From assembly GCA_016788295.1 (NCBI GenBank), contig JAEUSY010000025.1, positions 7,832-71,831 of the forward strand: a stretch of DNA of 64,000 nt, given 5' to 3'. Position numbers and translations under genes: made by a program. The stretch is from Flavobacteriales bacterium. Its GTDB lineage: Bacteria > Bacteroidota > Bacteroidia > Flavobacteriales_F > PHOS-HE28. Positions 1 to 64,000 of this stretch are shown piece by piece (position 1 is the stretch's first letter; the number at the start of each line of letters is the position of its first letter). The notes below the pieces were generated by a model that did not search any database, was not told where the DNA came from, and was given only the letters and a program-made list of their open reading frames with translations.

Positions 1-1
1 G

Positions 2-76
2 GCGTTCCGCTACACCGGATCGGGACCCAACAGTCAAACGACCAACTACCGCATCGATGATGTGGTGATCCAATAA
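2..76 (+). CDS. 3' end of a gene entering the window; C-terminus resembles DUF5017/DUF5689-type surface protein
   Basis: Frame 2 reads AFRYTGSGPNSQTTNYRIDDVVIQ-TAA; the AFRY...IDDV ending is typical of these beta-sandwich domains. Confidence 0.5.
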   Translation, partial: AFRYTGSGPNSQTTNYRIDDVVIQ

Positions 77-107
77 GCACGATAGAACGCACTAACCCCC
101 AACGACC

Positions 108-1439
108 ATGAAACACATTACCCTGGCAGCGGTGATGCTACTTGGTGCCCTCACCTCGGGCGCACAGGTCAACATCGACAGCGAATTCAACGATTGGACC
201 GGCGCCATCCCCGACGGCTGGTTCGGCTCCAAGACCAACCTGGCGGCTTCCGGTGTGGAGCCCGTGGTTGAGGCCAATGACACCATCGGTGTGCGCCTGA
301 TCAACGCCAGCACCTCACACAAGCGCTTCAGTACTACAGCCGTTACGGTGACCAACGGCGAAGCTTATGACATCACCTTCTGGGTACGTGGACAGGGCGA
401 AATCCGTACCGGTGTGTTCGATGAGCGTTCAACGGGGTCGGGCTATTCACCCTACAACCCCTATGTAACGGTGAACACCACGACCTGGGAATCGCACACC
501 CAGACCGTTTCGATCGCGAACTCAAGCGCACTTGCCGAGTTCATTCTGTCGGTGAACAATACGGCAGCAACGGGTATCGAGATCGATCGCGTGACGATCG
601 CCATTGGAACGGTGGACCCACCCACTGCTGCGACCATCGCCGAGATCCAGGAAAGCACCGCTCCTGATGGCGCCTCGCCACTTGTTGGCACCGTGGTGGC
701 CACTCAAGGCGTTGTATCCGGCCTCAATGGCACCAGCGGTTTCTTCCTACAGGACGGCACCGGCCCATGGAGCGGCATTTATGTTTTCAACGCTCCCGGC
801 ACCCTGGCCATCGGCGATGCGATCACCCTTACCGGCACCGTGGCCGAGTTCAACGGCCAGACCCAGCTCACCGGTCTTGCGAGCCTGAACGTGGTGAGCA
901 GCGGCAATGCGCTGCCGGCAACACCCATCAGCACTTCTGCCGGCAACACCGAGCCCTACGAGAGCGTGCTTGCCGTGGTGGCCCCTGCCACCTGCACGGC
1001 CCAAGGCTCCTTCGGCCAGTTCACGGTGAACGATGGTGGTGGTGCGCTTCTCGTGGATGATGTGATCTACGCCCACCCCTTCGTGGTGGGCACCACCTAT
1101 AGCATTACGGGTATTGTTCAGTTCGCTTTCAACGAGTGGCGTCTCCTGCCCCGCTTTGCCGCTGATGTGCAGTTGTTCAACAGCGTTGCCGATCTGAGCA
1201 GCACCGTATTGCGCAGCTACCCCAACCCGGCCACCGACCTTTTCACCATTGAGCTTCAGCGTTCGGTAACGCGTGCCGAACTGCGCATGATCGACGCCAA
1301 CGGGCGCTTGGTGCGTAGCGAGCTCCTGACCGGCGACCGTGCCATTGTGGACATGAGCAGCATTGCCGAAGGCCTCTACACCCTTAGCCTCATCTCCGGC
1401 AATAGTGCCGAGCATGTGCGTGTGATGGTGCAGCACTGA
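108..1439 (+). CDS. T9SS type-A CTD protein with an N-terminal CBM-like beta-sandwich and YhcR/ExeM-like OB-fold domains
   Basis: Signal peptide followed by Gln; TIAEIQ...SPLVG...GFFLQDG.GPWSGIYVF...GTVAEFNGQTQL OB-fold signature; CTD YPNPA...GLY. Confidence 0.8.
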   Translation: MKHITLAAVMLLGALTSGAQVNIDSEFNDWTGAIPDGWFGSKTNLAASGVEPVVEANDTIGVRLINASTSHKRFSTTAVTVTNGEAYDITFWVRGQGEIRTGVFDERSTGSGYSPYNPYVTVNTTTWESHTQTVSIANSSALAEFILSVNNTAATGIEIDRVTIAIGTVDPPTAATIAEIQESTAPDGASPLVGTVVATQGVVSGLNGTSGFFLQDGTGPWSGIYVFNAPGTLAIGDAITLTGTVAEFNGQTQLTGLASLNVVSSGNALPATPISTSAGNTEPYESVLAVVAPATCTAQGSFGQFTVNDGGGALLVDDVIYAHPFVVGTTYSITGIVQFAFNEWRLLPRFAADVQLFNSVADLSSTVLRSYPNPATDLFTIELQRSVTRAELRMIDANGRLVRSELLTGDRAIVDMSSIAEGLYTLSLISGNSAEHVRVMVQH

Positions 1440-1451
1440 TCGAAGCAACTC

Positions 1452-1494
1452 AAGAGAAAGCCCCACTTCGATGTTCGAAGTGGGGCTTTCTCTT
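1452..1494. terminator. Bidirectional intrinsic terminator
   Basis: Perfect 20-bp inverted repeat AAGAGAAAGCCCCACTTCGA-tgt-TCGAAGTGGGGCTTTCTCTT between convergent genes. Confidence 0.9.
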
Positions 1495-1508
1495 TGGCCA
1501 AACCGACA

Positions 1509-2564
1509 CTACTTGTTAGCGTCCCGCACAAGGATCAGGAAAACAGGAAAGTGGTCGCTGTATCCAGCTTGATAGGTATCACCGACGAACGTGCGCAAGG
1601 GATACCCGGCATAGTTGCCTTCATCCTGCCGCAGATAGGGTTCGTTGAAAATGCGGACGCCGTAGTACCGGTAACGACCTCCCTCGCCTGTGAGCAAAGC
1701 ATGATTGACCACGATCTGGTCGAACAGGTTCCACGAATCGCTCCAGGCCAGCGTACCCACACCCCTGCGGTAAGGGTCGCTCATTGGATTGTACATCACC
1801 GGACCGGCCACCTTTGTTTTATCGCCGGTAGCGTTCAAATAGCGGGTCAAGCTGACGTTCTTGGGATCGTCGTTCAGGTCGCCCATGTATAGCACCCGAT
1901 GATCGGGGTTCCGTGCAAGCAATGAATCGATGATGTGACGGCCCAGCTCGGCGGCAGCTTTACGGTTGGGCTCTGAGCGCTTCTCTCCTCCGCGACGGGA
2001 GGGCCAGTGGGCCACGATCACGTGCGTTGTGTCGCCATCGAGCACACCGCTCACGAGCAATTGGTCGCGGGTGCGGAAGGCCGTATCGGCCATGTGCAGG
2101 CGGTAGCTCTTGTGCGCGTACACCTTGTACAAGGCAGGGTTGTACATCAAGGCCACATCAACACCCCTCCTATCGGGTCCATCCACATGCACCACCTTGT
2201 AGCCACGGTCCTTCAAGGGCTTGCGCTTGGCCAGGTCCTCAACTACGGACCGGTTCTCCACCTCGGCCAAGCCCAGTATGGCCAACCCTTGTGGGTGCAG
2301 GTCCTTGCCCATGGCAGCAATAACACCCGCCAGCCGCTCCTGCTTCGCATTATAGCGCTCCGTACCCCATTGCTTGGCCGAACCGGGCAGGTATTCGGCA
2401 TCGTCAACGCCGGGCGCGTCCAAGGTGTCGTAGAGGTTTTCCACGTTGTAGAACCCCACCAAGGCAGGCACCATTTCCTGCTTCACCTGGGCAATCCCCA
2501 ATAAGGGTAAGGTCAGCAGGCCAACGAATAGGCCGGAACGACGGGGGGGGAAAGTGCTTCGCAT
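1509..2564 (-). CDS. Secreted endonuclease/exonuclease/phosphatase (EEP) family protein
   Basis: FYNVENLYD, GLAEVEN, HWPSRRGG, MGDLND, FDQI, GYSDHFPV motifs; signal peptide. Confidence 0.92.
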   Translation of the reverse strand: MRSTFPPRRSGLFVGLLTLPLLGIAQVKQEMVPALVGFYNVENLYDTLDAPGVDDAEYLPGSAKQWGTERYNAKQERLAGVIAAMGKDLHPQGLAILGLAEVENRSVVEDLAKRKPLKDRGYKVVHVDGPDRRGVDVALMYNPALYKVYAHKSYRLHMADTAFRTRDQLLVSGVLDGDTTHVIVAHWPSRRGGEKRSEPNRKAAAELGRHIIDSLLARNPDHRVLYMGDLNDDPKNVSLTRYLNATGDKTKVAGPVMYNPMSDPYRRGVGTLAWSDSWNLFDQIVVNHALLTGEGGRYRYYGVRIFNEPYLRQDEGNYAGYPLRTFVGDTYQAGYSDHFPVFLILVRDANK

Positions 2565-2638
2565 CGTGGGCCAAATTAGCCGTTCAGTGTAGTGCTTGTG
2601 TTATGGACGTTCGCGATCAAGTCCGGCTCATCCCGCGT

Positions 2639-3277
2639 TCACCTAGGGAACCGCAAGGGGTGGAGCTGGTTATAGGAACGCAGGAACCGGAAGAGCAACT
2701 CGGGGCTGTTGCGCTGTTTCTTGGAAAAGGACATGAACTCCTCCAACAGCACCGGATCGCTGGCCAGTGCCTTTTCCATGCCCGCTGCATCAAAGGGCTG
2801 TATGGTACCTGCGGCCACATCGATGAGCTGCTGTTGGAGAATGGTCCTCATGGTGGTGCCGTAGCCGTACATATAAGGGTCCCAGTCGCAGTAGCTCTGC
2901 TCGTAGACCAGGTGCGACAGGCTGCCCATGAGCCCGATCCGGTAGAAGCCATCGCCGGCACGCACATACACCACATCGTTCTGGCAGAAACCCCAAATGC
3001 GCTTGGGGTCGATGGTCTGTCGAGCGCCTGTATCGGGCTGAAAGGTCAGCCTGCCCAACGATGTGCGGATATCGACCACCGGGCGGCCCTGTTGGTCCTG
3101 CAGGTCTTCAATGGGTACTGCAGGTCTGTTGGAACGGAAGTCCTGCATGTTCGCATAAACGCCGTCGCGCAGGTCCATGCCGGCCGACCAGGTCACCCAC
3201 GTGGAGTCATCCTGGGCCCATGCCTTGCAGGACAGGAGCAGCATTCCGATGAGCAGCAGGCGGAACCTCATGTTCAT
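2639..3277 (-). CDS. Hypothetical exported protein
   Basis: Signal peptide ending AWA-Q; ATGA overlap with upstream hydrolase. Confidence 0.75.
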   Translation of the reverse strand: MNMRFRLLLIGMLLLSCKAWAQDDSTWVTWSAGMDLRDGVYANMQDFRSNRPAVPIEDLQDQQGRPVVDIRTSLGRLTFQPDTGARQTIDPKRIWGFCQNDVVYVRAGDGFYRIGLMGSLSHLVYEQSYCDWDPYMYGYGTTMRTILQQQLIDVAAGTIQPFDAAGMEKALASDPVLLEEFMSFSKKQRNSPELLFRFLRSYNQLHPLRFPR

Positions 3278-4065
3278 TGGGCGACGGCACGTATCATGCC
3301 GATCACTTCATCGGGCGCTTGGGCATGCACCCAATGTCCGGCATAGGGCACCGTTTCCACCCGTGCATTGGGGAACTGCTCCTTGATGGCCGGGATGTCC
3401 TCACGCAGGATGTAGTCGCTCTGCCCGCCACGGATGAACAGCGTGGGAACGCGAACGATCTCCGGTCCGATGGACGCCAGGATCGCATCGAGGTCGCGCG
3501 CCAGCAGGGGCGCGTTCACACGCCAGGCCAGCTCATCCTCCGTGCGCCAATAAAGGTTCTTCATCAGGAACTGCACAACGCCCGGCTCCTTTACCTGCGC
3601 CGAGATGTGCGCCTCCACGTCCTTGCGTGTGCGGCCTTTCGACAGGTCGGCAGTGAGCAGGGCATCAATGATGTGGCCGTGGTTGTTGGCATGCTCCTTC
3701 GGGCTGATATCAATGACCACCAGGTGTTTCACCAACTGCGGCCAATATTGAGCGAACACCATGGCCGCCTTACCGCCCATGCTGTGTCCCACCAGAATGA
3801 TGTCCCGGAGGCCCAATCGTTCCGTGAGGGCATGCACATCGGCGGCCATCAGGTCGTACGATGTGGCTTCGGTATGCGGCGAACGTCCGTGATCGCGGAG
3901 ATCCACGAGGATCACATCGAAGGCCGGCCGACCAGCTTCGGATGGCTCGCACAGTTCGCGACCGATGCTTCCCCAGTTGTCCGACGTGCCGAACAGGCCG
4001 TGAAGCACAACAATGGGCGTAGCCCCCTCCGGCCCAAGACGGCGGTAATGAAGATCAACGGTCAT
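3274..4065 (-). CDS. Alpha/beta hydrolase (YbfF-like esterase)
   Basis: [20 protein letters not shown] nucleophile elbow, AGHWVHA. Confidence 0.92.
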
Positions 4066-4775
4066 CGGAGCTCCCGGAGGTAGAGTTGAACAGTGTTCTC
4101 CAGTCCATAAGTGAGTGCATCGCAGATCAGCGCGTGGCCGATGGAGACCTCGAGCAGGCCCGGCACATGGCGTTGAAAGAACCCGAGGTTATCCAGATCG
4201 AGATCATGCCCGGCATTCAGCCCCAGGCCCACTTGCAGTGCGCGTTCAGCCGCACGTACGAATGGCTCCACGGCGGCTTCCTTGTTGGCATGATATCCGG
4301 CCGCGAAAGGTTCGGTGTAGAGCTCGATACGGTCGGTCCCCGTCTCCGCCGCGTGGGCCACTTGCTCCACATCGGCGCCCATGAAGATCGACGTGCGGAT
4401 ACCCTCGGCCTTCAGGCGCCCCACCACTTCCTTCAACAGGGTCTTCTGCCCCCGCGCATCCCACCCCGAATTGCTCGTGAGCACATCGGGCGGGTCGGGC
4501 ACGAGGGTGACCTGGTGCGGCCGCACCTCCAAAACGAGCGCCATGAAGTCCTCCGATGGATAGCCCTCGATGTTGAACTCGGTGGTTAGCAGCGGGCGCA
4601 ACGCACGTACATCGTTCCTGCGGATGTGCCGTTCATCAGGCCGGGGGTGTACCGTAATACCCTGGGCACCGAACCGTTCAATGTCCAAGGCCGTTCTCAC
4701 CACATCGGGATTGTTACCCCCGCGTGCGTTCCGCAAGGTGGCCAGCTTGTTGATGTTGACGCTAAGTCGTGTCAC
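4062..4775 (-). CDS. pdxJ: Pyridoxine 5'-phosphate synthase
   Basis: [43 protein letters not shown]; probable GTG start at 4775 within the longer ORF. Confidence 0.96.
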
Positions 4776-4856
4776 GGGTGATGCGTTACCTTGGCCCACG
4801 GGTTGCGGGGCCACAAAAGTAGGACCCAACACCAGCGCCCACGAGGCGAAGAGACC

Positions 4857-5519
4857 ATGCATGCCATCGACCTGATCACCCCGGACATTCCGCCCCTGCG
4901 CCCACAGGACGACGTTTCGCGCGCCTTGGACTGGATGGAGGAATTCAAAGTGGGGCACCTGCCCGTGGTGGAAGGCCGGCGCTTGGTGGGCATGGTGAAG
5001 GACAGCGATCTGGTGGACCGCAATGATCCGCGCGCTGCAATTGGCGCCGTGATGGACCAAGTGGAGGTGCCCTTCGCCAAAGGCGGCCAACACATCTACG
5101 AAGTGATGAAGCTCTTCAGCGAGCGCGGCCTCACCGTGGTGCCCGTGGTGAGCGACATGGGCGAATACCTCGGCGCCATAACGGAACACGAGGCCCTGCG
5201 CCGCCTGGCCCAGGTGACGAACATCAGCGACCCCGGGAGCATCGTGGTCCTTGAGATGAACCAGGTGGATTACAGCCTTCAACAGATCGCGCGCATCGTG
5301 GAGGGCAACGACGCCAAAGTGCTGAGCGTTTACGGCCACACCCTGCCCGGTTCCACCCGCATGGAGATCACGCTGAAGATCAATCGGGAGGATATCAGTG
5401 ACATCCTGCAGACCTTCGAGCGCTACGAGATCCAGGTGAAGACCACTTACCAGGGCTCACGCTTCCACGACGACCTCCGTGGCCGTTACGAGGAGTTGAT
5501 GCGGTTCATCAACCTATAG
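4857..5519 (+). CDS. CBS domain pair protein with C-terminal ACT-like domain (AcuB-like)
   Basis: Two CBS repeats (HLPVV..LVGMV; VVPVV..YLGAIT); [17 protein letters not shown]. Confidence 0.88.
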
Positions 5520-5526
5520 CGCAGGA

Positions 5527-6948
5527 ATGAGCATGTCCGTGGCCTTGCGACAGCCATGGCGCTGCACTGCCTTGTTGATCGGCATGTTGCTGTGGGCCTG
5601 TGCCCAAGGTCAGGACGCCGTGCCAGGCCCCTACCTGCGCATCACGGGTATCGACATCACCGGCAACCGGGTCACCAAGGAACGGATCATCCTGCGCGAA
5701 CTGCTGATGAACGAGGGCGACAGTATGCCGGCCTCGTTATTCTATGAGCGCTTGGAGCGCAGCCGGCAGAACCTGGTGAACACCGGTCTCTTCAACACGG
5801 TATCGGTGGCGCCATTGTTCATTGACATGCGCACTGTGGTTGTGCAGGTCGCTGTGAACGAGCGGTGGTACCTGTGGCCCGCGCTGATCTTCGATCTGGC
5901 CGACCCCAACTTCAACACATGGTGGCGCACCAAAGACCTCAGCCGTGTGAACTATGGCGCCTACCTGTACCGTTACAACTTCCGAGGACGCAACGAAACG
6001 ATCTACGTGAAGGCACAGTTCGGGTACACCCAGCAGTTCGCGCTGCGTTACAAAGTGCCCAACCTGGACAAGCAGCAACGCTGGGGCCTCAGTATTGGCG
6101 GGGGCTACCTGCAGCAGGCGGAGATAACGGCAGGCACGGTGGGCAACGAACGCATTCTGCTATCGCGACCCGACGGGCCCAACCGCACCGAGTGGAAAGC
6201 GGACCTCGAAGTGAGCCTGCGGCGCAGGCATGATGTGCGGCACTTCGGACGGTTCGGCTACGTGCAGGCCCATGTAACGGATACCGTGGTGAACACGGCA
6301 CTTGACTACTTCGATGGCAGCGCCACCAATACCCGCTTCCTGACCCTTGGCTACGGCATTACCTGGGACCGACGCGATGTGCGCATCTATCCCCGCAAGG
6401 GCCACTACGCCGAACTGCGGGTGGACCGCTTTGGCCTGGGCCTACTGGACGAGGCAGCCCCGGACATCACCACGGCCTATGCCAGCGTGAAGCGGTGGTG
6501 GCAACCTGCCGAACGCATCACGCTCGGCCTCTCGTTGCGGGGCAAATACACCGATGGCACACCACCCTACTACGTGCAACAGGGACTGGGCTATTCGGAC
6601 CTGGTGCGGGGCTATGAGTACTACGTGGTGGATGGAGAGCATTACGCCCTGGGCAAGGCCAATTTCATCTACCAACTGGTGCGCCCCACCACCCGGCGCA
6701 TGGAGGCGGTGCCCATGGAGGCCTTCCGCACCCTGTACTTCGCCGTTTACCTCAACGCTTTCACCGATGTGGGCCGCGTTTGGGACAACCGCTATGCACA
6801 AGAGAACTTCCTGGCCGGGCAATGGATGAGCGGGTACGGCATCGGACTGGACGTGGTAAGCAGCTATGACCAGGTGATCCGAGGCGAGTTCACGCTGAAC
6901 GCACTTGGCGAGAGCGGTTTCTTCCTACATTTCACACAACCCTTCTGA
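5527..6948 (+). CDS. Omp85/BamA-TamA family outer-membrane protein with a single POTRA domain
   Basis: ITGNRVTKERIILREL POTRA, VRGYE motif, terminal Phe. Confidence 0.82.
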   Translation: MSMSVALRQPWRCTALLIGMLLWACAQGQDAVPGPYLRITGIDITGNRVTKERIILRELLMNEGDSMPASLFYERLERSRQNLVNTGLFNTVSVAPLFIDMRTVVVQVAVNERWYLWPALIFDLADPNFNTWWRTKDLSRVNYGAYLYRYNFRGRNETIYVKAQFGYTQQFALRYKVPNLDKQQRWGLSIGGGYLQQAEITAGTVGNERILLSRPDGPNRTEWKADLEVSLRRRHDVRHFGRFGYVQAHVTDTVVNTALDYFDGSATNTRFLTLGYGITWDRRDVRIYPRKGHYAELRVDRFGLGLLDEAAPDITTAYASVKRWWQPAERITLGLSLRGKYTDGTPPYYVQQGLGYSDLVRGYEYYVVDGEHYALGKANFIYQLVRPTTRRMEAVPMEAFRTLYFAVYLNAFTDVGRVWDNRYAQENFLAGQWMSGYGIGLDVVSSYDQVIRGEFTLNALGESGFFLHFTQPF

Positions 6949-6952
6949 ACCC

Positions 6953-7843
6953 ATGCGCATAGGCGTACACGGGCGTTCCATGGACCCGGCCCTTACCCCA
7001 ACGGTGGTGCTGGTGCTCGGGCGCATGCTCAACCACGGCCTGGAGCCCTGCTTGACCCCTCAATTGGCCGAATGGCTTCAGGAACATGGGGAAAGCAGCC
7101 CCTACCCCGTGCTGAGCGATGCGTTGTCAGCAGCTGATGACCTGGACCTGGTCATCGGTCTGGGCGGCGACGGCACCCTGCTCGACGCAGTGGCACTGGT
7201 GGGCAGGCTGCAGATCCCTGTGCTGGGCATCAACCTGGGCAGATTGGGCTTCCTTTCGAACGTGCGCCTGGAGGAACTGGAACAGGCCCTGGCCGCTGTG
7301 AGCGCACGCCGCTACGCCCTACAGGACCGCTCGCTGCTGGAAGTGACCGACCACGCCGACCAACTGGGCATACACAACTTCGCACTGAACGAGGTAAGCG
7401 TGCACAAGCGGGACAGTTCGTCCATGATCGCGGTGCGTGTGCACCTCGGCAACGACTACCTGAACACCTACTGGGCCGACGGCCTGATCATTGCCACCCC
7501 GACGGGCTCCACCGCCTATTCGCTCAGCTGTGGTGGGCCGGTGCTATACCCAACGAGCGACGCCCTGGTCATCAACCCCATCTCTCCGCACAACCTCAAC
7601 GTACGCCCCTTCGTGGTGCCGGACCACTACACCATTCGGTTGGAACTGGAGGCGCGGCGGGACAAATGCCTGCTGAACCTCGACTCGCGCAACATCACCA
7701 TCGAAGGGCACAGCACAGTGACCATCCGGAGGGCCCCGTTCACGGCGAAATTGGCCTTGTTGGACGGCCACGACTTCCTGGATACACTGCGGACCAAGCT
7801 CAACTGGGGATTGGACCTCCGAAGCGGCTCGGCCGGACACTGA
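6953..7843 (+). CDS. nadK: NAD kinase
   Basis: GGDGT, GINLGRLGFL, ALNE, DGLIIATPTGSTAYSLSCGG. Confidence 0.95.
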   Translation: MRIGVHGRSMDPALTPTVVLVLGRMLNHGLEPCLTPQLAEWLQEHGESSPYPVLSDALSAADDLDLVIGLGGDGTLLDAVALVGRLQIPVLGINLGRLGFLSNVRLEELEQALAAVSARRYALQDRSLLEVTDHADQLGIHNFALNEVSVHKRDSSSMIAVRVHLGNDYLNTYWADGLIIATPTGSTAYSLSCGGPVLYPTSDALVINPISPHNLNVRPFVVPDHYTIRLELEARRDKCLLNLDSRNITIEGHSTVTIRRAPFTAKLALLDGHDFLDTLRTKLNWGLDLRSGSAGH

Positions 7844-7923
7844 CCGAACCACCCCCAAAGCGTATTTTCGGCCCCGCAAGCCGGGGGGCATACCATGTCC
7901 TTTCCCGGCGCGTTGTGCACCCG

Positions 7924-8775
7924 ATGAACCGCTCCCTCCTGATCGCATTGCTGGGACTCGCCCTTGGCGGAAGCCTGAAAGCGCAGGTGAACGAGCTTGG
8001 GCTGACGATCGGCGGCACTTACTACCTCGGCGACCTCAACCCCACCCGCCACTTCCCCCGGGATACCAAATTGGCCGGCGGTATCATCTTCAGGCACAAC
8101 ATCACCGACCGCTGGGCGCTGCGACTTCAGGGCCTGTATGGTACCCTGCAGGCCTACGACAGTGATTCGAAGGACACCCTGCAACTCATCCGCGACCTCC
8201 ATTTCCGTTCGCGCCTGTTCGAAGCATCTCTGCTCTTTGAAGTGAACTTCTTCAAGTATCGCTCCAAGGACAAGGACAGCCGCCGGTGGACACCCTTCGT
8301 CTTCGGGGGGCTCTGTTATTTCCGGGCCAACCCCCAAGCCCAATTGGACGATACTTGGTACGAATTGCAGCCTTTGGGTACCGAAGGCCAGGGCACCACG
8401 GCCCGACCAGGAAGCGAAACCTACAAAGTGGACCAGATCGGTGTTCCGTTCGGGGCCGGGTTCAAATTCAACCTTGGCAAGGTGGACGTGCAATTGGAAT
8501 GGGGCATGCGCCGCACGGGCACCGACTACATCGATGATGTGAGCGGAACCTATGTGGACAACGACCTTCTGGCCTTCGAGAACGGACCGCTCGCTGCCCA
8601 ACTTGCCGACCCGTCCGGTATCGACGAAATTCCAGGCCTGACCAATACGGACCGTGCCCGCGGCAACAGCAATACCCGCGACTGGTACAACTACACGGGC
8701 TTCACCATCACCTACGTCATCAGCCGTTTCTCCGATTGCGAGGAACAATACAACTGGATGCGCCGCAAGCGCTGA
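7924..8775 (+). CDS. porG: DUF6089/PorG-like outer-membrane beta-barrel
   Basis: YYLGDLNP, LGTEGQG, TDYIDDVS, RGN...DWY motifs; position upstream of uppS-bamA-skp. Confidence 0.7.
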   Translation: MNRSLLIALLGLALGGSLKAQVNELGLTIGGTYYLGDLNPTRHFPRDTKLAGGIIFRHNITDRWALRLQGLYGTLQAYDSDSKDTLQLIRDLHFRSRLFEASLLFEVNFFKYRSKDKDSRRWTPFVFGGLCYFRANPQAQLDDTWYELQPLGTEGQGTTARPGSETYKVDQIGVPFGAGFKFNLGKVDVQLEWGMRRTGTDYIDDVSGTYVDNDLLAFENGPLAAQLADPSGIDEIPGLTNTDRARGNSNTRDWYNYTGFTITYVISRFSDCEEQYNWMRRKR

Positions 8776-8803
8776 CGGTGGTTTTTGGCAACTTTGCGAT
8801 CCT

Positions 8804-9574
8804 TTGGACCAAGAGACAGCACGGACGGAAGATTTGCGCGGACGCATTGATGCGGGCCGGGTACCCCAGCACGTGGCCATCATCATGGACGGCAACGGCA
8901 GGTGGGCCAAGCAACACGGCGAAGAGCGCATTGTGGGCCATATGAATGGCGTTCGCGGCGTTCGCGAAGCCCTCACCGGAGCCACTGAGATCGGCGTGCG
9001 CTATCTCACCCTGTACGCTTTCAGCACCGAGAACTGGAACCGCCCCCAGCCCGAAGTGAACGCCCTCATGGACCTATTGGTTCGCACAGTGGTGAACGAA
9101 CTGGATGAACTGCATCAGAACGCCGTTCGTTTGCGTGCCATTGGCGACCTGGAGAGCCTGCCTGCCAGTTGCCGCGAGACCTTGAACGATGCCATCGCCC
9201 GCACGGCAGGGAACGACCGCATTACCCTGACCCTGGCCCTTAGCTACAGTGCCCGCTGGGAGCTGGTGCAGGCCGCACAACGCATCGGGCAGGCCGTGAA
9301 GGAAGGTCGGATCGACCCAAAGGACATCAACGAGCAGGCGTTCGAGGCGCAGCTGGCCACCCACGGCATGCCCGATCCCGAGCTATTGATCCGCACCAGC
9401 GGCGAGCAACGCATCAGTAATTTCCTCTTGTGGCAGATCGCCTACGCCGAACTGTGGTTCACCCCCACGCTCTGGCCTGACTTCCGCAAGGACCACCTCT
9501 TTCAAGCCGTGCTCGATTACCAGAACCGCGAGCGCCGGTTCGGCCTGATCAGCGAACAGGTCACCCCTTCGTGA
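8804..9574 (+). CDS. uppS: Undecaprenyl diphosphate synthase
   Basis: HVAIIMDGNGRWA, YAFSTENWNRP, IRTSGEQRISNFLLWQ; start (TTG at 8804) uncertain. Confidence 0.95.
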   Translation: MDQETARTEDLRGRIDAGRVPQHVAIIMDGNGRWAKQHGEERIVGHMNGVRGVREALTGATEIGVRYLTLYAFSTENWNRPQPEVNALMDLLVRTVVNELDELHQNAVRLRAIGDLESLPASCRETLNDAIARTAGNDRITLTLALSYSARWELVQAAQRIGQAVKEGRIDPKDINEQAFEAQLATHGMPDPELLIRTSGEQRISNFLLWQIAYAELWFTPTLWPDFRKDHLFQAVLDYQNRERRFGLISEQVTPS

Positions 9575-12123
9575 ACATCATGCGCATCCTTCCGCTCCTG
9601 GTCCTATTGCTCCAGTTCGTTCCGGCCTTTGGCCAGTTCGAGCAAGGCCCGGTAATGGACCACAACTACCCGCAGGAGTACGAGATCGGCGGCATCACCG
9701 TGAGCGGCACCCTGGTTACGGACGCCAATGCCGTGAAGCTGTTCAGCGGCCTACAGGTGGGCGATAAGGTGACCGTACCGGGTGAGCGGATGACACGCGC
9801 GTTGCGCAACCTCTGGGACCAGAAGTTGTTCAGCGATATCCGCATTGAGGCCGCCGAGATCCGGGGGCGCACCATCTTCCTGCACATCATCGTGGTGGAG
9901 AAACCACGCTTATCGCGCTATCGCCTGAATAATGTGAGCCGCAACGAGAGCGACAAGCTGCGTGAAGAGATCCAATTGGTGCGCGGACAACAGGTGAACG
10001 AATCGCTGTTGGCCAACACCCGCACTGCCATTAGCAAGTATTACCGCGATAAGGGCTACCTGAAAGCGGACCTCCGTATCACAGAAAGACCCGATACCGC
10101 ACGCAGCGCACCACCCAACAGCGTGCTATTGGACCTCGATGTGCTGAAGGGCCCCAAGGTGAAGATCCAGGAAGTGGAGTTCGTTGGCAACAGCGAACTG
10201 AGCGACGACAAGCTTCGCAGGGCCATGAAGAAGACACGCGCCCGTCAATGGTGGAACTTCTTCGGCAGCAGCAAATTCATTCCATCTGAATACAAGGCGG
10301 ACAAGGCCAAGGTCATCGACGCATACAACAACGAAGGCTTCCGCAACGCAAGCATTCTGAACGATACCACTTGGTACGTGGGTGAAGACCGTTTGCATGT
10401 CCGCGTGACCGTTGAGGAAGGTGGGCGGTTCCACTTCAGGAACGTCACCTTCACGGGCAACACCAAACACACCGACAAGGAACTCCACGAGATCCTGAAC
10501 ATCAAGAAGGGCGACATCTACAGCAAGAAAACACTGGAGAGCAGGCTTTACATGAACCCGAGCGGCCGCGACATCAGTTCGCTTTACATGGATGATGGCT
10601 ACCTCGCCTTCTACCCCGACCCGGTGGAGATGTTCGTGGAAGGTGACAGCATCGACCTGGACATCCGGATCCGCGAAGGAAAACAGTACAGGATCCGGAA
10701 CGTCATCATCAAGGGCAATACAAAGACCAACGAGCACGTGGTGCGCCGTGAGATCCGCACCAAGCCCGGTCAATTGTTCAACCGCAGCGACATCATGCGC
10801 ACGCAGCGTGAACTTGCGCAGTTGGGCTACTTCAACCCCGAATCGCTGGGCGTGAACCCGATACAGGATGCACGCACGGGAACCGTTGACCTCGAGTACA
10901 CTGTGGAGGAAAAACCCAGCGATCGCTTGGAACTGAGCGGCGGTTGGGGCGCAGGCCGATTGGTGCTATCCTTGGGCCTCTCGTTCACCAACTTCTCCAT
11001 GCGGAAGTTCTTTGATGCCAAGGCCTGGCAGCCACTGCCCTCTGGTGATGGCCAAACCCTGAACCTCCGTGCCCAAACGAACGGCCGCTTTTTCCAGAGC
11101 TACAGCATCAGCTTCGTGGAACCTTGGCTTGGTGGACGCAAAGCCAATTCACTGAGCGTATCGGCCTACCACTCGGTGCAGACCAACGGCGCATCGAAGT
11201 ACATCCAGACCCCCAGCGGCCAGATCGCGAACCCATTGCGCAGTGCATTGCTGATCTACGGTGTCACCGTGGGCCTGGGCAAACGGATCAAGTGGCCCGA
11301 TGATTACTTCATCATGCGCAACACCCTGGGTTTCCAGAACTACAACCTGCAGAATTTCACGGGATCACAAGGTCAGGTCTTCTTCGATTTCAGCACGGGC
11401 CAGAGCAATGTGCTCTCGTACACGTTCCAATTGTCGCGCAACTCGGTGGACCAGCCCTTCTTCGCGCGGTCAGGCTCTGATCTCACCTACACGCTGAAGG
11501 CAACCCCGCCCTGGTCCGCCTTCCAGCCCGAGACCTACCGGGAAAACCTCTCCACGGGCAATGCCTTGTCGCAATGGGCGGAGTTCTATAAGATGAAGTT
11601 CACCACCACGTGGTACAACAAGCTCACCAACAGCAAGAGCGGGCATAACCTGGTGTTAATGACGCGCGCTGGCTACGGGTTCCTTAGCGCTTACAATTCA
11701 TCCACTGGCGACCCCTCCTTCGACCGCTTCTACCTCGGCGGTGTGCCGATCACCGGTTTCGTGCTGGACGGCCGCGAAATCGTGAGCCTGCGCGGTTACG
11801 ACGACTTCTCGTTGTCGCCGCAAACGGGAAATTTCATGATCGGTAAGTACACCACGGAACTACGCTTCCCGGTATCGCTGAACCCGCAGGCCACCATTTA
11901 TACGCTGGGCTTCTTCGAGGCGGCGAACACGTGGGACGGTCTGTCGAACTTCGATCCGTTCAAGATGTACCGGTCGGCGGGCATGGGCCTGCGTTTGTTC
12001 CTGCCCATGTTCGGACCGATGGGCCTCGATTACGGCTGGCGTTTGGATGATGTCCCGGGCCGTCCGGGCATGGCCCGCAGCCAGTTCCACTTCTCGATCG
12101 GCATAGATTTTGGCGAACTCTGA
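9571..12123 (+). CDS. bamA: Outer-membrane protein assembly factor BamA
   Basis: Multiple POTRA domains, LRGY motif, GLDYG...QFHFSIG C-terminus; synteny. Confidence 0.95.
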   Translation: MNIMRILPLLVLLLQFVPAFGQFEQGPVMDHNYPQEYEIGGITVSGTLVTDANAVKLFSGLQVGDKVTVPGERMTRALRNLWDQKLFSDIRIEAAEIRGRTIFLHIIVVEKPRLSRYRLNNVSRNESDKLREEIQLVRGQQVNESLLANTRTAISKYYRDKGYLKADLRITERPDTARSAPPNSVLLDLDVLKGPKVKIQEVEFVGNSELSDDKLRRAMKKTRARQWWNFFGSSKFIPSEYKADKAKVIDAYNNEGFRNASILNDTTWYVGEDRLHVRVTVEEGGRFHFRNVTFTGNTKHTDKELHEILNIKKGDIYSKKTLESRLYMNPSGRDISSLYMDDGYLAFYPDPVEMFVEGDSIDLDIRIREGKQYRIRNVIIKGNTKTNEHVVRREIRTKPGQLFNRSDIMRTQRELAQLGYFNPESLGVNPIQDARTGTVDLEYTVEEKPSDRLELSGGWGAGRLVLSLGLSFTNFSMRKFFDAKAWQPLPSGDGQTLNLRAQTNGRFFQSYSISFVEPWLGGRKANSLSVSAYHSVQTNGASKYIQTPSGQIANPLRSALLIYGVTVGLGKRIKWPDDYFIMRNTLGFQNYNLQNFTGSQGQVFFDFSTGQSNVLSYTFQLSRNSVDQPFFARSGSDLTYTLKATPPWSAFQPETYRENLSTGNALSQWAEFYKMKFTTTWYNKLTNSKSGHNLVLMTRAGYGFLSAYNSSTGDPSFDRFYLGGVPITGFVLDGREIVSLRGYDDFSLSPQTGNFMIGKYTTELRFPVSLNPQATIYTLGFFEAANTWDGLSNFDPFKMYRSAGMGLRLFLPMFGPMGLDYGWRLDDVPGRPGMARSQFHFSIGIDFGEL

Positions 12124-12150
12124 TCCGGTCGGGCTATTTTCGAAGCTCAC

Positions 12151-12813
12151 ATGAAACGCACGCTCCCCCTTCTTCTGGTCCTGATGGCCCTGTGCTGTGG
12201 ACCGCAGCGCGTACTTGCACAGCGTATCGCGTTCGTGAACACCAAGTACATCCTGGAGCAGATGCCCGAATATGGCGCCGCGCAAAAGGAACTGGACCGG
12301 CTCTCGAAACTGTGGCAGGACGAGATCGATGAGCGCTACCAGCAGATCAAGCGGCTTCGCGATGCATACAATGCCGAAGCGATCCTGCTGACCGAGGAAA
12401 TGAAGCGCTCACGGATGGAGGAGATCGAAAGGCGCGAACGCGAGGCCCGCGACCTGCAGAAGAAGCGCTTCGGTCCGAACGGCGACCTTTTCAAGAAGCG
12501 ACAGGAGCTGATCCAACCCATCCAGGACCGTGTGTACAACGCCATCAAGGAAGTGGCGGGCACCAGCTACATCGCCGTGTTCGATATCGGCGGACAAAGC
12601 AGTAACCTGCTTTTCGCCAGCGAGAAATACGACAAGAGCGACAGCGTCCTGCGCAAACTGGGCATCAGGCCCGGCAAGGAAGGCACAGGCGGTCGTGACG
12701 ACGAGGAATTCGGCCGCGACCCCGAGGAGACCCCTCCTGGAACGGACGGCGGAACACAGCCCCCACCGCAGAACCGCGGCGGAGGTGGACAAGACATCAA
12801 GCAACCCAAGTGA
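12151..12813 (+). CDS. skp: OmpH/Skp chaperone with disordered C-terminal tail
   Basis: IAFVNTKYILEQMPEY, KRQELIQPIQD. Confidence 0.9.
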   Translation: MKRTLPLLLVLMALCCGPQRVLAQRIAFVNTKYILEQMPEYGAAQKELDRLSKLWQDEIDERYQQIKRLRDAYNAEAILLTEEMKRSRMEEIERREREARDLQKKRFGPNGDLFKKRQELIQPIQDRVYNAIKEVAGTSYIAVFDIGGQSSNLLFASEKYDKSDSVLRKLGIRPGKEGTGGRDDEEFGRDPEETPPGTDGGTQPPPQNRGGGGQDIKQPK

Positions 12814-12827
12814 CGAACACCCAACCC

Positions 12828-13334
12828 ATGAAATACGTGATCATTGCCCTGAGCCTCCTGCTCTGCACCGCACAGGACGCCCTGGCGCAACACCTGAAGA
12901 TCGGCCACATCGATCGCCAGAAATTGATGCTGATGATGCCAGAGCGGAAAGCCGCTGAGACAACCATGCAGGCATTTGCCAAGACCTTGGAGGACCGTCT
13001 GAAGGCCATGGGTGCCGAATACCAGCAGATGGTGGCCAAGGCCCAGGCCGACGCCCCGACAATGACCCAGACCCAAAAGGACATGGCTGTTCGTGAGATC
13101 CAGGAGTTGGAGCAGCGCATCCAGGCCGCTCAGGAAAAAGCCCAAGAGGACCTTGCCAAACAGGAGGAAGAACTGTTGAAGCCCATGGTGGACAAGGCCA
13201 ATGCCGCGATCAAGGATGTGGCAGCGGCGAACAACTTCACGTACATACTGGACACCAGCACAGGCGCCGTGCTCTACTTCGACAAGGGTGAGGATATCCT
13301 TCCCTTGGTAAAGGCCAAGCTCGGCATCCAATAG
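12828..13334 (+). CDS. skp: OmpH/Skp chaperone (second paralog)
   Basis: KIGHIDRQKL, ELLKPM, DILPLVKAKLGI; alternative GTG start at 12810. Confidence 0.9.
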   Translation: MKYVIIALSLLLCTAQDALAQHLKIGHIDRQKLMLMMPERKAAETTMQAFAKTLEDRLKAMGAEYQQMVAKAQADAPTMTQTQKDMAVREIQELEQRIQAAQEKAQEDLAKQEEELLKPMVDKANAAIKDVAAANNFTYILDTSTGAVLYFDKGEDILPLVKAKLGIQ

Positions 13335-13345
13335 ATGGAACGCAG

Positions 13346-14176
13346 ATGACCGTGGCGCACGACGACCGGCCCATCGGCATCTTCGACTCAGGTATCGGAG
13401 GGCTCACAGTAGCCTCCGTCATTCGGCAGGCGCTCCCCTCGGAGCGCCTGCTCTATTTCGGCGATACGGCGCACATGCCCTACGGCCAGCGCCATCTGGA
13501 CGAGGTCCGAAAGTTCAGCTTCGGTATTGTGGATGCTTTGCGCCGGAAGCACTGCAAGATGGTGGTCATTGCTTGCAACACCGCCTCGGCAGCGGCGCTC
13601 TCCGCGTTGCGCGAAGCCCATCCCGGCTATCTGTTCGTTGGCATGGAACCGGCCGTGAAACCCGCTGTGGAACACACGCGCACGGGTACGGTGGGCGTTA
13701 TCGCCACCACGGCAACGTTCCAAAGCGAGCTTTACGCCAGTGTCGTGGAACGCTTCGCACAGGACGTGCAGGTGCTGCATCAACCCTGCCCCGGCCTTGT
13801 AAAGCAGATCGAAGCGGGCGAACTGGACACCCCGCTAACAGAGGAAATGCTACGTGGCTGGCTGCAACCCATGCTTGACAAGCACATTGATGCCCTTGTA
13901 TTGGGCTGCACCCACTACCCCATCGTACGCCCGCTGATCGAGCGGATCGTTGGGCCGGGTGTCCGGATCGTGGACCCAGCTCCTGCCATTGCAAGACAAG
14001 TGCAACGGCTGTTGGAAAGCTATGCGCTTACCTCCATGCCCACTGCGAAGGGCTCATTGACCTGCTGGACCAGCGGCGAGCCGAGCACCTTCCATGTGCT
14101 GCTGGAGCGACTTGGCCTGGGCAGCACCGAGGTGCGCGCTGCACAATGGTCCGGCGATGTGCTCAATCTTCCTTGA
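13346..14176 (+). CDS. murI: Glutamate racemase
   Basis: IGIFDSGIGG, VIACNTAS, LGCTHYP. Confidence 0.96.
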   Translation: MTVAHDDRPIGIFDSGIGGLTVASVIRQALPSERLLYFGDTAHMPYGQRHLDEVRKFSFGIVDALRRKHCKMVVIACNTASAAALSALREAHPGYLFVGMEPAVKPAVEHTRTGTVGVIATTATFQSELYASVVERFAQDVQVLHQPCPGLVKQIEAGELDTPLTEEMLRGWLQPMLDKHIDALVLGCTHYPIVRPLIERIVGPGVRIVDPAPAIARQVQRLLESYALTSMPTAKGSLTCWTSGEPSTFHVLLERLGLGSTEVRAAQWSGDVLNLP

Positions 14177-14681
14177 ACCAGGAAGCATAGAGCCGGTAAT
14201 TCGCTGCGATCCGTTCGATCTCGTTCCTCGAAAGATCCTCGCCGACATCGCGAATACGTTTGGCAGGCACACCGGCCATGAGACTGCCCGGTGGCACCAC
14301 CGTGTTTTGCAACACCACGGCGCCCGCGGCGATCACGCTTCCTTCACCGATCGTTGCATTGTCCATCACGATGGCACCCATGCCCACCAGCACCTTGTCG
14401 TGGATGGTACAACCGTGCACAATGGCGTTGTGGCCGATGCTCACGTCGTTGCCGATGGTGAGGGGCGCGCGTTGATAGGTACAATGCAGTACGGCCCCGT
14501 CCTGGATATTGACACGGTCGCCAATGCGGATGCTGTGTACATCACCACGCACCACGGCGTTGTACCAAACGCTACAGCCCACACCCATGCGCACGTCGCC
14601 GATCACAACGGCGGTCTCGGCGAGAAAAGGCTCATCTGCGAACTCGGGCGTGAACCCACGAACAGTGCGAACGAGCGCCAT
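14163..14681 (-). CDS. Gamma carbonic anhydrase family (hexapeptide repeat) protein
   Basis: VRGDVHSIRIG, NIQDGAVLH, IGHNAIVHGC. Confidence 0.93.
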   Translation of the reverse strand: MALVRTVRGFTPEFADEPFLAETAVVIGDVRMGVGCSVWYNAVVRGDVHSIRIGDRVNIQDGAVLHCTYQRAPLTIGNDVSIGHNAIVHGCTIHDKVLVGMGAIVMDNATIGEGSVIAAGAVVLQNTVVPPGSLMAGVPAKRIRDVGEDLSRNEIERIAANYRLYASWFKED

Positions 14682-14683
14682 GA

Positions 14684-15043
14684 TCAGTGTTTTTCAACGG
14701 GTTTGCCGCATCCTTCCTTCTGGCAACAGGCAGGCAATTTCGCAAAAGCCCTGGGATCGCCGGGCAGTTCATCGGCATAATATCCCAGCTTGGTCACGGC
14801 CAGGCGAATGGCTTCCGGCGAGGTCTTCCTTTCATCATACTCCACATGAATGGTGTTCGTGGGCAGGTCCACATCCACCTTTTTCACTCCCTTCTCGTAG
14901 ATGAGCTCGGTCTCGATGGTCGTTTCGCACATATCACAAACCGTGCTGGTGCGTATGTCGAGCTGAGCGTTCTTTTTGTCCTGGGCCTTTGCGGGCACCA
15001 TGACCGCCACCGCAAAAAGCAGCAAGATTATCCTGGTCATCAT
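14684..15043 (-). CDS. Exported heavy-metal-associated (HMA) domain protein
   Basis: Signal peptide, CDMC motif, C-terminal LPACC..GC. Confidence 0.88.
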   Translation of the reverse strand: MMTRIILLLFAVAVMVPAKAQDKKNAQLDIRTSTVCDMCETTIETELIYEKGVKKVDVDLPTNTIHVEYDERKTSPEAIRLAVTKLGYYADELPGDPRAFAKLPACCQKEGCGKPVEKH

Positions 15044-17307
15044 TTGTCCTTTTCAGTTTTCGATCGTTCCAACGTGTAGCGGAGGCCACCGTAGATCATG
15101 GCCTTGTTCGTGGGTCCCCAGATCAACGAGGCATCAAAGTACGGGCCGAAGGGGTCAGTTGCCGCAATGATCTGTTGCTGCTGCAATGTGCTTGTGAGGT
15201 TCTCGCCCCCGAGGTAGAACTCCCATTTGCCGACTACGCGTGTTACCTGCATGTGTAGCGTAGCGTATGCGGGCGAACGATCGATCATGCGATACTCCTC
15301 CGGGTTCGACATGGTGGAGGGGATGCGCGCTTCGCCGAACAGGTTCAGACTGAGATCAATGCGCCAACGTTCCTTGTTGTCGGCATAGGCCACATCGATC
15401 AGGCCACGGTGCACGGGCGTGAACGGGCGTTCCAATAGCCGGCCGGAGTAGGTGGTACGCACATCGTAGAACCGGTGGCTTAGTTTCAGGTCGAAGCTAC
15501 GGGAGAGCTTCACCTGTACATCGGTCAGAAGGCTGTTGGCATACGAGCTGCCGTTCAGCATGTACAGGGCGAGCATGTTAGGAGCACGGTCAAGATCGGC
15601 CACCACCTGGTCCGTAAAGACACTGTGGTAGGCATCCACGCCGAACACCCACTTGCGTCCCCACCATTTGAACTTGTGCAGGAAGGAAGCACCGATGTTC
15701 CACGAGCGCTCCATACCGAGATCACTCTCCCAGACCACGCGCCGCGAACTGGCCATCACCGCAGCATTCTCCACCAACGGATTCGCGGTGCGGAACCCAT
15801 GCCCCACGGAAAGCCGCGCGTTGGTAAGCGCGCCGAGATCGAACTTGGCGTGCACTCTTGGGCTCACCACATTGCCGAAGCGATCATTGGCATCGGCCCT
15901 GAGCCCGGCTACGAGCGTGAAACCGTTGCGCATGCGGGTATACTCCGCGAACGCACCGGGCATCCGTTCCGTGCGACCATGGTCCTGTACCTTACCAATG
16001 GAGTCGCTGAAGAACTCCTCATAATCATCGTACTGATAAGCCAGGCCCGCCTTCAACTGATCGGTGCCTTTGCCCAATAACTGTTGATACACGGCGTTCG
16101 CATAGAAGCTCTGCTGAAGGCCATCATAGGTGCGGACCCCATAGGTCGAACCGACCTCGTGCCGTCGCCCCGATACAATGAAACCGATGCTCTTGGCTGG
16201 ATCATCCTTGAAAATGAAGCCATGCTTGGCGAGCGCATCGACCATGCGGTTCCGGATATCAATGTCGTACAGCATTCCAGGACGATGCCCGGCATGTTCA
16301 GGACCGGCAGGCATTGCTCCATGGGCCGCGCTCTGACCTCCTTCACGCACATCATCAACAACACGCAAGGTGACCTGACCGCTCCGGCGTTCATCGGCAT
16401 ACATCCAACGGTCCATGACGTTAATGCGCCTGGTCATCGGCATGTCCATGAAGCCGTCGTTGTTCTGATCAAGCTCGGTGCCCATGTAATTGCCATGGAG
16501 CAACAGCAGGTTGGCGCTGTGTGCACCGGTCTTCTGCGCGGTGTGCACATTGGCCTCCACACGGCCCTGCGAGTTACCATAAAGGTTCACGAACAGGGGC
16601 GGCTCCCCCAACGGGTTCAACAAGCACAGGTCTATTTGGCCGGTCATGGCATTGGGTCCGTTCACGGCCGTGCCGATTCCCTTGCTCAAGTTGATGTCCT
16701 TGATCCACGTACCGGGGATCAACGTGAGGCCCGAAGAGGTGGAAAGGCCGCGCACAAAGGGGAAGTTCTCCACGCTGATCTGCGCATACTTGCCATCCAG
16801 ACCGAGCATGCGGATGGTCTTGGTGCCTGACACCGCATCACTATAGCTGACATCCACCGTGGCATTGGTCTCGAAGCTTTCGCTGAGGTCGCAGCAAGCC
16901 GCACGCTTCAGTTCCTTTTGTCCTATGGTCTCTGTGGCGTTCACCGTGCGTGTGCTGAGCTGCGTACCGCTCACGCGTTCCACCACTTCAACCGGCCCCA
17001 TGTCCACGGCCCACTGCAGTGTGATCTTCAAAGGCCCCTTTGGTACTTCCTTCAGCAGGAGCGTGTCGGACTTATAACCCACGAAGGAAGTGACCAATAA
17101 CGCAGGCCATTTGGGCGGCTGTTGAATGGAGAACTCGCCTTCGTACCCGGCCGTAGCACCGATGGTCGTGCCGGACCAGTGCACGTTGGCCCCAAGGAGA
17201 GCCTCGTTGCTCCCCTCGGCGAGCACCAGGCCTGTAATTGCGGTCTGCCCAAAGAGCGCACTCATTGACAGACCACCAAGAAGAAGTAATGCTAAGCGGA
17301 AGTTCAT
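15040..17307 (-). CDS. TonB-dependent receptor, AACC plug motif type (probably metal-related)
   Basis: CarboxypepD_reg N-domain, ELKRAACCDLSESFETN plug, barrel ending YGGLRY; His/Met-rich loop HGAMPAGPEHAGH. Confidence 0.92.
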   Translation of the reverse strand: MNFRLALLLLGGLSMSALFGQTAITGLVLAEGSNEALLGANVHWSGTTIGATAGYEGEFSIQQPPKWPALLVTSFVGYKSDTLLLKEVPKGPLKITLQWAVDMGPVEVVERVSGTQLSTRTVNATETIGQKELKRAACCDLSESFETNATVDVSYSDAVSGTKTIRMLGLDGKYAQISVENFPFVRGLSTSSGLTLIPGTWIKDINLSKGIGTAVNGPNAMTGQIDLCLLNPLGEPPLFVNLYGNSQGRVEANVHTAQKTGAHSANLLLLHGNYMGTELDQNNDGFMDMPMTRRINVMDRWMYADERRSGQVTLRVVDDVREGGQSAAHGAMPAGPEHAGHRPGMLYDIDIRNRMVDALAKHGFIFKDDPAKSIGFIVSGRRHEVGSTYGVRTYDGLQQSFYANAVYQQLLGKGTDQLKAGLAYQYDDYEEFFSDSIGKVQDHGRTERMPGAFAEYTRMRNGFTLVAGLRADANDRFGNVVSPRVHAKFDLGALTNARLSVGHGFRTANPLVENAAVMASSRRVVWESDLGMERSWNIGASFLHKFKWWGRKWVFGVDAYHSVFTDQVVADLDRAPNMLALYMLNGSSYANSLLTDVQVKLSRSFDLKLSHRFYDVRTTYSGRLLERPFTPVHRGLIDVAYADNKERWRIDLSLNLFGEARIPSTMSNPEEYRMIDRSPAYATLHMQVTRVVGKWEFYLGGENLTSTLQQQQIIAATDPFGPYFDASLIWGPTNKAMIYGGLRYTLERSKTEKDK

Positions 17308-17384
17308 TGATCCGGTAAAGAGTACAACCGAAGTACACGGTGAGCACATTGTGCTCCTACGCGCATGGCGCCTTTAACGGAACC

Positions 17385-17786
17385 CTAAATACGGTACACC
17401 CCCATCAGCGACCGGCGTTCGGAAGATGGTATTGGGGGCGGTTGGTCGCCAACTTCATTTGGCACTCCCATCGGAAGCGCGAACAAGGGTGAACGCCCAA
17501 AAAGCTCGGCATGCTGGACCGGAACGCACAGCGCTACGATACGATCATGCTGCAGCTGCGGTTGATCCACCACCACCTGTCCAAAGGTGCAGCATTTTGC
17601 ACGCAAAGCGGGGGCCGCCGGAGCATCTTGCATTCCGCACTCAGCGTAGGATACACCCAACGTGTAAACGCTGAAGCCTCCCTTTAAACACGTCATTCGC
17701 GACAGCGACAGGCCGCTCGTCGCCAACAGCAGCAACGCTGTCGCGGCGAACACCACCCATCTGCCCGGTCGTAAGAATGCGCTCAT
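17385..17786 (-). CDS. HYC_CC_PP-like Cys/Pro-rich membrane-anchored protein
   Basis: N-terminal hydrophobic helix, RMTC, C, KCC, then DQPPPIP and ...GVYRI end; directly upstream of the TonB receptor. Confidence 0.7.
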   Translation of the reverse strand: MSAFLRPGRWVVFAATALLLLATSGLSLSRMTCLKGGFSVYTLGVSYAECGMQDAPAAPALRAKCCTFGQVVVDQPQLQHDRIVALCVPVQHAELFGRSPLFALPMGVPNEVGDQPPPIPSSERRSLMGVYRI

Positions 17787-17793
17787 AACAGAA

Positions 17794-17880
17794 CAAATGT
17801 AGCCTAAGGGCCAAGGAGACCTTCCCCATACAACAGGTGCCATCTTGGGAACCCAAGGCCTTCGTTGCGGCCTAACTTTG
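17794..17880. promoter_or_regulatory. Divergent Bacteroidota sigma-A -7 boxes
   Basis: TACATTTG on minus strand (17801-17794) and TAACTTTG on plus strand (17873-17880) match TAnnTTTG. Confidence 0.7.
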
Positions 17881-17884
17881 CACC

Positions 17885-18496
17885 ATGCAGTCCACCAAGC
17901 GCCCGCCCGTATCCGTCTATGCCGAAATGACACCGAACCCGGCCACCATGCGGTTCGTTAGCAGCCGCCTGCTCATTCAGGATGGCCGCCTGCTCGAGTT
18001 CCGGACCCCGGAAGAGACCGAGAAGGTATCCCCACTGGCCGAGAAGGTGTTCAACCTGCCCTTCGTTACGGGTGTCTTCATCAGCAGCAACTTCATTTCC
18101 GTTACACGGAACAACTCGGTGACCTGGGACCTGGTGCAATTGGAACTACGTGAGTATATCCAGGAGTTCCTGAACACTGATGGCCGCGTGGTGTACGAGG
18201 ATGCTCCGGCACAAGCGCTGGCCGATGCGAACGAACGGGCCAGCACGCACGCCGATGCGAAGAACCCCGAGGACGAGAAGATCATCCGGGTGCTGGAGGA
18301 GTACATACGGCCCGCAGTGGAAGGGGACGGCGGGCACATCGCTTTCCGATCGTTCGAGGAAGGAGTGGTGACCGTTTCGTTGCGTGGCTCTTGCAGCGGT
18401 TGTCCCAGCAGCATGGTCACCTTGAAACAAGGCATTGAGAATCTGCTGAAACACGAAGTACCGGGGGTGCGCGAAGTGGTGGCCGAGGAACTATAG
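17885..18496 (+). CDS. NifU/Nfu family Fe-S carrier
   Basis: TPNPATMRF N-domain; IRPAVEGDGG, GSCSGCPSS. Confidence 0.93.
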   Translation: MQSTKRPPVSVYAEMTPNPATMRFVSSRLLIQDGRLLEFRTPEETEKVSPLAEKVFNLPFVTGVFISSNFISVTRNNSVTWDLVQLELREYIQEFLNTDGRVVYEDAPAQALADANERASTHADAKNPEDEKIIRVLEEYIRPAVEGDGGHIAFRSFEEGVVTVSLRGSCSGCPSSMVTLKQGIENLLKHEVPGVREVVAEEL

Positions 18497-18576
18497 AAGA
18501 AGATCGGTCCCAGGAAATTATCCGGGCACTTATGCGATCCAGCAGGCGCGTGCATCTTCTGTAAAAACACACGAAC

Positions 18577-19305
18577 ATGCGACACGCTCGAATTACCCTG
18601 GTCACAGCGCTCCTGGCAGGAGCCCTGCACGCCAGCGCCCAGAACGTGGGCGAGATACATGGCAAGGTGCTGGATGCGAACGGAGCACCCCTCTTCATGG
18701 CGAACGTGGTGACCGAACGTGGCGATGCGTTGATCGGCACCACCACGGACGAACGGGGGCACTTCGTACTGAAGCCCCTGGTGCCCGGAACCTACACGGT
18801 ACGCATGTCCTACGTGGGCATGGCTACGGCCGAGATCACCGGTATACAAGTGAACCCGGACAAGATCACTTTCCTGAAGGATGAACGACTGAAAGCCAAC
18901 ACGACCTTGATAGAGTTCGAGGTGGTTTGCCGCAGATGGGAGCAACCGTTGATCGATCCGGAGGAGCCGAGCAAGATCACGGTATTGGCGGCGCAGTTCG
19001 AGGACAGCCCAGTGCGCAAGAACCCGGTGGCCCTGATCGCAATAAGCTCACCCGACATCTACAAGGCCCCCAACAGCGACGACCTCTATTTCCGCGGATC
19101 CCGTTCCGATGCCATGGCGTATTTCGTTGACGGCGTGAAGGTGACCGGACAGCTGAAGGGCGTGCCCCCTGCATCCATCGCAAGCTTCACGATCTATACC
19201 GGCGGTCTTCCTGCCCGTTATGGCGATGTGACCGGTGGCGCGGTGGCCATTGAGACCAAGAGCTACTTCGACCTGTACATGCAACGACAAGCCGGCGTTC
19301 GTTAG
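18577..19305 (+). CDS. Carboxypeptidase-regulatory-like plus TonB plug domain protein without beta-barrel
   Basis: GKVLD..G.PL..ANV, TTTD..G.F, FRGSRS...YFVDGVKV, TGGLPARYGDVTGG..IETK, then stop after 14 aa. Confidence 0.8.
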   Translation: MRHARITLVTALLAGALHASAQNVGEIHGKVLDANGAPLFMANVVTERGDALIGTTTDERGHFVLKPLVPGTYTVRMSYVGMATAEITGIQVNPDKITFLKDERLKANTTLIEFEVVCRRWEQPLIDPEEPSKITVLAAQFEDSPVRKNPVALIAISSPDIYKAPNSDDLYFRGSRSDAMAYFVDGVKVTGQLKGVPPASIASFTIYTGGLPARYGDVTGGAVAIETKSYFDLYMQRQAGVR

Positions 19306-19315
19306 ACCCACGACC

Positions 19316-19885
19316 ATGTTCCTGCGCCGAAAGCCCACTTCCGTGCGAACGGACGAAGAACTGGTGACCATCCTACGGGGTGGCCACCAGTCGGCGTTGG
19401 GAGAGCTTTGGGACCGTTATGCACAACTACTGTTCGGGGTGTGCATGAAGTACCTGAAGGATACCGATCGCAGCAAGGACCTGGTGACCGAGCTGTTCAC
19501 CGACCTGCCTGCGCTGCTCAGCAAACATGCGGTGGAACGCTTCAGGCCTTGGGTGCATACGGTCATGCGCAACCGTTGCCTGCTGGTGTTGCGTGGCGAG
19601 CGCCGTACGGACCATGTGGACGAGCAGGCCTTGGCGGACCAAGCACTGACCGAAGATGATGCCTTGCTCCGCGAACGCACGTTGGTGCAGCTCGAAGAGG
19701 CCATCGAAAAACTCAACCCCGATCAACGCACCTGCATCAGGTACTTCCACCTGGAACGGCACAGCTATCAGCGCACAGCGGAACTGACCGGACTTTCAAT
19801 GGATCAAGTGCGCAGCCACCTGCAGAACGGACGGCGCAACCTCCGTCTCATCCTCCTCCACCATGCCCACCAGAATGAACATTGA
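19316..19885 (+). CDS. ECF RNA polymerase sigma factor
   Basis: TDEELV, RYAQLLFGVCMKYLKD, FRPWVHTVMRNRC, VRSHLQNGRRNL. Confidence 0.93.
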   Translation: MFLRRKPTSVRTDEELVTILRGGHQSALGELWDRYAQLLFGVCMKYLKDTDRSKDLVTELFTDLPALLSKHAVERFRPWVHTVMRNRCLLVLRGERRTDHVDEQALADQALTEDDALLRERTLVQLEEAIEKLNPDQRTCIRYFHLERHSYQRTAELTGLSMDQVRSHLQNGRRNLRLILLHHAHQNEH

Positions 19886-20954
19886 CCCCTTCGCCCCGCA
19901 CGAAGCGCCAACAGCTGTACAGCTGATCGCTTATGTGGAAGGAAGGCTCACGCCCGCCGAAGAGCACCAGGTGGAACTTGCCATGGAGGCAGACCCCTTT
20001 GTCCGCGAGACTGTGGAAGGACTGCGCATGCCCGGCGCGATCGAGGCCGCTGCCCGGATGGAGCGTCCGCGACCAACCGGCGGAAGTATCGGTTGGATGC
20101 CATGGGCAGTGGGTGGAACGATCCTGGCCGGAGTGGTGGCGATCTACTTTTTCCAAGGGGATGCTGTAAAGACGAGCGACCCTGCGCAGATCGTTTCAAC
20201 TGCTACACCACAACAGGCCGAGCTCTCGGCCAACGAACTGGCCGATCTGCCGTTGGAGGAAGCCGAGATCGCCGCGGCCATTGAACTGCCATTGACCCAA
20301 CAGATCGGAAGACCGGAAGACCCGCCGCAACCCAGCGAAACGCCCGTGGTTCGCGATGCACCCGTGGACCGATTGGAGGAACGGGGCACGCGCATCATTA
20401 CACCGACACCAGCCCCTACTGTGAGCCCTGCACGTCCAGCTCGCACATCGGTGCAGCTGCTCTATCTGCACGACCTGAAGCTGGTGCACCCGAAAGAACT
20501 CTACGCACGCGACCCGGTAATGGAACTGGGCAATAGCGGCGTGGATGCCAGCTACGGCGATCGTGGTCAACAACAGACCGACCGGAACGCCATCCGGAAC
20601 ATGACCTACACCTCTTACATGGACGAGGCTCTTGGCCGTTTCGCACGAAACGACAATCGGGGTTGTCTCGAAGAGCTGCGCTTCCTCATGGACCAGTATC
20701 CCGATGATGTGAACGCGCAGTTCTATGCAGGTCTGTGCTGCTACAACCTGGGCCTGTATAAACGGGCGCGGCATTTTCTTCATCAGGCTGCGGTACACAG
20801 CGTGGATGTTTTCCACGAAGAAGCCATCTGGTATCACGCGCTCACACTGCAGCGCTTGGGCGAACTGGATGCCGCCACTGAGGCCTTCTCGCGCATTGCA
20901 GCAGGAGGAGGCTTCTATGCCGAGCGGGCCCGCGAACTGGGAGGCCTTAAATGA
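19875..20954 (+). CDS. Putative anti-sigma factor: ASD-like N-domain, TM helix, Pro-rich linker, periplasmic TPRs
   Basis: LIAYVEGRL...HQVE...DPF..EGL, one TM segment, AQFYAGLC and EAIWYHAL TPR helices; overlaps sigma stop. Confidence 0.78.
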   Translation: MNIDPFAPHEAPTAVQLIAYVEGRLTPAEEHQVELAMEADPFVRETVEGLRMPGAIEAAARMERPRPTGGSIGWMPWAVGGTILAGVVAIYFFQGDAVKTSDPAQIVSTATPQQAELSANELADLPLEEAEIAAAIELPLTQQIGRPEDPPQPSETPVVRDAPVDRLEERGTRIITPTPAPTVSPARPARTSVQLLYLHDLKLVHPKELYARDPVMELGNSGVDASYGDRGQQQTDRNAIRNMTYTSYMDEALGRFARNDNRGCLEELRFLMDQYPDDVNAQFYAGLCCYNLGLYKRARHFLHQAAVHSVDVFHEEAIWYHALTLQRLGELDAATEAFSRIAAGGGFYAERARELGGLK

Positions 20955-21019
20955 CGAACGGGCCGAAGGCTTGCGCCTCGACCCGTCCGTCCCCCTTGGT
21001 CCCTACCCTAACTGCTTCA

Positions 21020-23215
21020 TCAGAGCCCAAGCACCTTGAACTCGGTACGCCGGTTCTGCTGGTGCTCGTCCTCACTGCATTTCTCGCATACGCACTGTGT
21101 CACGGGCTTGCTTTCGCCGTAGCCCTTGCCCACGATGCGGTCGCGACCGATCCCTTTCGATACGATGTAGTCCACCGCGCTCTTGGCACGCTTGTCCGAG
21201 AGCGAACGGTTGTAGGCGTCCTTACCGCGGCAATCGGTGTGTGAGCTCAGCTCGATGCGCACGGTGGGGTTGTCCATCAGCGTGGCCACCAGCTTATCCA
21301 GTTCCATAGCTGCATCCGGGCGGATGTCCGACTTGTTATAGTCGTAGAAGATGTTATCCAAGCGCACCACTTGGTTCACCTTCAGCGGGAAGAGCTTGAA
21401 GTCGTTGCGGATAAGCGAGTTGGGATTCCCCTTGGTGGTCACTTTCACGCTCTGCTTAAAGAAGCCTTCCTTATCTGCCATGATGCGGTAGTCCTTGCCC
21501 GTCTCCAATGGGAACTGATAGCGCCCGCTGGCGTCTGTTGTGATGCGGGTAAGTTCAATACCATTGCCATCCGTCAGCACCACCGAAGCATCTGCCAAGG
21601 GCTCATTGGTCTCGCCGTGGTATACGATGCCCTCGGCCAGGTAGTCGTACTTCTCCAGTTCGACCACGATATTCTCCAAGGGATCCACATCGGTCACTAC
21701 GGTTATTTCCCGTTGGTAATAACCATTGGCCACCGCAGAAAGCAGATAGCGCTGGTGATACTCGGCTTCCATGCGGAACCGTCCGCCAGGCTCGGTCTCC
21801 AACTTGTAGCGGTCCACAAAACCGCCTTGGCCGTTCTTGAGAACGATGTTGGCGTTCTCGATGGGTTGACGCGTGGCCTTGTCGATAACGACACCTGCGA
21901 GGTAGATCATCTGCGGACGCACCGTGCATCCATAGATATCATCACTGCCCTTGCCACCTGGCCGATCGCTGGCGAAGAAACCGGTGGTGTCATTGGTAAG
22001 CACCAGTCCATGATCATTGAACCGGGTGTTCATGGGATAACCCAAGTTGAACACGGTACCAGGTCCGGCAGCAGTAAGCCGCGATCGGAAAATGTCATAA
22101 CCGCCGAGACCGGTGTGTCCGGTACTACTGAAGTAGAGCGTGCTATCGCGGCCTACGTATGGGAACATCTCGTTGCTCGGAGTATTCACCTTCGGGCCGA
22201 GATTCTGGGGCGCACCCCATTGTGTACCCAGTTTATCACAGAACCAAATATCCGTTCCGCCTTCGCCACCCGGTCGGTCGCTCACGAAATACAATCGGAG
22301 GCCATCAGGGGTCACATATGGATGACCCAGGTTGTACTGTGCATCATTGTGTTCGAAGGGTACCAGATTGCCCCACTCAGGCTGGCCGAACTCGCCGGTG
22401 ACCACATCGGCATAGTAGATGCCCATGGTCAGCTCTCCTCTGTCGTTCTTGGACAATACGCCGTAATAGTCATTGTTGCGCGTGAAGTACAAGCGCTTGG
22501 CCAATGAATCATAGGCAACAGTGCCATCGTGGTGGCGGCTGTTCAACTCCTTGCGCATCACCATGGGGTCCTCCACCGTCTCGCCTTTCAGCAGTGCACT
22601 ATACAGGTTGAGGTAAGGCTCGTGGTCCCAGGCATAGGTGCGGGTACCTCCCACACCCTCGCCTCTTGCGCTGGAGAACAGGAGCAGGTCGTTCATGACC
22701 GTCATGCCCATATCCGCCATGGACGAATTGATGGGTACGGACCTCACAGATGCGCTCGTGCTATCCCGCAACAAGCGATCAAAGAGGCCCGGGTAGCTCA
22801 CGTATGCCTTGGCCCTTGCATCATCAGGACGCTGCGAGAGGTAATTGCCATACCATTCGATCGCGGTCGTATAGTTCCCGTTGGCTCGAAGCAGGTCCGC
22901 ATAGGCCAGCATGTCATCGGGTGTTTGTGCTCCCGTCGCCATGAGCTTGGTATAGGTCTTTTCGGCCTCCACGGGTTTACCCAGCTTACGGTAGGCCAGC
23001 GCAAGGCGACGAAGGTCCTGTGGCGAGGCTTTGCCCTTGGCACTAAGGTCCTCATATATGGAAGCCACCTTGGCATAATCGAACACCTCGCTGTAGCGGT
23101 CGGCCATGCGGGTCTTCAGTTTTTGGGCCTGCGCGGTCAAGGCGCCCATCAAGGCCACAAATAGCAACACAGCGGTGGCAAAGCGTTGCATCGGGTTCTT
23201 CTTGGCGTGCATCAT
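21020..23215 (-). CDS. porE: PorE-like protein: TPR, PD40 propeller, carboxypeptidase-regulatory domains, OmpA-C
   Basis: YFVSDRPGG.GGTDI PD40 repeats; NIFYDYNKSDIR, SHTDCRG, LSDKRA, NRRTEF. Confidence 0.88.
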   Translation of the reverse strand: MMHAKKNPMQRFATAVLLFVALMGALTAQAQKLKTRMADRYSEVFDYAKVASIYEDLSAKGKASPQDLRRLALAYRKLGKPVEAEKTYTKLMATGAQTPDDMLAYADLLRANGNYTTAIEWYGNYLSQRPDDARAKAYVSYPGLFDRLLRDSTSASVRSVPINSSMADMGMTVMNDLLLFSSARGEGVGGTRTYAWDHEPYLNLYSALLKGETVEDPMVMRKELNSRHHDGTVAYDSLAKRLYFTRNNDYYGVLSKNDRGELTMGIYYADVVTGEFGQPEWGNLVPFEHNDAQYNLGHPYVTPDGLRLYFVSDRPGGEGGTDIWFCDKLGTQWGAPQNLGPKVNTPSNEMFPYVGRDSTLYFSSTGHTGLGGYDIFRSRLTAAGPGTVFNLGYPMNTRFNDHGLVLTNDTTGFFASDRPGGKGSDDIYGCTVRPQMIYLAGVVIDKATRQPIENANIVLKNGQGGFVDRYKLETEPGGRFRMEAEYHQRYLLSAVANGYYQREITVVTDVDPLENIVVELEKYDYLAEGIVYHGETNEPLADASVVLTDGNGIELTRITTDASGRYQFPLETGKDYRIMADKEGFFKQSVKVTTKGNPNSLIRNDFKLFPLKVNQVVRLDNIFYDYNKSDIRPDAAMELDKLVATLMDNPTVRIELSSHTDCRGKDAYNRSLSDKRAKSAVDYIVSKGIGRDRIVGKGYGESKPVTQCVCEKCSEDEHQQNRRTEFKVLGL

Positions 23216-23218
23216 TGA

Positions 23219-24184
23219 TCAGAAGTAACGCGGTGAACGAACGCCTTTCACTTTATTGCCGAACTCGAAGCCGACCATGATCTCGTGCGACCCTCCGCTA
23301 TAATTGTTCAGGATGGACAATGGGTAGTCGTACGCATAGCCGATGGACAGGTCATTGGTGATGAGGTATTGGGCAAGCACACCCACAGCATCATCGTAGC
23401 GGTACATGGCACCCAACCAGAACTTCTCATAGAAGAGGAAATTGGCGCTCAGATCGAAGCTCAACGGCGCTCCCTCAACGGCCTTCAACAGGAATGTGGG
23501 CTTGAACTTGTGGTAGGTGCCCATATCGAACACATAGCCACCACTCAGGAAAAAGTGCGCGCGTTGGCCCGGCTCGGAGATGAAGGAGAGCGAATCCGTC
23601 TCGAAGAACTGTGTGCGCAGCATCTTCGGTGTACTGACGCCGATGTAGTAGCGATCGCTGTAGTACATCACACCGAAACCGAACTGTGGATCCAACTTGG
23701 AGTTCACATTCTGCTGGAATACCTGATCACCTGCTTGCTGCGGATTGAGGCTTTGGAAATTGCCTTGCAAGAGGTTAAGGCCACCTTTCAGGCCAAAGGA
23801 CAATTTCGCATCTCCCATGAAGATCCTATATGCCACATCGGCCATGAAGGAATACTGGGTGATGGGACCGTGACTGTCGCGGAACAGGCTTCCGCCCACG
23901 GCCAGGCTTTCATGCCATAGGGGGCTATGAATGGTCAGCGTCTGCGTGGTAGGCGCTCCCTCGAAGCCCACCCACTGGTGGCGGCTCAGACCCTTAAGAC
24001 TTACGCGTTCGGAACTTCCCGCGTAGGCCGGGTTCAGCGCGAGCATGTTGAACATGTACTGGGTGAACTGCGGGTCCTGCTGAGCCATAAGCGAGGTGCC
24101 CAGGCATAGGGCGAACGCCGCGCCCATCCATCGTTTGGCCGTCCGTTGCATCGGCTTGTGGTGTTGCGTGCTGTTGGTGCTCAT
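23219..24184 (-). CDS. porP: T9SS PorP/SprF family outer-membrane protein
   Basis: QQDPQFTQYMFN...NPAYAG, QWVGFEGAP.T, GYAYD, GSHEI, SPRYF; ATGA-coupled to the giant gene. Confidence 0.93.
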   Translation of the reverse strand: MSTNSTQHHKPMQRTAKRWMGAAFALCLGTSLMAQQDPQFTQYMFNMLALNPAYAGSSERVSLKGLSRHQWVGFEGAPTTQTLTIHSPLWHESLAVGGSLFRDSHGPITQYSFMADVAYRIFMGDAKLSFGLKGGLNLLQGNFQSLNPQQAGDQVFQQNVNSKLDPQFGFGVMYYSDRYYIGVSTPKMLRTQFFETDSLSFISEPGQRAHFFLSGGYVFDMGTYHKFKPTFLLKAVEGAPLSFDLSANFLFYEKFWLGAMYRYDDAVGVLAQYLITNDLSIGYAYDYPLSILNNYSGGSHEIMVGFEFGNKVKGVRSPRYF

Positions 24185-27100
24185 CGGCGCAGGTAGATGA
24201 AGCCGGTACGGGCATCGCTGCCGTCACCGAGGTCAAGGACATAGTAGTAGGTGGACTCTGGCAGTGTCTCACCGTATGCAGTGCCGAACTGGCTCGTGCC
24301 ATCCCACTGGTTCCGGTAAGGGCTTGCTTCGTAGACCTTGTTGCCCCAGCGATTGAAGATGGTGATGCGGTTGTTCGGATAGGTCTCGATGTTGGTGATC
24401 ACCAGCACATCGTTCACGCCATCACCATTGGGCGAGAAGGCATCCGGGACCTTCACCGTTACGCAATCCTTGATGCGCACCATCATGGTGTCAGCAGTTG
24501 GCCCACAGGGAGAACCCACAGGGAACGGACCATTGTTCACGGTCCAGATGAACGCGTATTCCGTAGTGGGCAGCTGTATAAGTTGGAAGCCATCTACATC
24601 GCTCTCAGCATTGTTCGGCTGCGAGACAATTGCGTTGCCTCCAGAAGGATTCAACACGGACCACACACCCGTGGCGGTGGAGAAAACCGCTTCTGCATTG
24701 AGCTCGGTGGACCGGACGTCCTGACAGAACTCCTGGTCGGGACCGGCATTCGCTGGAGGCACAGCGCTATTGTATACCGTGAGGCTGACAACATCGCTGG
24801 TACTTCCGCATGGGCCATTGTCAATGGTCCACTGGAAGCGGTTCTCACCGATGCCAAGACCCGTGATCACCGTGAAGGGGTTCGTCGGATCCGCTATGGT
24901 ACCCGAACCGCTGAGCAGCGTCCATTGGCCCACGCCCGGTGCCACTGGCGAGCTGGCGAACATGGTGACCGTGCCCGTCACCGGCGAGCAGAAGTCCTGG
25001 TCGGGGCCAGCGAGCGCAACAGCACCACCATTGTCGAACACGTTGATGGTGACCTCATCGGTGGTGACCGGGCCACACGGTCCGTTGTCCACCTGCCATT
25101 GCAGCGTAACACTGCCCACACCAAGTCCGCTCAACGTGGCCGTGGGACTGTTGGGGTCGCTTAGTGTGCCGGTACCGTTCACGAAGACCCAAGTACCCAC
25201 CGCGGGGAAGGTGACCGCACTACCTTGGAGCGTAACACTGTTCGTAGGCGTGCAGATCTGTTGATCGGCACCCGCATTGGCAGCAGGCTGGTTCTCGTTG
25301 AATAGCGTGATCACAACATCATCTTCCGTGTCACCACAGGGACCGTTGACGATGGTCCAACGGAACACATTGGTACCGATGGAGAGTCCGGAAACCGTGG
25401 TCGTAGGATCGTTGGTGTCAGCAAAGGTGCCGGTGCCTGAGATCACTGTCCATGATCCGGTAGCGGGGAACACCACTGCGTTGCCTGCAAGCGAGGTGCT
25501 GGTGTTGGGTGTGCACAGCTCTTGATCAGGGCCTGCGTTGGCCACTTCGCTCTCGCCATCGAAGATGAATACACTAATGGTGTCGCTGGTGGAACCACAA
25601 GCGCCATTGTCGATGGTCCACAGGAAGTCGTGCTGACCAACACCGAGGCCGAAGACAGCCGTGTTCGGGTCGGTGGGGTCGGCCAACGTACCGGTACCGC
25701 TCAACGATGTCCACAGGCCAGTGGCCGGGAAGGTGGGATCGTTGGCCACCAGCACTGCGCTATTGGCGGGAGTACACCAACTGATGTCATTACCGGCCGC
25801 AGCAGGCGTGGCCTCACCATCATAGACGAACACACGCACGGTGTCCTGGCTGGGGGGACCGAATCCGCAGTTGCCGTTGTAGATGGTCCAGATGAACTCA
25901 TTGATACCGATGGCGAGATCGGTGATCTGCGTGTTGGCGTCGTTCGGGCTCACGATCGTACCCGAACCGCTCAGAAGGGTCCACGTTCCAATGCCCGGGA
26001 TCTCCGGAGAGTTGCCTTCCATGAAGGTCTCCGTGGTGGGCGTACAAAGCTGCTGGTCGGGTCCTGCATCCGCCAATGGTGCGCTCGGGTTATACACCCT
26101 TACGGTCACTGTATCGGTAAGGATACCGTTGTTCGGGCAGGGGAACCAATCGAGTGTCCAAACGAAGGTGTTCACACCCTGAGAGAGGCCCGACACCACC
26201 GTGGTGGGATCGTTCGGATCGGCGAACACACCGGTACCTGCGATGACCGACCACGTGCCCACGCCTGGGGCAATGGGTTGTTCGCCCTGTAGCTGTACCT
26301 GCGTTATCGGCAGGCAGGACTCCAGGTCCGGTCCAGCGATGGCAGGCGTGGTGGAGTCTCCGTAGAGCGTAATGGTCACCAGGTCGAACGTGGGTGTAAG
26401 CTCGCAGGCCCCGTTATCCACTTCCCATTGGAAAACGTTCACTCCGATGGCCAAGCCCTCGATCAGCGTACCGGGGTCGTTGGCGTTCACCGGGGTGCCT
26501 GCGCCACTGATCAGTGTCCATGTACCAACGGCAGGGAAGATCACTTGGCTACCTGCCATGAACACACTGTCCTGCGGCATGCACAACTCCTGGTCCAAAC
26601 CTGCGTTCGCGATCGGGTTGTCCGGATCGAAGACGAAGATGCTCACCTCATCATCGGTGGTCACGCACGCACCACCTGTGAGGGTCCATCGGAAGATGTT
26701 CTCGCCAATTGTAAGACCGCTCACCGCAGTGGTGGGGCTAAAGGGATCAGCGATAACGCCAGTGCCCTGGGCCAATGTCCACACGCCAATGGCTGCACCC
26801 ACGGGTGCGTTACCGGTCAAGGTCGCCGTGTCGTCGGGCGAGCAAAGCTCTTGGTCCGCTCCTGCATCTGCGGGCGGCGCATCGGCATCGAACAGGACGA
26901 TGGTCACCTGATCGGTGGTGAGGCTGTTGGCGCAACCGTCACCGTTATCCACGGTCCACTCGAACACGTTCGTACCAACACCAAGGTCGGTTATCGAAGT
27001 GGCAGGATCGTTCGGGTCGGTGATGGTGCCTTGGCCTGAGATCAGCGTCCAGGTACCCACTGCCGGGAAGGTGGTACTGCTTCCGGCCATGGTGGCGCTG

Positions 27101-30100
27101 GTGATGGGCGTACACACCTCTTGGTCCGGGCCTGCGTCAGCATCGGGGTTGTTCACATCGAACACGAAGATGCTAACCACGTCCGTGGTCTGCGGATTGG
27201 CGCACACACCATTGTTCACCACCCATTGGAAGATGTTCTCGCCAATGCCGAGCCCACTGATGGCGGTGTTCGGGTTGCTCGGGTTGGCTATGGTACCTGT
27301 ACCGTTCACCAGCGTCCAAGTGCCCGTTGCCGGGAAGATCACCGTACCACCGTCCAAGGTGGTATTGGCGTCATCACTGCACAGTTCCTGGTCAGGACCA
27401 GCGTCAGCAACGGGGTTGTTCTCATCGAAGAGCGTGATCACCATCTCGTCCGTGGTGATACCCTCCGGGCAGGCGCCATTATTAACGGTCCAGCGAACAA
27501 CGATGACACCTACTCCCAGACCGGTAATGGTGGTATTGGGGTCATTGGGGTCCGTGATGGTACCAGTGCCGCTTTGAATGGTCCAAGTGCCAACGGCAGG
27601 GAACACGATGGGGCTGCCGCTGAGCTGGGCCGTGGTGTTCGGTGTGCACAGTTGCTGATCGGCACCGGCATTGGCCACAGGCAGGTTCGCATCGTAGACG
27701 CGAATACTTACTTGGTCGGTGGTCACACCATTGGCACAGGGGCCGTTGTTCACCGTCCACTCGAACACGCTCTCACCTATGCTGATGTCGAACACCACGG
27801 TGTTCGGGTCGTTCGGGTTCGCGATGGTACCGGTACCGCTAACGAGCGTCCACTCGCCTGCAGCGGGGAAGGTCACCGCGCTGCCTTGCAGGTTGGTGGT
27901 GACAATGTTCGGCGTACACAGCTCCTGGTCCGCACCAGCATTGGCGTCCACATTGTCACCATCGAATACGAAGATGCTGACCACATCAATGCTGCCACTG
28001 TTTTCGCAAGGTCCGTTGTCGATGGTCCAGAGGAAGGTGTTCTCACCAACGCCCAGGTCGGTGATCAGCGAGTTGGGATCGTTGGGGTCAACGATGGTGC
28101 CCTGGCCGCTGAGCAAGGTCCATGTACCGAAGGCCGGGAAGGTGGGCGCCACGCCCTGCATGTTGGTGCTTACTTGTGGCGTGCATAGCTGCTGATCGGC
28201 ACCTGCATTGGCTGGCGGGTTGTTCAGATCGAAGATGAAGATGCTCATCTGATCGCTGGTGATGCCGTTGGAGCACGGCCCATTGCTCACGGTCCACTGG
28301 AAGATGTTCTCGCCAACGCCCAGACCGGTCACCGTGGTCACGGCACTGGTAGGATCGGTGATCGCACCCGTGCCGCTCACCAAGGTCCACAGACCAGTGG
28401 CCGGGAAGGTGACCGTGCTGCCGAAGAGAGTTGCCACCGTGTTCGGCGTGCACTGCTGAAGGTCCTGTCCTGCATCGGCGACCGCATTGTCAGCATCGAA
28501 GAGCAGGATCGTTACCTCATCATTAGTCACAGGTCCGCAGGGGCCGTTGTTCACGCTCCACCGGAACACATTGGCGCCAATGGAGAGGCCGCTAACACCC
28601 GTATTGGGATCGTTGGCGTTGGCAAATACACCTGAACCGCTTACTACGGTCCACGTTCCAACCGAGGGAGAAATCACCGCGCTGCCCTGCAGCGTAGTGC
28701 TGGTCTGCGGGGTGCACAGTTGCTGATCGGCACCTGCATCTGCAGGTAGATTGTTCGCATCATACACACGGATCACCATGTTGTCGGTGGTCTCGCTGTT
28801 CGCGCAAGGACCGTTGGTGATCATCCACTGGAACTCGTGCGTGCCAACTGGCAGGCCTGTCACCGTGGTATTGGGGTTGCTCGGATCGGTAATGGTACCG
28901 AGGCCGGCCACCTGGAACCACATGCCTTCAGCGGGGAAAGTGGGCGTATTGGCCGCAAGGGTCGCCTGGCTTTCAGGAGTGCAGAGATCCTGGTCCGGGC
29001 CGGCCGCTGCGGGTTCCTGGTCTTCGTCGAACACGAAGATGCTCACCAGGTCGTTGGTCTGGGAGTTGGCGCATGGGCCATTGCTTACGCTCCATTGGAA
29101 CACGTTCTCACCAATGGCCAGGCCGGTAACGGTGCTGGCAGGGTTCGTGGGATCCGTGATGGTACCCGTGCCGCTGACCAAGCTCCATGTTCCCGTGGCG
29201 GGAATGGTCAAGTTGCTACCCTGCAGGGTGGTGCCCGTGTTCGGCGCACACAGTTGCTGGTCCGCACCGGCATTGGCCACCGGGTTCAATGCATCGAACA
29301 CGCGGATTACCACTTGGTCCGAGGTGCTACCGCAAGGGCCGTTGATGATCGTCCATGCGAAGATGTTCACCCCCACAGGCAGGTTGTTGATGGTGGTGTT
29401 CGGGTTGTTGGGCTGTGCAATGCTGCCACCACCGGCTATCAAAGTCCACTGACCGATACCCGGGAATGTCGGCGTGTTACCCGCCATCGACACCGAGGAT
29501 GTCGGCGTGCACACATCCTGATCGGGACCAGCGTTCGCAGCAGCTGCTGCGTTGTCGTAGACGAACACGCTGATCAGATCGGTGGTGATCGCGTTCGGGC
29601 AGGCACCGTTGTTCACCTGCCACTGGAACACGTTCTCCCCTACCGCCAAGCCGTTCACCACCGTGGTGGGTCCTGCGGGGTTGGCAATGCTGCCACTGCC
29701 GCTTACCAAGGTCCATTGACCAACAGCGGGCAGCGTGAGCGCGCTACCGTTCAATGTTGCGCTCGAGGCCGGCGTGCATAGTTGCAGGTCGTTGCCTGCG
29801 TTAGCCACCGGGTTGTTCGGGTCGTACACCAGGATCGTCACCACATCACTGGTGATCCCGCAGGCACCATTGTCGATGCTCCAACGCAGTACGTTCACAC
29901 CGATGCTCAAACCACTGACCGCCGTGGTTGGGCTTGCCGCATTGGCGAAAGTGGCCGTACCGCTCACCACGCTCCAGCTACCAGTGGCCACTCCCACAGG
30001 TGCATTACCGGACAATGTGGTGCCCGTGGCAGTGCCGCATAGCGACTGGTCGGGTCCGGCATCAGCGGACTGTGCATCACCATCGGCCAGCGTAATGGTC

Positions 30101-33100
30101 ACTGAGCTGCTGGTGATAGGGTTCGGGCAGGCCCCGTTGTTCACGGTCCACACGAACGTGCTAACGCCCACGCCAATGCCCGTGATGGCCGTGGCAGGGT
30201 CGTTCGGCGAGACGATCGTTGCCACTGGTCCCGAGGCTTGTGTCCATGTGCCTTGCGCCGGGAAGGTCACCGTACTACCCTGCATGGTGGTGCTGGTCAC
30301 GGGTGTGCAGAAGCTCTGCGACGGACCAGCGTTGGCGCCCGGGTTGTTCGGGTCGTAGATGAAGATGCTCATCTGGTCGGTGGTGATCCCTGTGCAGGGG
30401 CCATTGTCCACCGTCCATTGGAATATGTTCTGTCCAATACCCAGCCCAGTTACCGAAGAATTTGGGCTGTTCGGGTCGTTGATCACACCGGTTCCGCTCA
30501 CCAAGGTCCAAGTACCTGCTGCAGGTACAGTGAGGGCACTACCTGCCAACGTGGTGCTTCCGCTCGTGGAGCAGATCGACTGATCAGGCCCTGCATTGGC
30601 GATCGGGTTCGAGAAGTCGAATACGCGTATCCGGACCACATCGCTGGTCACACCGCCAGGGCAAGGACCGTTGCTCACGGTCCACTGGAACTCGTGGATA
30701 CCAACGGGCAGGTTGCTGATCTGTGTGGTGGGGCTGTTCGGGCTTACGATCGTCCCGCTGCCGCTGATGATGGTCCATGTACCAGTGGCCGGGAAGGTGA
30801 CAGCACTGGCAGCCATGAACACGGAATTAGGTGCCACCGGCACACAGATATCCTGGTCTGGTCCAGCGTTGGCAATAAGGTTGTTCGGGTCGAAGTTGAA
30901 CAGGGTCACTTCGTCGCTGCTGCTACCGCATGGGCCATTGTTCACTGTCCAGCGCAGAACAGTGGCTCCAGTGCCGAGGCCGTTCACTGATGTGGTGGGG
31001 TTGTTGGCGTTGGCAATGGTGGCCGTGCCGCTCACCAAGGTCCATGTACCCTGTGCGGGTGCAGCAACTGCGTTACCCGCCAACGTGGCGCTGGTAGCAC
31101 CGCATAGCTGTTGATCGGGTCCGGCGTTCGCACTGGCCGTTGCCGAATCGAAGATGGTCACCGTCACCGTGCTCGTCGTGATCGCACCGGGGCACGGGCC
31201 ATTGGAGATGCTCCACTGGTACACGTTGGCACCAAGGCTGATACCCGTGACCGTGGCAGTTGGGCTATTGATGTTCGAGAAGGTACCCGAGCCGCTGATC
31301 ACGGACCAAGTACCGACCGCAGGGCTAACGGCTGCGTTAGCCGCAAGGGTAACACTGGTCACTGGCGAACACAGGTTAACGTTACTGCCTGCCTGCGCAG
31401 CGGGTGCATTCCTGTTGAACACGCGTATGGTGACCTCGTCGAAGGACGTGGGCGGAACACAGGGACCATTGTTCACTGTCCAGCGCAACACGTAGGTACC
31501 TACGCCCAGGTTGCTCACCCCGGTGGTCGGACTGGCGGGGTTGGCGATCACGGCACCAGCAGGCCCGGACTGAATGGTCCATGTACCGGTGGCCGGCAAT
31601 GCAACAGCGGAACCCGCCAAGGTCGTACTGGCAACACCGGTGGAACCCGTCGTACAGATCTCCTGATCAGGACCGGCAGCAGCCGCATCCAATGCAGCGT
31701 TGAATCGGGTGATAACCACTTGATCCGTGGTAATGCCGTTGACGCAAGGACCGTTGTTCGCGGTCCATTGGAACACGTTGTTGCCGATGGAGAGGCCAGT
31801 GACCGTGGTGTTGGGGCTGGTCGCATCAGTGAAGCTGCCGGTACCACTGATAACGGACCAGGCACCTGTTGCAGGAGCAGTCGGCGTTGAACCGGCCAAC
31901 GTGGTGCTCGTGGAACAGACCTGTTGATCGGGACCAGCGTTGGCTGCAGGACTGTTCGGGTCGAACACCGTTATCACCAAGTCGTCCGTGGTGGTCGAGG
32001 GGATGCACGGTCCGTTATTGATCGTCCACCGCAGGGTGTTCACCCCTGGGCTAAGGCCACTTACCGTTGTGCTCGGACTGTTGACGTTCGCGAAGGTGCC
32101 GGTACCGGTGACCACGGACCATGTACCTGTTGCTGGTACGATAGCCGCATTGGCAGAAAGTGTGGCCGATGTGTTCGGGGCGCACAACTGCTGATCCACC
32201 CCGGCATTGGCTGCAGACTGCGTGTTGGTGAACACACGTATGGTCACCGTGGAGCTCGTTGGAGCTCCGCAAGGGCCGTTGTTGATGGTCCAGCGGAACA
32301 CGTTGTTACCAGCGGAAAGACCGCTTACCGTGGTATTGGGCGCGTTCGCATTCGCGAAGGTGCCGGTACCGCTCACTACTGTCCAAGTTCCAACTGCTGG
32401 CGCCACTGCGGTATTGCCAGCAAGCGTGGTGGAAGTGGAGGGCAGGCAGAGCTCTTGGAGGGGACCCGCGTTCGCCGCTGCTTGGGAAGGATCGAACGAG
32501 GTGATGACCACATCATCACTCGTGGTGCCGCAGGTCTGATAGTTCACCGTCCAGCGGAACGTATTGATGCCAGCACCAAGGCCAGATACCGAGGTTGTCG
32601 GGCTATTGGGGTTGGCGAACGTACCGGCACCATTCACCACGGTCCAGGTACCTTGTACTTGGGAGAAAGGCAACACACCGGCCAGTGTCGCTGTTGTTCC
32701 ACACACGCTTTGGTCCGGGCCTGCGTTCGCCGGTGTGAAGGGCGGTGTCACCTGAATGGCATAGCCAAAATTGTTCAGACCCACCAACGGACACGCATTA
32801 TCCTGGACATTCACGGAGAACAGGTTCTGTCCGATATCCGCCACTGTCGGTGTCCAACAGAATGTCCCTACCGGACGTGGTCCACCAGAAACGGTGAACG
32901 TTCCCGCGGGGATACCATTGTTCCATGACATGGTGACCAACTGTGCCGCATCCGCATCGGCGCTGTTGACCGTGAAGCAGAAGGATTGTCCTGCACATAC
33001 CTCGAACGTGTACTGACCGGTGCCATTAACCCCGCTGACCGTTGGCTGGTTATTACTACAAGCGATAATGGCGAACTGGACATCACGTATGTACTCGCCG

Positions 33101-33966
33101 ATCTGCACACCGTTCCGCCATTCCCTTACCCGAACGGTCACCACGGCGAATTGCTGGATGCTAGGAGTGAAGGTGATGGTACCGGTGACCGGGTTGATCT
33201 GCACTGCGTTCGCACCTCCGCTCGTGATCACAGGCTGCTGGAACGAGTAACCGGCATTGTAGGGGATCAACGCGCCATTCGTGCTGAGGGCCGGGGCCAG
33301 CTCGAAGCTGAGCGAATCACCATCAACATCATTGAACCCGTGGTTATAGCTCACCGGCTGGCCCACGCATGCGAAGGGCGTAGGGTCATTCAAATAGCGG
33401 GGTGAATTATTACAGGCGGGAAGCGTATTGTTCAGCCGGGCGTAGAGGTACAGGTCACGCGATCCCGGATTGTTCAGTGAGGTGATGGCATTATTGCGGC
33501 AGCACAGGGTCCAATCGACTATCCAATCATTGCCACAACCTGCGAAAGCGCTCAAATTCACGACCGCACTGTAGCGGTAACGCTCAATGCCATAAACACC
33601 CGATGTGCTCGTGCAACGGTCGGTCGCACCGAAGCACAGCGGGGTGACCACATCAACACCATCAAGACCGAAGCACGGGTTCAAGGTGGCATTGCACTGG
33701 GTGCTCCTCATCCGGAACTGACGACCATTATTACAGTTCGATGGTGCCGCAACACCATTGCAATCCCTATAGAAATTCAGCCTTACCCGATAAAGGTTGG
33801 GTCCGATGCATTCATAAGTAAGCTCACCCCCCATGGCGTGGGTGGCCCTGGCCTCGCCCTGCCAAAGCAGCAAGGCCGCCAACACGGGCAGCAGGTAACG
33901 GAGAGGGGCGATCACTGCGGCACCCGCATTGCGGACCGCGTTCCAGAGGCGTCGTTGTTCAACCAT
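24181..33966 (-). CDS. Giant T9SS type-B CTD (gliding-motility CTD) surface protein with 31 Ig/PKD-like repeats
   Basis: Signal peptide ending ARA-THAMGGE; repeats ANAGPDQxxC...W...NGPC; CTD PDAFSPNGDGVND...IFNRWG...WDG...YYY...GFIYLRR. Start uncertain (33966, 33999 or 34014); 34143 lies upstream of a -7 box. Confidence 0.92.
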   Translation of the reverse strand: MVEQRRLWNAVRNAGAAVIAPLRYLLPVLAALLLWQGEARATHAMGGELTYECIGPNLYRVRLNFYRDCNGVAAPSNCNNGRQFRMRSTQCNATLNPCFGLDGVDVVTPLCFGATDRCTSTSGVYGIERYRYSAVVNLSAFAGCGNDWIVDWTLCCRNNAITSLNNPGSRDLYLYARLNNTLPACNNSPRYLNDPTPFACVGQPVSYNHGFNDVDGDSLSFELAPALSTNGALIPYNAGYSFQQPVITSGGANAVQINPVTGTITFTPSIQQFAVVTVRVREWRNGVQIGEYIRDVQFAIIACSNNQPTVSGVNGTGQYTFEVCAGQSFCFTVNSADADAAQLVTMSWNNGIPAGTFTVSGGPRPVGTFCWTPTVADIGQNLFSVNVQDNACPLVGLNNFGYAIQVTPPFTPANAGPDQSVCGTTATLAGVLPFSQVQGTWTVVNGAGTFANPNSPTTSVSGLGAGINTFRWTVNYQTCGTTSDDVVITSFDPSQAAANAGPLQELCLPSTSTTLAGNTAVAPAVGTWTVVSGTGTFANANAPNTTVSGLSAGNNVFRWTINNGPCGAPTSSTVTIRVFTNTQSAANAGVDQQLCAPNTSATLSANAAIVPATGTWSVVTGTGTFANVNSPSTTVSGLSPGVNTLRWTINNGPCIPSTTTDDLVITVFDPNSPAANAGPDQQVCSTSTTLAGSTPTAPATGAWSVISGTGSFTDATSPNTTVTGLSIGNNVFQWTANNGPCVNGITTDQVVITRFNAALDAAAAGPDQEICTTGSTGVASTTLAGSAVALPATGTWTIQSGPAGAVIANPASPTTGVSNLGVGTYVLRWTVNNGPCVPPTSFDEVTIRVFNRNAPAAQAGSNVNLCSPVTSVTLAANAAVSPAVGTWSVISGSGTFSNINSPTATVTGISLGANVYQWSISNGPCPGAITTSTVTVTIFDSATASANAGPDQQLCGATSATLAGNAVAAPAQGTWTLVSGTATIANANNPTTSVNGLGTGATVLRWTVNNGPCGSSSDEVTLFNFDPNNLIANAGPDQDICVPVAPNSVFMAASAVTFPATGTWTIISGSGTIVSPNSPTTQISNLPVGIHEFQWTVSNGPCPGGVTSDVVRIRVFDFSNPIANAGPDQSICSTSGSTTLAGSALTVPAAGTWTLVSGTGVINDPNSPNSSVTGLGIGQNIFQWTVDNGPCTGITTDQMSIFIYDPNNPGANAGPSQSFCTPVTSTTMQGSTVTFPAQGTWTQASGPVATIVSPNDPATAITGIGVGVSTFVWTVNNGACPNPITSSSVTITLADGDAQSADAGPDQSLCGTATGTTLSGNAPVGVATGSWSVVSGTATFANAASPTTAVSGLSIGVNVLRWSIDNGACGITSDVVTILVYDPNNPVANAGNDLQLCTPASSATLNGSALTLPAVGQWTLVSGSGSIANPAGPTTVVNGLAVGENVFQWQVNNGACPNAITTDLISVFVYDNAAAAANAGPDQDVCTPTSSVSMAGNTPTFPGIGQWTLIAGGGSIAQPNNPNTTINNLPVGVNIFAWTIINGPCGSTSDQVVIRVFDALNPVANAGADQQLCAPNTGTTLQGSNLTIPATGTWSLVSGTGTITDPTNPASTVTGLAIGENVFQWSVSNGPCANSQTNDLVSIFVFDEDQEPAAAGPDQDLCTPESQATLAANTPTFPAEGMWFQVAGLGTITDPSNPNTTVTGLPVGTHEFQWMITNGPCANSETTDNMVIRVYDANNLPADAGADQQLCTPQTSTTLQGSAVISPSVGTWTVVSGSGVFANANDPNTGVSGLSIGANVFRWSVNNGPCGPVTNDEVTILLFDADNAVADAGQDLQQCTPNTVATLFGSTVTFPATGLWTLVSGTGAITDPTSAVTTVTGLGVGENIFQWTVSNGPCSNGITSDQMSIFIFDLNNPPANAGADQQLCTPQVSTNMQGVAPTFPAFGTWTLLSGQGTIVDPNDPNSLITDLGVGENTFLWTIDNGPCENSGSIDVVSIFVFDGDNVDANAGADQELCTPNIVTTNLQGSAVTFPAAGEWTLVSGTGTIANPNDPNTVVFDISIGESVFEWTVNNGPCANGVTTDQVSIRVYDANLPVANAGADQQLCTPNTTAQLSGSPIVFPAVGTWTIQSGTGTITDPNDPNTTITGLGVGVIVVRWTVNNGACPEGITTDEMVITLFDENNPVADAGPDQELCSDDANTTLDGGTVIFPATGTWTLVNGTGTIANPSNPNTAISGLGIGENIFQWVVNNGVCANPQTTDVVSIFVFDVNNPDADAGPDQEVCTPITSATMAGSSTTFPAVGTWTLISGQGTITDPNDPATSITDLGVGTNVFEWTVDNGDGCANSLTTDQVTIVLFDADAPPADAGADQELCSPDDTATLTGNAPVGAAIGVWTLAQGTGVIADPFSPTTAVSGLTIGENIFRWTLTGGACVTTDDEVSIFVFDPDNPIANAGLDQELCMPQDSVFMAGSQVIFPAVGTWTLISGAGTPVNANDPGTLIEGLAIGVNVFQWEVDNGACELTPTFDLVTITLYGDSTTPAIAGPDLESCLPITQVQLQGEQPIAPGVGTWSVIAGTGVFADPNDPTTVVSGLSQGVNTFVWTLDWFPCPNNGILTDTVTVRVYNPSAPLADAGPDQQLCTPTTETFMEGNSPEIPGIGTWTLLSGSGTIVSPNDANTQITDLAIGINEFIWTIYNGNCGFGPPSQDTVRVFVYDGEATPAAAGNDISWCTPANSAVLVANDPTFPATGLWTSLSGTGTLADPTDPNTAVFGLGVGQHDFLWTIDNGACGSTSDTISVFIFDGESEVANAGPDQELCTPNTSTSLAGNAVVFPATGSWTVISGTGTFADTNDPTTTVSGLSIGTNVFRWTIVNGPCGDTEDDVVITLFNENQPAANAGADQQICTPTNSVTLQGSAVTFPAVGTWVFVNGTGTLSDPNSPTATLSGLGVGSVTLQWQVDNGPCGPVTTDEVTINVFDNGGAVALAGPDQDFCSPVTGTVTMFASSPVAPGVGQWTLLSGSGTIADPTNPFTVITGLGIGENRFQWTIDNGPCGSTSDVVSLTVYNSAVPPANAGPDQEFCQDVRSTELNAEAVFSTATGVWSVLNPSGGNAIVSQPNNAESDVDGFQLIQLPTTEYAFIWTVNNGPFPVGSPCGPTADTMMVRIKDCVTVKVPDAFSPNGDGVNDVLVITNIETYPNNRITIFNRWGNKVYEASPYRNQWDGTSQFGTAYGETLPESTYYYVLDLGDGSDARTGFIYLRR
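24466..32730 (-). repeat. 31 tandem coding repeats of about 89 aa (about 267 bp), diverged at DNA level
   Basis: Counted 31 AxAGxD/xQ..C units in the translation; 8265 nt / 31. Confidence 0.88.
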
Positions 33967-34122
33967 GTACCGACCAGTATGTAAGCCCGTGCCCTGCATT
34001 AACCCCTTCGGCATATATGACCGCCCCTTCCGGGGAAGCGAACGCTCCAGCACCGTGGGTCTTCGTTGGACCAAAGGCACATGGATGGAGCCGAATTGGA
34101 TAAGCACAGAACAGGTGCTGGG

Positions 34123-34130
34123 CAAACCTA
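34123..34130 (-). promoter_or_regulatory. Probable -7 promoter box for the giant protein-porP-porE operon
   Basis: TAGGTTTG on minus strand matches TAnnTTTG. Confidence 0.55.
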
Positions 34131-34447
34131 GACCGTGACCCATGCCACCGATCGTTCCAACGGATCACACTTGTTAACAGGATAATGTGGGCCGTAACGT
34201 GGAAAGCCGAGGACTATACGATCAAGCCATCATCACCATTGGTCACAAATACGAGCCAGATAATCGACACAAAATGACCATTGGCCGTAATACAGGCACA
34301 TGTTCCTCTTGGTTGACCACACAGGCGTTCACAACGATGTAACACCAGCCATACAAAGCCTCGGATGAGCTGGGTAAATACACCGGACCATAACCGATAG
34401 CGGTACGATCTTCGCTCACCCACGTCCTTCGCATCAGCATCACTTCA

Positions 34448-35500
34448 GTGCATCCACGCCTCGGCATCATCATCCTTGCACATTTCTCCGGCAGTGCAGT
34501 ATTGGGCCAAGGCGAAGCGCCATGGCGGACGCGCTTGGTGCTGGGCGGCGGCATCACCTTCCAGGCACCTTCCCTCGTAGGGCATACAACTCCCTCCGCA
34601 GCCGCATTGCCGTTGGTCGGCCTTGCACTGGACCTTGGGGCCGCCTTCACCCATCGCGATAGCTGGGGCATCGCCGATCAGGGCGGCGCAGCTGCATAGG
34701 GCTCCTAAATGCAGGTCGACACGGTTCGCATGGACCTGTTCCATCTACTAAAGCGCACCGAACTGCATCTCTTCAAGCTTGCCGACATTCCCGCCATTTC
34801 CCATTTGCCCGTTCGCTTCGCCCTGGCAGCGGGCTACAGCTTTCAGCAGGCCAATGAGGAACGATCGACCAAACAACCGTTCCAAGTCGTTTCACGGGAA
34901 ACATCGCTAACACGTCTCCACCTGGCCCCGGAATTCGGTTTCACCAATGGCCATGGATATGACCGTATGGAGATCGGGCTTCGCTATGTGGTACATCTCG
35001 ACCGAACGAATTCATGGACCAGCACCTTTATCGGCCCATCTGGAGTTGCTGATCTCGCAGGGACCGACGACCATCTGGCGATCGTGCTGCGCTACCACTT
35101 CGGTTGGCCTCCCAAGGAAAGGTCAACGCTTATCGAGACCCGGCCTCCCGAGCCATACAACAACGATCGCCGCACCGACACACTGGTGACCGTGGCCATG
35201 CATCACCATCGCGCAACGGTGAAGCTTTGGGACAATGCCGAGATCGATGGGGACACGGTCAGCGTTCTCCTCAACGGCCATGTTGTTCTACAAGAACATG
35301 GGCTTACCAATTCACGCCACCGCGTAGTGCTCCACCTCGCTCCGGGCAACAATGAAGTACTCGTCGTCGCGCATAACGAAGGCCGCGTACCACCCAACAC
35401 CGCCAGCGCACAATTAAAAGTCGGCAGGAAACGACTGCAACTGCTTATCCGCACCAGTACCAAGCAGAATACTGCAATAGTGATCCATCGGGATCAATAG
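34448..35500 (+). pseudogene. Exported beta-barrel plus Ig-like domain gene interrupted by two in-frame stops
   Basis: ORFs 34448-34699 and 34709-35500 are in one frame, joined by TAG GGC TCC TAA; signal peptide in first part, WDNAEIDGDTVS...AHNEGRVPPNTA domain in second. Confidence 0.7.
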
Positions 35501-35607
35501 TATCTGGTGCGCTCCTTTCTGGCCGCATCGTCCATTCAGCATTCCGCCAAATAAACTTCCGGCGAAATGAGCGGACCAAGAACGCTGTGCTCTACCACTC
35601 TGACTGA

Positions 35608-36207
35608 TCAGCGTGTTCGAGTTGTGGTGGGAGTTACTGACCTGGAGGCAGGTGGATTAGGACGAGGCGTGGGGCGCGACGGTCCTTCGGTGCGCACCGC
35701 TGTGCGCTGAGGAGTACTTGTCGGGGTCGGCCGTCCACTGGTGGCGCGGGTAACTCGTTGCGTGCCAATGGTACGATCACGAGCAACGGTTGCCGAGGAG
35801 TTCGCTCGCGGTGCTGGCGTAACTGGCAATGGCACAGTTGTGAACGACAGGGGATCATCATAAGCGCAATTCACCATCTTGGAAATGCGGTGGACACCGA
35901 TGATACCACAAGCCGTATAGGTATTGCACGCAGCATCCATCACCGTAACGGTGACCAAACCTCCAGGGCCTTGTTCGGCGCGCAGGTCGGTATAGGGTGG
36001 CACCCCACCCACTGCATGCCAGCTCACCGTGCCTCTGGTCAGCACCATAGAGCGATACGCGACCGGGTTACGAACCGCGTTCATCTGGTCCGTTTCACAA
36101 TACATGTCCACCACTTCCGCGTCGCTTGTATACAGCACTACGAAGAGGTCGCGAGCCGATGTGATGAGAGCACTGCACAACAGCGAAACAAGAACGATGT
36201 AGCGCAT
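35608..36207 (-). CDS. Hypothetical exported protein with one SprB-like unit and a Pro/Thr/Arg-rich tail
   Basis: Signal peptide; GGVPPY...VTVMDAAC; low-complexity C-terminus. Confidence 0.6.
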   Translation of the reverse strand: MRYIVLVSLLCSALITSARDLFVVLYTSDAEVVDMYCETDQMNAVRNPVAYRSMVLTRGTVSWHAVGGVPPYTDLRAEQGPGGLVTVTVMDAACNTYTACGIIGVHRISKMVNCAYDDPLSFTTVPLPVTPAPRANSSATVARDRTIGTQRVTRATSGRPTPTSTPQRTAVRTEGPSRPTPRPNPPASRSVTPTTTRTR

Positions 36208-36364
36208 GACAACAGGTTTTATGTGTTGTGAAGGTATGCACGATGTGACGGGATAACAAATCGCTGGTCACTGCTCTTCGATCATGGCTGTGGGCGCCCA
36301 TAATGTAAATTAGGGGCTCACAGTGTTGCCTACGAAACCATAACAACGAACGAACCCACAAAAC

Positions 36365-36832
36365 ATGGTACGTCTATTCAGTCGATATTTCCTCCTATGC
36401 GCACTGTTCGCCAGCGCGGCCCCACTTAGCGCGCAATACGTTGGCAAGGTGCAAATGACAGAACCCATTGAAGGCATCTGCGACAGCACGGAAGTGTACC
36501 ATCTCTGGAATACGTTCGATGGACAGAAACGCGCCACCTGCACAGTAAGCGATGCCGCCATCCAAGCACGCCTGAACAGCGGCGTTACCTACCTGAAGGA
36601 CAACCCGAAGTTCAAGCTGCCGAAAGGAGCCTCCGTTTCCACCTGGGTGAACTGCGAAGGCGCATTGGTGAAGGTCAAAATGGAATCGAAGAACGCAGCC
36701 TTCAATGAACAAGTGGAAGCCGTGTTCCGCGACCTTGGTGAGTGGACAGCGGGACGCACTGCCGGCAAGAATGTGGACAGCGTTCGCTTTTGGGGCATCA
36801 CCATCTACAAGGGCTACATCTTCCTGCAATGA
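36365..36832 (+). CDS. Hypothetical exported protein, TonB-C-like C-terminus
   Basis: Signal peptide plus Gln; VNCEG...WTAGRTAGKNVDS. Confidence 0.7.
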   Translation: MVRLFSRYFLLCALFASAAPLSAQYVGKVQMTEPIEGICDSTEVYHLWNTFDGQKRATCTVSDAAIQARLNSGVTYLKDNPKFKLPKGASVSTWVNCEGALVKVKMESKNAAFNEQVEAVFRDLGEWTAGRTAGKNVDSVRFWGITIYKGYIFLQ

Positions 36833-37716
36833 AGCTGTTCATGCTCCGCGCACTGCTCAGTGCAGTTGCTTTCACTGGCCCTCTGCTTTCTTTCGCTCAG
36901 CTCGACGAAGGACTTATTCTCCTAGCACGCACCTACAAGGACAACATGTTCCGCAACGCGCCCACTCGCGAAACGCTGGACGCCGTGCGCACCATGCCTC
37001 CTGAGTTGAACGCCACGCGCGACTTCGTAGTGCAGACGATCACAGAGAAGAACGCACTCGCTCAAAAGAAGTGGATGACCGCCCCCGACGAGACCACCCT
37101 GCGTCACATCCACACCGTCCGCATACTGAACCTCGATATGCGGAAGGAAGGACGCATGGGCGACCGCGCTGTTATGGATAGCCTGCGCCTTCACCCGGCA
37201 GATCGCAACGAACTGGTGCGGAACTACTACTCCATGTTGTTCACAGCGATCGGCAACAAGAACCAACCCTTCGACCTGAGCAAGCTGGACCTGCGACCGG
37301 ACACGTACGGACTTCAGAGCGACACCGAACGCGGCATTGTTTTTCTCGAATGCATGCAACTGTGCAGGTCCGTTATTTGGGGCTATATGAACGTTGTGAA
37401 GCCCCCCAACACCCAAAAGGCCTTAGCGCACATCAAACGCTACCCCAAGGTGAATGGAGCAGCCTACTATCGCTTCACGGACCTCAATTTCACCGACTTC
37501 AAGTTCGTGATGAACGACAGCCTACAGAGCTACAAGGGCATCCTCGTTGACCATTACCTGGACGTACTGCTTTATCACCTCATGGTACTTTCGGACACTG
37601 GGGCGAAGGAAGAGACCGTCCGCGACCTGTTGCTGGGGTCATCCATGCGCGACGAGCAACTGTGGAAATACTCGAGCAAACGCGCCACCCTCGAACAGAT
37701 CTTCAAGAAGCAGTAA
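36829..37716 (+). CDS. Hypothetical exported helical protein
   Basis: ATGA overlap with previous gene; signal peptide SFA-Q. Confidence 0.75.
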   Translation: MKLFMLRALLSAVAFTGPLLSFAQLDEGLILLARTYKDNMFRNAPTRETLDAVRTMPPELNATRDFVVQTITEKNALAQKKWMTAPDETTLRHIHTVRILNLDMRKEGRMGDRAVMDSLRLHPADRNELVRNYYSMLFTAIGNKNQPFDLSKLDLRPDTYGLQSDTERGIVFLECMQLCRSVIWGYMNVVKPPNTQKALAHIKRYPKVNGAAYYRFTDLNFTDFKFVMNDSLQSYKGILVDHYLDVLLYHLMVLSDTGAKEETVRDLLLGSSMRDEQLWKYSSKRATLEQIFKKQ

Positions 37717-37730
37717 CCTAGGCGGCATGC

Positions 37731-38459
37731 CTAGCCGCCGAACACTCGTCGCAGTAGATCGCTGGTACGCGCCATCGGGTCCTTGCGGATCCGTGCTTCT
37801 TCCTCTGCGATCAACACGAAGAGACCTTCAATGGCCTTCTGCGTAACGTAGGCGTCGAGGTCGGTGTCCACTGCTTTCTGGCCCGTGAGCGCACCGGCCT
37901 TGTTGTAGGCTGATGTAAGCGGTGTCCAATAACTGGTCAACGCTACTTTCTTGGTGGCACGCTCAACGATCGGGCGGAAGCGTTCTGCCAACGAAGCGGT
38001 GGTCTTCTCTCGCAGGTAGTTGGTGGCCGCTTGGTCGCCGCCTCGCAGGATCGCGAAACCATCGCCAACGCTCATGCCCAGTATCGCATCGCGCAGGATC
38101 GACAGTGCTTCCTTGGTGGCCTCCTCGGCCGCACGGTTCATGGTAAGCTCGAACTCCTGCACCTGGGCGCTCATGCCCATGTTGGTCAGTGTGTTCTTCA
38201 CCTTCTGCGCTTCGGCCGGGAAGGGGATGCGGATGCGATCATCCTTCCAGAAACCATCCAATGCGGAACCCTTGGTCACCGACTGCTCGGCACCCTTGCC
38301 CAGCGCCTCCTTGAGGCCGGCGATCACTTCATCGTTGGTAAGGCCGCCGGGCTTTCCGCCCACTTTGCCTGCGGCATCCTTAATGGACTTGGGCAACTGG
38401 GCCGAGCAGGAAGTGGCAATGCCGAGCACCAGCACGGCGAGGATGGATAGGGTACGCAT
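37731..38459 (-). CDS. DUF4197 family lipoprotein
   Basis: ATSC lipobox-like; GLKEAL..GA, MNRAAEEA, AATNYL, IAEEEARIRKDP. Confidence 0.9.
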   Translation of the reverse strand: MRTLSILAVLVLGIATSCSAQLPKSIKDAAGKVGGKPGGLTNDEVIAGLKEALGKGAEQSVTKGSALDGFWKDDRIRIPFPAEAQKVKNTLTNMGMSAQVQEFELTMNRAAEEATKEALSILRDAILGMSVGDGFAILRGGDQAATNYLREKTTASLAERFRPIVERATKKVALTSYWTPLTSAYNKAGALTGQKAVDTDLDAYVTQKAIEGLFVLIAEEEARIRKDPMARTSDLLRRVFGG

Positions 38460-38553
38460 GCTGCAAAGATTGTTGGTTGCGCACGATGGCCAATACCATG
38501 CCGGGAAGGAGGTGAAGATCTGTACTAATCCCTCGCACCAAGAGCGGCACTCC

Positions 38554-38955
38554 TCAGAAAGCTCCGCTGCTGGGCTGAATGAGCCAGATCGCATCTTTAC
38601 AGTGCAGCAAGGTGAACACAAAACCGATCGCACATCCACTTATGAAGATCCAAACGCGCGCGCGATCCCAGTAACGCATCCAACTTGTACCCATCAGCAA
38701 GAACTCGGGAATATACACCACCGAATAGCAGGCGTTCGCTCCTACAAATCCAACAAGTAGATAGAATAGGATCGCAAGCAGGTCACTACTCATGTCAGCG
38801 ACTGCTGCACCGATCACTTCCGACGACAGTAATACAAGTGCTGTAGGTATGAGCAGTAGCCCCAAGAAGATGATCCTACGGCGTTCCCAATAGACCAATC
38901 GTTGGTTGCGATAGTAACGCAGCGATGTAGATATCACAGGGCTTTGGTCCACCAT
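38554..38955 (-). CDS. Hypothetical membrane protein, lower GC than flanks
   Basis: YWERRRIIF followed by three hydrophobic segments. Confidence 0.6.
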   Translation of the reverse strand: MVDQSPVISTSLRYYRNQRLVYWERRRIIFLGLLLIPTALVLLSSEVIGAAVADMSSDLLAILFYLLVGFVGANACYSVVYIPEFLLMGTSWMRYWDRARVWIFISGCAIGFVFTLLHCKDAIWLIQPSSGAF

Positions 38956-39033
38956 GGCAATTTACCCAGACAAACGCTGCCTTGCTTCGAATAGTTGTCA
39001 TTGCACCACACAAAGACCGGGGCGCCGGTTGGA

Positions 39034-40275
39034 CTACAGCCCCAACAACACCTCGCCCGGATCCTTGCCTCCGAAGACCAGCTTGTTCGGGTCCTCGATC
39101 ATTTCCTTCACCTTGTACAGGAAGCTCACGCTCTCCTTGCCGTCGATGATGCGGTGATCGTAGCTGAGGGCCACGTACATGATGGGGCGGATCACCACCT
39201 GACCGTTCACGGCCACCGGGCGCTCCACGATGTTGTGCATGCCTAAAATGGCGCTCTGCGGCGGGTTGATGATGGGCGTGCTGAGCATACTGCCGAACAC
39301 GCCGCCATTGGTGATGGTGAAGGTGCCACCGGTCATCTCATCGATGCTCAACTTGCCATCACGCGCTTTGATGGCGAGCTCCTTGATCTTCGCCTCGATC
39401 TCCGCCAAGGTCATGCGCTCGGCGTTGCGCACAATGGGCACCATCAGCCCCTTCGGACTGCTTACCGCAATACCGATGTCGGCGTAGTCGAAGGTGACGA
39501 TCTCCTCGCCTTGGATCTGGCCGCCGACCGTGGGATACAGGCGCAGCGCTTCGGTCACGGCCTTTGTGAAGAAGCTCATGAAGCCCAGGTTCACGCCCTT
39601 CTGCTCCTTGAACTTGTCCTTGTACTTGTCGCGCAGGGCCATCACCGCGCTCATGTCCACCTCATTGAAGGTGGTGAGCATGGCGGTCTGGTTCTTCACG
39701 CTCACCAAGCGTTCGGCCACCTTCTTGCGCAGAGTGGTCATCTTGGCGCGGCTGTCGTTGCGCGTGCCGCCCCAGCCGTTCATGAGCTTGTCGCTGGCAT
39801 CCACGCCACCGGCGATGTAGGCTTCCACATCGCTCTTGGTGATGCGGCCATTGGGGCCACTTCCTTTCACTTTGCTGGCATCCACGCCTTTCTCATCGAG
39901 CATGGCCTTGGCCACGGGCGTGGCATGTGCAACGGATGCAGCAGTCGTCGCAGCAGCTGCAGGAGCGGGTGCTGGGGCCGCGGCCTTCTTCTCCTCCTTC
40001 ACCGGCTTCTCCTCCTTCTCCTTTTTCTCGGCCTTCACGCTGGTATCGATCCGCGCCACCACATCGCCCACGTTCACCGTGGCATCGGCCTCGGCGAGCA
40101 GTTCCACTTTGCCTTCGGCCTCGGCGCTCAATTCCAGCGTTGCCTTGTCGCTATCGATCTCGGCAAGCACCTGGTCCTTGGTCACCACATCGCCGCTCTT
40201 CACGAGCCATTGCGCAATGCGTACTTCACTGATGCTCTCTCCGGGGCTGGGGACCTTGATATCGACGATTGCCAT
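39034..40275 (-). CDS. sucB: Dihydrolipoyllysine-residue succinyltransferase (E2o)
   Basis: EIDSDKA lipoyl motif, E3-binding domain, [11 protein letters not shown]. Confidence 0.97.
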
Positions 40276-40288
40276 TGCTTGTTCTTAG

Positions 40289-40406
40289 TTGAAGACTCAA
40301 GTCTCAAGACACAAGGCTCAAGTGTCAAGTCTCGAGTGTTTGGTGGTTCCTCTTTTGTCTTCGGAATTGGATCTTGTGTCTTGACCCTTGTGACTTGTGT
40401 CTTGTT
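40289..40406. repeat. Two inverted arrays of degenerate heptamers
   Basis: 7 units near CTCAAGT (40289-40337) facing 8 units near TCTTGTG (40351-40406). Confidence 0.85.
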
Positions 40407-43171
40407 CAGGCCTTTACAGCGGTGGCCGACTTGCTGAACGCCTGCTCGATGATGGCGATCTGCTGGTTGGCGCTGCGCTTGCTGCTGCCGGTGGCGGGCG
40501 CCCCGCTGGCCGGACGGCTGATGCACTCGAAGGTGATGCCGAGCGCGGGCTGTGCGTTCATGAGGATGTGTGTCCACGCGCCCATGTTGCGGGGCTCTTC
40601 CTGTACCCAGATGTAACGCTCGGCCTTACCGTATTTCTTGATCACGGCCTGCATCTGCTCAATGGGCAGCGGGTGCAGTTGCTCAACGCGCACCAACGCG
40701 GTGTCAGTGATACCATTCTTGTCCCGATGCTCGGCCAGGTCGTAGTGCACCTTGCCTTGCGTGAAGATCACAGTACGCACCTTCTTCGTATCGGCACTTG
40801 CATCGTCGATCAGCTCTTGGAAGCCGCCCGTGACGAGCTCGTCCAACTTGCTTAAGCAACGCGGGTGGCGCAGCAGGCTCTTGGGGCTGAACACCACCAG
40901 CGGCTTGCGGAAATCCCACGCCAGTTGGCGGCGGATGATGTGGAAGAAGTTGGCCGGCGTGGTGCAGTTGGCCACCACCATGTTCAGCTCGGCGCAGCTG
41001 CTGAGAAAGCGCTCCAGACGTGCGCTGCTGTGCTCTGCGCCCTGGCCCTCATACCCGTGTGGCAGCAGCAGCATGATGCCGTTCTGCGTGTTCCACTTCT
41101 CCTCGGCGCAGCACAGGTACTGGTCCAATATGATCTGCGCACCGTTCACGAAATCGCCGAACTGCGCCTCCCAAATGGTGAGCGTGTTCGGGTTGGTGAG
41201 CGCATAGCCGTACTCGAAGCCGAGCACCGCGTATTCGCTCAGCAGCGAGTTGTAGATCTGGAAGAGCGCCTGGCCCTCCTGGATGTTCTTCAGGTGGATG
41301 TACTCCTCCTCGCTGTCCTCCACCTTCACCACGGCATGGCGATGGCTGAAGGTGCCGCGCTCCACATCCTGTCCGGTGAAACGCACGGGGTGCCCTTCCA
41401 CCAACAACGAGCCGTAAGCGAGCAGTTCGGCCATGCCCCAATCCAGGGTCTCATCGGCCATCATCTTCTTGCGGTCGTTCAGGATCTTCTCCAGCTTGCT
41501 GAAGAACTTCTTGCCTTCGGGGTGCAGCTCGGTAAGCTTCTCGCCGATCTTCTTCAGCACCTCCTTTTTCACCCCCGTTGCGGGCGACTTTCGGAAGTCC
41601 TTGGCCTCGGCACGCTTGAAGCCTTTCCAGCGCTCGGCCATGAAGTTGGTGATCCTGCCCACGCGCACCTGCTTGGCCTCGTTGAGGCGCTCATCGAGCA
41701 TGGCGGTGAAGGACCGCTCCATGTCCTGCGCAAGTTCACGTGCACCTTCCACCCCACTGGCCAGCAGTTTCTCGGTGTACAGCTCGCGCGGATCGGGGTG
41801 CTTGGCAATGGCCTTGTAAAGCACCGGCTGGGTGAACTTGGGCTCGTCGCCCTCGTTGTGCCCGTGCTTGCGGTAGCAGAGGATGTCCACCCAGATGTCG
41901 GTGCCGTACTTCTGGCGGTAGTCCATGGCCAGCTTCATGGTGTAGGCCACGGCCTCGGCATCATCGCCATTCACATGGAACACCGGGCACTGCGTCACTT
42001 TCGCCACATCGGTACAGTAGGTGCTGGTGCGTGCATCGATGTAGTTGGTGGTGAAGCCCACCTGGTTGTTCACCACGATATGGATGGTGCCGCCCACCTC
42101 ATAGGCCTTGAGGCCGGCCATCTGAACCACTTCGTACACCACGCCCTGCCCGGCCACGGCCGCATCGCCATGGATCAGTATCGGGGCCGTAATGCCCTTC
42201 TCGAACTTGTCGTCATGCTCAATAATGGCGCGCGCGATGCCTTCCATCACCGGACCCACACTTTCCAAATGGCTGGGGTTGGGGGCCAGGGTAAGGCGCA
42301 CGTCCTTGCCCTTGTTGGTCTTCACCACCGAGCTATAGCCCATGTGGTACTTCACATCGCCTTCCACCAGCGAATCCTCGTAGTCCTTGCCCTCGAACTC
42401 GCTGAAGATCTGGTCGTAGCTCTTACGCAGCGTATTGGCCAGCACGTTGAGGCGACCGCGGTGCGCCATGCCGATCACGTACTCGGTAACGCCGAGTTCA
42501 GCGCCATGCTCGATCACGGTATCCAACGCGGGGATCAGGGCCTCGGCGCCTTCAATGCTGAAGCGCTTCGCGCCGATGAACTTCTTACCCAGGAAGCGTT
42601 CGAAGACCACGGCCTCGTTCAACTTCTCCAGGATGTCCTTTTTCTGCTCGATGGTGAAGTCGGGCTGGTTGCGCACGCTTTCCATGCGCTGCTGCAGCCA
42701 CTTCACCTTTTCGGGGTTACGGATGAAGCGGAACTCGGCACCGATGCTCTGGCAGTAGGTCTGCTCCAGCAGGGCGATGATGTCGCGCAGTTTGGCGGGA
42801 CCGAGACCCACCTCGTTGCCGGCACCGAACACGGTGTCCAGGTCGGCATCGCTTAGCCCGTAGGTGGCCAGGTCCAAGGGCGGGCTGTACTTGCGGCGCT
42901 CGCGTACCGGATTGGTGCGGGTGAACAGGTGGCCGCGCTGGCGGTAGGCGTTGATGAAATCGAGCACCAGGAACTCCTTGCGCAACAGCTCATCGCCACC
43001 GGACTTGAACTGTACCCCGGGCAGGGTATCGAAGGAGGTGCGGGCCAGTTCGAACCCTTCGAAGAAGCGGGCCCAACCGGCATCGACGCTCGCGGGGTCC
43101 TTTTGGAACTGTTGGTACAGGTCGTCCAGCCAAGCGCTGTCGACGTTGCTGAGGTAGGAATACTTGTCCAT
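40406..43171 (-). CDS. sucA: 2-oxoglutarate dehydrogenase E1
   Basis: GMAHRGRLNVL, GDVKYH, HGDAAVAGQG, WEAQFGDF, PHGYEGQGAEHSS. Confidence 0.97.
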   Translation of the reverse strand: MDKYSYLSNVDSAWLDDLYQQFQKDPASVDAGWARFFEGFELARTSFDTLPGVQFKSGGDELLRKEFLVLDFINAYRQRGHLFTRTNPVRERRKYSPPLDLATYGLSDADLDTVFGAGNEVGLGPAKLRDIIALLEQTYCQSIGAEFRFIRNPEKVKWLQQRMESVRNQPDFTIEQKKDILEKLNEAVVFERFLGKKFIGAKRFSIEGAEALIPALDTVIEHGAELGVTEYVIGMAHRGRLNVLANTLRKSYDQIFSEFEGKDYEDSLVEGDVKYHMGYSSVVKTNKGKDVRLTLAPNPSHLESVGPVMEGIARAIIEHDDKFEKGITAPILIHGDAAVAGQGVVYEVVQMAGLKAYEVGGTIHIVVNNQVGFTTNYIDARTSTYCTDVAKVTQCPVFHVNGDDAEAVAYTMKLAMDYRQKYGTDIWVDILCYRKHGHNEGDEPKFTQPVLYKAIAKHPDPRELYTEKLLASGVEGARELAQDMERSFTAMLDERLNEAKQVRVGRITNFMAERWKGFKRAEAKDFRKSPATGVKKEVLKKIGEKLTELHPEGKKFFSKLEKILNDRKKMMADETLDWGMAELLAYGSLLVEGHPVRFTGQDVERGTFSHRHAVVKVEDSEEEYIHLKNIQEGQALFQIYNSLLSEYAVLGFEYGYALTNPNTLTIWEAQFGDFVNGAQIILDQYLCCAEEKWNTQNGIMLLLPHGYEGQGAEHSSARLERFLSSCAELNMVVANCTTPANFFHIIRRQLAWDFRKPLVVFSPKSLLRHPRCLSKLDELVTGGFQELIDDASADTKKVRTVIFTQGKVHYDLAEHRDKNGITDTALVRVEQLHPLPIEQMQAVIKKYGKAERYIWVQEEPRNMGAWTHILMNAQPALGITFECISRPASGAPATGSSKRSANQQIAIIEQAFSKSATAVKA

Positions 43172-43298
43172 GTAAGGGTTCCGGGGATCCTGAGGGCAAA
43201 GGTAGGTCTTGGGGCGTGCGTTCTACGACGAAAAGAGGGGCGTTGTTCGGGGCGGAAGGCCCTGACCGCCCCACCGGGAACGAATACGGGCCCGGAGC

Positions 43299-43664
43299 TC
43301 AGAACCGGCCCGCGAACCGCAAGCGTGTGAGCACCTTCTGCAGGGCCCGCAGCACGCATTCCCCGGCCAGTGAATGCAGCCCGCCCAGTGACATGGTACG
43401 GCGCAGATGGGCCTCCGGGATGTCCACCCGGTACATGGCCGTTTGAAGGCCGGTGGTGCTCTGGCGTTGCAGTTCCTCCAAACGGGGCAGCACGGCGGCA
43501 CGAAGGACCTCGAAGGTCTCTTCGCTCACCTCCGGCACGGGCAGTTCGGCATCGGACAAGGAAAGGTCCTTGCGCAACTGGGCCACGGTGGAGGCCAGCA
43601 ACTCGGCGCGGTCCAGGAAACGCTGGACGCCCTCATTCCCCGGTTTCGACAGGTCGTTGTTCAC
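43299..43664 (-). CDS. Hypothetical cytoplasmic protein
   Basis: QLRKDL...MYRVDIPE...LQKVLTR pattern; probable GTG start. Confidence 0.7.
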   Translation of the reverse strand: MNNDLSKPGNEGVQRFLDRAELLASTVAQLRKDLSLSDAELPVPEVSEETFEVLRAAVLPRLEELQRQSTTGLQTAMYRVDIPEAHLRRTMSLGGLHSLAGECVLRALQKVLTRLRFAGRF

Positions 43665-43767
43665 GCTGAGCCCAAGTGGCACAAAGGTCGGCGACGGCTG
43701 GCACTATTTTCGCCGGGCAGCCGCGTTCCATTTACCGGACCAAGCAACGAACAACGACCAGCAACCC

Positions 43768-44646
43768 ATGCGCACTTTCCTTCTCTCCTTGTTCTCCGCC
43801 CTTACCGTGCTCACCGCCACCGCCCAGTACGGCAGTTTCGATGCCGCCGCGGTAAAAGCCGCCAAGGCCACCACCACCATCGTGGTGCTCGACGACGGCG
43901 ATTCGCCCTACAACCGCACCATCATGGACGCCATGAAGGTGAACTGGAAATTCACCGGCAACCTGGAGTTCGTGAAAGTGAGCGAGCTGGCCGCACAACC
44001 GATCACACCGGACAAGACCTACCTGCTGAAGACCGCGAAGGTGGACCCCGTGAAGTTCGAGGCCACCTTCCTCGCCTTGGTGAAAGGCTGGAAACAGAAA
44101 AAAGGCGAGACGCTTCAGCAGAAGGACAACGCCTTCACCAGCATTCCGTCCGAACACGAGCTCGCCTTCATCATGATGGACCCGAAGGCGATCAATGCGA
44201 ACGAGAACACGGCGATGCTGACGGTGTACGTGAAGCACCTCCAGGACTACCTGAAGCAGGTGGAGGGCGGCAAGATCACCGACAAGGCCACGGCAGACCG
44301 CCTCTACGCCGGCCGCACCCGTTTGATCCGCGACACCGAACTGCACATTGGGCAGGCCCACCTGGACAAAAGCCTCACTGACCTGGCGAAGGTGCAGGAG
44401 AGCTACACGGCACCTGTAAAACTGGAGCCCGTGAAGGTGATGATGCAGGCCGTGGAAGCACAGGACCGCACCATCACGGTGACCGACGTGCTGCTGACCG
44501 GCGACTACAAGACGAAGCATTGCTTCAAGCGCATCTTCAACGCGGGCACCGGCGAGCTGATGTACCAAGGCGATGATGCCGCCCTGGCCGGGAAGAAGGA
44601 AGGCATCCTGGCGCAGGACCTGCTGAACGTGATGCGCGCCCGCTAA
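43768..44646 (+). CDS. Hypothetical exported protein
   Basis: Signal peptide ATA-Q; strong GC3 codon bias. Confidence 0.8.
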   Translation: MRTFLLSLFSALTVLTATAQYGSFDAAAVKAAKATTTIVVLDDGDSPYNRTIMDAMKVNWKFTGNLEFVKVSELAAQPITPDKTYLLKTAKVDPVKFEATFLALVKGWKQKKGETLQQKDNAFTSIPSEHELAFIMMDPKAINANENTAMLTVYVKHLQDYLKQVEGGKITDKATADRLYAGRTRLIRDTELHIGQAHLDKSLTDLAKVQESYTAPVKLEPVKVMMQAVEAQDRTITVTDVLLTGDYKTKHCFKRIFNAGTGELMYQGDDAALAGKKEGILAQDLLNVMRAR

Positions 44647-44656
44647 GCCGCAGACC

Positions 44657-45190
44657 ATGAGCACCCAACGATCGCTGCTGCTGGCCGGGGCGATCGTTGG
44701 GTGTTCGCTTTTCAGCCCGGCGCAGACGGAGCAGCGCACCAGTCTTTGGTCGCCAGGTGGCGGGCTGGGTATGAGCCTGCAAGGGCCTATTGGGCTGGAG
44801 GCCCATGGCAATTACCTGTGGCTAAAGGAGCCAAAGCTTCACGGAAGTTCCTTCTACATGATCGGTCCGGAGCTGGCCTTGGGTGCCTACTTCGACGACC
44901 GCGCATTTACCGGACAACGGTTGGGCCTTCGCCAGATCTGGTGCCCGAGCGGATACATTGGTCTTTCTGTAACGGGCGGGGTTGAGAACTACACCCGATC
45001 GTTGTCTTTGGAGGACACACGTGCCTTCGTGCAGACCGGCATTTGTTTGATCGGCCTGTTCAGTATTGAGTACGGCAAGGGCATGCCGTTGACCAATGCC
45101 ACCGAACTGCCTACGACCGATCGCGTGGTGCTCCGTATTGACATCAACTACATGCTCGCTGTTGTCTTCGCGAAGGTGCCGTTGTCCTGA
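44657..45190 (+). CDS. Hypothetical exported beta-strand-rich protein
   Basis: Signal peptide, alternating Gly/hydrophobic strands. Confidence 0.6.
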   Translation: MSTQRSLLLAGAIVGCSLFSPAQTEQRTSLWSPGGGLGMSLQGPIGLEAHGNYLWLKEPKLHGSSFYMIGPELALGAYFDDRAFTGQRLGLRQIWCPSGYIGLSVTGGVENYTRSLSLEDTRAFVQTGICLIGLFSIEYGKGMPLTNATELPTTDRVVLRIDINYMLAVVFAKVPLS

Positions 45191-45308
45191 ACTGTAGGAA
45201 AGGACAACAAACCGGTGCCGATGCGCCACCAGGGCGTGCTTTCAACAAGCCCCGTCCATTGGGCGCATTGAAGTACAAGCAGCCTGAAGTGCGAATACCT
45301 TTCAACCC

Positions 45309-45647
45309 ATGATGGAAACTCCAGCACCGTCGACCCGCGCCTTCCTGAACGAACTGGACAGCGTCGCCGCATCGCCCCTGCTCGACCCCGCCTACCGCCG
45401 AAAAAAGCTGGTGTTCTGGACCATTCGCCAAGTGATCACCGTAGGGTTGGCCGTGTCGTTCTGGGACCTCGCATGGGTACGCTGGTTATTCGCTTTCGCC
45501 GTGGTGCTGGCCTTGTTCAACCTGGCCATGCTGTTCTGGGGAGGCGCCTTCCTGCAAAGGCGCATACAACGCGTAAGGGACCGGGTGATTGAACAAGAGG
45601 CCATGATGGATGCCGAGGACCGGGTCCAGGAAGATCAAAACCACTGA
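45309..45647 (+). CDS. Hypothetical two-TM membrane protein
   Basis: YRRKKLVFW followed by two hydrophobic helices. Confidence 0.7.
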   Translation: MMETPAPSTRAFLNELDSVAASPLLDPAYRRKKLVFWTIRQVITVGLAVSFWDLAWVRWLFAFAVVLALFNLAMLFWGGAFLQRRIQRVRDRVIEQEAMMDAEDRVQEDQNH

Positions 45648-45663
45648 ACGCAAGCCCTGCACC

Positions 45664-46197
45664 ATGGACCGCAAGGACAAGCTGCTGGCGCGCTTCTCAG
45701 AAATGGAAGTGGAACGAAGACACTTCCTGAGCAAGTTGGAGCATCTCGACCCATCACCTCTGGCTACTTCGCCGACGCCGGGTGCATGGTCGGTGGCCCA
45801 GGTGGTGCTGCATCTGGCCATCGCCGAAGCGCGGAGCATGGACTATTTGGAGAAAAAGCTGAAAGTGGGAGGCCACGCTAAGGTGGGTGCGGACGCCTTG
45901 TTCCGTCTCGCCCTGTTGCGCGCGGCCATGTTCCTGCCACTGCGTTACAAAGCCCCAGCCATCGTGGCCACCGTACCCGAGGTCTCGTTCAACGAGGCGT
46001 GCCATGAATGGGACCGGGTGCGCCAACGCATGGCAGCGCTCTATGCCGCACTTCCTTCAGAACTAGTGGCACATGACCTGTACAAGCACCCGGTCGCGGG
46101 CAAGATCGATGTGCTACAAGGACTCACCTTCATGGCGGACCATGTGCGCCACCATCGCGAACAGGTCCTCCGCACCATCCGTCAGTTGACCAAGTGA
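45664..46197 (+). CDS. DinB family protein
   Basis: WSVAQVVLHL, KHP..G, HVRHH..Q. Confidence 0.88.
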   Translation: MDRKDKLLARFSEMEVERRHFLSKLEHLDPSPLATSPTPGAWSVAQVVLHLAIAEARSMDYLEKKLKVGGHAKVGADALFRLALLRAAMFLPLRYKAPAIVATVPEVSFNEACHEWDRVRQRMAALYAALPSELVAHDLYKHPVAGKIDVLQGLTFMADHVRHHREQVLRTIRQLTK

Positions 46198-46228
46198 ACG
46201 GATGGCACTTAGCGGGTGTTCCGTGTTC

Positions 46229-46468
46229 ATGAGAACACTGCCTACAGCCGTACATGTGGTCACCGGAGCACTGTTGCTCAACATGCTCGTGGCATTCATC
46301 CACCTACCCGTGTGGGTCTATTTTCTCCTTTTCGCGGCCGCTCCGTTCCTGATGGTTTGGCTGGCCTGGACCATACTCCGCGACAAAAGCGTTCCAATGC
46401 GGGAATTAGAGGATGGTGCCGAATGGGGCTATCAGGACAGGACGGACATCGGCCCCGTAAGGGATTGA
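46229..46468 (+). CDS. Small two-TM membrane protein
   Basis: Two hydrophobic helices and EWGYQD tail. Confidence 0.65.
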   Translation: MRTLPTAVHVVTGALLLNMLVAFIHLPVWVYFLLFAAAPFLMVWLAWTILRDKSVPMRELEDGAEWGYQDRTDIGPVRD

Positions 46469-46521
46469 ACTTGCCCGCCGTGCGCGGACAGGGGTATCTT
46501 GGCGCATTCACGAAAACTGCC

Positions 46522-48192
46522 ATGACCCTGCGCGCCTTAGCCCTGTTGGTCCTCTTTCCTGTGGTATCCCCCTTGCTTGCCATCCACCTGCCCGGTGGCA
46601 CCATTACCTGGCGCTGCATTGGAGGGAACTTCCACGAGGTGGAACTGCACGTATGGCGCGAATGCAGCGGCAACGCCATGCAGCCTCAGACCATCAGCTT
46701 CAGCAATGACTGTGGTGTGGCTTTCAACGTGAGCGGTCTGGAACCCGTTGAGGTGCTCAATGTGAGCCAGGTGTGTACGAGTGAACTAGGAACGACCAAC
46801 TGCAACGGCGGCGGTGTGGCAGGGATCGAACGCTACATCTATCGCACCACGGTCTTCTTGAGCCCGTGCAACGCCTGGACCTTCAGCTGGGACATTTGCT
46901 GCCGTAACAATTCGTTGAACATCGAACCCAGCCAGGGTCTGCATCTGGAAGCCCGGCTGAACAATCTTGCCCAGAACTGCGATGCATCTCCAACGTTCGC
47001 GCACAACGGAGTGCCCTTGGTGTGCGTAGGTCAGCCTGTGAACTACGATCCAGGCGCCATCGATCCCGATGGTCACCGGCTCCGCTTCAGCCTGGTGGAT
47101 GCGCTGCTCTATAACCCCGTGGTAGCGCCCGTGGCCTACTCCAACGGATTCACAGGCGCGCAACCATATACGGGCATGAGCATCGATACGCTTACCGGGC
47201 GCCTCAGCTTCACACCCGACCTGCAGGGCTACGTGGTGGTGTCCATGTTGGTGGAGGAATTCCGTGCGGATGGTGTGTTCATCGGAAGTGTCGTCCGTGA
47301 TTTCCCGTTCATCGTGCAGGCATGCACCAACACGGTACCATCGGCCAATGCCGGAGGCTTCCAGAGCGTAACGGGAGCCACGGTACTGGGGCCATACGAG
47401 CTTGAAGCATGCGCGGGAACAAGCGTCTGTTGCGAGTTGAATTACACCGACGCCGATGCTAACACGGTACTGCAACAGATCAACACCATCGCAGCAGCAT
47501 TACCCGGCGTCGAGATCGACACTCTGGACACTTCACCCCTGACACTCGGTCTTTGTTGGCAAGTGCCTGCGAACGCATCAGGCATCCGTCGCTTTACCAC
47601 ACTGGTGCTGGACGATGCCTGTCCCTACCGCGGCCTGCAGACCTTCAGCTACATCATCCGCATTGCACAGCCACCGAACGCCGGAGGCGATGGACAGGCC
47701 AGCTATTGCACATTGGCCGAACCCTTCGCACTGAGCGACAGCCTCACAGGCACACCTACACCGTTCGGGCAATGGACCGGACCCGATGGTGAAAGCACCG
47801 GCATTTTCGTTCCGGGCATCGGCACGCCGGGCACCTACACCTATATGGTGCAGAACAGTGCCGGCTGCTCCGACAGCGCCGTGGTTGTCGTAGATCCGTT
47901 GCCCAGCTCGGACCCGCTCTGCATCCTCCTTGGCACATCGCCCGCACACACTCACGCGTTCAGGGCAGGTCCGAACCCCACATCGGGCACACTGCAGATC
48001 GAAGGCGCCCAAGGACTTCGGCACGTGGAGCTGATGGACGCACAAGGTCGCATCACCTGGCTGCGCGCGCTCAACGCCGAAAGCAGAATGACCGTGGAAC
48101 TGCCGGGCCAGGTGGCCAACGGGGTGTACCTGCTGATCATGAGCAATGCATTCGGCGAACGCACCACACAGCGCATCGCCATACAACGTTGA
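46522..48192 (+). CDS. T9SS type-A CTD protein sharing its N-terminal head with the giant protein
   Basis: HLPGGTITW.C.G, GIERY.Y, W..CCRNN, ARLNN, CVGQPV; CTD GPNPT...GVYLL. Confidence 0.88.
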   Translation: MTLRALALLVLFPVVSPLLAIHLPGGTITWRCIGGNFHEVELHVWRECSGNAMQPQTISFSNDCGVAFNVSGLEPVEVLNVSQVCTSELGTTNCNGGGVAGIERYIYRTTVFLSPCNAWTFSWDICCRNNSLNIEPSQGLHLEARLNNLAQNCDASPTFAHNGVPLVCVGQPVNYDPGAIDPDGHRLRFSLVDALLYNPVVAPVAYSNGFTGAQPYTGMSIDTLTGRLSFTPDLQGYVVVSMLVEEFRADGVFIGSVVRDFPFIVQACTNTVPSANAGGFQSVTGATVLGPYELEACAGTSVCCELNYTDADANTVLQQINTIAAALPGVEIDTLDTSPLTLGLCWQVPANASGIRRFTTLVLDDACPYRGLQTFSYIIRIAQPPNAGGDGQASYCTLAEPFALSDSLTGTPTPFGQWTGPDGESTGIFVPGIGTPGTYTYMVQNSAGCSDSAVVVVDPLPSSDPLCILLGTSPAHTHAFRAGPNPTSGTLQIEGAQGLRHVELMDAQGRITWLRALNAESRMTVELPGQVANGVYLLIMSNAFGERTTQRIAIQR

Positions 48193-48266
48193 ACCGTACC
48201 TCGCCGGATCTGTTATCCTGCTGTTAATGCCGACCGCGCCGTTGTTGGTCCGCATTGATTTGCACC

Positions 48267-49175
48267 ATGGCGAAGGTCCTCATCACCGGCGGCACCGGAC
48301 TTATCGGTACCGCGCTCACTATGGCGTTGGAACGCGCGGGGCATCACGTTCAACTGCTCAGCCGTGCGGCTGCTAACAAAGGTGGCAACGTAAAGCGCTT
48401 CCGCTGGTCGGTGCAGCAAGGCACCATGGACCCGGCAGCTTGGCAGGGCGTTGACCATGTGGTGCATCTGGCAGGGGCAGGCATTGCCGACAAGCGTTGG
48501 AGCACTACGCGCGTGAACGAACTGGTCGATAGTCGTGCAGCATCTGCTCGGCTCTTGCTGCGATCGGCCAAGGAGCACGGCGTCCAGCTGAAGAGCTTCG
48601 TGAGCGCGTCAGGCATCAATTACTACGGCGCCGTTACCAGCGACCATGTGAACGTGGAAACGGATGCACCCGGCACCGACACGATCGGTCGCATAAGTCG
48701 TGAATGGGAAGCAGCTGTTGACGAATGGGCCACGAACTGCCGTGTGGTGAAGTTGCGGACGCCCATCGTACTATCACGGACCGGAGGAGCACTGGCCAAA
48801 CTGGCCGCACCCGTTCGTTTCGGTCTCGGTGCTGCGCTTGGAAGTGGTAACCAATGGATGCCCTGGGTACACCTGGACGATCTGGTCAGTGCGTACATGG
48901 CGGCCCTGTTCGACGACAGGTACAATGGTGTTTACAACGTGAACAGCGGCAACGACGTCACCAACGCCGCGTTCATGCGCACCACGGCACGTGTGCTCCA
49001 TCGCCCTTACATACTACCTGCGGTGCCCGGCTTTGTACTGAAATTGGCCTTGGGCGAATTATCGTCCATCCTGCTCGAAGGCTCACGTGCATCGAACGCC
49101 CGGTTGCTGGCAACGGGCTTCCGCTTCAAGCACCCCGAACTGGAAGCCGCACTGCAGGACCTCTTGCGACCGTGA
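48267..49175 (+). CDS. TIGR01777/YfcH family NAD-dependent epimerase-like protein
   Basis: ITGGTGLIG, VHLAGAGI...RW, LGSGNQWMPWVHLDD. Confidence 0.92.
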   Translation: MAKVLITGGTGLIGTALTMALERAGHHVQLLSRAAANKGGNVKRFRWSVQQGTMDPAAWQGVDHVVHLAGAGIADKRWSTTRVNELVDSRAASARLLLRSAKEHGVQLKSFVSASGINYYGAVTSDHVNVETDAPGTDTIGRISREWEAAVDEWATNCRVVKLRTPIVLSRTGGALAKLAAPVRFGLGAALGSGNQWMPWVHLDDLVSAYMAALFDDRYNGVYNVNSGNDVTNAAFMRTTARVLHRPYILPAVPGFVLKLALGELSSILLEGSRASNARLLATGFRFKHPELEAALQDLLRP

Positions 49176-49180
49176 AAGCA

Positions 49181-50134
49181 TCAGTGCGTGCGCACCATCA
49201 GCATGGCAGCAAGCTCACGCATGGGGCGCTTGTTCGCTTCAGGGGTGCCAATGGCATCAAGGCCCGCAAGCGCAGCCTCGTCGTGTTGCACCACTTCGGC
49301 CTCGGCCTCAGCGCGCACAGCCAGTTCCTCCAACACGCGGATCATGCGGGGCACATCACGGTCTGTTGGTGCCTTGGTGAGCTCCTCTCGTAATTCGGTC
49401 CTGCCAGCCTGTTGGCTCTTCTCCAAACCACGGATCAGCAGCCAGGTCTTCTTCCCTGCGCGCAGATCACCGCCCACCTGCTTCCCCACCTTGTCCGGAT
49501 CACCGAACGCATCCAGCAGGTCATCGCGCAACTGGAACGCAAGGCCCAAGTGCTCTCCGATATCCCCGATACGTTGGACATCGCTTTCCGACGCCCCGGC
49601 CAGCACGGCGCCCACCTGCATGGCGCAGGAGAGCAGCACAGCGGTCTTCAATCGGATCATCTCCTTGTACTCCACCAAGGCCACGTCCGCAAGGCGCTCG
49701 AAATCCATGTCGAGCTGCTGACCCTCACACACCTCCAACGCATAGCGGTTGAAGAGCTCCATCACCCGCGCATTGCGCCCCATCTGCATGTAGGCGCGCA
49801 CCAGCATGGCATCGCCGCTCAGGATGGCGGTGTTCGTGTTCCACTTCGCATGCACCGTGGGCCTGCCGCGCCGCAGTGGCGCCTCGTCCATGATGTCGTC
49901 ATGCATCAACGTGAAGTTGTGGAACAGCTCGATGCCCAACGCTTCCTCCATCGCCCCTTCGGGCGCGCCGCCGAAAAGTTCGTGGGCCATGAGCACGGAC
50001 ACCGGGCGCACGCGCTTGGCGGGCAAACGCATCAGGTAGGCCATGGGCTCGTGCAGGCCATTGGCGGGCATGGCGGCGCACCAGCGTTCAATGCGCGCCT
50101 CCACGGCTGCGCGGTGCTCGTCGAACGATCGCAT
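49181..50134 (-). CDS. Polyprenyl (FPP/GGPP) synthetase
   Basis: KRVRP, MHDDIMD...RRG, AFQLRDDLLD, GKKT. Confidence 0.93.
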   Translation of the reverse strand: MRSFDEHRAAVEARIERWCAAMPANGLHEPMAYLMRLPAKRVRPVSVLMAHELFGGAPEGAMEEALGIELFHNFTLMHDDIMDEAPLRRGRPTVHAKWNTNTAILSGDAMLVRAYMQMGRNARVMELFNRYALEVCEGQQLDMDFERLADVALVEYKEMIRLKTAVLLSCAMQVGAVLAGASESDVQRIGDIGEHLGLAFQLRDDLLDAFGDPDKVGKQVGGDLRAGKKTWLLIRGLEKSQQAGRTELREELTKAPTDRDVPRMIRVLEELAVRAEAEAEVVQHDEAALAGLDAIGTPEANKRPMRELAAMLMVRTH

Positions 50135-50139
50135 CGGGA

Positions 50140-51003
50140 TCAGGGCTCCACGAGCTTCAACAGGTACTCCCCGTATCCGCTCTTCACCAAAGGACGCGCA
50201 AGTGCCTTGAGTTGTTCGGCGTCGATGAAGCCTTTCTTCCACGCTACTTCCTCAATGCAACCGATGCGCAGGCCCTGCCGCTCCTCGATCACCTGCACGT
50301 ACTGGCCGGCTTGCATCAGCGAAGTGAATGTGCCGGTATCCAGCCAGGCCGTGCCGCGGTCCAACAGCTCCACCTTCAATCGGCCTTGGCGCAAGTATTC
50401 CTTGTTCACATCGGTGATCTCGTACTCACCACGTGCGCTGGGCTTCAGATCGCGGGCAATGTCCACCACGCTGTTATCATAGAAGTAGAGGCCCGGCACA
50501 GCGTAATTGCTCTTTGGCTTGGCCGGCTTCTCCTCGATGCTCAGCACGCGACCGTCGGCATCGAAGTCCACCACGCCATAACGCTCTGGATCGCTCACAT
50601 GGTAGGCGAAGACCAGGCCGCCATCGGGCCGTGTGTGTTGGCCGAGCATGCGTCCCAGGCCGGCACCGTGGAAAATGTTGTCGCCCAGGATGAGCGCTAC
50701 GGGATCGTTGCCCACGTGCTCGCGGCCAATGACGAAAGCCTGCGCCAGTCCGTTGGGCACGGCCTGTTCGGCATAGGTGAAGTGACAGCCCAGCGAGGCT
50801 CCATCACCCAGCAGCTTGCGGAAGTGGGGCAGGTCGTGCGGGGTGCTGATGATGAGGATCTCCCGTATGCCCGCTGCCATCAGCGTGCTCAGCGGGTAGT
50901 AGATCATCGGCTTGTCGTACACCGGCATCAGCTGCTTGCTCACGGCAAGGGTCAGCGGGTGCAGGCGGGTGCCGGACCCGCCGGCGAGTATGATCCCTTT
51001 CAT
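50140..51003 (-). CDS. rfbA: Glucose-1-phosphate thymidylyltransferase
   Basis: [42 protein letters not shown]. Confidence 0.96.
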
Positions 51004-53396
51004 GGTTCCTTGGAGGTATCGCGTCCCTCGATCTTCAGTTCGTCCAGGTCAATGTCCTGCTCCTCGTCGAGGATGTCGAGCAAAGGCTCTTCGAAAGCCT
51101 TGGTGGTGATCGAACGCTCGAACGAGAGCAGAAGTGAAGGCAGAATGATCAGGTTGGTGAACATGGCCACCAGCAGCGTGAAGGACACCAACAGGCCAAG
51201 TGCCTGTGTGCCGCCGAAATCGGAGAACACAAAGAGACTGAACCCGCAGAAGAGGACAATGCTCGTGTACATCATGCTCACACCCGCCTCGCGCAACGCC
51301 GCGAGAACGGACCGGCGGATGTTGTGGTTGGTGAGCTTCAGCTCCTGGCGGTACTTGCTGAGGTAGTGGATGGCATCATCAACGGCGATACCAAAGGCGA
51401 TGCTGAACACCAGGATGGTGCTGGGCTTGATGGCAATGCCCAAGTACCCCATCATGCCCGCCGTGGTGATCAATGGCACCAGGTTCGGAATGAGCGAGAT
51501 CAGCACCATGCGGAACGAATTGAAAAGCAGCGCCATCAATCCACTGATCAGGAACACGGCCATGATCAGGGAGATCACAAGGTTCTTCACCATGTACTTG
51601 CTACCTTCAAGGAACACCACGCTGGTACCCGTGAGCACCACATGGTACTTGGCGGGGTCGAAGATCGAATCCACTTGCGCGCGTAACCGGCCCATCAATA
51701 CATCCATGCGTGCCGTACCTACATCGGCCACTTGCACGGTAAGTCGGGTGGACTGTCGGTCCTCATCGAGGAAGCCGCGTGCAAGGCCTCCCTTGTTGTC
51801 CGCTGTTTCCAGGTAGGGCAGAATGAAGGTCTTCTCGTTGCCGCGGATCAGCTCGTAGCGTTCGGGGTCACCGCCATAGAACGACTGCTTGGTGAACTTC
51901 ACCGCATCGGCAATGGACAACGAGCGCGACAGTTCCGGATGCAAGGCCAGCGAATCCTGCAATTGGGCGATGCGCTTGAGGTTCACATCCTTCAGGGCCT
52001 GTCCCTTCTTGCGCGTGTCCACCATCACCTCCAGCGGCAGTACGCCATGGAAATTCTCCTCGAAGAACCGCAGGTCCTGCATCACCGGATCATTGGTGGG
52101 CAGATCATCCACAACATGGCTCTCGTTCTTCAAACGCGAAGCTCCCACGAGGCTTACCGCGATCAACAATCCGCTCACAGCATACACCATGGGCCTGTTG
52201 TTCTGCACGATGTTCACCAACCCTTCGGTGCTTCGGTCCACCCACTTGCGGTCAAGGTGGGCCAGGTGGCGTGCCTTGGGATCGCCTTGGAAACTGAAGA
52301 GGATGGGCACCAACAACAAGCTGAGCGCGAACACCGCCATGATGTTGATGGACGCGATCAGGCCGAACTGTTTCAGCACATCGCTGTAGGTGACCACGAA
52401 GGTGGCGAAGCCCACGGCGGTGGTGGCGTTGGTCATGAACGAGGCCCTGCCCACGCGGTACACCACGCGGGTAAGCGCCTTCACCCGGTTGCCGTGCGTG
52501 GCGAACTCGTAGTGGAACTTGTTGATCAGGAAGATGCAGTTGGGCACGCCGATCACAATGATCAAGGGCGGAATGATCGCCATCACCGAGGTGAGCTTGT
52601 AGCCCAATAGGCCAATGGACCCCATGGCCCAGATCACGCCCACGGCCACCACCGTAAGGCTCACCAACATGGCCCGCCACGACTTGAAGAAGAGCAGCAA
52701 CAGAACGGCCACCACCAACACCATCAGCCCCACGAACATGCGCAGTTCGCTCTTGGTGCGCTCGGTGACGACCGTACGAATGAAGGGCAGGCCGCTGTGG
52801 TAGACCTTGAACCGTCCCTTGGCGAACTCGTCCACACGCGCCGCGATCAGGTCCACCATATCGCCGCGCTGCTCGCTGTTGAAGCGTTCGGCGTTCACGA
52901 ACACCATCATCAGGCTGGCGCTCGTGCTGTCGTTGTAGAGCAGCCCGCGGTAGAAGGGCAGCGAGCGCACCTTGGCGTGCAGGCTGTCCACCTCGGCCTG
53001 TGTGGTGGGCTTCGTGGGGATCACGTTGGACAGCTGGAAGCGCTTGAGGCTGTCGTTCCGCACCAGCTCGAAAAGGTGAGCCTCGGAAAAGACCGAATCC
53101 ACACCGGGCTGTGCCTTCAGGTCGTACCCGAGCTGCCACCACGCCTGGAAGTTGTCCAGCTCGTAAAGGGCCTTGTCCTGCACCCCCAGCACGATCACGT
53201 TGCCATCCTCGGAGAACTTCTCCAGCAGACGCTCATACTGCACATAGGCGCTATCGGTCTTGGGCAGCAGCCCGCCGAACTTGTAGCTCACCTTCACGTT
53301 CTTGGCCTCGTAGGCGAAGAAGGCCGTGATGATGCCGAGCACCACGAGGATGCCGGTACGGTTGCGCAAGATCCTGCTGGAAAGCCAAGCCCACAT
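51000..53396 (-). CDS. MMPL/RND family transporter
   Basis: Two TM-plus-periplasmic halves; [10 protein letters not shown]; stop overlaps rfbA start. Confidence 0.92.
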
Positions 53397-53478
53397 GGGG
53401 GTGTTCGCCACGGCCTGGAATGTGCCCCCGACCGCGCCGGACAAAGGAACGAGATCCGGCGCGAAGCCCTTCCCCCGG

Positions 53479-55899
53479 TCAGAAGCTCAACCCAAGGGTC
53501 ATTTTCAGGGCCAGGTTGTCGGCGGCCGAGGGCAGGGCGTTGGGCCCCAGGCGGTAGAAGGCGCCGATGCCGAAGCCGGTGGTGTTCATCTTCAGCAGGT
53601 CGTCGATCTGCAGGCCGGCCTCGTAATAACCGTCCTCCGCCGTGCTGAAGGTGTAGCCCCGGTGGCGCTCCGGCATGTCCAGCTTGCCCCACGCGGCGTT
53701 GGCCACCACCACCGGCACGGGCCTGAACTTCTTGCCCTTGAACAGCAGGTTGCCGAAGCTGTGCCGCAGGTGTACCGCTAAAAAACGATCGGCAGCGAAC
53801 TCGTTGGGCAGCATGGTCTCGAAGGTGTTCTGGGTGGCCAGCGGCACGCGCCCTTCGTTGGAGCCGCGCAGGTTGAAGAGGAAGGGATAGGGGACCGACG
53901 CCTCTGCCGCGCCGCCCACTACACGCAGGGAAAGGTCGCCCACCATGCGCAGCCTGAAGGTCTTTTCCACCTGCATCACCACGCGCCACAGGTCATACTC
54001 GCCGCCCCACAGGCCGTCCACCGCCTGCCAGGCCTGCACGTACAGAACGGGCCAGCGTGTGCCGAGCCCCACCTGCCTATCGGGGAAGCGCGCCACCCGT
54101 TCGCGGAAGGCGAAACGTGCGCCGAGCGAGAACGCCCCCGTGCGGAACCGGTCCGAGAGCAGCGTTACCCCCTCGCCCACCGGCTCGGCGTACTGGTACC
54201 CGATCACGTTCAGGCGATCGGTGAGGTCGGTGCCGAGCCACAGTTTCAGCGAACTGCCGGCGCGCACGGCCAGCTCGACACCCATGCGTTCAATGCGGTC
54301 CATGCGGTCCACGTAGAGCCAGCGGTAGCTCTCGCTGTTGAACGACCGCCGCTGGCCGGGGAACGACCAACCGCCGCTCTCCTCCACATCGTTGGCATAG
54401 TAGCCCTTCAGCTCCAGCTCGCGGCCCGGCCGGGGCTTCAGGGTCAGGTCGCCGCCGAACTTCCACCGCTCATCACCGAAACCGTAGGCGAAGTAGCCGC
54501 CGAGGGCCGCATAGCGCGTCACCTTGTCGTTGGTCACAGCGCCCAGCCCCACGCGCAGGTTCTCGTAGCGGTTGTAGCGCATCACCTGGTCAAGCCGCAG
54601 GTCGAACGGACCAATGGGCAACCTGCCCGTGGTGAGCGCGCCCAGCCACTTCACTTTCTGGTCCAGCTTTTCGGCCTCGCCAATGCTGTCGATCACGTGG
54701 TAAGTGCGCAGGTCCTTCTGGTCCAGCGTATCGCTGCGCATGCCGTTCCAGAAGTCGTCCTCGCGGCGCACGGCCATGCGGTCCATCACCAGTTCGGGCC
54801 CGCGCACCTCCTTGCGGGCAATGTCCACGTCCAGCTCAATGTCCTTCAGGTAGGTGCGGGCCACGCCCAGCAGTTTCCAGTTGTTCACCTGCACCCCATC
54901 GAAGTACATGAAGGTGTTCAATTGCACCGGGAACCACGCCTTGCCGCCCACCTTCTCGAACTGTTGTTGCAGCTTGATGCTCACGCCCCCGGCCCGCTCC
55001 ACCGGTTCGGCGATCACGTTCTGCAGTGCGTAGCCATCGGTGTTCACGTACAGCACCCCCTGCAGCCCCTCGAACTTGCGGCCCTTGCGCGGCCGGTAGC
55101 TGATCACGAACACCGAGTCGCGGCCCTGGTACAGCGTGTCCTGCAACAGGAAGAGGTACTGGTCCGTGCTGCCGGGGCTCAGGGGGCCCAGGTAGGTGCG
55201 CTCATTGAAGGTGATCTGCGGGGCGTAGATGGAGAAGGTCTTGGTGGAGGCGAGCAAGGCCAGTAGTGAAGGGTCCTTCAGGCCGCTCACGCGCATGGCC
55301 AGCACCTCCTCCTTCTCGGCCGCGGGCGGAATGAAGCTCTTGCGCGTGGCGCTCTCCATCAGCAACAGGTGCTGCCGCTGCATGAACGCGATGGCCTCCT
55401 GGTCGTTGCTGTCCAGCGCTGCGATACGGGCCGGATCGCGCATCAGGGCGCTGTCCACATCACCGGTGAACACCGACTTGCTGTAACTGGTGTAGCGATG
55501 GGGCCGGTTGCGCAGGCCATCATTCTCCTTGCGGTTGGCGTGCACCAGGCGGATGATGCGATGCGCCGGGTTCTCGCCGGGCAGCACCTCCACCGTGCGC
55601 AGCTCCACGGCGGCCCGTTGCATGCGCACCACCACGGGCGGGCCCACGGCAAGGGTCTCGGTGTGCGGCGCGTAGCCCACATAGCTGAAGCGCACCTGCG
55701 CCGTTGGGCCGGGCAGCTTCAGCACAAAACGCCCATCGATATCCGTGGTGGCCCCTTCGCGCTCGCCCTCGGCCAGCACGTGTACGAAGGCGAGCGGCTC
55801 CTGCGTAACGGCATCCAACACACGGCCATGCACCACGTGTTGCGCCACGGCGTTCGCCATGCATACAGCGAAGAACAGGAGCAAGGCGGTGCGCACCAT
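53479..55899 (-). CDS. CarboxypepD_reg plus DUF5686 outer-membrane protein
   Basis: GRVLDAVTQEPL...TTDIDG.F, ENPAHRII, YNRYE..R.G, YGFGD..WK, terminal Phe. Confidence 0.88.
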   Translation of the reverse strand: MVRTALLLFFAVCMANAVAQHVVHGRVLDAVTQEPLAFVHVLAEGEREGATTDIDGRFVLKLPGPTAQVRFSYVGYAPHTETLAVGPPVVVRMQRAAVELRTVEVLPGENPAHRIIRLVHANRKENDGLRNRPHRYTSYSKSVFTGDVDSALMRDPARIAALDSNDQEAIAFMQRQHLLLMESATRKSFIPPAAEKEEVLAMRVSGLKDPSLLALLASTKTFSIYAPQITFNERTYLGPLSPGSTDQYLFLLQDTLYQGRDSVFVISYRPRKGRKFEGLQGVLYVNTDGYALQNVIAEPVERAGGVSIKLQQQFEKVGGKAWFPVQLNTFMYFDGVQVNNWKLLGVARTYLKDIELDVDIARKEVRGPELVMDRMAVRREDDFWNGMRSDTLDQKDLRTYHVIDSIGEAEKLDQKVKWLGALTTGRLPIGPFDLRLDQVMRYNRYENLRVGLGAVTNDKVTRYAALGGYFAYGFGDERWKFGGDLTLKPRPGRELELKGYYANDVEESGGWSFPGQRRSFNSESYRWLYVDRMDRIERMGVELAVRAGSSLKLWLGTDLTDRLNVIGYQYAEPVGEGVTLLSDRFRTGAFSLGARFAFRERVARFPDRQVGLGTRWPVLYVQAWQAVDGLWGGEYDLWRVVMQVEKTFRLRMVGDLSLRVVGGAAEASVPYPFLFNLRGSNEGRVPLATQNTFETMLPNEFAADRFLAVHLRHSFGNLLFKGKKFRPVPVVVANAAWGKLDMPERHRGYTFSTAEDGYYEAGLQIDDLLKMNTTGFGIGAFYRLGPNALPSAADNLALKMTLGLSF

Positions 55900-55986
55900 C
55901 AACGTTGGAATGAGGGGGTTCCGGAACTATGACGAAAGCAGGTCGCCGAAAGTAACAGGCGAGTGCATCGGTAACTTGCGGCCTCC

Positions 55987-57009
55987 ATGTTCGCTCCCCT
56001 CCGCGATGGCCTCGAATGGTCGCGCAAGGCCACTCCCCGGCGCCTGCGCAACGCCGCCACGCTGTGGACGAGCTTCCAGCGGGCCAAGCGGACCAGGGAC
56101 CCGCGCATCGGCGGACTGCCCTTCAGCATCAGCTTCGAGCCCACCACCGCCTGCAACCTGCGCTGCCCCGAATGCCCCAGCGGCCTGCGCAGCTTCACCC
56201 GCCCCACCGGCAACCTGCGGCAGGACCTCTTCGCCCGCGTGATGGACGAGCTCGGCGACGACCTCTGGGCGCTCACCTTCTACTTCCAGGGCGAGCCCTA
56301 CATCAACCCGAACTTCCTCGACATGGTGGCACTGGCCAGCCGCAAGGGCCTCTACACCAACACCAGCACCAACGCGCACTTCCTCACCGAGGAAAAGGCC
56401 GAGGCCACCGTGCGCAGCGGCCTCTCACGCCTCATCATCTCGCTGGACGGCACCGACCAGGGCACCTACGCCGCCTACCGCCGCGAGGGCGACCTGGCCC
56501 AGGTGATCGAAGGTGCCGAGCGCATCGTGAAATGGAAACGGAAGCTGAAGAGCCTCACCCCCCATGTGGTGTTCCAGTTCCTGGTGGTGAAGCCCAACGA
56601 GCACCAGATCCCCGAAGCCCGCGCCCTGGCCAGGAAGATCGGCGTGGACGACCTGTGGCTGAAGACCGCCCAGGTGTACGACCCCAAGGACGACCACCCA
56701 CTGATCCCCACGCAGGACAAGTACGCCCGCTACCGCCGCAACGCCTCAGGCGTGTGGGAGGTGAAGAACAAGCTGGCCGACAACTGCTGGAAGATGTGGC
56801 ACAGCTGCGTGATCACCTGGGACGGCCGCGTGGTGCCCTGCTGCTTCGACAAGGACGCCCACCACGTGCTCGGCGACCTGCGCACGCACAGCTTCCGCGA
56901 GCTGTGGCACAGCGATGCCTACAACGATTTCCGGCGGCAACTGCTCACCGCGCGCAGCAGCATCGAGATGTGCCGGAATTGCTCGGAAGGGAGTCCAGTA
57001 TGGGCGTGA
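55987..57009 (+). CDS. Radical SAM protein with SPASM/twitch domain
   Basis: CNLRCPEC; QGEP; C-terminal CWKMW...PCCFD...CRNC. Confidence 0.92.
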   Translation: MFAPLRDGLEWSRKATPRRLRNAATLWTSFQRAKRTRDPRIGGLPFSISFEPTTACNLRCPECPSGLRSFTRPTGNLRQDLFARVMDELGDDLWALTFYFQGEPYINPNFLDMVALASRKGLYTNTSTNAHFLTEEKAEATVRSGLSRLIISLDGTDQGTYAAYRREGDLAQVIEGAERIVKWKRKLKSLTPHVVFQFLVVKPNEHQIPEARALARKIGVDDLWLKTAQVYDPKDDHPLIPTQDKYARYRRNASGVWEVKNKLADNCWKMWHSCVITWDGRVVPCCFDKDAHHVLGDLRTHSFRELWHSDAYNDFRRQLLTARSSIEMCRNCSEGSPVWA

Positions 57010-57031
57010 GGCCTCGCGTGTACTTGATCCA

Positions 57032-57280
57032 TTAGCCCTTCCCCTTCTTGGAAGGAACCAGCATGGTATAAAGAAAGAACCATAGGATCAACAAGACAGA
57101 GACCAAGTAGCTATATGCGAGTGCCTCATACCCACCATAGCCGATGGCGAAGAAAGGGACCAGCGGAAGAAAGACCGCAAATGCAAAGTTCCCAATGGGG
57201 AATTGCCACCAGCAGAAGAGATACAGGGCACATTGTGCCGTGGCAATGACCGCAGGTCGTCGACGGACCCGAAGCGCCAT
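57032..57280 (-). CDS. Small aromatic-rich membrane protein, low GC
   Basis: ATG 2 nt after frr stop; hydrophobic core with basic ends. Confidence 0.5.
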   Translation of the reverse strand: MALRVRRRPAVIATAQCALYLFCWWQFPIGNFAFAVFLPLVPFFAIGYGGYEALAYSYLVSVLLILWFFLYTMLVPSKKGKG

Positions 57281-57282
57281 CG

Positions 57283-57843
57283 TCAGACCTTCAAGATGTC
57301 CTTCTCCTTCGCCTCGATCAGCGCCTCCACCTTCTTGATGTAGATGCCGGTGAGCTTCTCCACCTCGGTCTCCAGGCCCTTGGCGGTGTCCTCGGGCAGG
57401 CCGTCCTTCTTGGCGGCCTTAATGGCCTCCATGGCCTTCTGGCGGCTGCTGCGGATGCCCACCTTGGCGTGCTCGCCCTCGGCGTGGGCGGCCTTCACCA
57501 GGCCCTTGCGGCGCTCCTCGGTGAGCATGGGCACGTGGATGATGACGCTCTCGCCGTTGTTGCTTGGGTTGAAACCCAGGTTGGCACCGATGATGGCCTT
57601 CTCGATGGCATCGATCAGTTTCTTCTCCCAGGGCTTCACGAAGAGCGTGCGGGCGTCGCCGGTGTTGATCGCGGCCACCTGCGAGAGGGGCACCATGCTG
57701 CCGTAGTAGTCCACGCGCACCGTCTCCAGCATGCCGGGGTTGGCGGCACCGGCGCGCACCTTGGTCAGCTCGTGGTCCAAATGCTCCAGGGCGTTGCGCA
57801 TGTGGTCCTCACAGGTCTTCAGGGCGGCGGCGGTATCGATCAT
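57283..57843 (-). CDS. frr: Ribosome recycling factor
   Basis: VRAGAANP, VDYYGS, LTEERRK.LVK. Confidence 0.96.
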   Translation of the reverse strand: MIDTAAALKTCEDHMRNALEHLDHELTKVRAGAANPGMLETVRVDYYGSMVPLSQVAAINTGDARTLFVKPWEKKLIDAIEKAIIGANLGFNPSNNGESVIIHVPMLTEERRKGLVKAAHAEGEHAKVGIRSSRQKAMEAIKAAKKDGLPEDTAKGLETEVEKLTGIYIKKVEALIEAKEKDILKV

Positions 57844-57925
57844 GGCTGGTGGTGTTCGGGCCGCAAAAGTAACCACCGGTAAGCGCACCGCACAGGCTGT
57901 GCAAAGGCCCGTTACCTTGGCGGCC

Positions 57926-58675
57926 ATGCGCATCGCAAAGGCCTTCGGGCACCTGGTGGAACATGTGATGAGGTTGGGGCCCGTTACCGGCCTGCGCGTG
58001 CTGTACCTGAAAAAACGGCGTCCGGGGCACGAGGCCGTGGTGCGTGTGCGCGAACTGGCCGGTCCGCTCACCGTGCGCACGGGCACCAGCGACCTGGCCA
58101 TTTTCGATGAGGTGGTGATCCAGAACGGCTATCACTTCCCCATGGACCGCGAGCCGCAGGTGATCGTGGACGTGGGGGCCAACATCGGCATGGCCACCTT
58201 GTGGTTCAAGGCGCGCTGGCCCAAGGCACAGGTGATCGCGGTGGAACCGGACCCGAACAACTTCGCCCTGCTGCAGCGCAATGTGAAGGACATCCCCGGC
58301 GTGCGTACCATACAAGCCGCGCTGGCCCCTGCTGATGGCGCCATCGGGTTCGAGACCGAGGGACTGAACCCGAGCGCCTACCACATCCGCGAACTGCGGG
58401 CGGGTGAACAAGGCGTGCCGGCCATCACCGTACCCACGCTGATGCGGCAATGCGGCATCGACCACATCGACCTGCTGAAGCTCGATATCGAAGGCGCCGA
58501 AAAGGAACTGTTCGAGGCCAAGGACCTGGCCTGGATGGACCGCGTGCACACCCTTGCCGTGGAACTGCACGACCGCATGCGACCGGGTTGCGGGCATGCC
58601 TTCTTCGCGGCGAGCACACGCGGCCCGCGCAACTACGAGGTACACGAATACCTCGTGATCGCCACGAAAGCGTAG
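57926..58675 (+). CDS. FkbM family methyltransferase
   Basis: VDVGANIG, AVEPDP.NF, LLKLDIEGAE, VELHDR. Confidence 0.92.
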   Translation: MRIAKAFGHLVEHVMRLGPVTGLRVLYLKKRRPGHEAVVRVRELAGPLTVRTGTSDLAIFDEVVIQNGYHFPMDREPQVIVDVGANIGMATLWFKARWPKAQVIAVEPDPNNFALLQRNVKDIPGVRTIQAALAPADGAIGFETEGLNPSAYHIRELRAGEQGVPAITVPTLMRQCGIDHIDLLKLDIEGAEKELFEAKDLAWMDRVHTLAVELHDRMRPGCGHAFFAASTRGPRNYEVHEYLVIATKA

Positions 58676-58680
58676 ACGGC

Positions 58681-59394
58681 TCAGAACTCCACCAACGTGC
58701 CCACAGGCTGCCCGGCGATCAGGCGGCCCAGGTTGCCGGGCTTGTTCATGTCGAAGACGATGATGGGCAGCTTGTTCTCGTTGCAGAGCGTGAAGGCGGT
58801 GAGGTCCATCACGTTGAGGCCTTTCTCGTACACCTCGTTGAAAGAGATGCGATCGTACTTGGTGGCGGTGCTGTCCTTCTCGGGATCGGCGGTGTAGATG
58901 CCGTCCACGCGGGTGCCCTTCAGGATCACATCGGCCTCGATCTCGATGGCGCGCAGGCTGGCGGCGGTATCGGTGGTGAAGTACGGGTTACCGGTGCCGG
59001 CGCCGAAGATCACGATGCGGCCTTTCTCCAAGTGGCGCACGGCGCGGCGGCGGATGAAGGGCTCGGCGATGGTGTCCATCTTGATGGCGCTGAGGAGGCG
59101 GGTCTTGTGGCCCTTGGCCTCCAGCGCGCTCTGCAGCGCCAGGCTGTTGATCATGGTGGCCAGCATGCCCATGTGGTCGCCTTGCACGCGGTCGATGCCG
59201 TTGCCCACGGCCTGCATGCCGCGGTAGATGTTGCCCCCACCGATCACCACGGCCACCTCCACGCCCTGCGCGGCAATGGCAATGATCTCGTCGGCGTACT
59301 GGTCCAGCCGTTTGCTGTCGATGCCGTACGACTGTTCGCCCATGAGGCTTTCGCCGGAGAGCTTGAGGAGGATGCGTTTGTACTTGAGGGCCAT
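58681..59394 (-). CDS. pyrH: Uridylate kinase
   Basis: [30 protein letters not shown]. Confidence 0.97.
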
Positions 59395-59418
59395 GTGAGG
59401 TGTATGCGGGGTCAAAGT

Positions 59419-59447
59419 AAAAAAAGAGGGAGGCCGAAGCCTCCCTC
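59419..59447 (-). terminator. Intrinsic terminator after tsf
   Basis: Minus strand GAGGGAGGC-TTCG-GCCTCCCTC-TTTTTTT. Confidence 0.9.
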
Positions 59448-59469
59448 CCTTATGAGCGAAGTATGCGCA

Positions 59470-60309
59470 TCAGATCGTGAGCGAGTGACGCTTGAAGCCG
59501 GTGACGGTGAGGTCCTTGTCGGCGGTCTTCACGTACTGCTCCACGCTGAGCTTGTTGTCCTTGATGAACTCCTGAGCGAGCAGGGTGCTCTCCTTGAAGA
59601 ACTTGTTCAGACGGCCCTGGGCGATCTTCTCGGCCATATCGGCGGGTTTGCCCTCCTGGATGGCGAGCTCTTTGCCGATCTCCAGTTCCTTGTCGATCAC
59701 GCTCTGCGGAGTGCTGCTCTTGTCCAGTGCGATGGGGCCCATGGCGGCCACTTGCATGGCCACGTCCTTGGCAACACCTTCGAAACCGGGCTTGCTGAGG
59801 CCCACGAGGCTGGCCACCTTGTTGCCAGGGTGGTTGTAGGCGAACACGTAAGCGGCGTTCAGGGCGTGGCAGGCGCTCACGTCGATCTTCTCGCCGATCA
59901 CACCGGTCTGCTCGATGAGCTTCTCGGCGATGGTGAGGCCGTTGCTGTCGTAGGCGGCGGCCTTTAGGGCCTCGATGGTGTCCAGGCCTTTCTCCAGGGC
60001 GATGGCGGCGATGCGCTCGGCCATGGCGGTGAAGTCGGCGTTCTTGGCCACGAAGTCGGTCTCGCAGTTGGTGCAGACCAGCACGCCGCGGGTACCGTCG
60101 GCAGAGGTCTGTGCGATCACGAGGCCCTCGGTGGCATCGCGGTCGGCGCGCTTGGCGGCCACTTTCTGGCCCTGCTTGCGCAGTACGTCGATGGCGGCAT
60201 CGAAGTCGCCATTGGCCTCGGTGAGGGCCTTCTTGCAATCCATCATGCCCGCGCCGGTGATCTGGCGGAGCTTGTTCACATCAGCGGCGGTAATGGCCAT
60301 GGTGCTCAT
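59470..60309 (-). CDS. tsf: Elongation factor Ts
   Basis: LRQITGAGMMDCKKAL, CETDFVA; alternative start 60300. Confidence 0.97.
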   Translation of the reverse strand: MSTMAITAADVNKLRQITGAGMMDCKKALTEANGDFDAAIDVLRKQGQKVAAKRADRDATEGLVIAQTSADGTRGVLVCTNCETDFVAKNADFTAMAERIAAIALEKGLDTIEALKAAAYDSNGLTIAEKLIEQTGVIGEKIDVSACHALNAAYVFAYNHPGNKVASLVGLSKPGFEGVAKDVAMQVAAMGPIALDKSSTPQSVIDKELEIGKELAIQEGKPADMAEKIAQGRLNKFFKESTLLAQEFIKDNKLSVEQYVKTADKDLTVTGFKRHSLTI

Positions 60310-60333
60310 GTTGGTGTTTGGTCTTGGGCTATG

Positions 60334-60359
60334 GCCGTGGTGGCAATGGCCACCACGGC
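60334..60359. promoter_or_regulatory. rpsB-tsf intergenic hairpin
   Basis: Perfect 11-bp stem GCCGTGGTGGC-aatg-GCCACCACGGC with no U-tract. Confidence 0.6.
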
Positions 60360-60377
60360 GCTCACCCGATGTTCATT

Positions 60378-61163
60378 TCAGTTCTCGGCAGGAGCGGCCT
60401 CGTCAGCGGCCTCCACGCCCTCGCCAGCCTCTTCGGCGCCTTCCTCGGCGACCTCATCAACGGCGGTCTTGTCGTTCTTGCGCTCCTCCACGCCCTCGTT
60501 GATGGCCTGGATCATCACGTCCACGATCAGCTCGATGCTCTTGGTGGCATCGTCGTTGGCGGGGATCGCGTAATCCACCAGCGTGGGATCGCTGTTGGTA
60601 TCCACCATGGCGAAGGTGGGGATGTTGAGCTTGCGGGCCTCGGCAACGGCGATGTGCTCCTTCACGATGTCCACGATGAACAGCGCGCTGGGCAGACGGG
60701 TGAGGTCGGCAATGGAACCGAGGTTCTTCTCCATCTTCTCACGCTGACGGCTCACCTGGAGACGCTCGCGCTTGCTCATGTTGTCGAAGGTGCCATCGGT
60801 CTTCATGCGATCGATGGTGGCCATCTTCTTGATGGTGCGACGGATGGTACCGAAGTTGGTGAGCATACCACCGCTCCACCGCTCGGTAACGAACGGCATA
60901 CCAGTGGGCTTCACCTTCTCGGCCACGATGTCCTTCGCCTGCTTCTTGGTGGCCACGAAGAGGATCTTCTTGCCACCACGGGCGATGTTCTTCATGGCTG
61001 CGGCAGCCTCCTCGAGCTTCACCGCGGTCTTGTTGAGGTCGATGATGTGGATGCCCTTCTTCTCATCGAAGATGTAGGGCGCCATCGCCGGGTTCCACTT
61101 GCGCTTCAGGTGACCGAAGTGCACACCGGCGTCGAGCAACTGCTTGAATTCCAAACGAGCCAT
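60378..61163 (-). CDS. rpsB: 30S ribosomal protein S2
   Basis: AGVHFGH..KWNP, ERWSGGMLTN, PANDDA. Confidence 0.97.
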   Translation of the reverse strand: MARLEFKQLLDAGVHFGHLKRKWNPAMAPYIFDEKKGIHIIDLNKTAVKLEEAAAAMKNIARGGKKILFVATKKQAKDIVAEKVKPTGMPFVTERWSGGMLTNFGTIRRTIKKMATIDRMKTDGTFDNMSKRERLQVSRQREKMEKNLGSIADLTRLPSALFIVDIVKEHIAVAEARKLNIPTFAMVDTNSDPTLVDYAIPANDDATKSIELIVDVMIQAINEGVEERKNDKTAVDEVAEEGAEEAGEGVEAADEAAPAEN

Positions 61164-61280
61164 TTCCTATTGTTTAGTTCACTTTCCTTGTTCCCGTTGA
61201 TACAGGCATCCCGCTGGTAGCCTTCCGCCTTGTGAGCGAAAGAGTCCAGCGGGATTGGATCCTGAACAAGCGTAGGGACC
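61164..61280 (-). promoter_or_regulatory. Structured rpsB leader, candidate S2 autoregulatory RNA
   Basis: Nested inverted repeats ATCCCGCTGG/CCAGCGGGAT and CTTGTTC/GAACAAG. Confidence 0.55.
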
Positions 61281-61667
61281 TTAACGCTTGCTGAACTGGT
61301 AACGCTTGCGCGCCTTCTTGCGTCCGAACTTCTTCCGTTCCACCGCGCGGGGGTCACGGGTCATCAGTTCCTCGGCCTTGAGTTTCGGTTTGTGCTCGGC
61401 GTCGATCTTCACCAGCGCGCGGGCAATGCCCAAACGCACGGCGTCCACCTGGCCGGTGATGCCACCGCCATCGACCGTGGCGACCACATCGTATTTGCCC
61501 ACGGTATCAGTGAGCTTGAAGGGCTGCTGCAGTTTGAACTGCTGCATGGTGATGGGGAAGTACTCATTCCCATCACGACCGTTAACGGTAACGGTACCCT
61601 TGCCCTCGGTGAGGACCACCCGGGCTACAGCGGTCTTGCGGCGACCGAGGCTGTTGACGTTTGCCAT
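61281..61667 (-). CDS. rpsI: 30S ribosomal protein S9
   Basis: GRRKTAVARV, TRDPRAVERKK, QFSKR. Confidence 0.97.
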   Translation of the reverse strand: MANVNSLGRRKTAVARVVLTEGKGTVTVNGRDGNEYFPITMQQFKLQQPFKLTDTVGKYDVVATVDGGGITGQVDAVRLGIARALVKIDAEHKPKLKAEELMTRDPRAVERKKFGRKKARKRYQFSKR

Positions 61668-61668
61668 C

Positions 61669-62124
61669 TTACTTGATGCTGTTCAGGTCGAACTTACGCG
61701 GCTTCTGGGCTTCGTGCTTGTGCGTGGAGCCGGCCACCACATGCAGGTTGTTGAAGAGGCGACGGCCCAAGCGGTTCTTGGGGAGCATGCCGCGAACGGC
61801 GATCTCCACCATGGCCTCGGGCTTGCGGGCCTTCAGGTTGCGTGCCACTTCGCGGGTCTGGCCGCCGGGGTACATGCTGTAACGCTGGTACTCCTTGTCG
61901 TCCATCTTGGTGCCGGTGAGGCGGACCTTGTCGGCATTGATCACCACCACATGGTCACCGCAGTTCACGTGCGGGGTGAAGGTGGTCTTGTGCTTGCCGC
62001 GAACGAGCATCGCCACTCGGCTGGCGAGGCGGCCAAGTACTTCGTTCTCAGCATCAACGATCAGCCATTCGGGCTGAACGGAGGCCGCATTGGCCATGCT
62101 GGTGGTGTGTGTCGTCGAAGCCAC
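61669..62124 (-). CDS. rplM: 50S ribosomal protein L13
   Basis: LGRLAS, FTPHVNCGD, VRGMLPKNRLGR; probable GTG start gives 151 aa. Confidence 0.96.
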   Translation of the reverse strand: MASTTHTTSMANAASVQPEWLIVDAENEVLGRLASRVAMLVRGKHKTTFTPHVNCGDHVVVINADKVRLTGTKMDDKEYQRYSMYPGGQTREVARNLKARKPEAMVEIAVRGMLPKNRLGRRLFNNLHVVAGSTHKHEAQKPRKFDLNSIK

Positions 62125-62234
62125 TGTAGTGTGCTTTATAGAGGGTACTTTCCCGGAAACGGGCTGCGAAGATAGATCCTTTTCCTGGAAACCAACAATG
62201 GGGTGTGCATACCGTTGTTCCGGACCGGTCCCGA

Positions 62235-63428
62235 TCAAGCGATCACCCCCAGTTCGCGCCCCACCTTGGCAAAGGCGGCCAGGGCCTTGTCCACATGGGC
62301 TTCCGTGTGGGCGGCACTGAGCTGCACACGGATGCGGGCGGTGTCCTTGGGCACCACGGGGTAAAAGAAGCCGATGACGTAAATGCCCTCGGCCAGCAGC
62401 TTGTCGGCCATCACCTGGCTCAACTTGGCATCGCCCAGCATTACTGGCACAATGGCAGCGCCCGCTCCCCGGGTCTTGAAGCCCAGCGCCTCAATACCGC
62501 TGCGGAAACGGTCCACGTTGCGCTCCAGGCGGTCGCGCAGCTCGGTGCTGGCGCTGAGCAGGTCGATGACCTTGATGGAGGCGCCCACAATGGCCGGGGC
62601 CAGAGAATTGCTGAACAGGTAAGGACGGCTGCGCTGCCGCAGCATCTCAATGATTTCCTTTCGGCCGGTGGTGTATCCGCCCATGGCGCCGCCCAGCGCC
62701 TTGCCCAGCGTGCCGGTGATAATGTCCACACGGCCCATCACGCCGCAATGCTCCACGCTGCCGCGGCCGGTCCTGCCAATAAAGCCGGCCGCATGGCACT
62801 CGTCCACCATCACCAGCGCTTCATACTTGTCTGCCAGGTCACAGATGCCTTTCAGGTCGGCCACAATGCCATCCATACTGAACACCCCGTCGGTGACAAT
62901 GATGATGTGGCGGGCACCATCGGCACGGGCGGCCTTCAGTTGCACCTCCAGGTCGGCCATGTCGTTGTTGGCGTAGCGGTAGCGCTTGCTCTTGGTCAGG
63001 CGCACCCCATCAATAATGCTGGCGTGGTTGAGCGCATCGCTGATGATGGCATCGTCCTCGCCGAACAGGGGCTCGAACACACCGCCATTGGCATCGAAGC
63101 ACGCCGCATACAGTATGGTGTCCTCCGTTCCGTGGAAGGTGGCCAGTTTCGCCTCCAGCTCCTTATGAATGTCCTGCGTACCACAGATGAAGCGCACGCT
63201 GCTCATGCCGAAACCATGGGTATCCAATGTGGCATGCGCGGCCTTGACCACTTCGGGGTGTGAACTGAGGCCCAGGTAGTTATTGGCGCAGAAGTTCAGC
63301 ACCTGCTTGCCGTTCACCGTGATCTCGGCGCCCTGTTCACTGGTAATGATGCGTTCGCGCTTGAACAGCCCTGCCGCATCGATGCCCGAGAGTTCCTGCT
63401 GCAGATGTGCTTGGAGTTTGCCGTACAT
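62235..63428 (-). CDS. kbl: Glycine C-acetyltransferase (2-amino-3-ketobutyrate CoA ligase)
   Basis: [39 protein letters not shown]. Confidence 0.96.
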
Positions 63429-63587
63429 GTGTTCTTGGTAAGGAGCGGCGAAGGTAGGTGGACGTCATGGCCTGTTCAGCGCACATGAGAATATGCACAG
63501 GCTCAAGGACATAGCGCCTTGTTGGATGAAATAAACCTTGACATACAGTGTTGATACGGATAGCTTCGCCGCTCATTCATCGAAGCC

Positions 63588-64000
63588 ATGAGGTCATTCA
63601 TCACCAAGAATCCTGTTCTGGTCTTCATTCTGCTCACGCTCGGCTATCAGTTCGTGGTAGTGGGCGTGGTGAAAGCCATGCTGCCTGCCGGTGGTCACAT
63701 GCACGATGATGCCACGGCGCACATGGTATTCCGCTTGAGGGCCTTTGGGCCGCTGGTGTTCGCCATGTTGCTCACTTGGTACCTGGAGAAAGGTGCTGGC
63801 CTGCGCCGTTTGTTCGGATCCTTCTTCCACTGGAAGGCCGGTGCACAGTGGTACCTGCTGGCCTTCTCCTGGAAGTTCCTGTTCACTTATGTGGGCATTA
63901 CGGCACTGGTGTTCCTCGGCTTTGCCGAGTGGCCCGGCTGGCTGGTGCGCAGCCTCCGGGAGGATGGTCTGGCCGGTTGGATGCCGTTGATCCAGAACCT
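63588..64000 (+). CDS. 5' part of a multi-TM protein, probably CPBP/Abi family (runs off the window; absent from the ORF track)
   Basis: MRSFITKNPVLVFILLTLG...AFGPLVFA...GLRRLFGSFFHWK...WYLLAF open to the end; catalytic motifs not in window. Confidence 0.6.
   Translation, partial: MRSFITKNPVLVFILLTLGYQFVVVGVVKAMLPAGGHMHDDATAHMVFRLRAFGPLVFAMLLTWYLEKGAGLRRLFGSFFHWKAGAQWYLLAFSWKFLFTYVGITALVFLGFAEWPGWLVRSLREDGLAGWMPLIQN

Follow-up and report, generated by a model that had tools for sequence, protein, structure and literature searches.

Control of metal genes by an exported leader protein that acts while still nascent has so far been shown only for two proteobacterial proteins of the DUF2946 family, CutF and CruR. 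CutF, encoded by the first gene of the copper operon cutFOG of Rhodobacter capsulatus, is a small Sec-exported protein (PMC9973294; bioRxiv 10.1101/2025.02.05.636593). It is described as carrying a CxxxC Cys motif followed by a Pro-rich motif near the C-terminus, and as acting only in cis, via translation; the ribosome-binding region of the following gene is hidden by a stem-loop located between that gene and the leader. In E. coli fusions the Pro motif did not stall ribosomes strongly by itself (PMC9973294). CruR (Bp2923) heads cruR-bfrG(crtA)-bp2921 of Bordetella pertussis, an operon with a TonB-dependent copper transporter (PMC9426467; PMC12914433). Its CXXC motif is reported to lie 45 residues from a RAPP motif, a distance at which five added residues break regulation, and RAPP in turn lies 3 residues from the C-terminus, where arrest blocks Rho-dependent termination (PMC9426467). 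RxPP sequences in which x is G, A, S or P are described as arrest-prone in E. coli, with Pro at that position partly keeping arrest activity (PMC12992588).

The initial annotation of the locus presented here proposed that an exported leader with Cys motifs controls a TonB receptor in cis, in the manner of CruR and CutF, and knew of no demonstration of such control in Bacteroidota. On the latter point our literature search likewise found no experiment, although CutF-like proteins of Bacteroidota have already been listed (PMC9973294). A survey of RAPP/RGPP peptides did not find Cu-related upstream ORFs of that type in this phylum (PMC12992588).

The locus lies in a window of 64 kb, by which we mean the whole stretch of Flavobacteriales DNA analysed (64,000 nt), and comprises three minus-strand genes in the order leader, transporter, HMA gene. 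As initially annotated, an ORF of 133 aa with a TAG stop (P0001; 17385..17786, -), a candidate exported Cys-rich leader, stands upstream of a TonB-dependent transporter of 755 aa (P0002; 15040..17307, -; start at 17307, MNFRLALLL...), separated from it by a 77-nt spacer (17308..17384, -). The transporter is coupled to the gene for an HMA-domain protein of 119 aa that is predicted to be exported (P0003; 14684..15043, -), the ATG of which overlaps the transporter TGA by 4 nt (ATGA). A contig from an RNA library spans receptor, spacer and leader (16654-17864), which is consistent with, though short of proof of, a single transcript for receptor and leader. P0002 matches the Pfam domains CarbopepD_reg_2, Plug and TonB_dep_Rec_b-barrel (an N-terminal CarboxypepD_reg domain, plug and barrel), with Plug and barrel over their cut-offs. 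Its plug carries RAACCDLSESFETN, with the previously noted AACC at residues 136-139 (16891-16902, -), and AACC is kept in 22 of 23 orthologous receptors. The His/Met loop described at the same time corresponds to Met- and His-rich stretches that do exist (residues about 286-345), but their place and richness vary among orthologs. A search for PDB sequence relatives of P0002 at E<=0.001 found none, which leaves its relation to the solved CrtA unestablished. P0003 matches PF00403 at 39 bits (cut-off 24.8), and its best PDB relatives are the metal-binding domains of Cu-ATPases; both thiol motifs ascribed to it are present, CDMC at residues 36-39 and a C-terminal ACCQKEGCG, and the CxxC is kept in 21 of 21 orthologs. 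The three genes probably form a metal-uptake operon headed by the leader, with copper as the likeliest metal.

An exact match to the Bacteroidota -7 box TAnnTTTG (TACATTTG; 17794..17801, -) lies 7 nt ahead of the P0001 ATG, in agreement with the initial annotation. Chance alone would give 10.2 exact boxes in 64 kb; the window has only seven, two of which point outward within the 98-nt divergent region that contains this box. At related loci the position of the box recurs: an exact box stands 13-16 nt ahead of the leader ATG in 17 of 24, and a box with one mismatch allowed in 22 of 24. The window's own 77-nt spacer contains no exact box; the loose promoter consensus of this genome leaves room for an internal receptor promoter. 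A -7 box in this position would imply a leaderless or near-leaderless transcript. The RNA-library contig extends 78 nt upstream of the leader ATG, into which a leaderless start would not fit if these nucleotides represent RNA; contigs from this library, which may contain DNA, cannot decide the point.

Residues 1-29 of P0001 (17700..17786, -), initially read as an export helix, form a putative export signal with a basic n-region, a 13-residue hydrophobic core and, by eye, a Ser-x-Ser site (SLS) directly before R30. AlphaFold2, run with 44 sequences, places a hydrophobic helix at residues 9-23, with a block of pLDDT 93 at residues 11-20; mean pLDDT is 62.5, and residues 45-120 are modelled without secondary structure. 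Five cysteines are present rather than the four first counted, namely C33 (in RMTC), C50 and C65-C66 (17589..17690, -) and C87; among 44 relatives C33 and C65-C66 never vary and C50 hardly does. The 49-residue linker that follows CC (residues 67-115; 17442..17588, -) is the least conserved region in sequence, with a commonest-residue share of 0.27 (3.16 bits) versus 0.45-0.69 in other regions, and lacks a conserved hydrophobic pattern, yet its length is conserved. Between CC and P(-17) there are 49-51 residues (50±1) in 39 of the 44 relatives, and the CC-to-PP offset is 50-52 in 62 of 68 sequences.

The linker leads to PPP (residues 116-118, CCG CCC CCA; 17433..17441, -). The residue ahead of it is Gln in the window's copy and Arg in the majority of relatives. 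The DQPPPIP that had been placed at the C-terminus occupies residues 114-120, with 13 residues still downstream, and PPP is followed by a 15-residue tail, IPSSERRSLMGVYRI (17388..17432, -), with the family pattern xxxxxRLxxxxxx[FY]x[IVL], in which the last three positions are aromatic, variable and Ile, Val or Leu, respectively. This tail is conserved as protein across subfamilies of very different DNA composition. The PPP-to-stop distance, suggested earlier as a check on the proposal, is constant: Pro-Pro is followed by exactly 15 residues in all 68 sequences that a script could anchor, and 5 of the 7 that it skipped have Pro-Pro at the same place by eye. PPP itself occurs in only 51 of 72 distinct relatives, and QPPP, the form seen in the window, is without the Arg of RxPP arrest motifs; Arg-containing RxPP or RPP occurs in 44 of the 72, and the Pro-Pro pair is missing from the conserved site (around -17) in two. 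The stall at PPP that was first proposed also leaves the conserved tail unexplained, because a chain stalled at Pro-Pro has yet to make it. Moreover, a ribosome held there would be 45 nt short of the stop codon, and the spacer helix described below would be out of its reach. Leader stop codons are UAG in 19 of 31 cases, a threefold excess over the genome-wide 22%.

Of 24 further genomes in the genus, 23 contain relatives of P0001, and a search of 1.84 billion proteins gave 44 cluster representatives of the family; a distribution this wide makes P0001 more than a chance ORF. At 31 loci, drawn from the genus and two class relatives, the family ORF is followed by a receptor in 25, an RND pump in 4 and a multicopper oxidase in 2, with Pfam support for two of the four pumps and both oxidases. 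The HMA gene is also present in 21 of the 22 receptor loci that reach far enough. That one family stands ahead of import, export and oxidase genes alike points towards a sensing or regulatory role and away from partnership with one fixed protein, and DUF2946 proteins are reported with the same neighbour repertoire (PMC9973294; PMC9426467).

P0001 had initially been grouped with the HYC_CC_PP-like proteins (NCBIfam NF047658), a name that we take to stand for the motifs HYC, CC and PP in that order. Strict membership did not hold: P0001 had no NCBIfam hit at E<=10, a longer 182-aa reading of it also failed to hit NF047658 (curated cut-off 28 bits) at that threshold, and the window's genome contained no match to the model at E<=0.001. 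A remote relationship did emerge, in that 8 of the 44 relatives hit NF047658 (best E 1.4e-6) and hhalign aligned the P0001 family with 14 HYC_CC_PP ORFs over its full length (126 columns; 86% probability, E 5e-6). By profile comparison, P0001 is a deep branch or remote relative of the HYC_CC_PP superfamily that falls below the NCBIfam model. The two share, in order, a hydrophobic N-terminus, a single Cys, CC, Pro-Pro and a hydrophobic C-terminal tail. P0001 has the CC (65-66) and PP (116-118), whereas RMTC stands where HYC_CC_PP has H-Y-C, the window's copy has only one Cys in place of the second CC of HYC_CC_PP, and canonical receptor-linked flavobacterial members have a 12-residue tail and a CC-to-PP offset of 58-61 residues. 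Some HYC_CC_PP members stand ahead of receptors that also carry the plug motif KELLKAACC, others ahead of apparent CzcA/CusA-type RND pumps (read from N-terminal sequences), and their loci share the stop-to-start helix with the P0001 family. Our literature search found no papers that use the name HYC_CC_PP, and the family is uncharacterised.

The consensus fold of five orthologous spacers is a four-helix junction; the 77-nt spacer matched no Rfam family. The outer "clamp" helix, P1, pairs a 5' arm that begins 2 nt past the leader stop codon (17372..17383, -) with a 3' arm that ends 1 nt short of the receptor AUG (17309..17321, -). The palindrome GAGCAC-att-GTGCTC at 17342-17356, which had been flagged initially, is real: on the minus strand (17342..17356, -) it forms the 6-pair inner hairpin P3 (GAGCAC-aat-GTGCTC). 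All 5 distinct orthologous spacers retain its stem but differ in the loop. P3 does not covary, five of its six pairs never varying and the sixth being broken in one sequence; the covarying element is instead P1, in which all compensatory changes fall (3 of the 26 consensus pairs among the five orthologous spacers).

Pairing between the two ends of the spacer is a property of the family. Stop-proximal and start-proximal regions share 12.0 expected pairs in native spacers versus 2.6 in shuffled ones, and in 16 of 22 loci 5 or fewer of 100 shuffles equal the native end-to-end pairing. Duplexes of the spacer ends average -16.1 kcal/mol for native partners versus -9.2 for cross-locus partners; none of 10,000 permutations matches the native average, and in 11 of the 22 loci no other partner pairs better than the native one. 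The 14 canonical HYC_CC_PP loci give -11.9 for native versus -5.9 for cross partners (0 of 10,000 permutations), and the native excess is absent from 365 generic spacers of the same genome (-11.94 versus -11.76). At the level of the family, the spacer ends covary as a helix joining the leader stop region to the receptor start region. In the window itself the helix is weak (9.4 expected pairs, equalled by 12 of 100 shuffles; duplex of -13.1 kcal/mol, matched by 138 of the 365 generic spacers), and the case thus rests on the family and not on this locus alone. A start-occluding stem-loop within reach of the leader ribosome is supported at the level of the family, whereas the window's own helix cannot be told from generic spacers by energy.

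Set beside the described systems, P0001 differs in family and in motif. It had no Pfam hit at E<=10, and hence no DUF2946 match, and its 44 relatives had no DUF2946 hit at E<=1. CxxC and CxxxC are absent (Cys at 33, 50, 65, 66 and 87), the Cys pattern being C...C(C)...CC as against the CxxxC of CutF. Nor is there a Pro motif near the C-terminus of the CruR/CutF type, PPP lying at -18..-16; with Pro-Pro 15 residues from the end and a tail behind it, P0001 fails the filter that the CutF survey is reported to have used, PP within the last 15 residues (PMC9973294). Two DUF2946-type traits are found in the family, a fixed Cys-Pro spacing and the place of first gene in a copper-handling operon. Just as CutF precedes CutO, two genus paralogs of P0001 precede multicopper oxidases; the P0001 locus departs from that of CutF in not involving a Shine-Dalgarno, in a helix that begins at the leader stop and closes the AUG-proximal region, in a promoter box that abuts the ATG and in an importer gene behind the leader. 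The CutF protein is reportedly undetectable or quickly degraded once exported. CruR, the N-terminal export signal of which has a putative counterpart in P0001, shares with it a Cys motif, a fixed distance (45 versus about 50) to an RxPP-type motif and a long spacer, but that spacer is 162 nt and the motif RAPP, compared with a structured 77 nt and QPPP here, and its third gene encodes a PepSY_TM protein where the P0001 operon has an HMA protein. The RAPP-type peptides (ApdA, ApdP and the SecM class) resemble the P0001 family in their Arg-x-Pro-Pro and in the placement of a small exported protein upstream of a regulated gene. Arg is essential in RAPP-type peptides; the window's copy lacks it and has 15 conserved residues past the motif.

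Although several of these details fail, all comparative tests that we ran, covering operon contexts, the constant Cys-Pro spacing, the box before the ORF and the covarying helix, are consistent with a cis-acting exported leader of the CruR/CutF kind. We therefore propose, at a probability of about one half, that P0001 is a cis-acting leader gating transporter synthesis in a three-gene, most likely copper, uptake operon. Transcription would begin at the -7 box right before the leader ATG, and the leader would be exported during its synthesis, such that its Cys motifs would reach the periplasm while a C-terminal module, made up of the Pro-Pro about 50 residues past CC and the conserved 15-residue tail, is still inside the ribosome. 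Bacteroidota start translation without Shine-Dalgarno pairing, and in this setting the predicted spacer fold, by pairing bases just past the leader stop with bases just before the transporter AUG, would keep the transporter start closed through its outer helix. A ribosome reaching the end of the leader would unwind the 5' arm and open that start, gating the transporter in cis to an extent set by the number of ribosomes that finish the leader and by their dwell time at its end; metal on the nascent Cys motifs would alter this through a pause or release at the Pro-Pro/C-terminal module. The comparison itself shows that the ORF and its motifs are conserved, that the motif spacings are constant, that the operon order and the place of the promoter box recur and that the spacer ends covary among relatives; export, metal binding and sensing, arrest or pausing of the ribosome, which metal is involved and in which direction expression responds are what we infer from it. 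Importers and exporters alike have this leader and helix ahead of them, and a single fixed logic cannot serve both.

A more specific version, which we consider unlikely, would make the C-terminal 18 residues a module for a metal-dependent pause at the stop codon that opens the next start. Pro-Pro and the 15-residue tail would act in the exit tunnel with the ribosome at the stop codon, held on the 5' arm of the stop-to-start helix, and the excess of UAG among leader stops would fit a release-factor-specific step.

P0001 could instead function in trans, as a metal-binding protein in the periplasm or tethered to the membrane, serving the transporter, pumps and oxidases as a thiol-rich metal relay or accessory; the spacer helix would then only couple translation, so that the products are synthesised together, and the mature protein would use its tail for binding or for membrane contact. 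Such a protein would suit the selection of the motifs, tail included, at the protein level, the invariance of the Cys residues, the short helix that AlphaFold2 places in the tail (residues 121-128) and the company of other thiol-rich, exported operon products (AACC plug; HMA CxxC and CC..C). Translational coupling by itself would account for the helix, and a folded or partner-bound protein would keep lengths constant too. We nevertheless find this reading doubtful, if possible, because the 49-residue linker has neither a conserved hydrophobic pattern nor predicted structure, P0001 matched no known fold or family in our searches and is always the first gene, right behind the promoter box, and the family precedes three unrelated machineries, which makes a single physical partner unlikely.

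Alternatively, the position of the leader ribosome might decide Rho-dependent or intrinsic termination in the spacer before the transporter, as is reported for CruR upstream of its TonB-dependent transporter (PMC9426467). In several relatives (L012, L042, L049, L055) a U-rich run does follow the inner GC-rich hairpin by eye, whereas no terminator-like site was found in the minus-strand reading of the window's spacer, and no U run follows its hairpins. This spacer is also short beside that of CruR (77 versus 162 nt; PMC9973294) and predicted to be structured throughout, which is untypical of a Rho loading site. An alternative, anti-terminator pairing between the tail-coding region and the 5' arm was looked for and none was found (native -13.3 versus cross -14.0, with 8812 of 10,000 permutations at least as good). 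Transcriptional control of this kind thus seems quite unlikely. That the ORF and spacer have no regulatory role, being a conserved hypothetical envelope protein adjacent by chance and an ordinary intergenic hairpin, would sit well with the energy and shuffle results for the window's own helix and with the lack of covariation in the palindrome stem. It is very improbable given that 25 of 31 loci preserve the gene order, that motif spacings are constant and that spacer ends covary in two independent sets while generic spacers show no native excess.

If the P0001 family works as CutF and CruR do, the principle of nascent exported leader control would reach Bacteroidota, where the NF047658 model was found in 58 of 201 sampled genomes. 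It would do so through an unrelated sequence, with another Cys pattern and C-terminal module and without Shine-Dalgarno initiation; were the pause to lie at the stop codon, the family would represent a phylum-wide, leaderless, exported metal sensor for importers, exporters and oxidases. As a concrete RNA target the stop-to-start helix lends itself to mutation, and the constant spacings provide rulers that can be tested. The finding would also aid the annotation of many first genes now labelled "hypothetical", and the receptor and HMA pair behind them could be flagged as candidate copper importers.

The putative leader ORF (P0001, 133 aa, 17385-17786, minus strand) is the first of three genes that run on the minus strand. 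After a spacer of 77 nt it is followed by a gene for a 755-aa TonB-dependent transporter (P0002, 15040-17307, minus; Pfam CarbopepD_reg_2, Plug and barrel domains), henceforth the receptor, and then by a gene for a 119-aa HMA-domain protein (P0003, 14684-15043, minus; Pfam HMA), the ATG of which overlaps the TGA of the receptor gene. By reading of the sequence, the receptor and the HMA protein both begin with signal-like hydrophobic segments. The AACC plug motif of the receptor and the CxxC of the HMA protein, both singled out in the initial annotation, are present and are retained by 22 of 23 receptor orthologs and by 21 of 21 HMA orthologs, respectively; the His/Met stretches of the receptor are also there, but are not conserved among orthologs. 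A PDB sequence search with the receptor as query gave no match. The G+C content of the window is 59.7%.

Several genes surround this cluster. A hexapeptide-repeat (LbH) protein gene (14163-14681, minus) follows the HMA gene at a distance of 2 nt in the same orientation and may share a transcript with it. A gene for an Nfu_N and NifU-domain protein (17885-18496, plus) is divergent from the small ORF, a position kept in genus loci L002-L012. Beyond it lie a 242-aa ORF with CarboxypepD_reg and Plug domains only and no barrel (18577-19305, plus), an ECF-type sigma factor gene (19235-19885, plus) and a 363-aa ORF of no clear family (19863-20954, plus); together, these genes may specify a plug-only protein and a sigma/anti-sigma pair.

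Although no Pfam or NCBIfam model matched P0001 even at E ≤ 10, conservation of the sequence indicates that it is a real gene. Close relatives number 11, with P0001 itself counted, and family ORF matches were found in 26 of 41 related genomes; these 26 include 23 of the 24 further genomes of the genus. Among 1.84 billion proteins there were 44 cluster representatives at E ≤ 0.001; the named relatives come from Flavobacteriales or Bacteroidota metagenome-assembled genomes. Eight of the 44 representatives matched NF047658 (HYC_CC_PP), with a best E of 1.4e-6, and a profile-profile alignment against 14 HYC_CC_PP ORFs extended over the full length (86% probability, E 5e-6), pairing the hydrophobic N-termini, RMTC with HYC, CC with CC, PP with PP, and tail with tail. 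The label HYC_CC_PP-like, used in the initial annotation, holds in the sense of a remote relative recognized by profile-profile comparison, not in the sense of a match to the NCBIfam model. Within the HYC_CC_PP superfamily, P0001 is a deep branch that falls below the curated cut-off and so is not an NCBIfam member. NF047658 itself has matches in 58 of the 201 genomes sampled from the phylum but none in the window's genome.

Members of the P0001 family share a consensus that starts with a basic N-terminus, a short hydrophobic core and SRMTCLxGGHSV, continues with DCCP, CC and a variable stretch, and ends with RPPPLxxxxRLxxxxxxxI directly before the stop codon. The window's copy reads AECG in place of DCCP and has five cysteines (residues 33, 50, 65, 66 and 87), where four had been counted; its DQPPPIP is present at residues 114-120, though 13 residues follow it and it is not the extreme C-terminus. 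Distances between the motifs are tightly held. Of the 68 sequences that our script could anchor, 49 have the first Cys 32 residues from the CC and 62 have a CC-to-PP offset of 50-52; in all 68, exactly 15 residues follow the Pro-Pro. The script skipped seven of 75 sequences, five of which also fit by eye; the exceptions, among these seven, read PAP and APD at the Pro-Pro site. In sequence, the linker (49 residues) is conserved least (the commonest residue has a share of 0.27, versus 0.45-0.69 elsewhere), yet its length is 50±1 residues in 39 of 44 despite the variable sequence. Given the 44-sequence alignment, AlphaFold2 modeled P0001 at low confidence overall (mean pLDDT 62.5), with a confidently predicted N-terminal helix, a predicted hairpin at 27-44 and a short predicted helix at 121-128, and predicted no structure for residues 45-120. 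Among 72 distinct sequences, PPP occurs in 51, an Arg is found immediately ahead of the prolines or one position further upstream in 44, and the QPPP form of the window's copy occurs in only two; 52 of the sequences end in Ile, 13 in Val and seven in Leu. TAG ends 19 of 31 family ORFs, including that of the window (17385-17387), compared to 578 of 2595 genes in a crude gene set of the window's genome, an excess that is only suggestive because the 31 loci are kin. Base pairing of the stop region within a helix, or a step specific to one release factor, could account for it.

To place the family in its genomic context we examined 31 loci (the window, 28 in other genomes of the genus and two in other genera of the class). 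The receptor is the next gene in 25 of the 31, and an HMA gene follows the receptor in 21 of the 22 loci that reach far enough. RND pumps stand behind a paralog of the small ORF in four of the 31 loci (L046-L048 and L052; two called as ACR_tran by Pfam, the other two read from their N-termini) and multicopper oxidases in two (L050 and L060). Elsewhere in the phylum, canonical HYC_CC_PP genes precede receptors that share the KELLKAACC plug motif, and others precede proteins whose N-termini resemble those of the RND pumps. Receptors, pumps and oxidases are also the neighbors described for DUF2946 proteins, the family of the copper leader proteins CruR and CutF (PMC9973294; PMC9426467). This shared repertoire suggests copper as the metal, and sensing or regulation as the role rather than work with one fixed partner. 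Some genomes of the genus carry two copies of the small ORF. At locus L044 of genome G016, two ORFs of 236 and 596 aa, overlapping in the alignment, stand in place of a single orthologous receptor; the split reflects a frameshift, a misassembly or a pseudogene.

With regard to transcription, the -7 box reported before the small ORF, TACATTTG (17794-17801, minus), is indeed there. Of the 24 loci with a placeable start (seven loci were dropped for want of one), 17 have an exact TAnnTTTG box 13-16 nt ahead of the small-ORF ATG, and 22 have one if a single mismatch is allowed. Across the window's genome, 94 of 435 TAnnTTTG boxes have the ATG of an ORF of at least 100 aa 2-12 nt on, with a peak at 4-8, compared to 18 of 537 for the reversed motif; a second box within the window (17873-17880, plus) precedes the Nfu/NifU gene at 17885. 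Leaderless or near-leaderless transcripts thus seem to be usual in this genome, which is high in GC and Flavobacteriales-like; the small ORF would be the first to be translated. The window's spacer holds no exact -7 box, and a sigma-70 and terminator scan of its minus strand returned nothing; as the -7 consensus is loose, an internal promoter there is possible. One RNA-labeled public run covers the locus, as assembled contigs only; among them, a 1211-nt contig (16654-17864) bridges receptor, spacer and leader, compatible with one transcript. Such contigs say nothing on ends, strand or level, and DNA may be present in the library; run X1 covers all 30 bins at similar depth, run X2 gave only six 151-nt pieces, runs X6 and X7 yielded nothing of use, and the extension of the contig 78 nt beyond the leader ATG is not readable as a 5' end.

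Folding of the RNA from the Pro-Pro codons to the receptor start at 23 loci gave a recurring outer helix around one to three inner hairpins, in which bases at or just after the small-ORF stop pair with bases just before or including the receptor AUG. We evaluated this helix at 22 loci, leaving out L040 for its implausible start. Expected pairs between the end segments were 12.0 for native spacers and 2.6 for shuffled ones, and in 16 of the 22 loci no more than five of 100 shuffles reached the native pairing. When arms were exchanged between loci, native duplexes averaged -16.1 kcal/mol versus -9.2 for mixed arms (0 of 10,000 permutations), with the native partner the best in 11 of the 22. Fourteen canonical HYC_CC_PP loci, whether ahead of receptors or of pumps, behaved in the same way (-11.9 versus -5.9; 0 of 10,000). 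Conversely, 365 generic same-strand spacers of 55-100 nt from the window's genome had no native excess (-11.94 versus -11.76), and none of 20,000 draws of 22 such spacers reached the family's mean energy; here one ATG was used per pair, as choosing the best ATG had inflated the control energies. A looser criterion (E ≤ -10, ends within 6 and 10 nt) was non-discriminating, accepting 21 of 22 family spacers and 212 of 365 any-ATG controls.

A MAFFT/RNAalifold consensus of all 22 spacers contained no structure because they are too diverged to align, and Rfam gave no match to the spacer at E ≤ 1. The five distinct orthologous spacers of the window's type, all of 77 nt, yielded a consensus four-helix junction of 26 pairs on the minus strand: P1, the outer helix (17372-17383 with 17309-17321), P2 (17368-17371 with 17359-17362), P3 (17342-17356) and P4 (17333-17336 with 17322-17325). 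Compensatory changes affect three of the 26 pairs, all in P1. The palindrome noticed earlier at 17342-17356 is real and corresponds to P3; its stem lacks covariation, however, and is therefore neutral as evidence. For the window's own P1, 12 of 100 shuffles reach its 9.4 expected pairs and 138 of 365 generic spacers reach its duplex energy of -13.1. The stop-to-start helix thus holds at the level of the family, and that of the window is weak. We saw no native excess for an "anti-clamp" in which the tail-coding region would pair with the 5' arm or mid-spacer; for the 3' arm there was a small one (10 of 10,000), which arises because helices extend into the last codons. By eye, the inner GC-rich hairpin of L012, L042, L049 and L055 leads into a U-rich stretch, an arrangement that resembles an intrinsic terminator lying inside the outer helix and that the window's spacer lacks.

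We consider a cis-acting leader the most likely explanation, with a probability of about one half. P1 would keep the receptor start closed, and only a ribosome reaching the end of the leader would unwind its 5' arm and open that start; the exported nascent chain, acting through the Cys motifs and the C-terminal module, would set ribosome flux and dwell time at the leader end. The simple stall at PPP that had been proposed fits poorly. The 15 residues after the Pro-Pro are conserved as protein, and a ribosome halted at the Pro-Pro, with 45 nt remaining to the stop, would leave P1 closed. It is possible either that a pause at the Pro-Pro acts negatively, starving the stop codon of ribosomes, or that the C-terminal 18 residues as a whole exert their effect within the tunnel while the ribosome is at the stop. 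Importers and exporters carry the same design, which for that reason does not fix the direction of the metal response. The main rival to a cis-acting leader is that P0001 works as a periplasmic metal-binding protein and is simply coupled in translation to its partners, for which the conserved tail speaks; a structureless, variable linker and the diversity of neighboring genes are harder to reconcile with such a protein. Transcriptional control of the CruR type at this locus is less likely, as the window's spacer is short and structured and has no U-tract terminator.

Among known systems, CutF-cutO is closest in its working, sharing a translated, exported leader and a start-occluding stem-loop (here predicted), and cruR-bfrG is closest by gene content, sharing a leader before a TonB-dependent copper transporter (here a candidate). 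By sequence, P0001 is not a DUF2946 member: it has no match to that Pfam family and no CxxC or CxxxC, and its Pro motif lies upstream of the last few residues. At about 50 residues, the ruler of the P0001 family is close to the 45 residues of CruR, where five added residues abolish copper control (PMC9426467). RxPP with x = Pro is described as arrest-prone in E. coli in PMC12992588, which also states that Bacteroidota yielded no copper-related RAPP/RGPP upstream ORFs. A bioinformatic link of CutF-like proteins to Bacteroidota is already in print: PMC9973294 gives a final list of 5,334 such proteins (19% Bacteroidota, 40% after normalization), compiled through repeated rounds of searching with the requirement of a PP among the last 15 residues. 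The P0001 subfamily would fail this filter because its PP lies at -17/-16. Our literature searches found no paper under the names HYC_CC_PP or DUF8199, and for copper leader control in Bacteroidota returned proteobacterial work only.

The feature is thus real, with several specifics of the initial annotation corrected and its interpretation as a leader unproven. For a first experimental test in Bacteroidota, the family offers the outer helix, the ruler, the Pro-Pro and the tail as elements that can be mutated.
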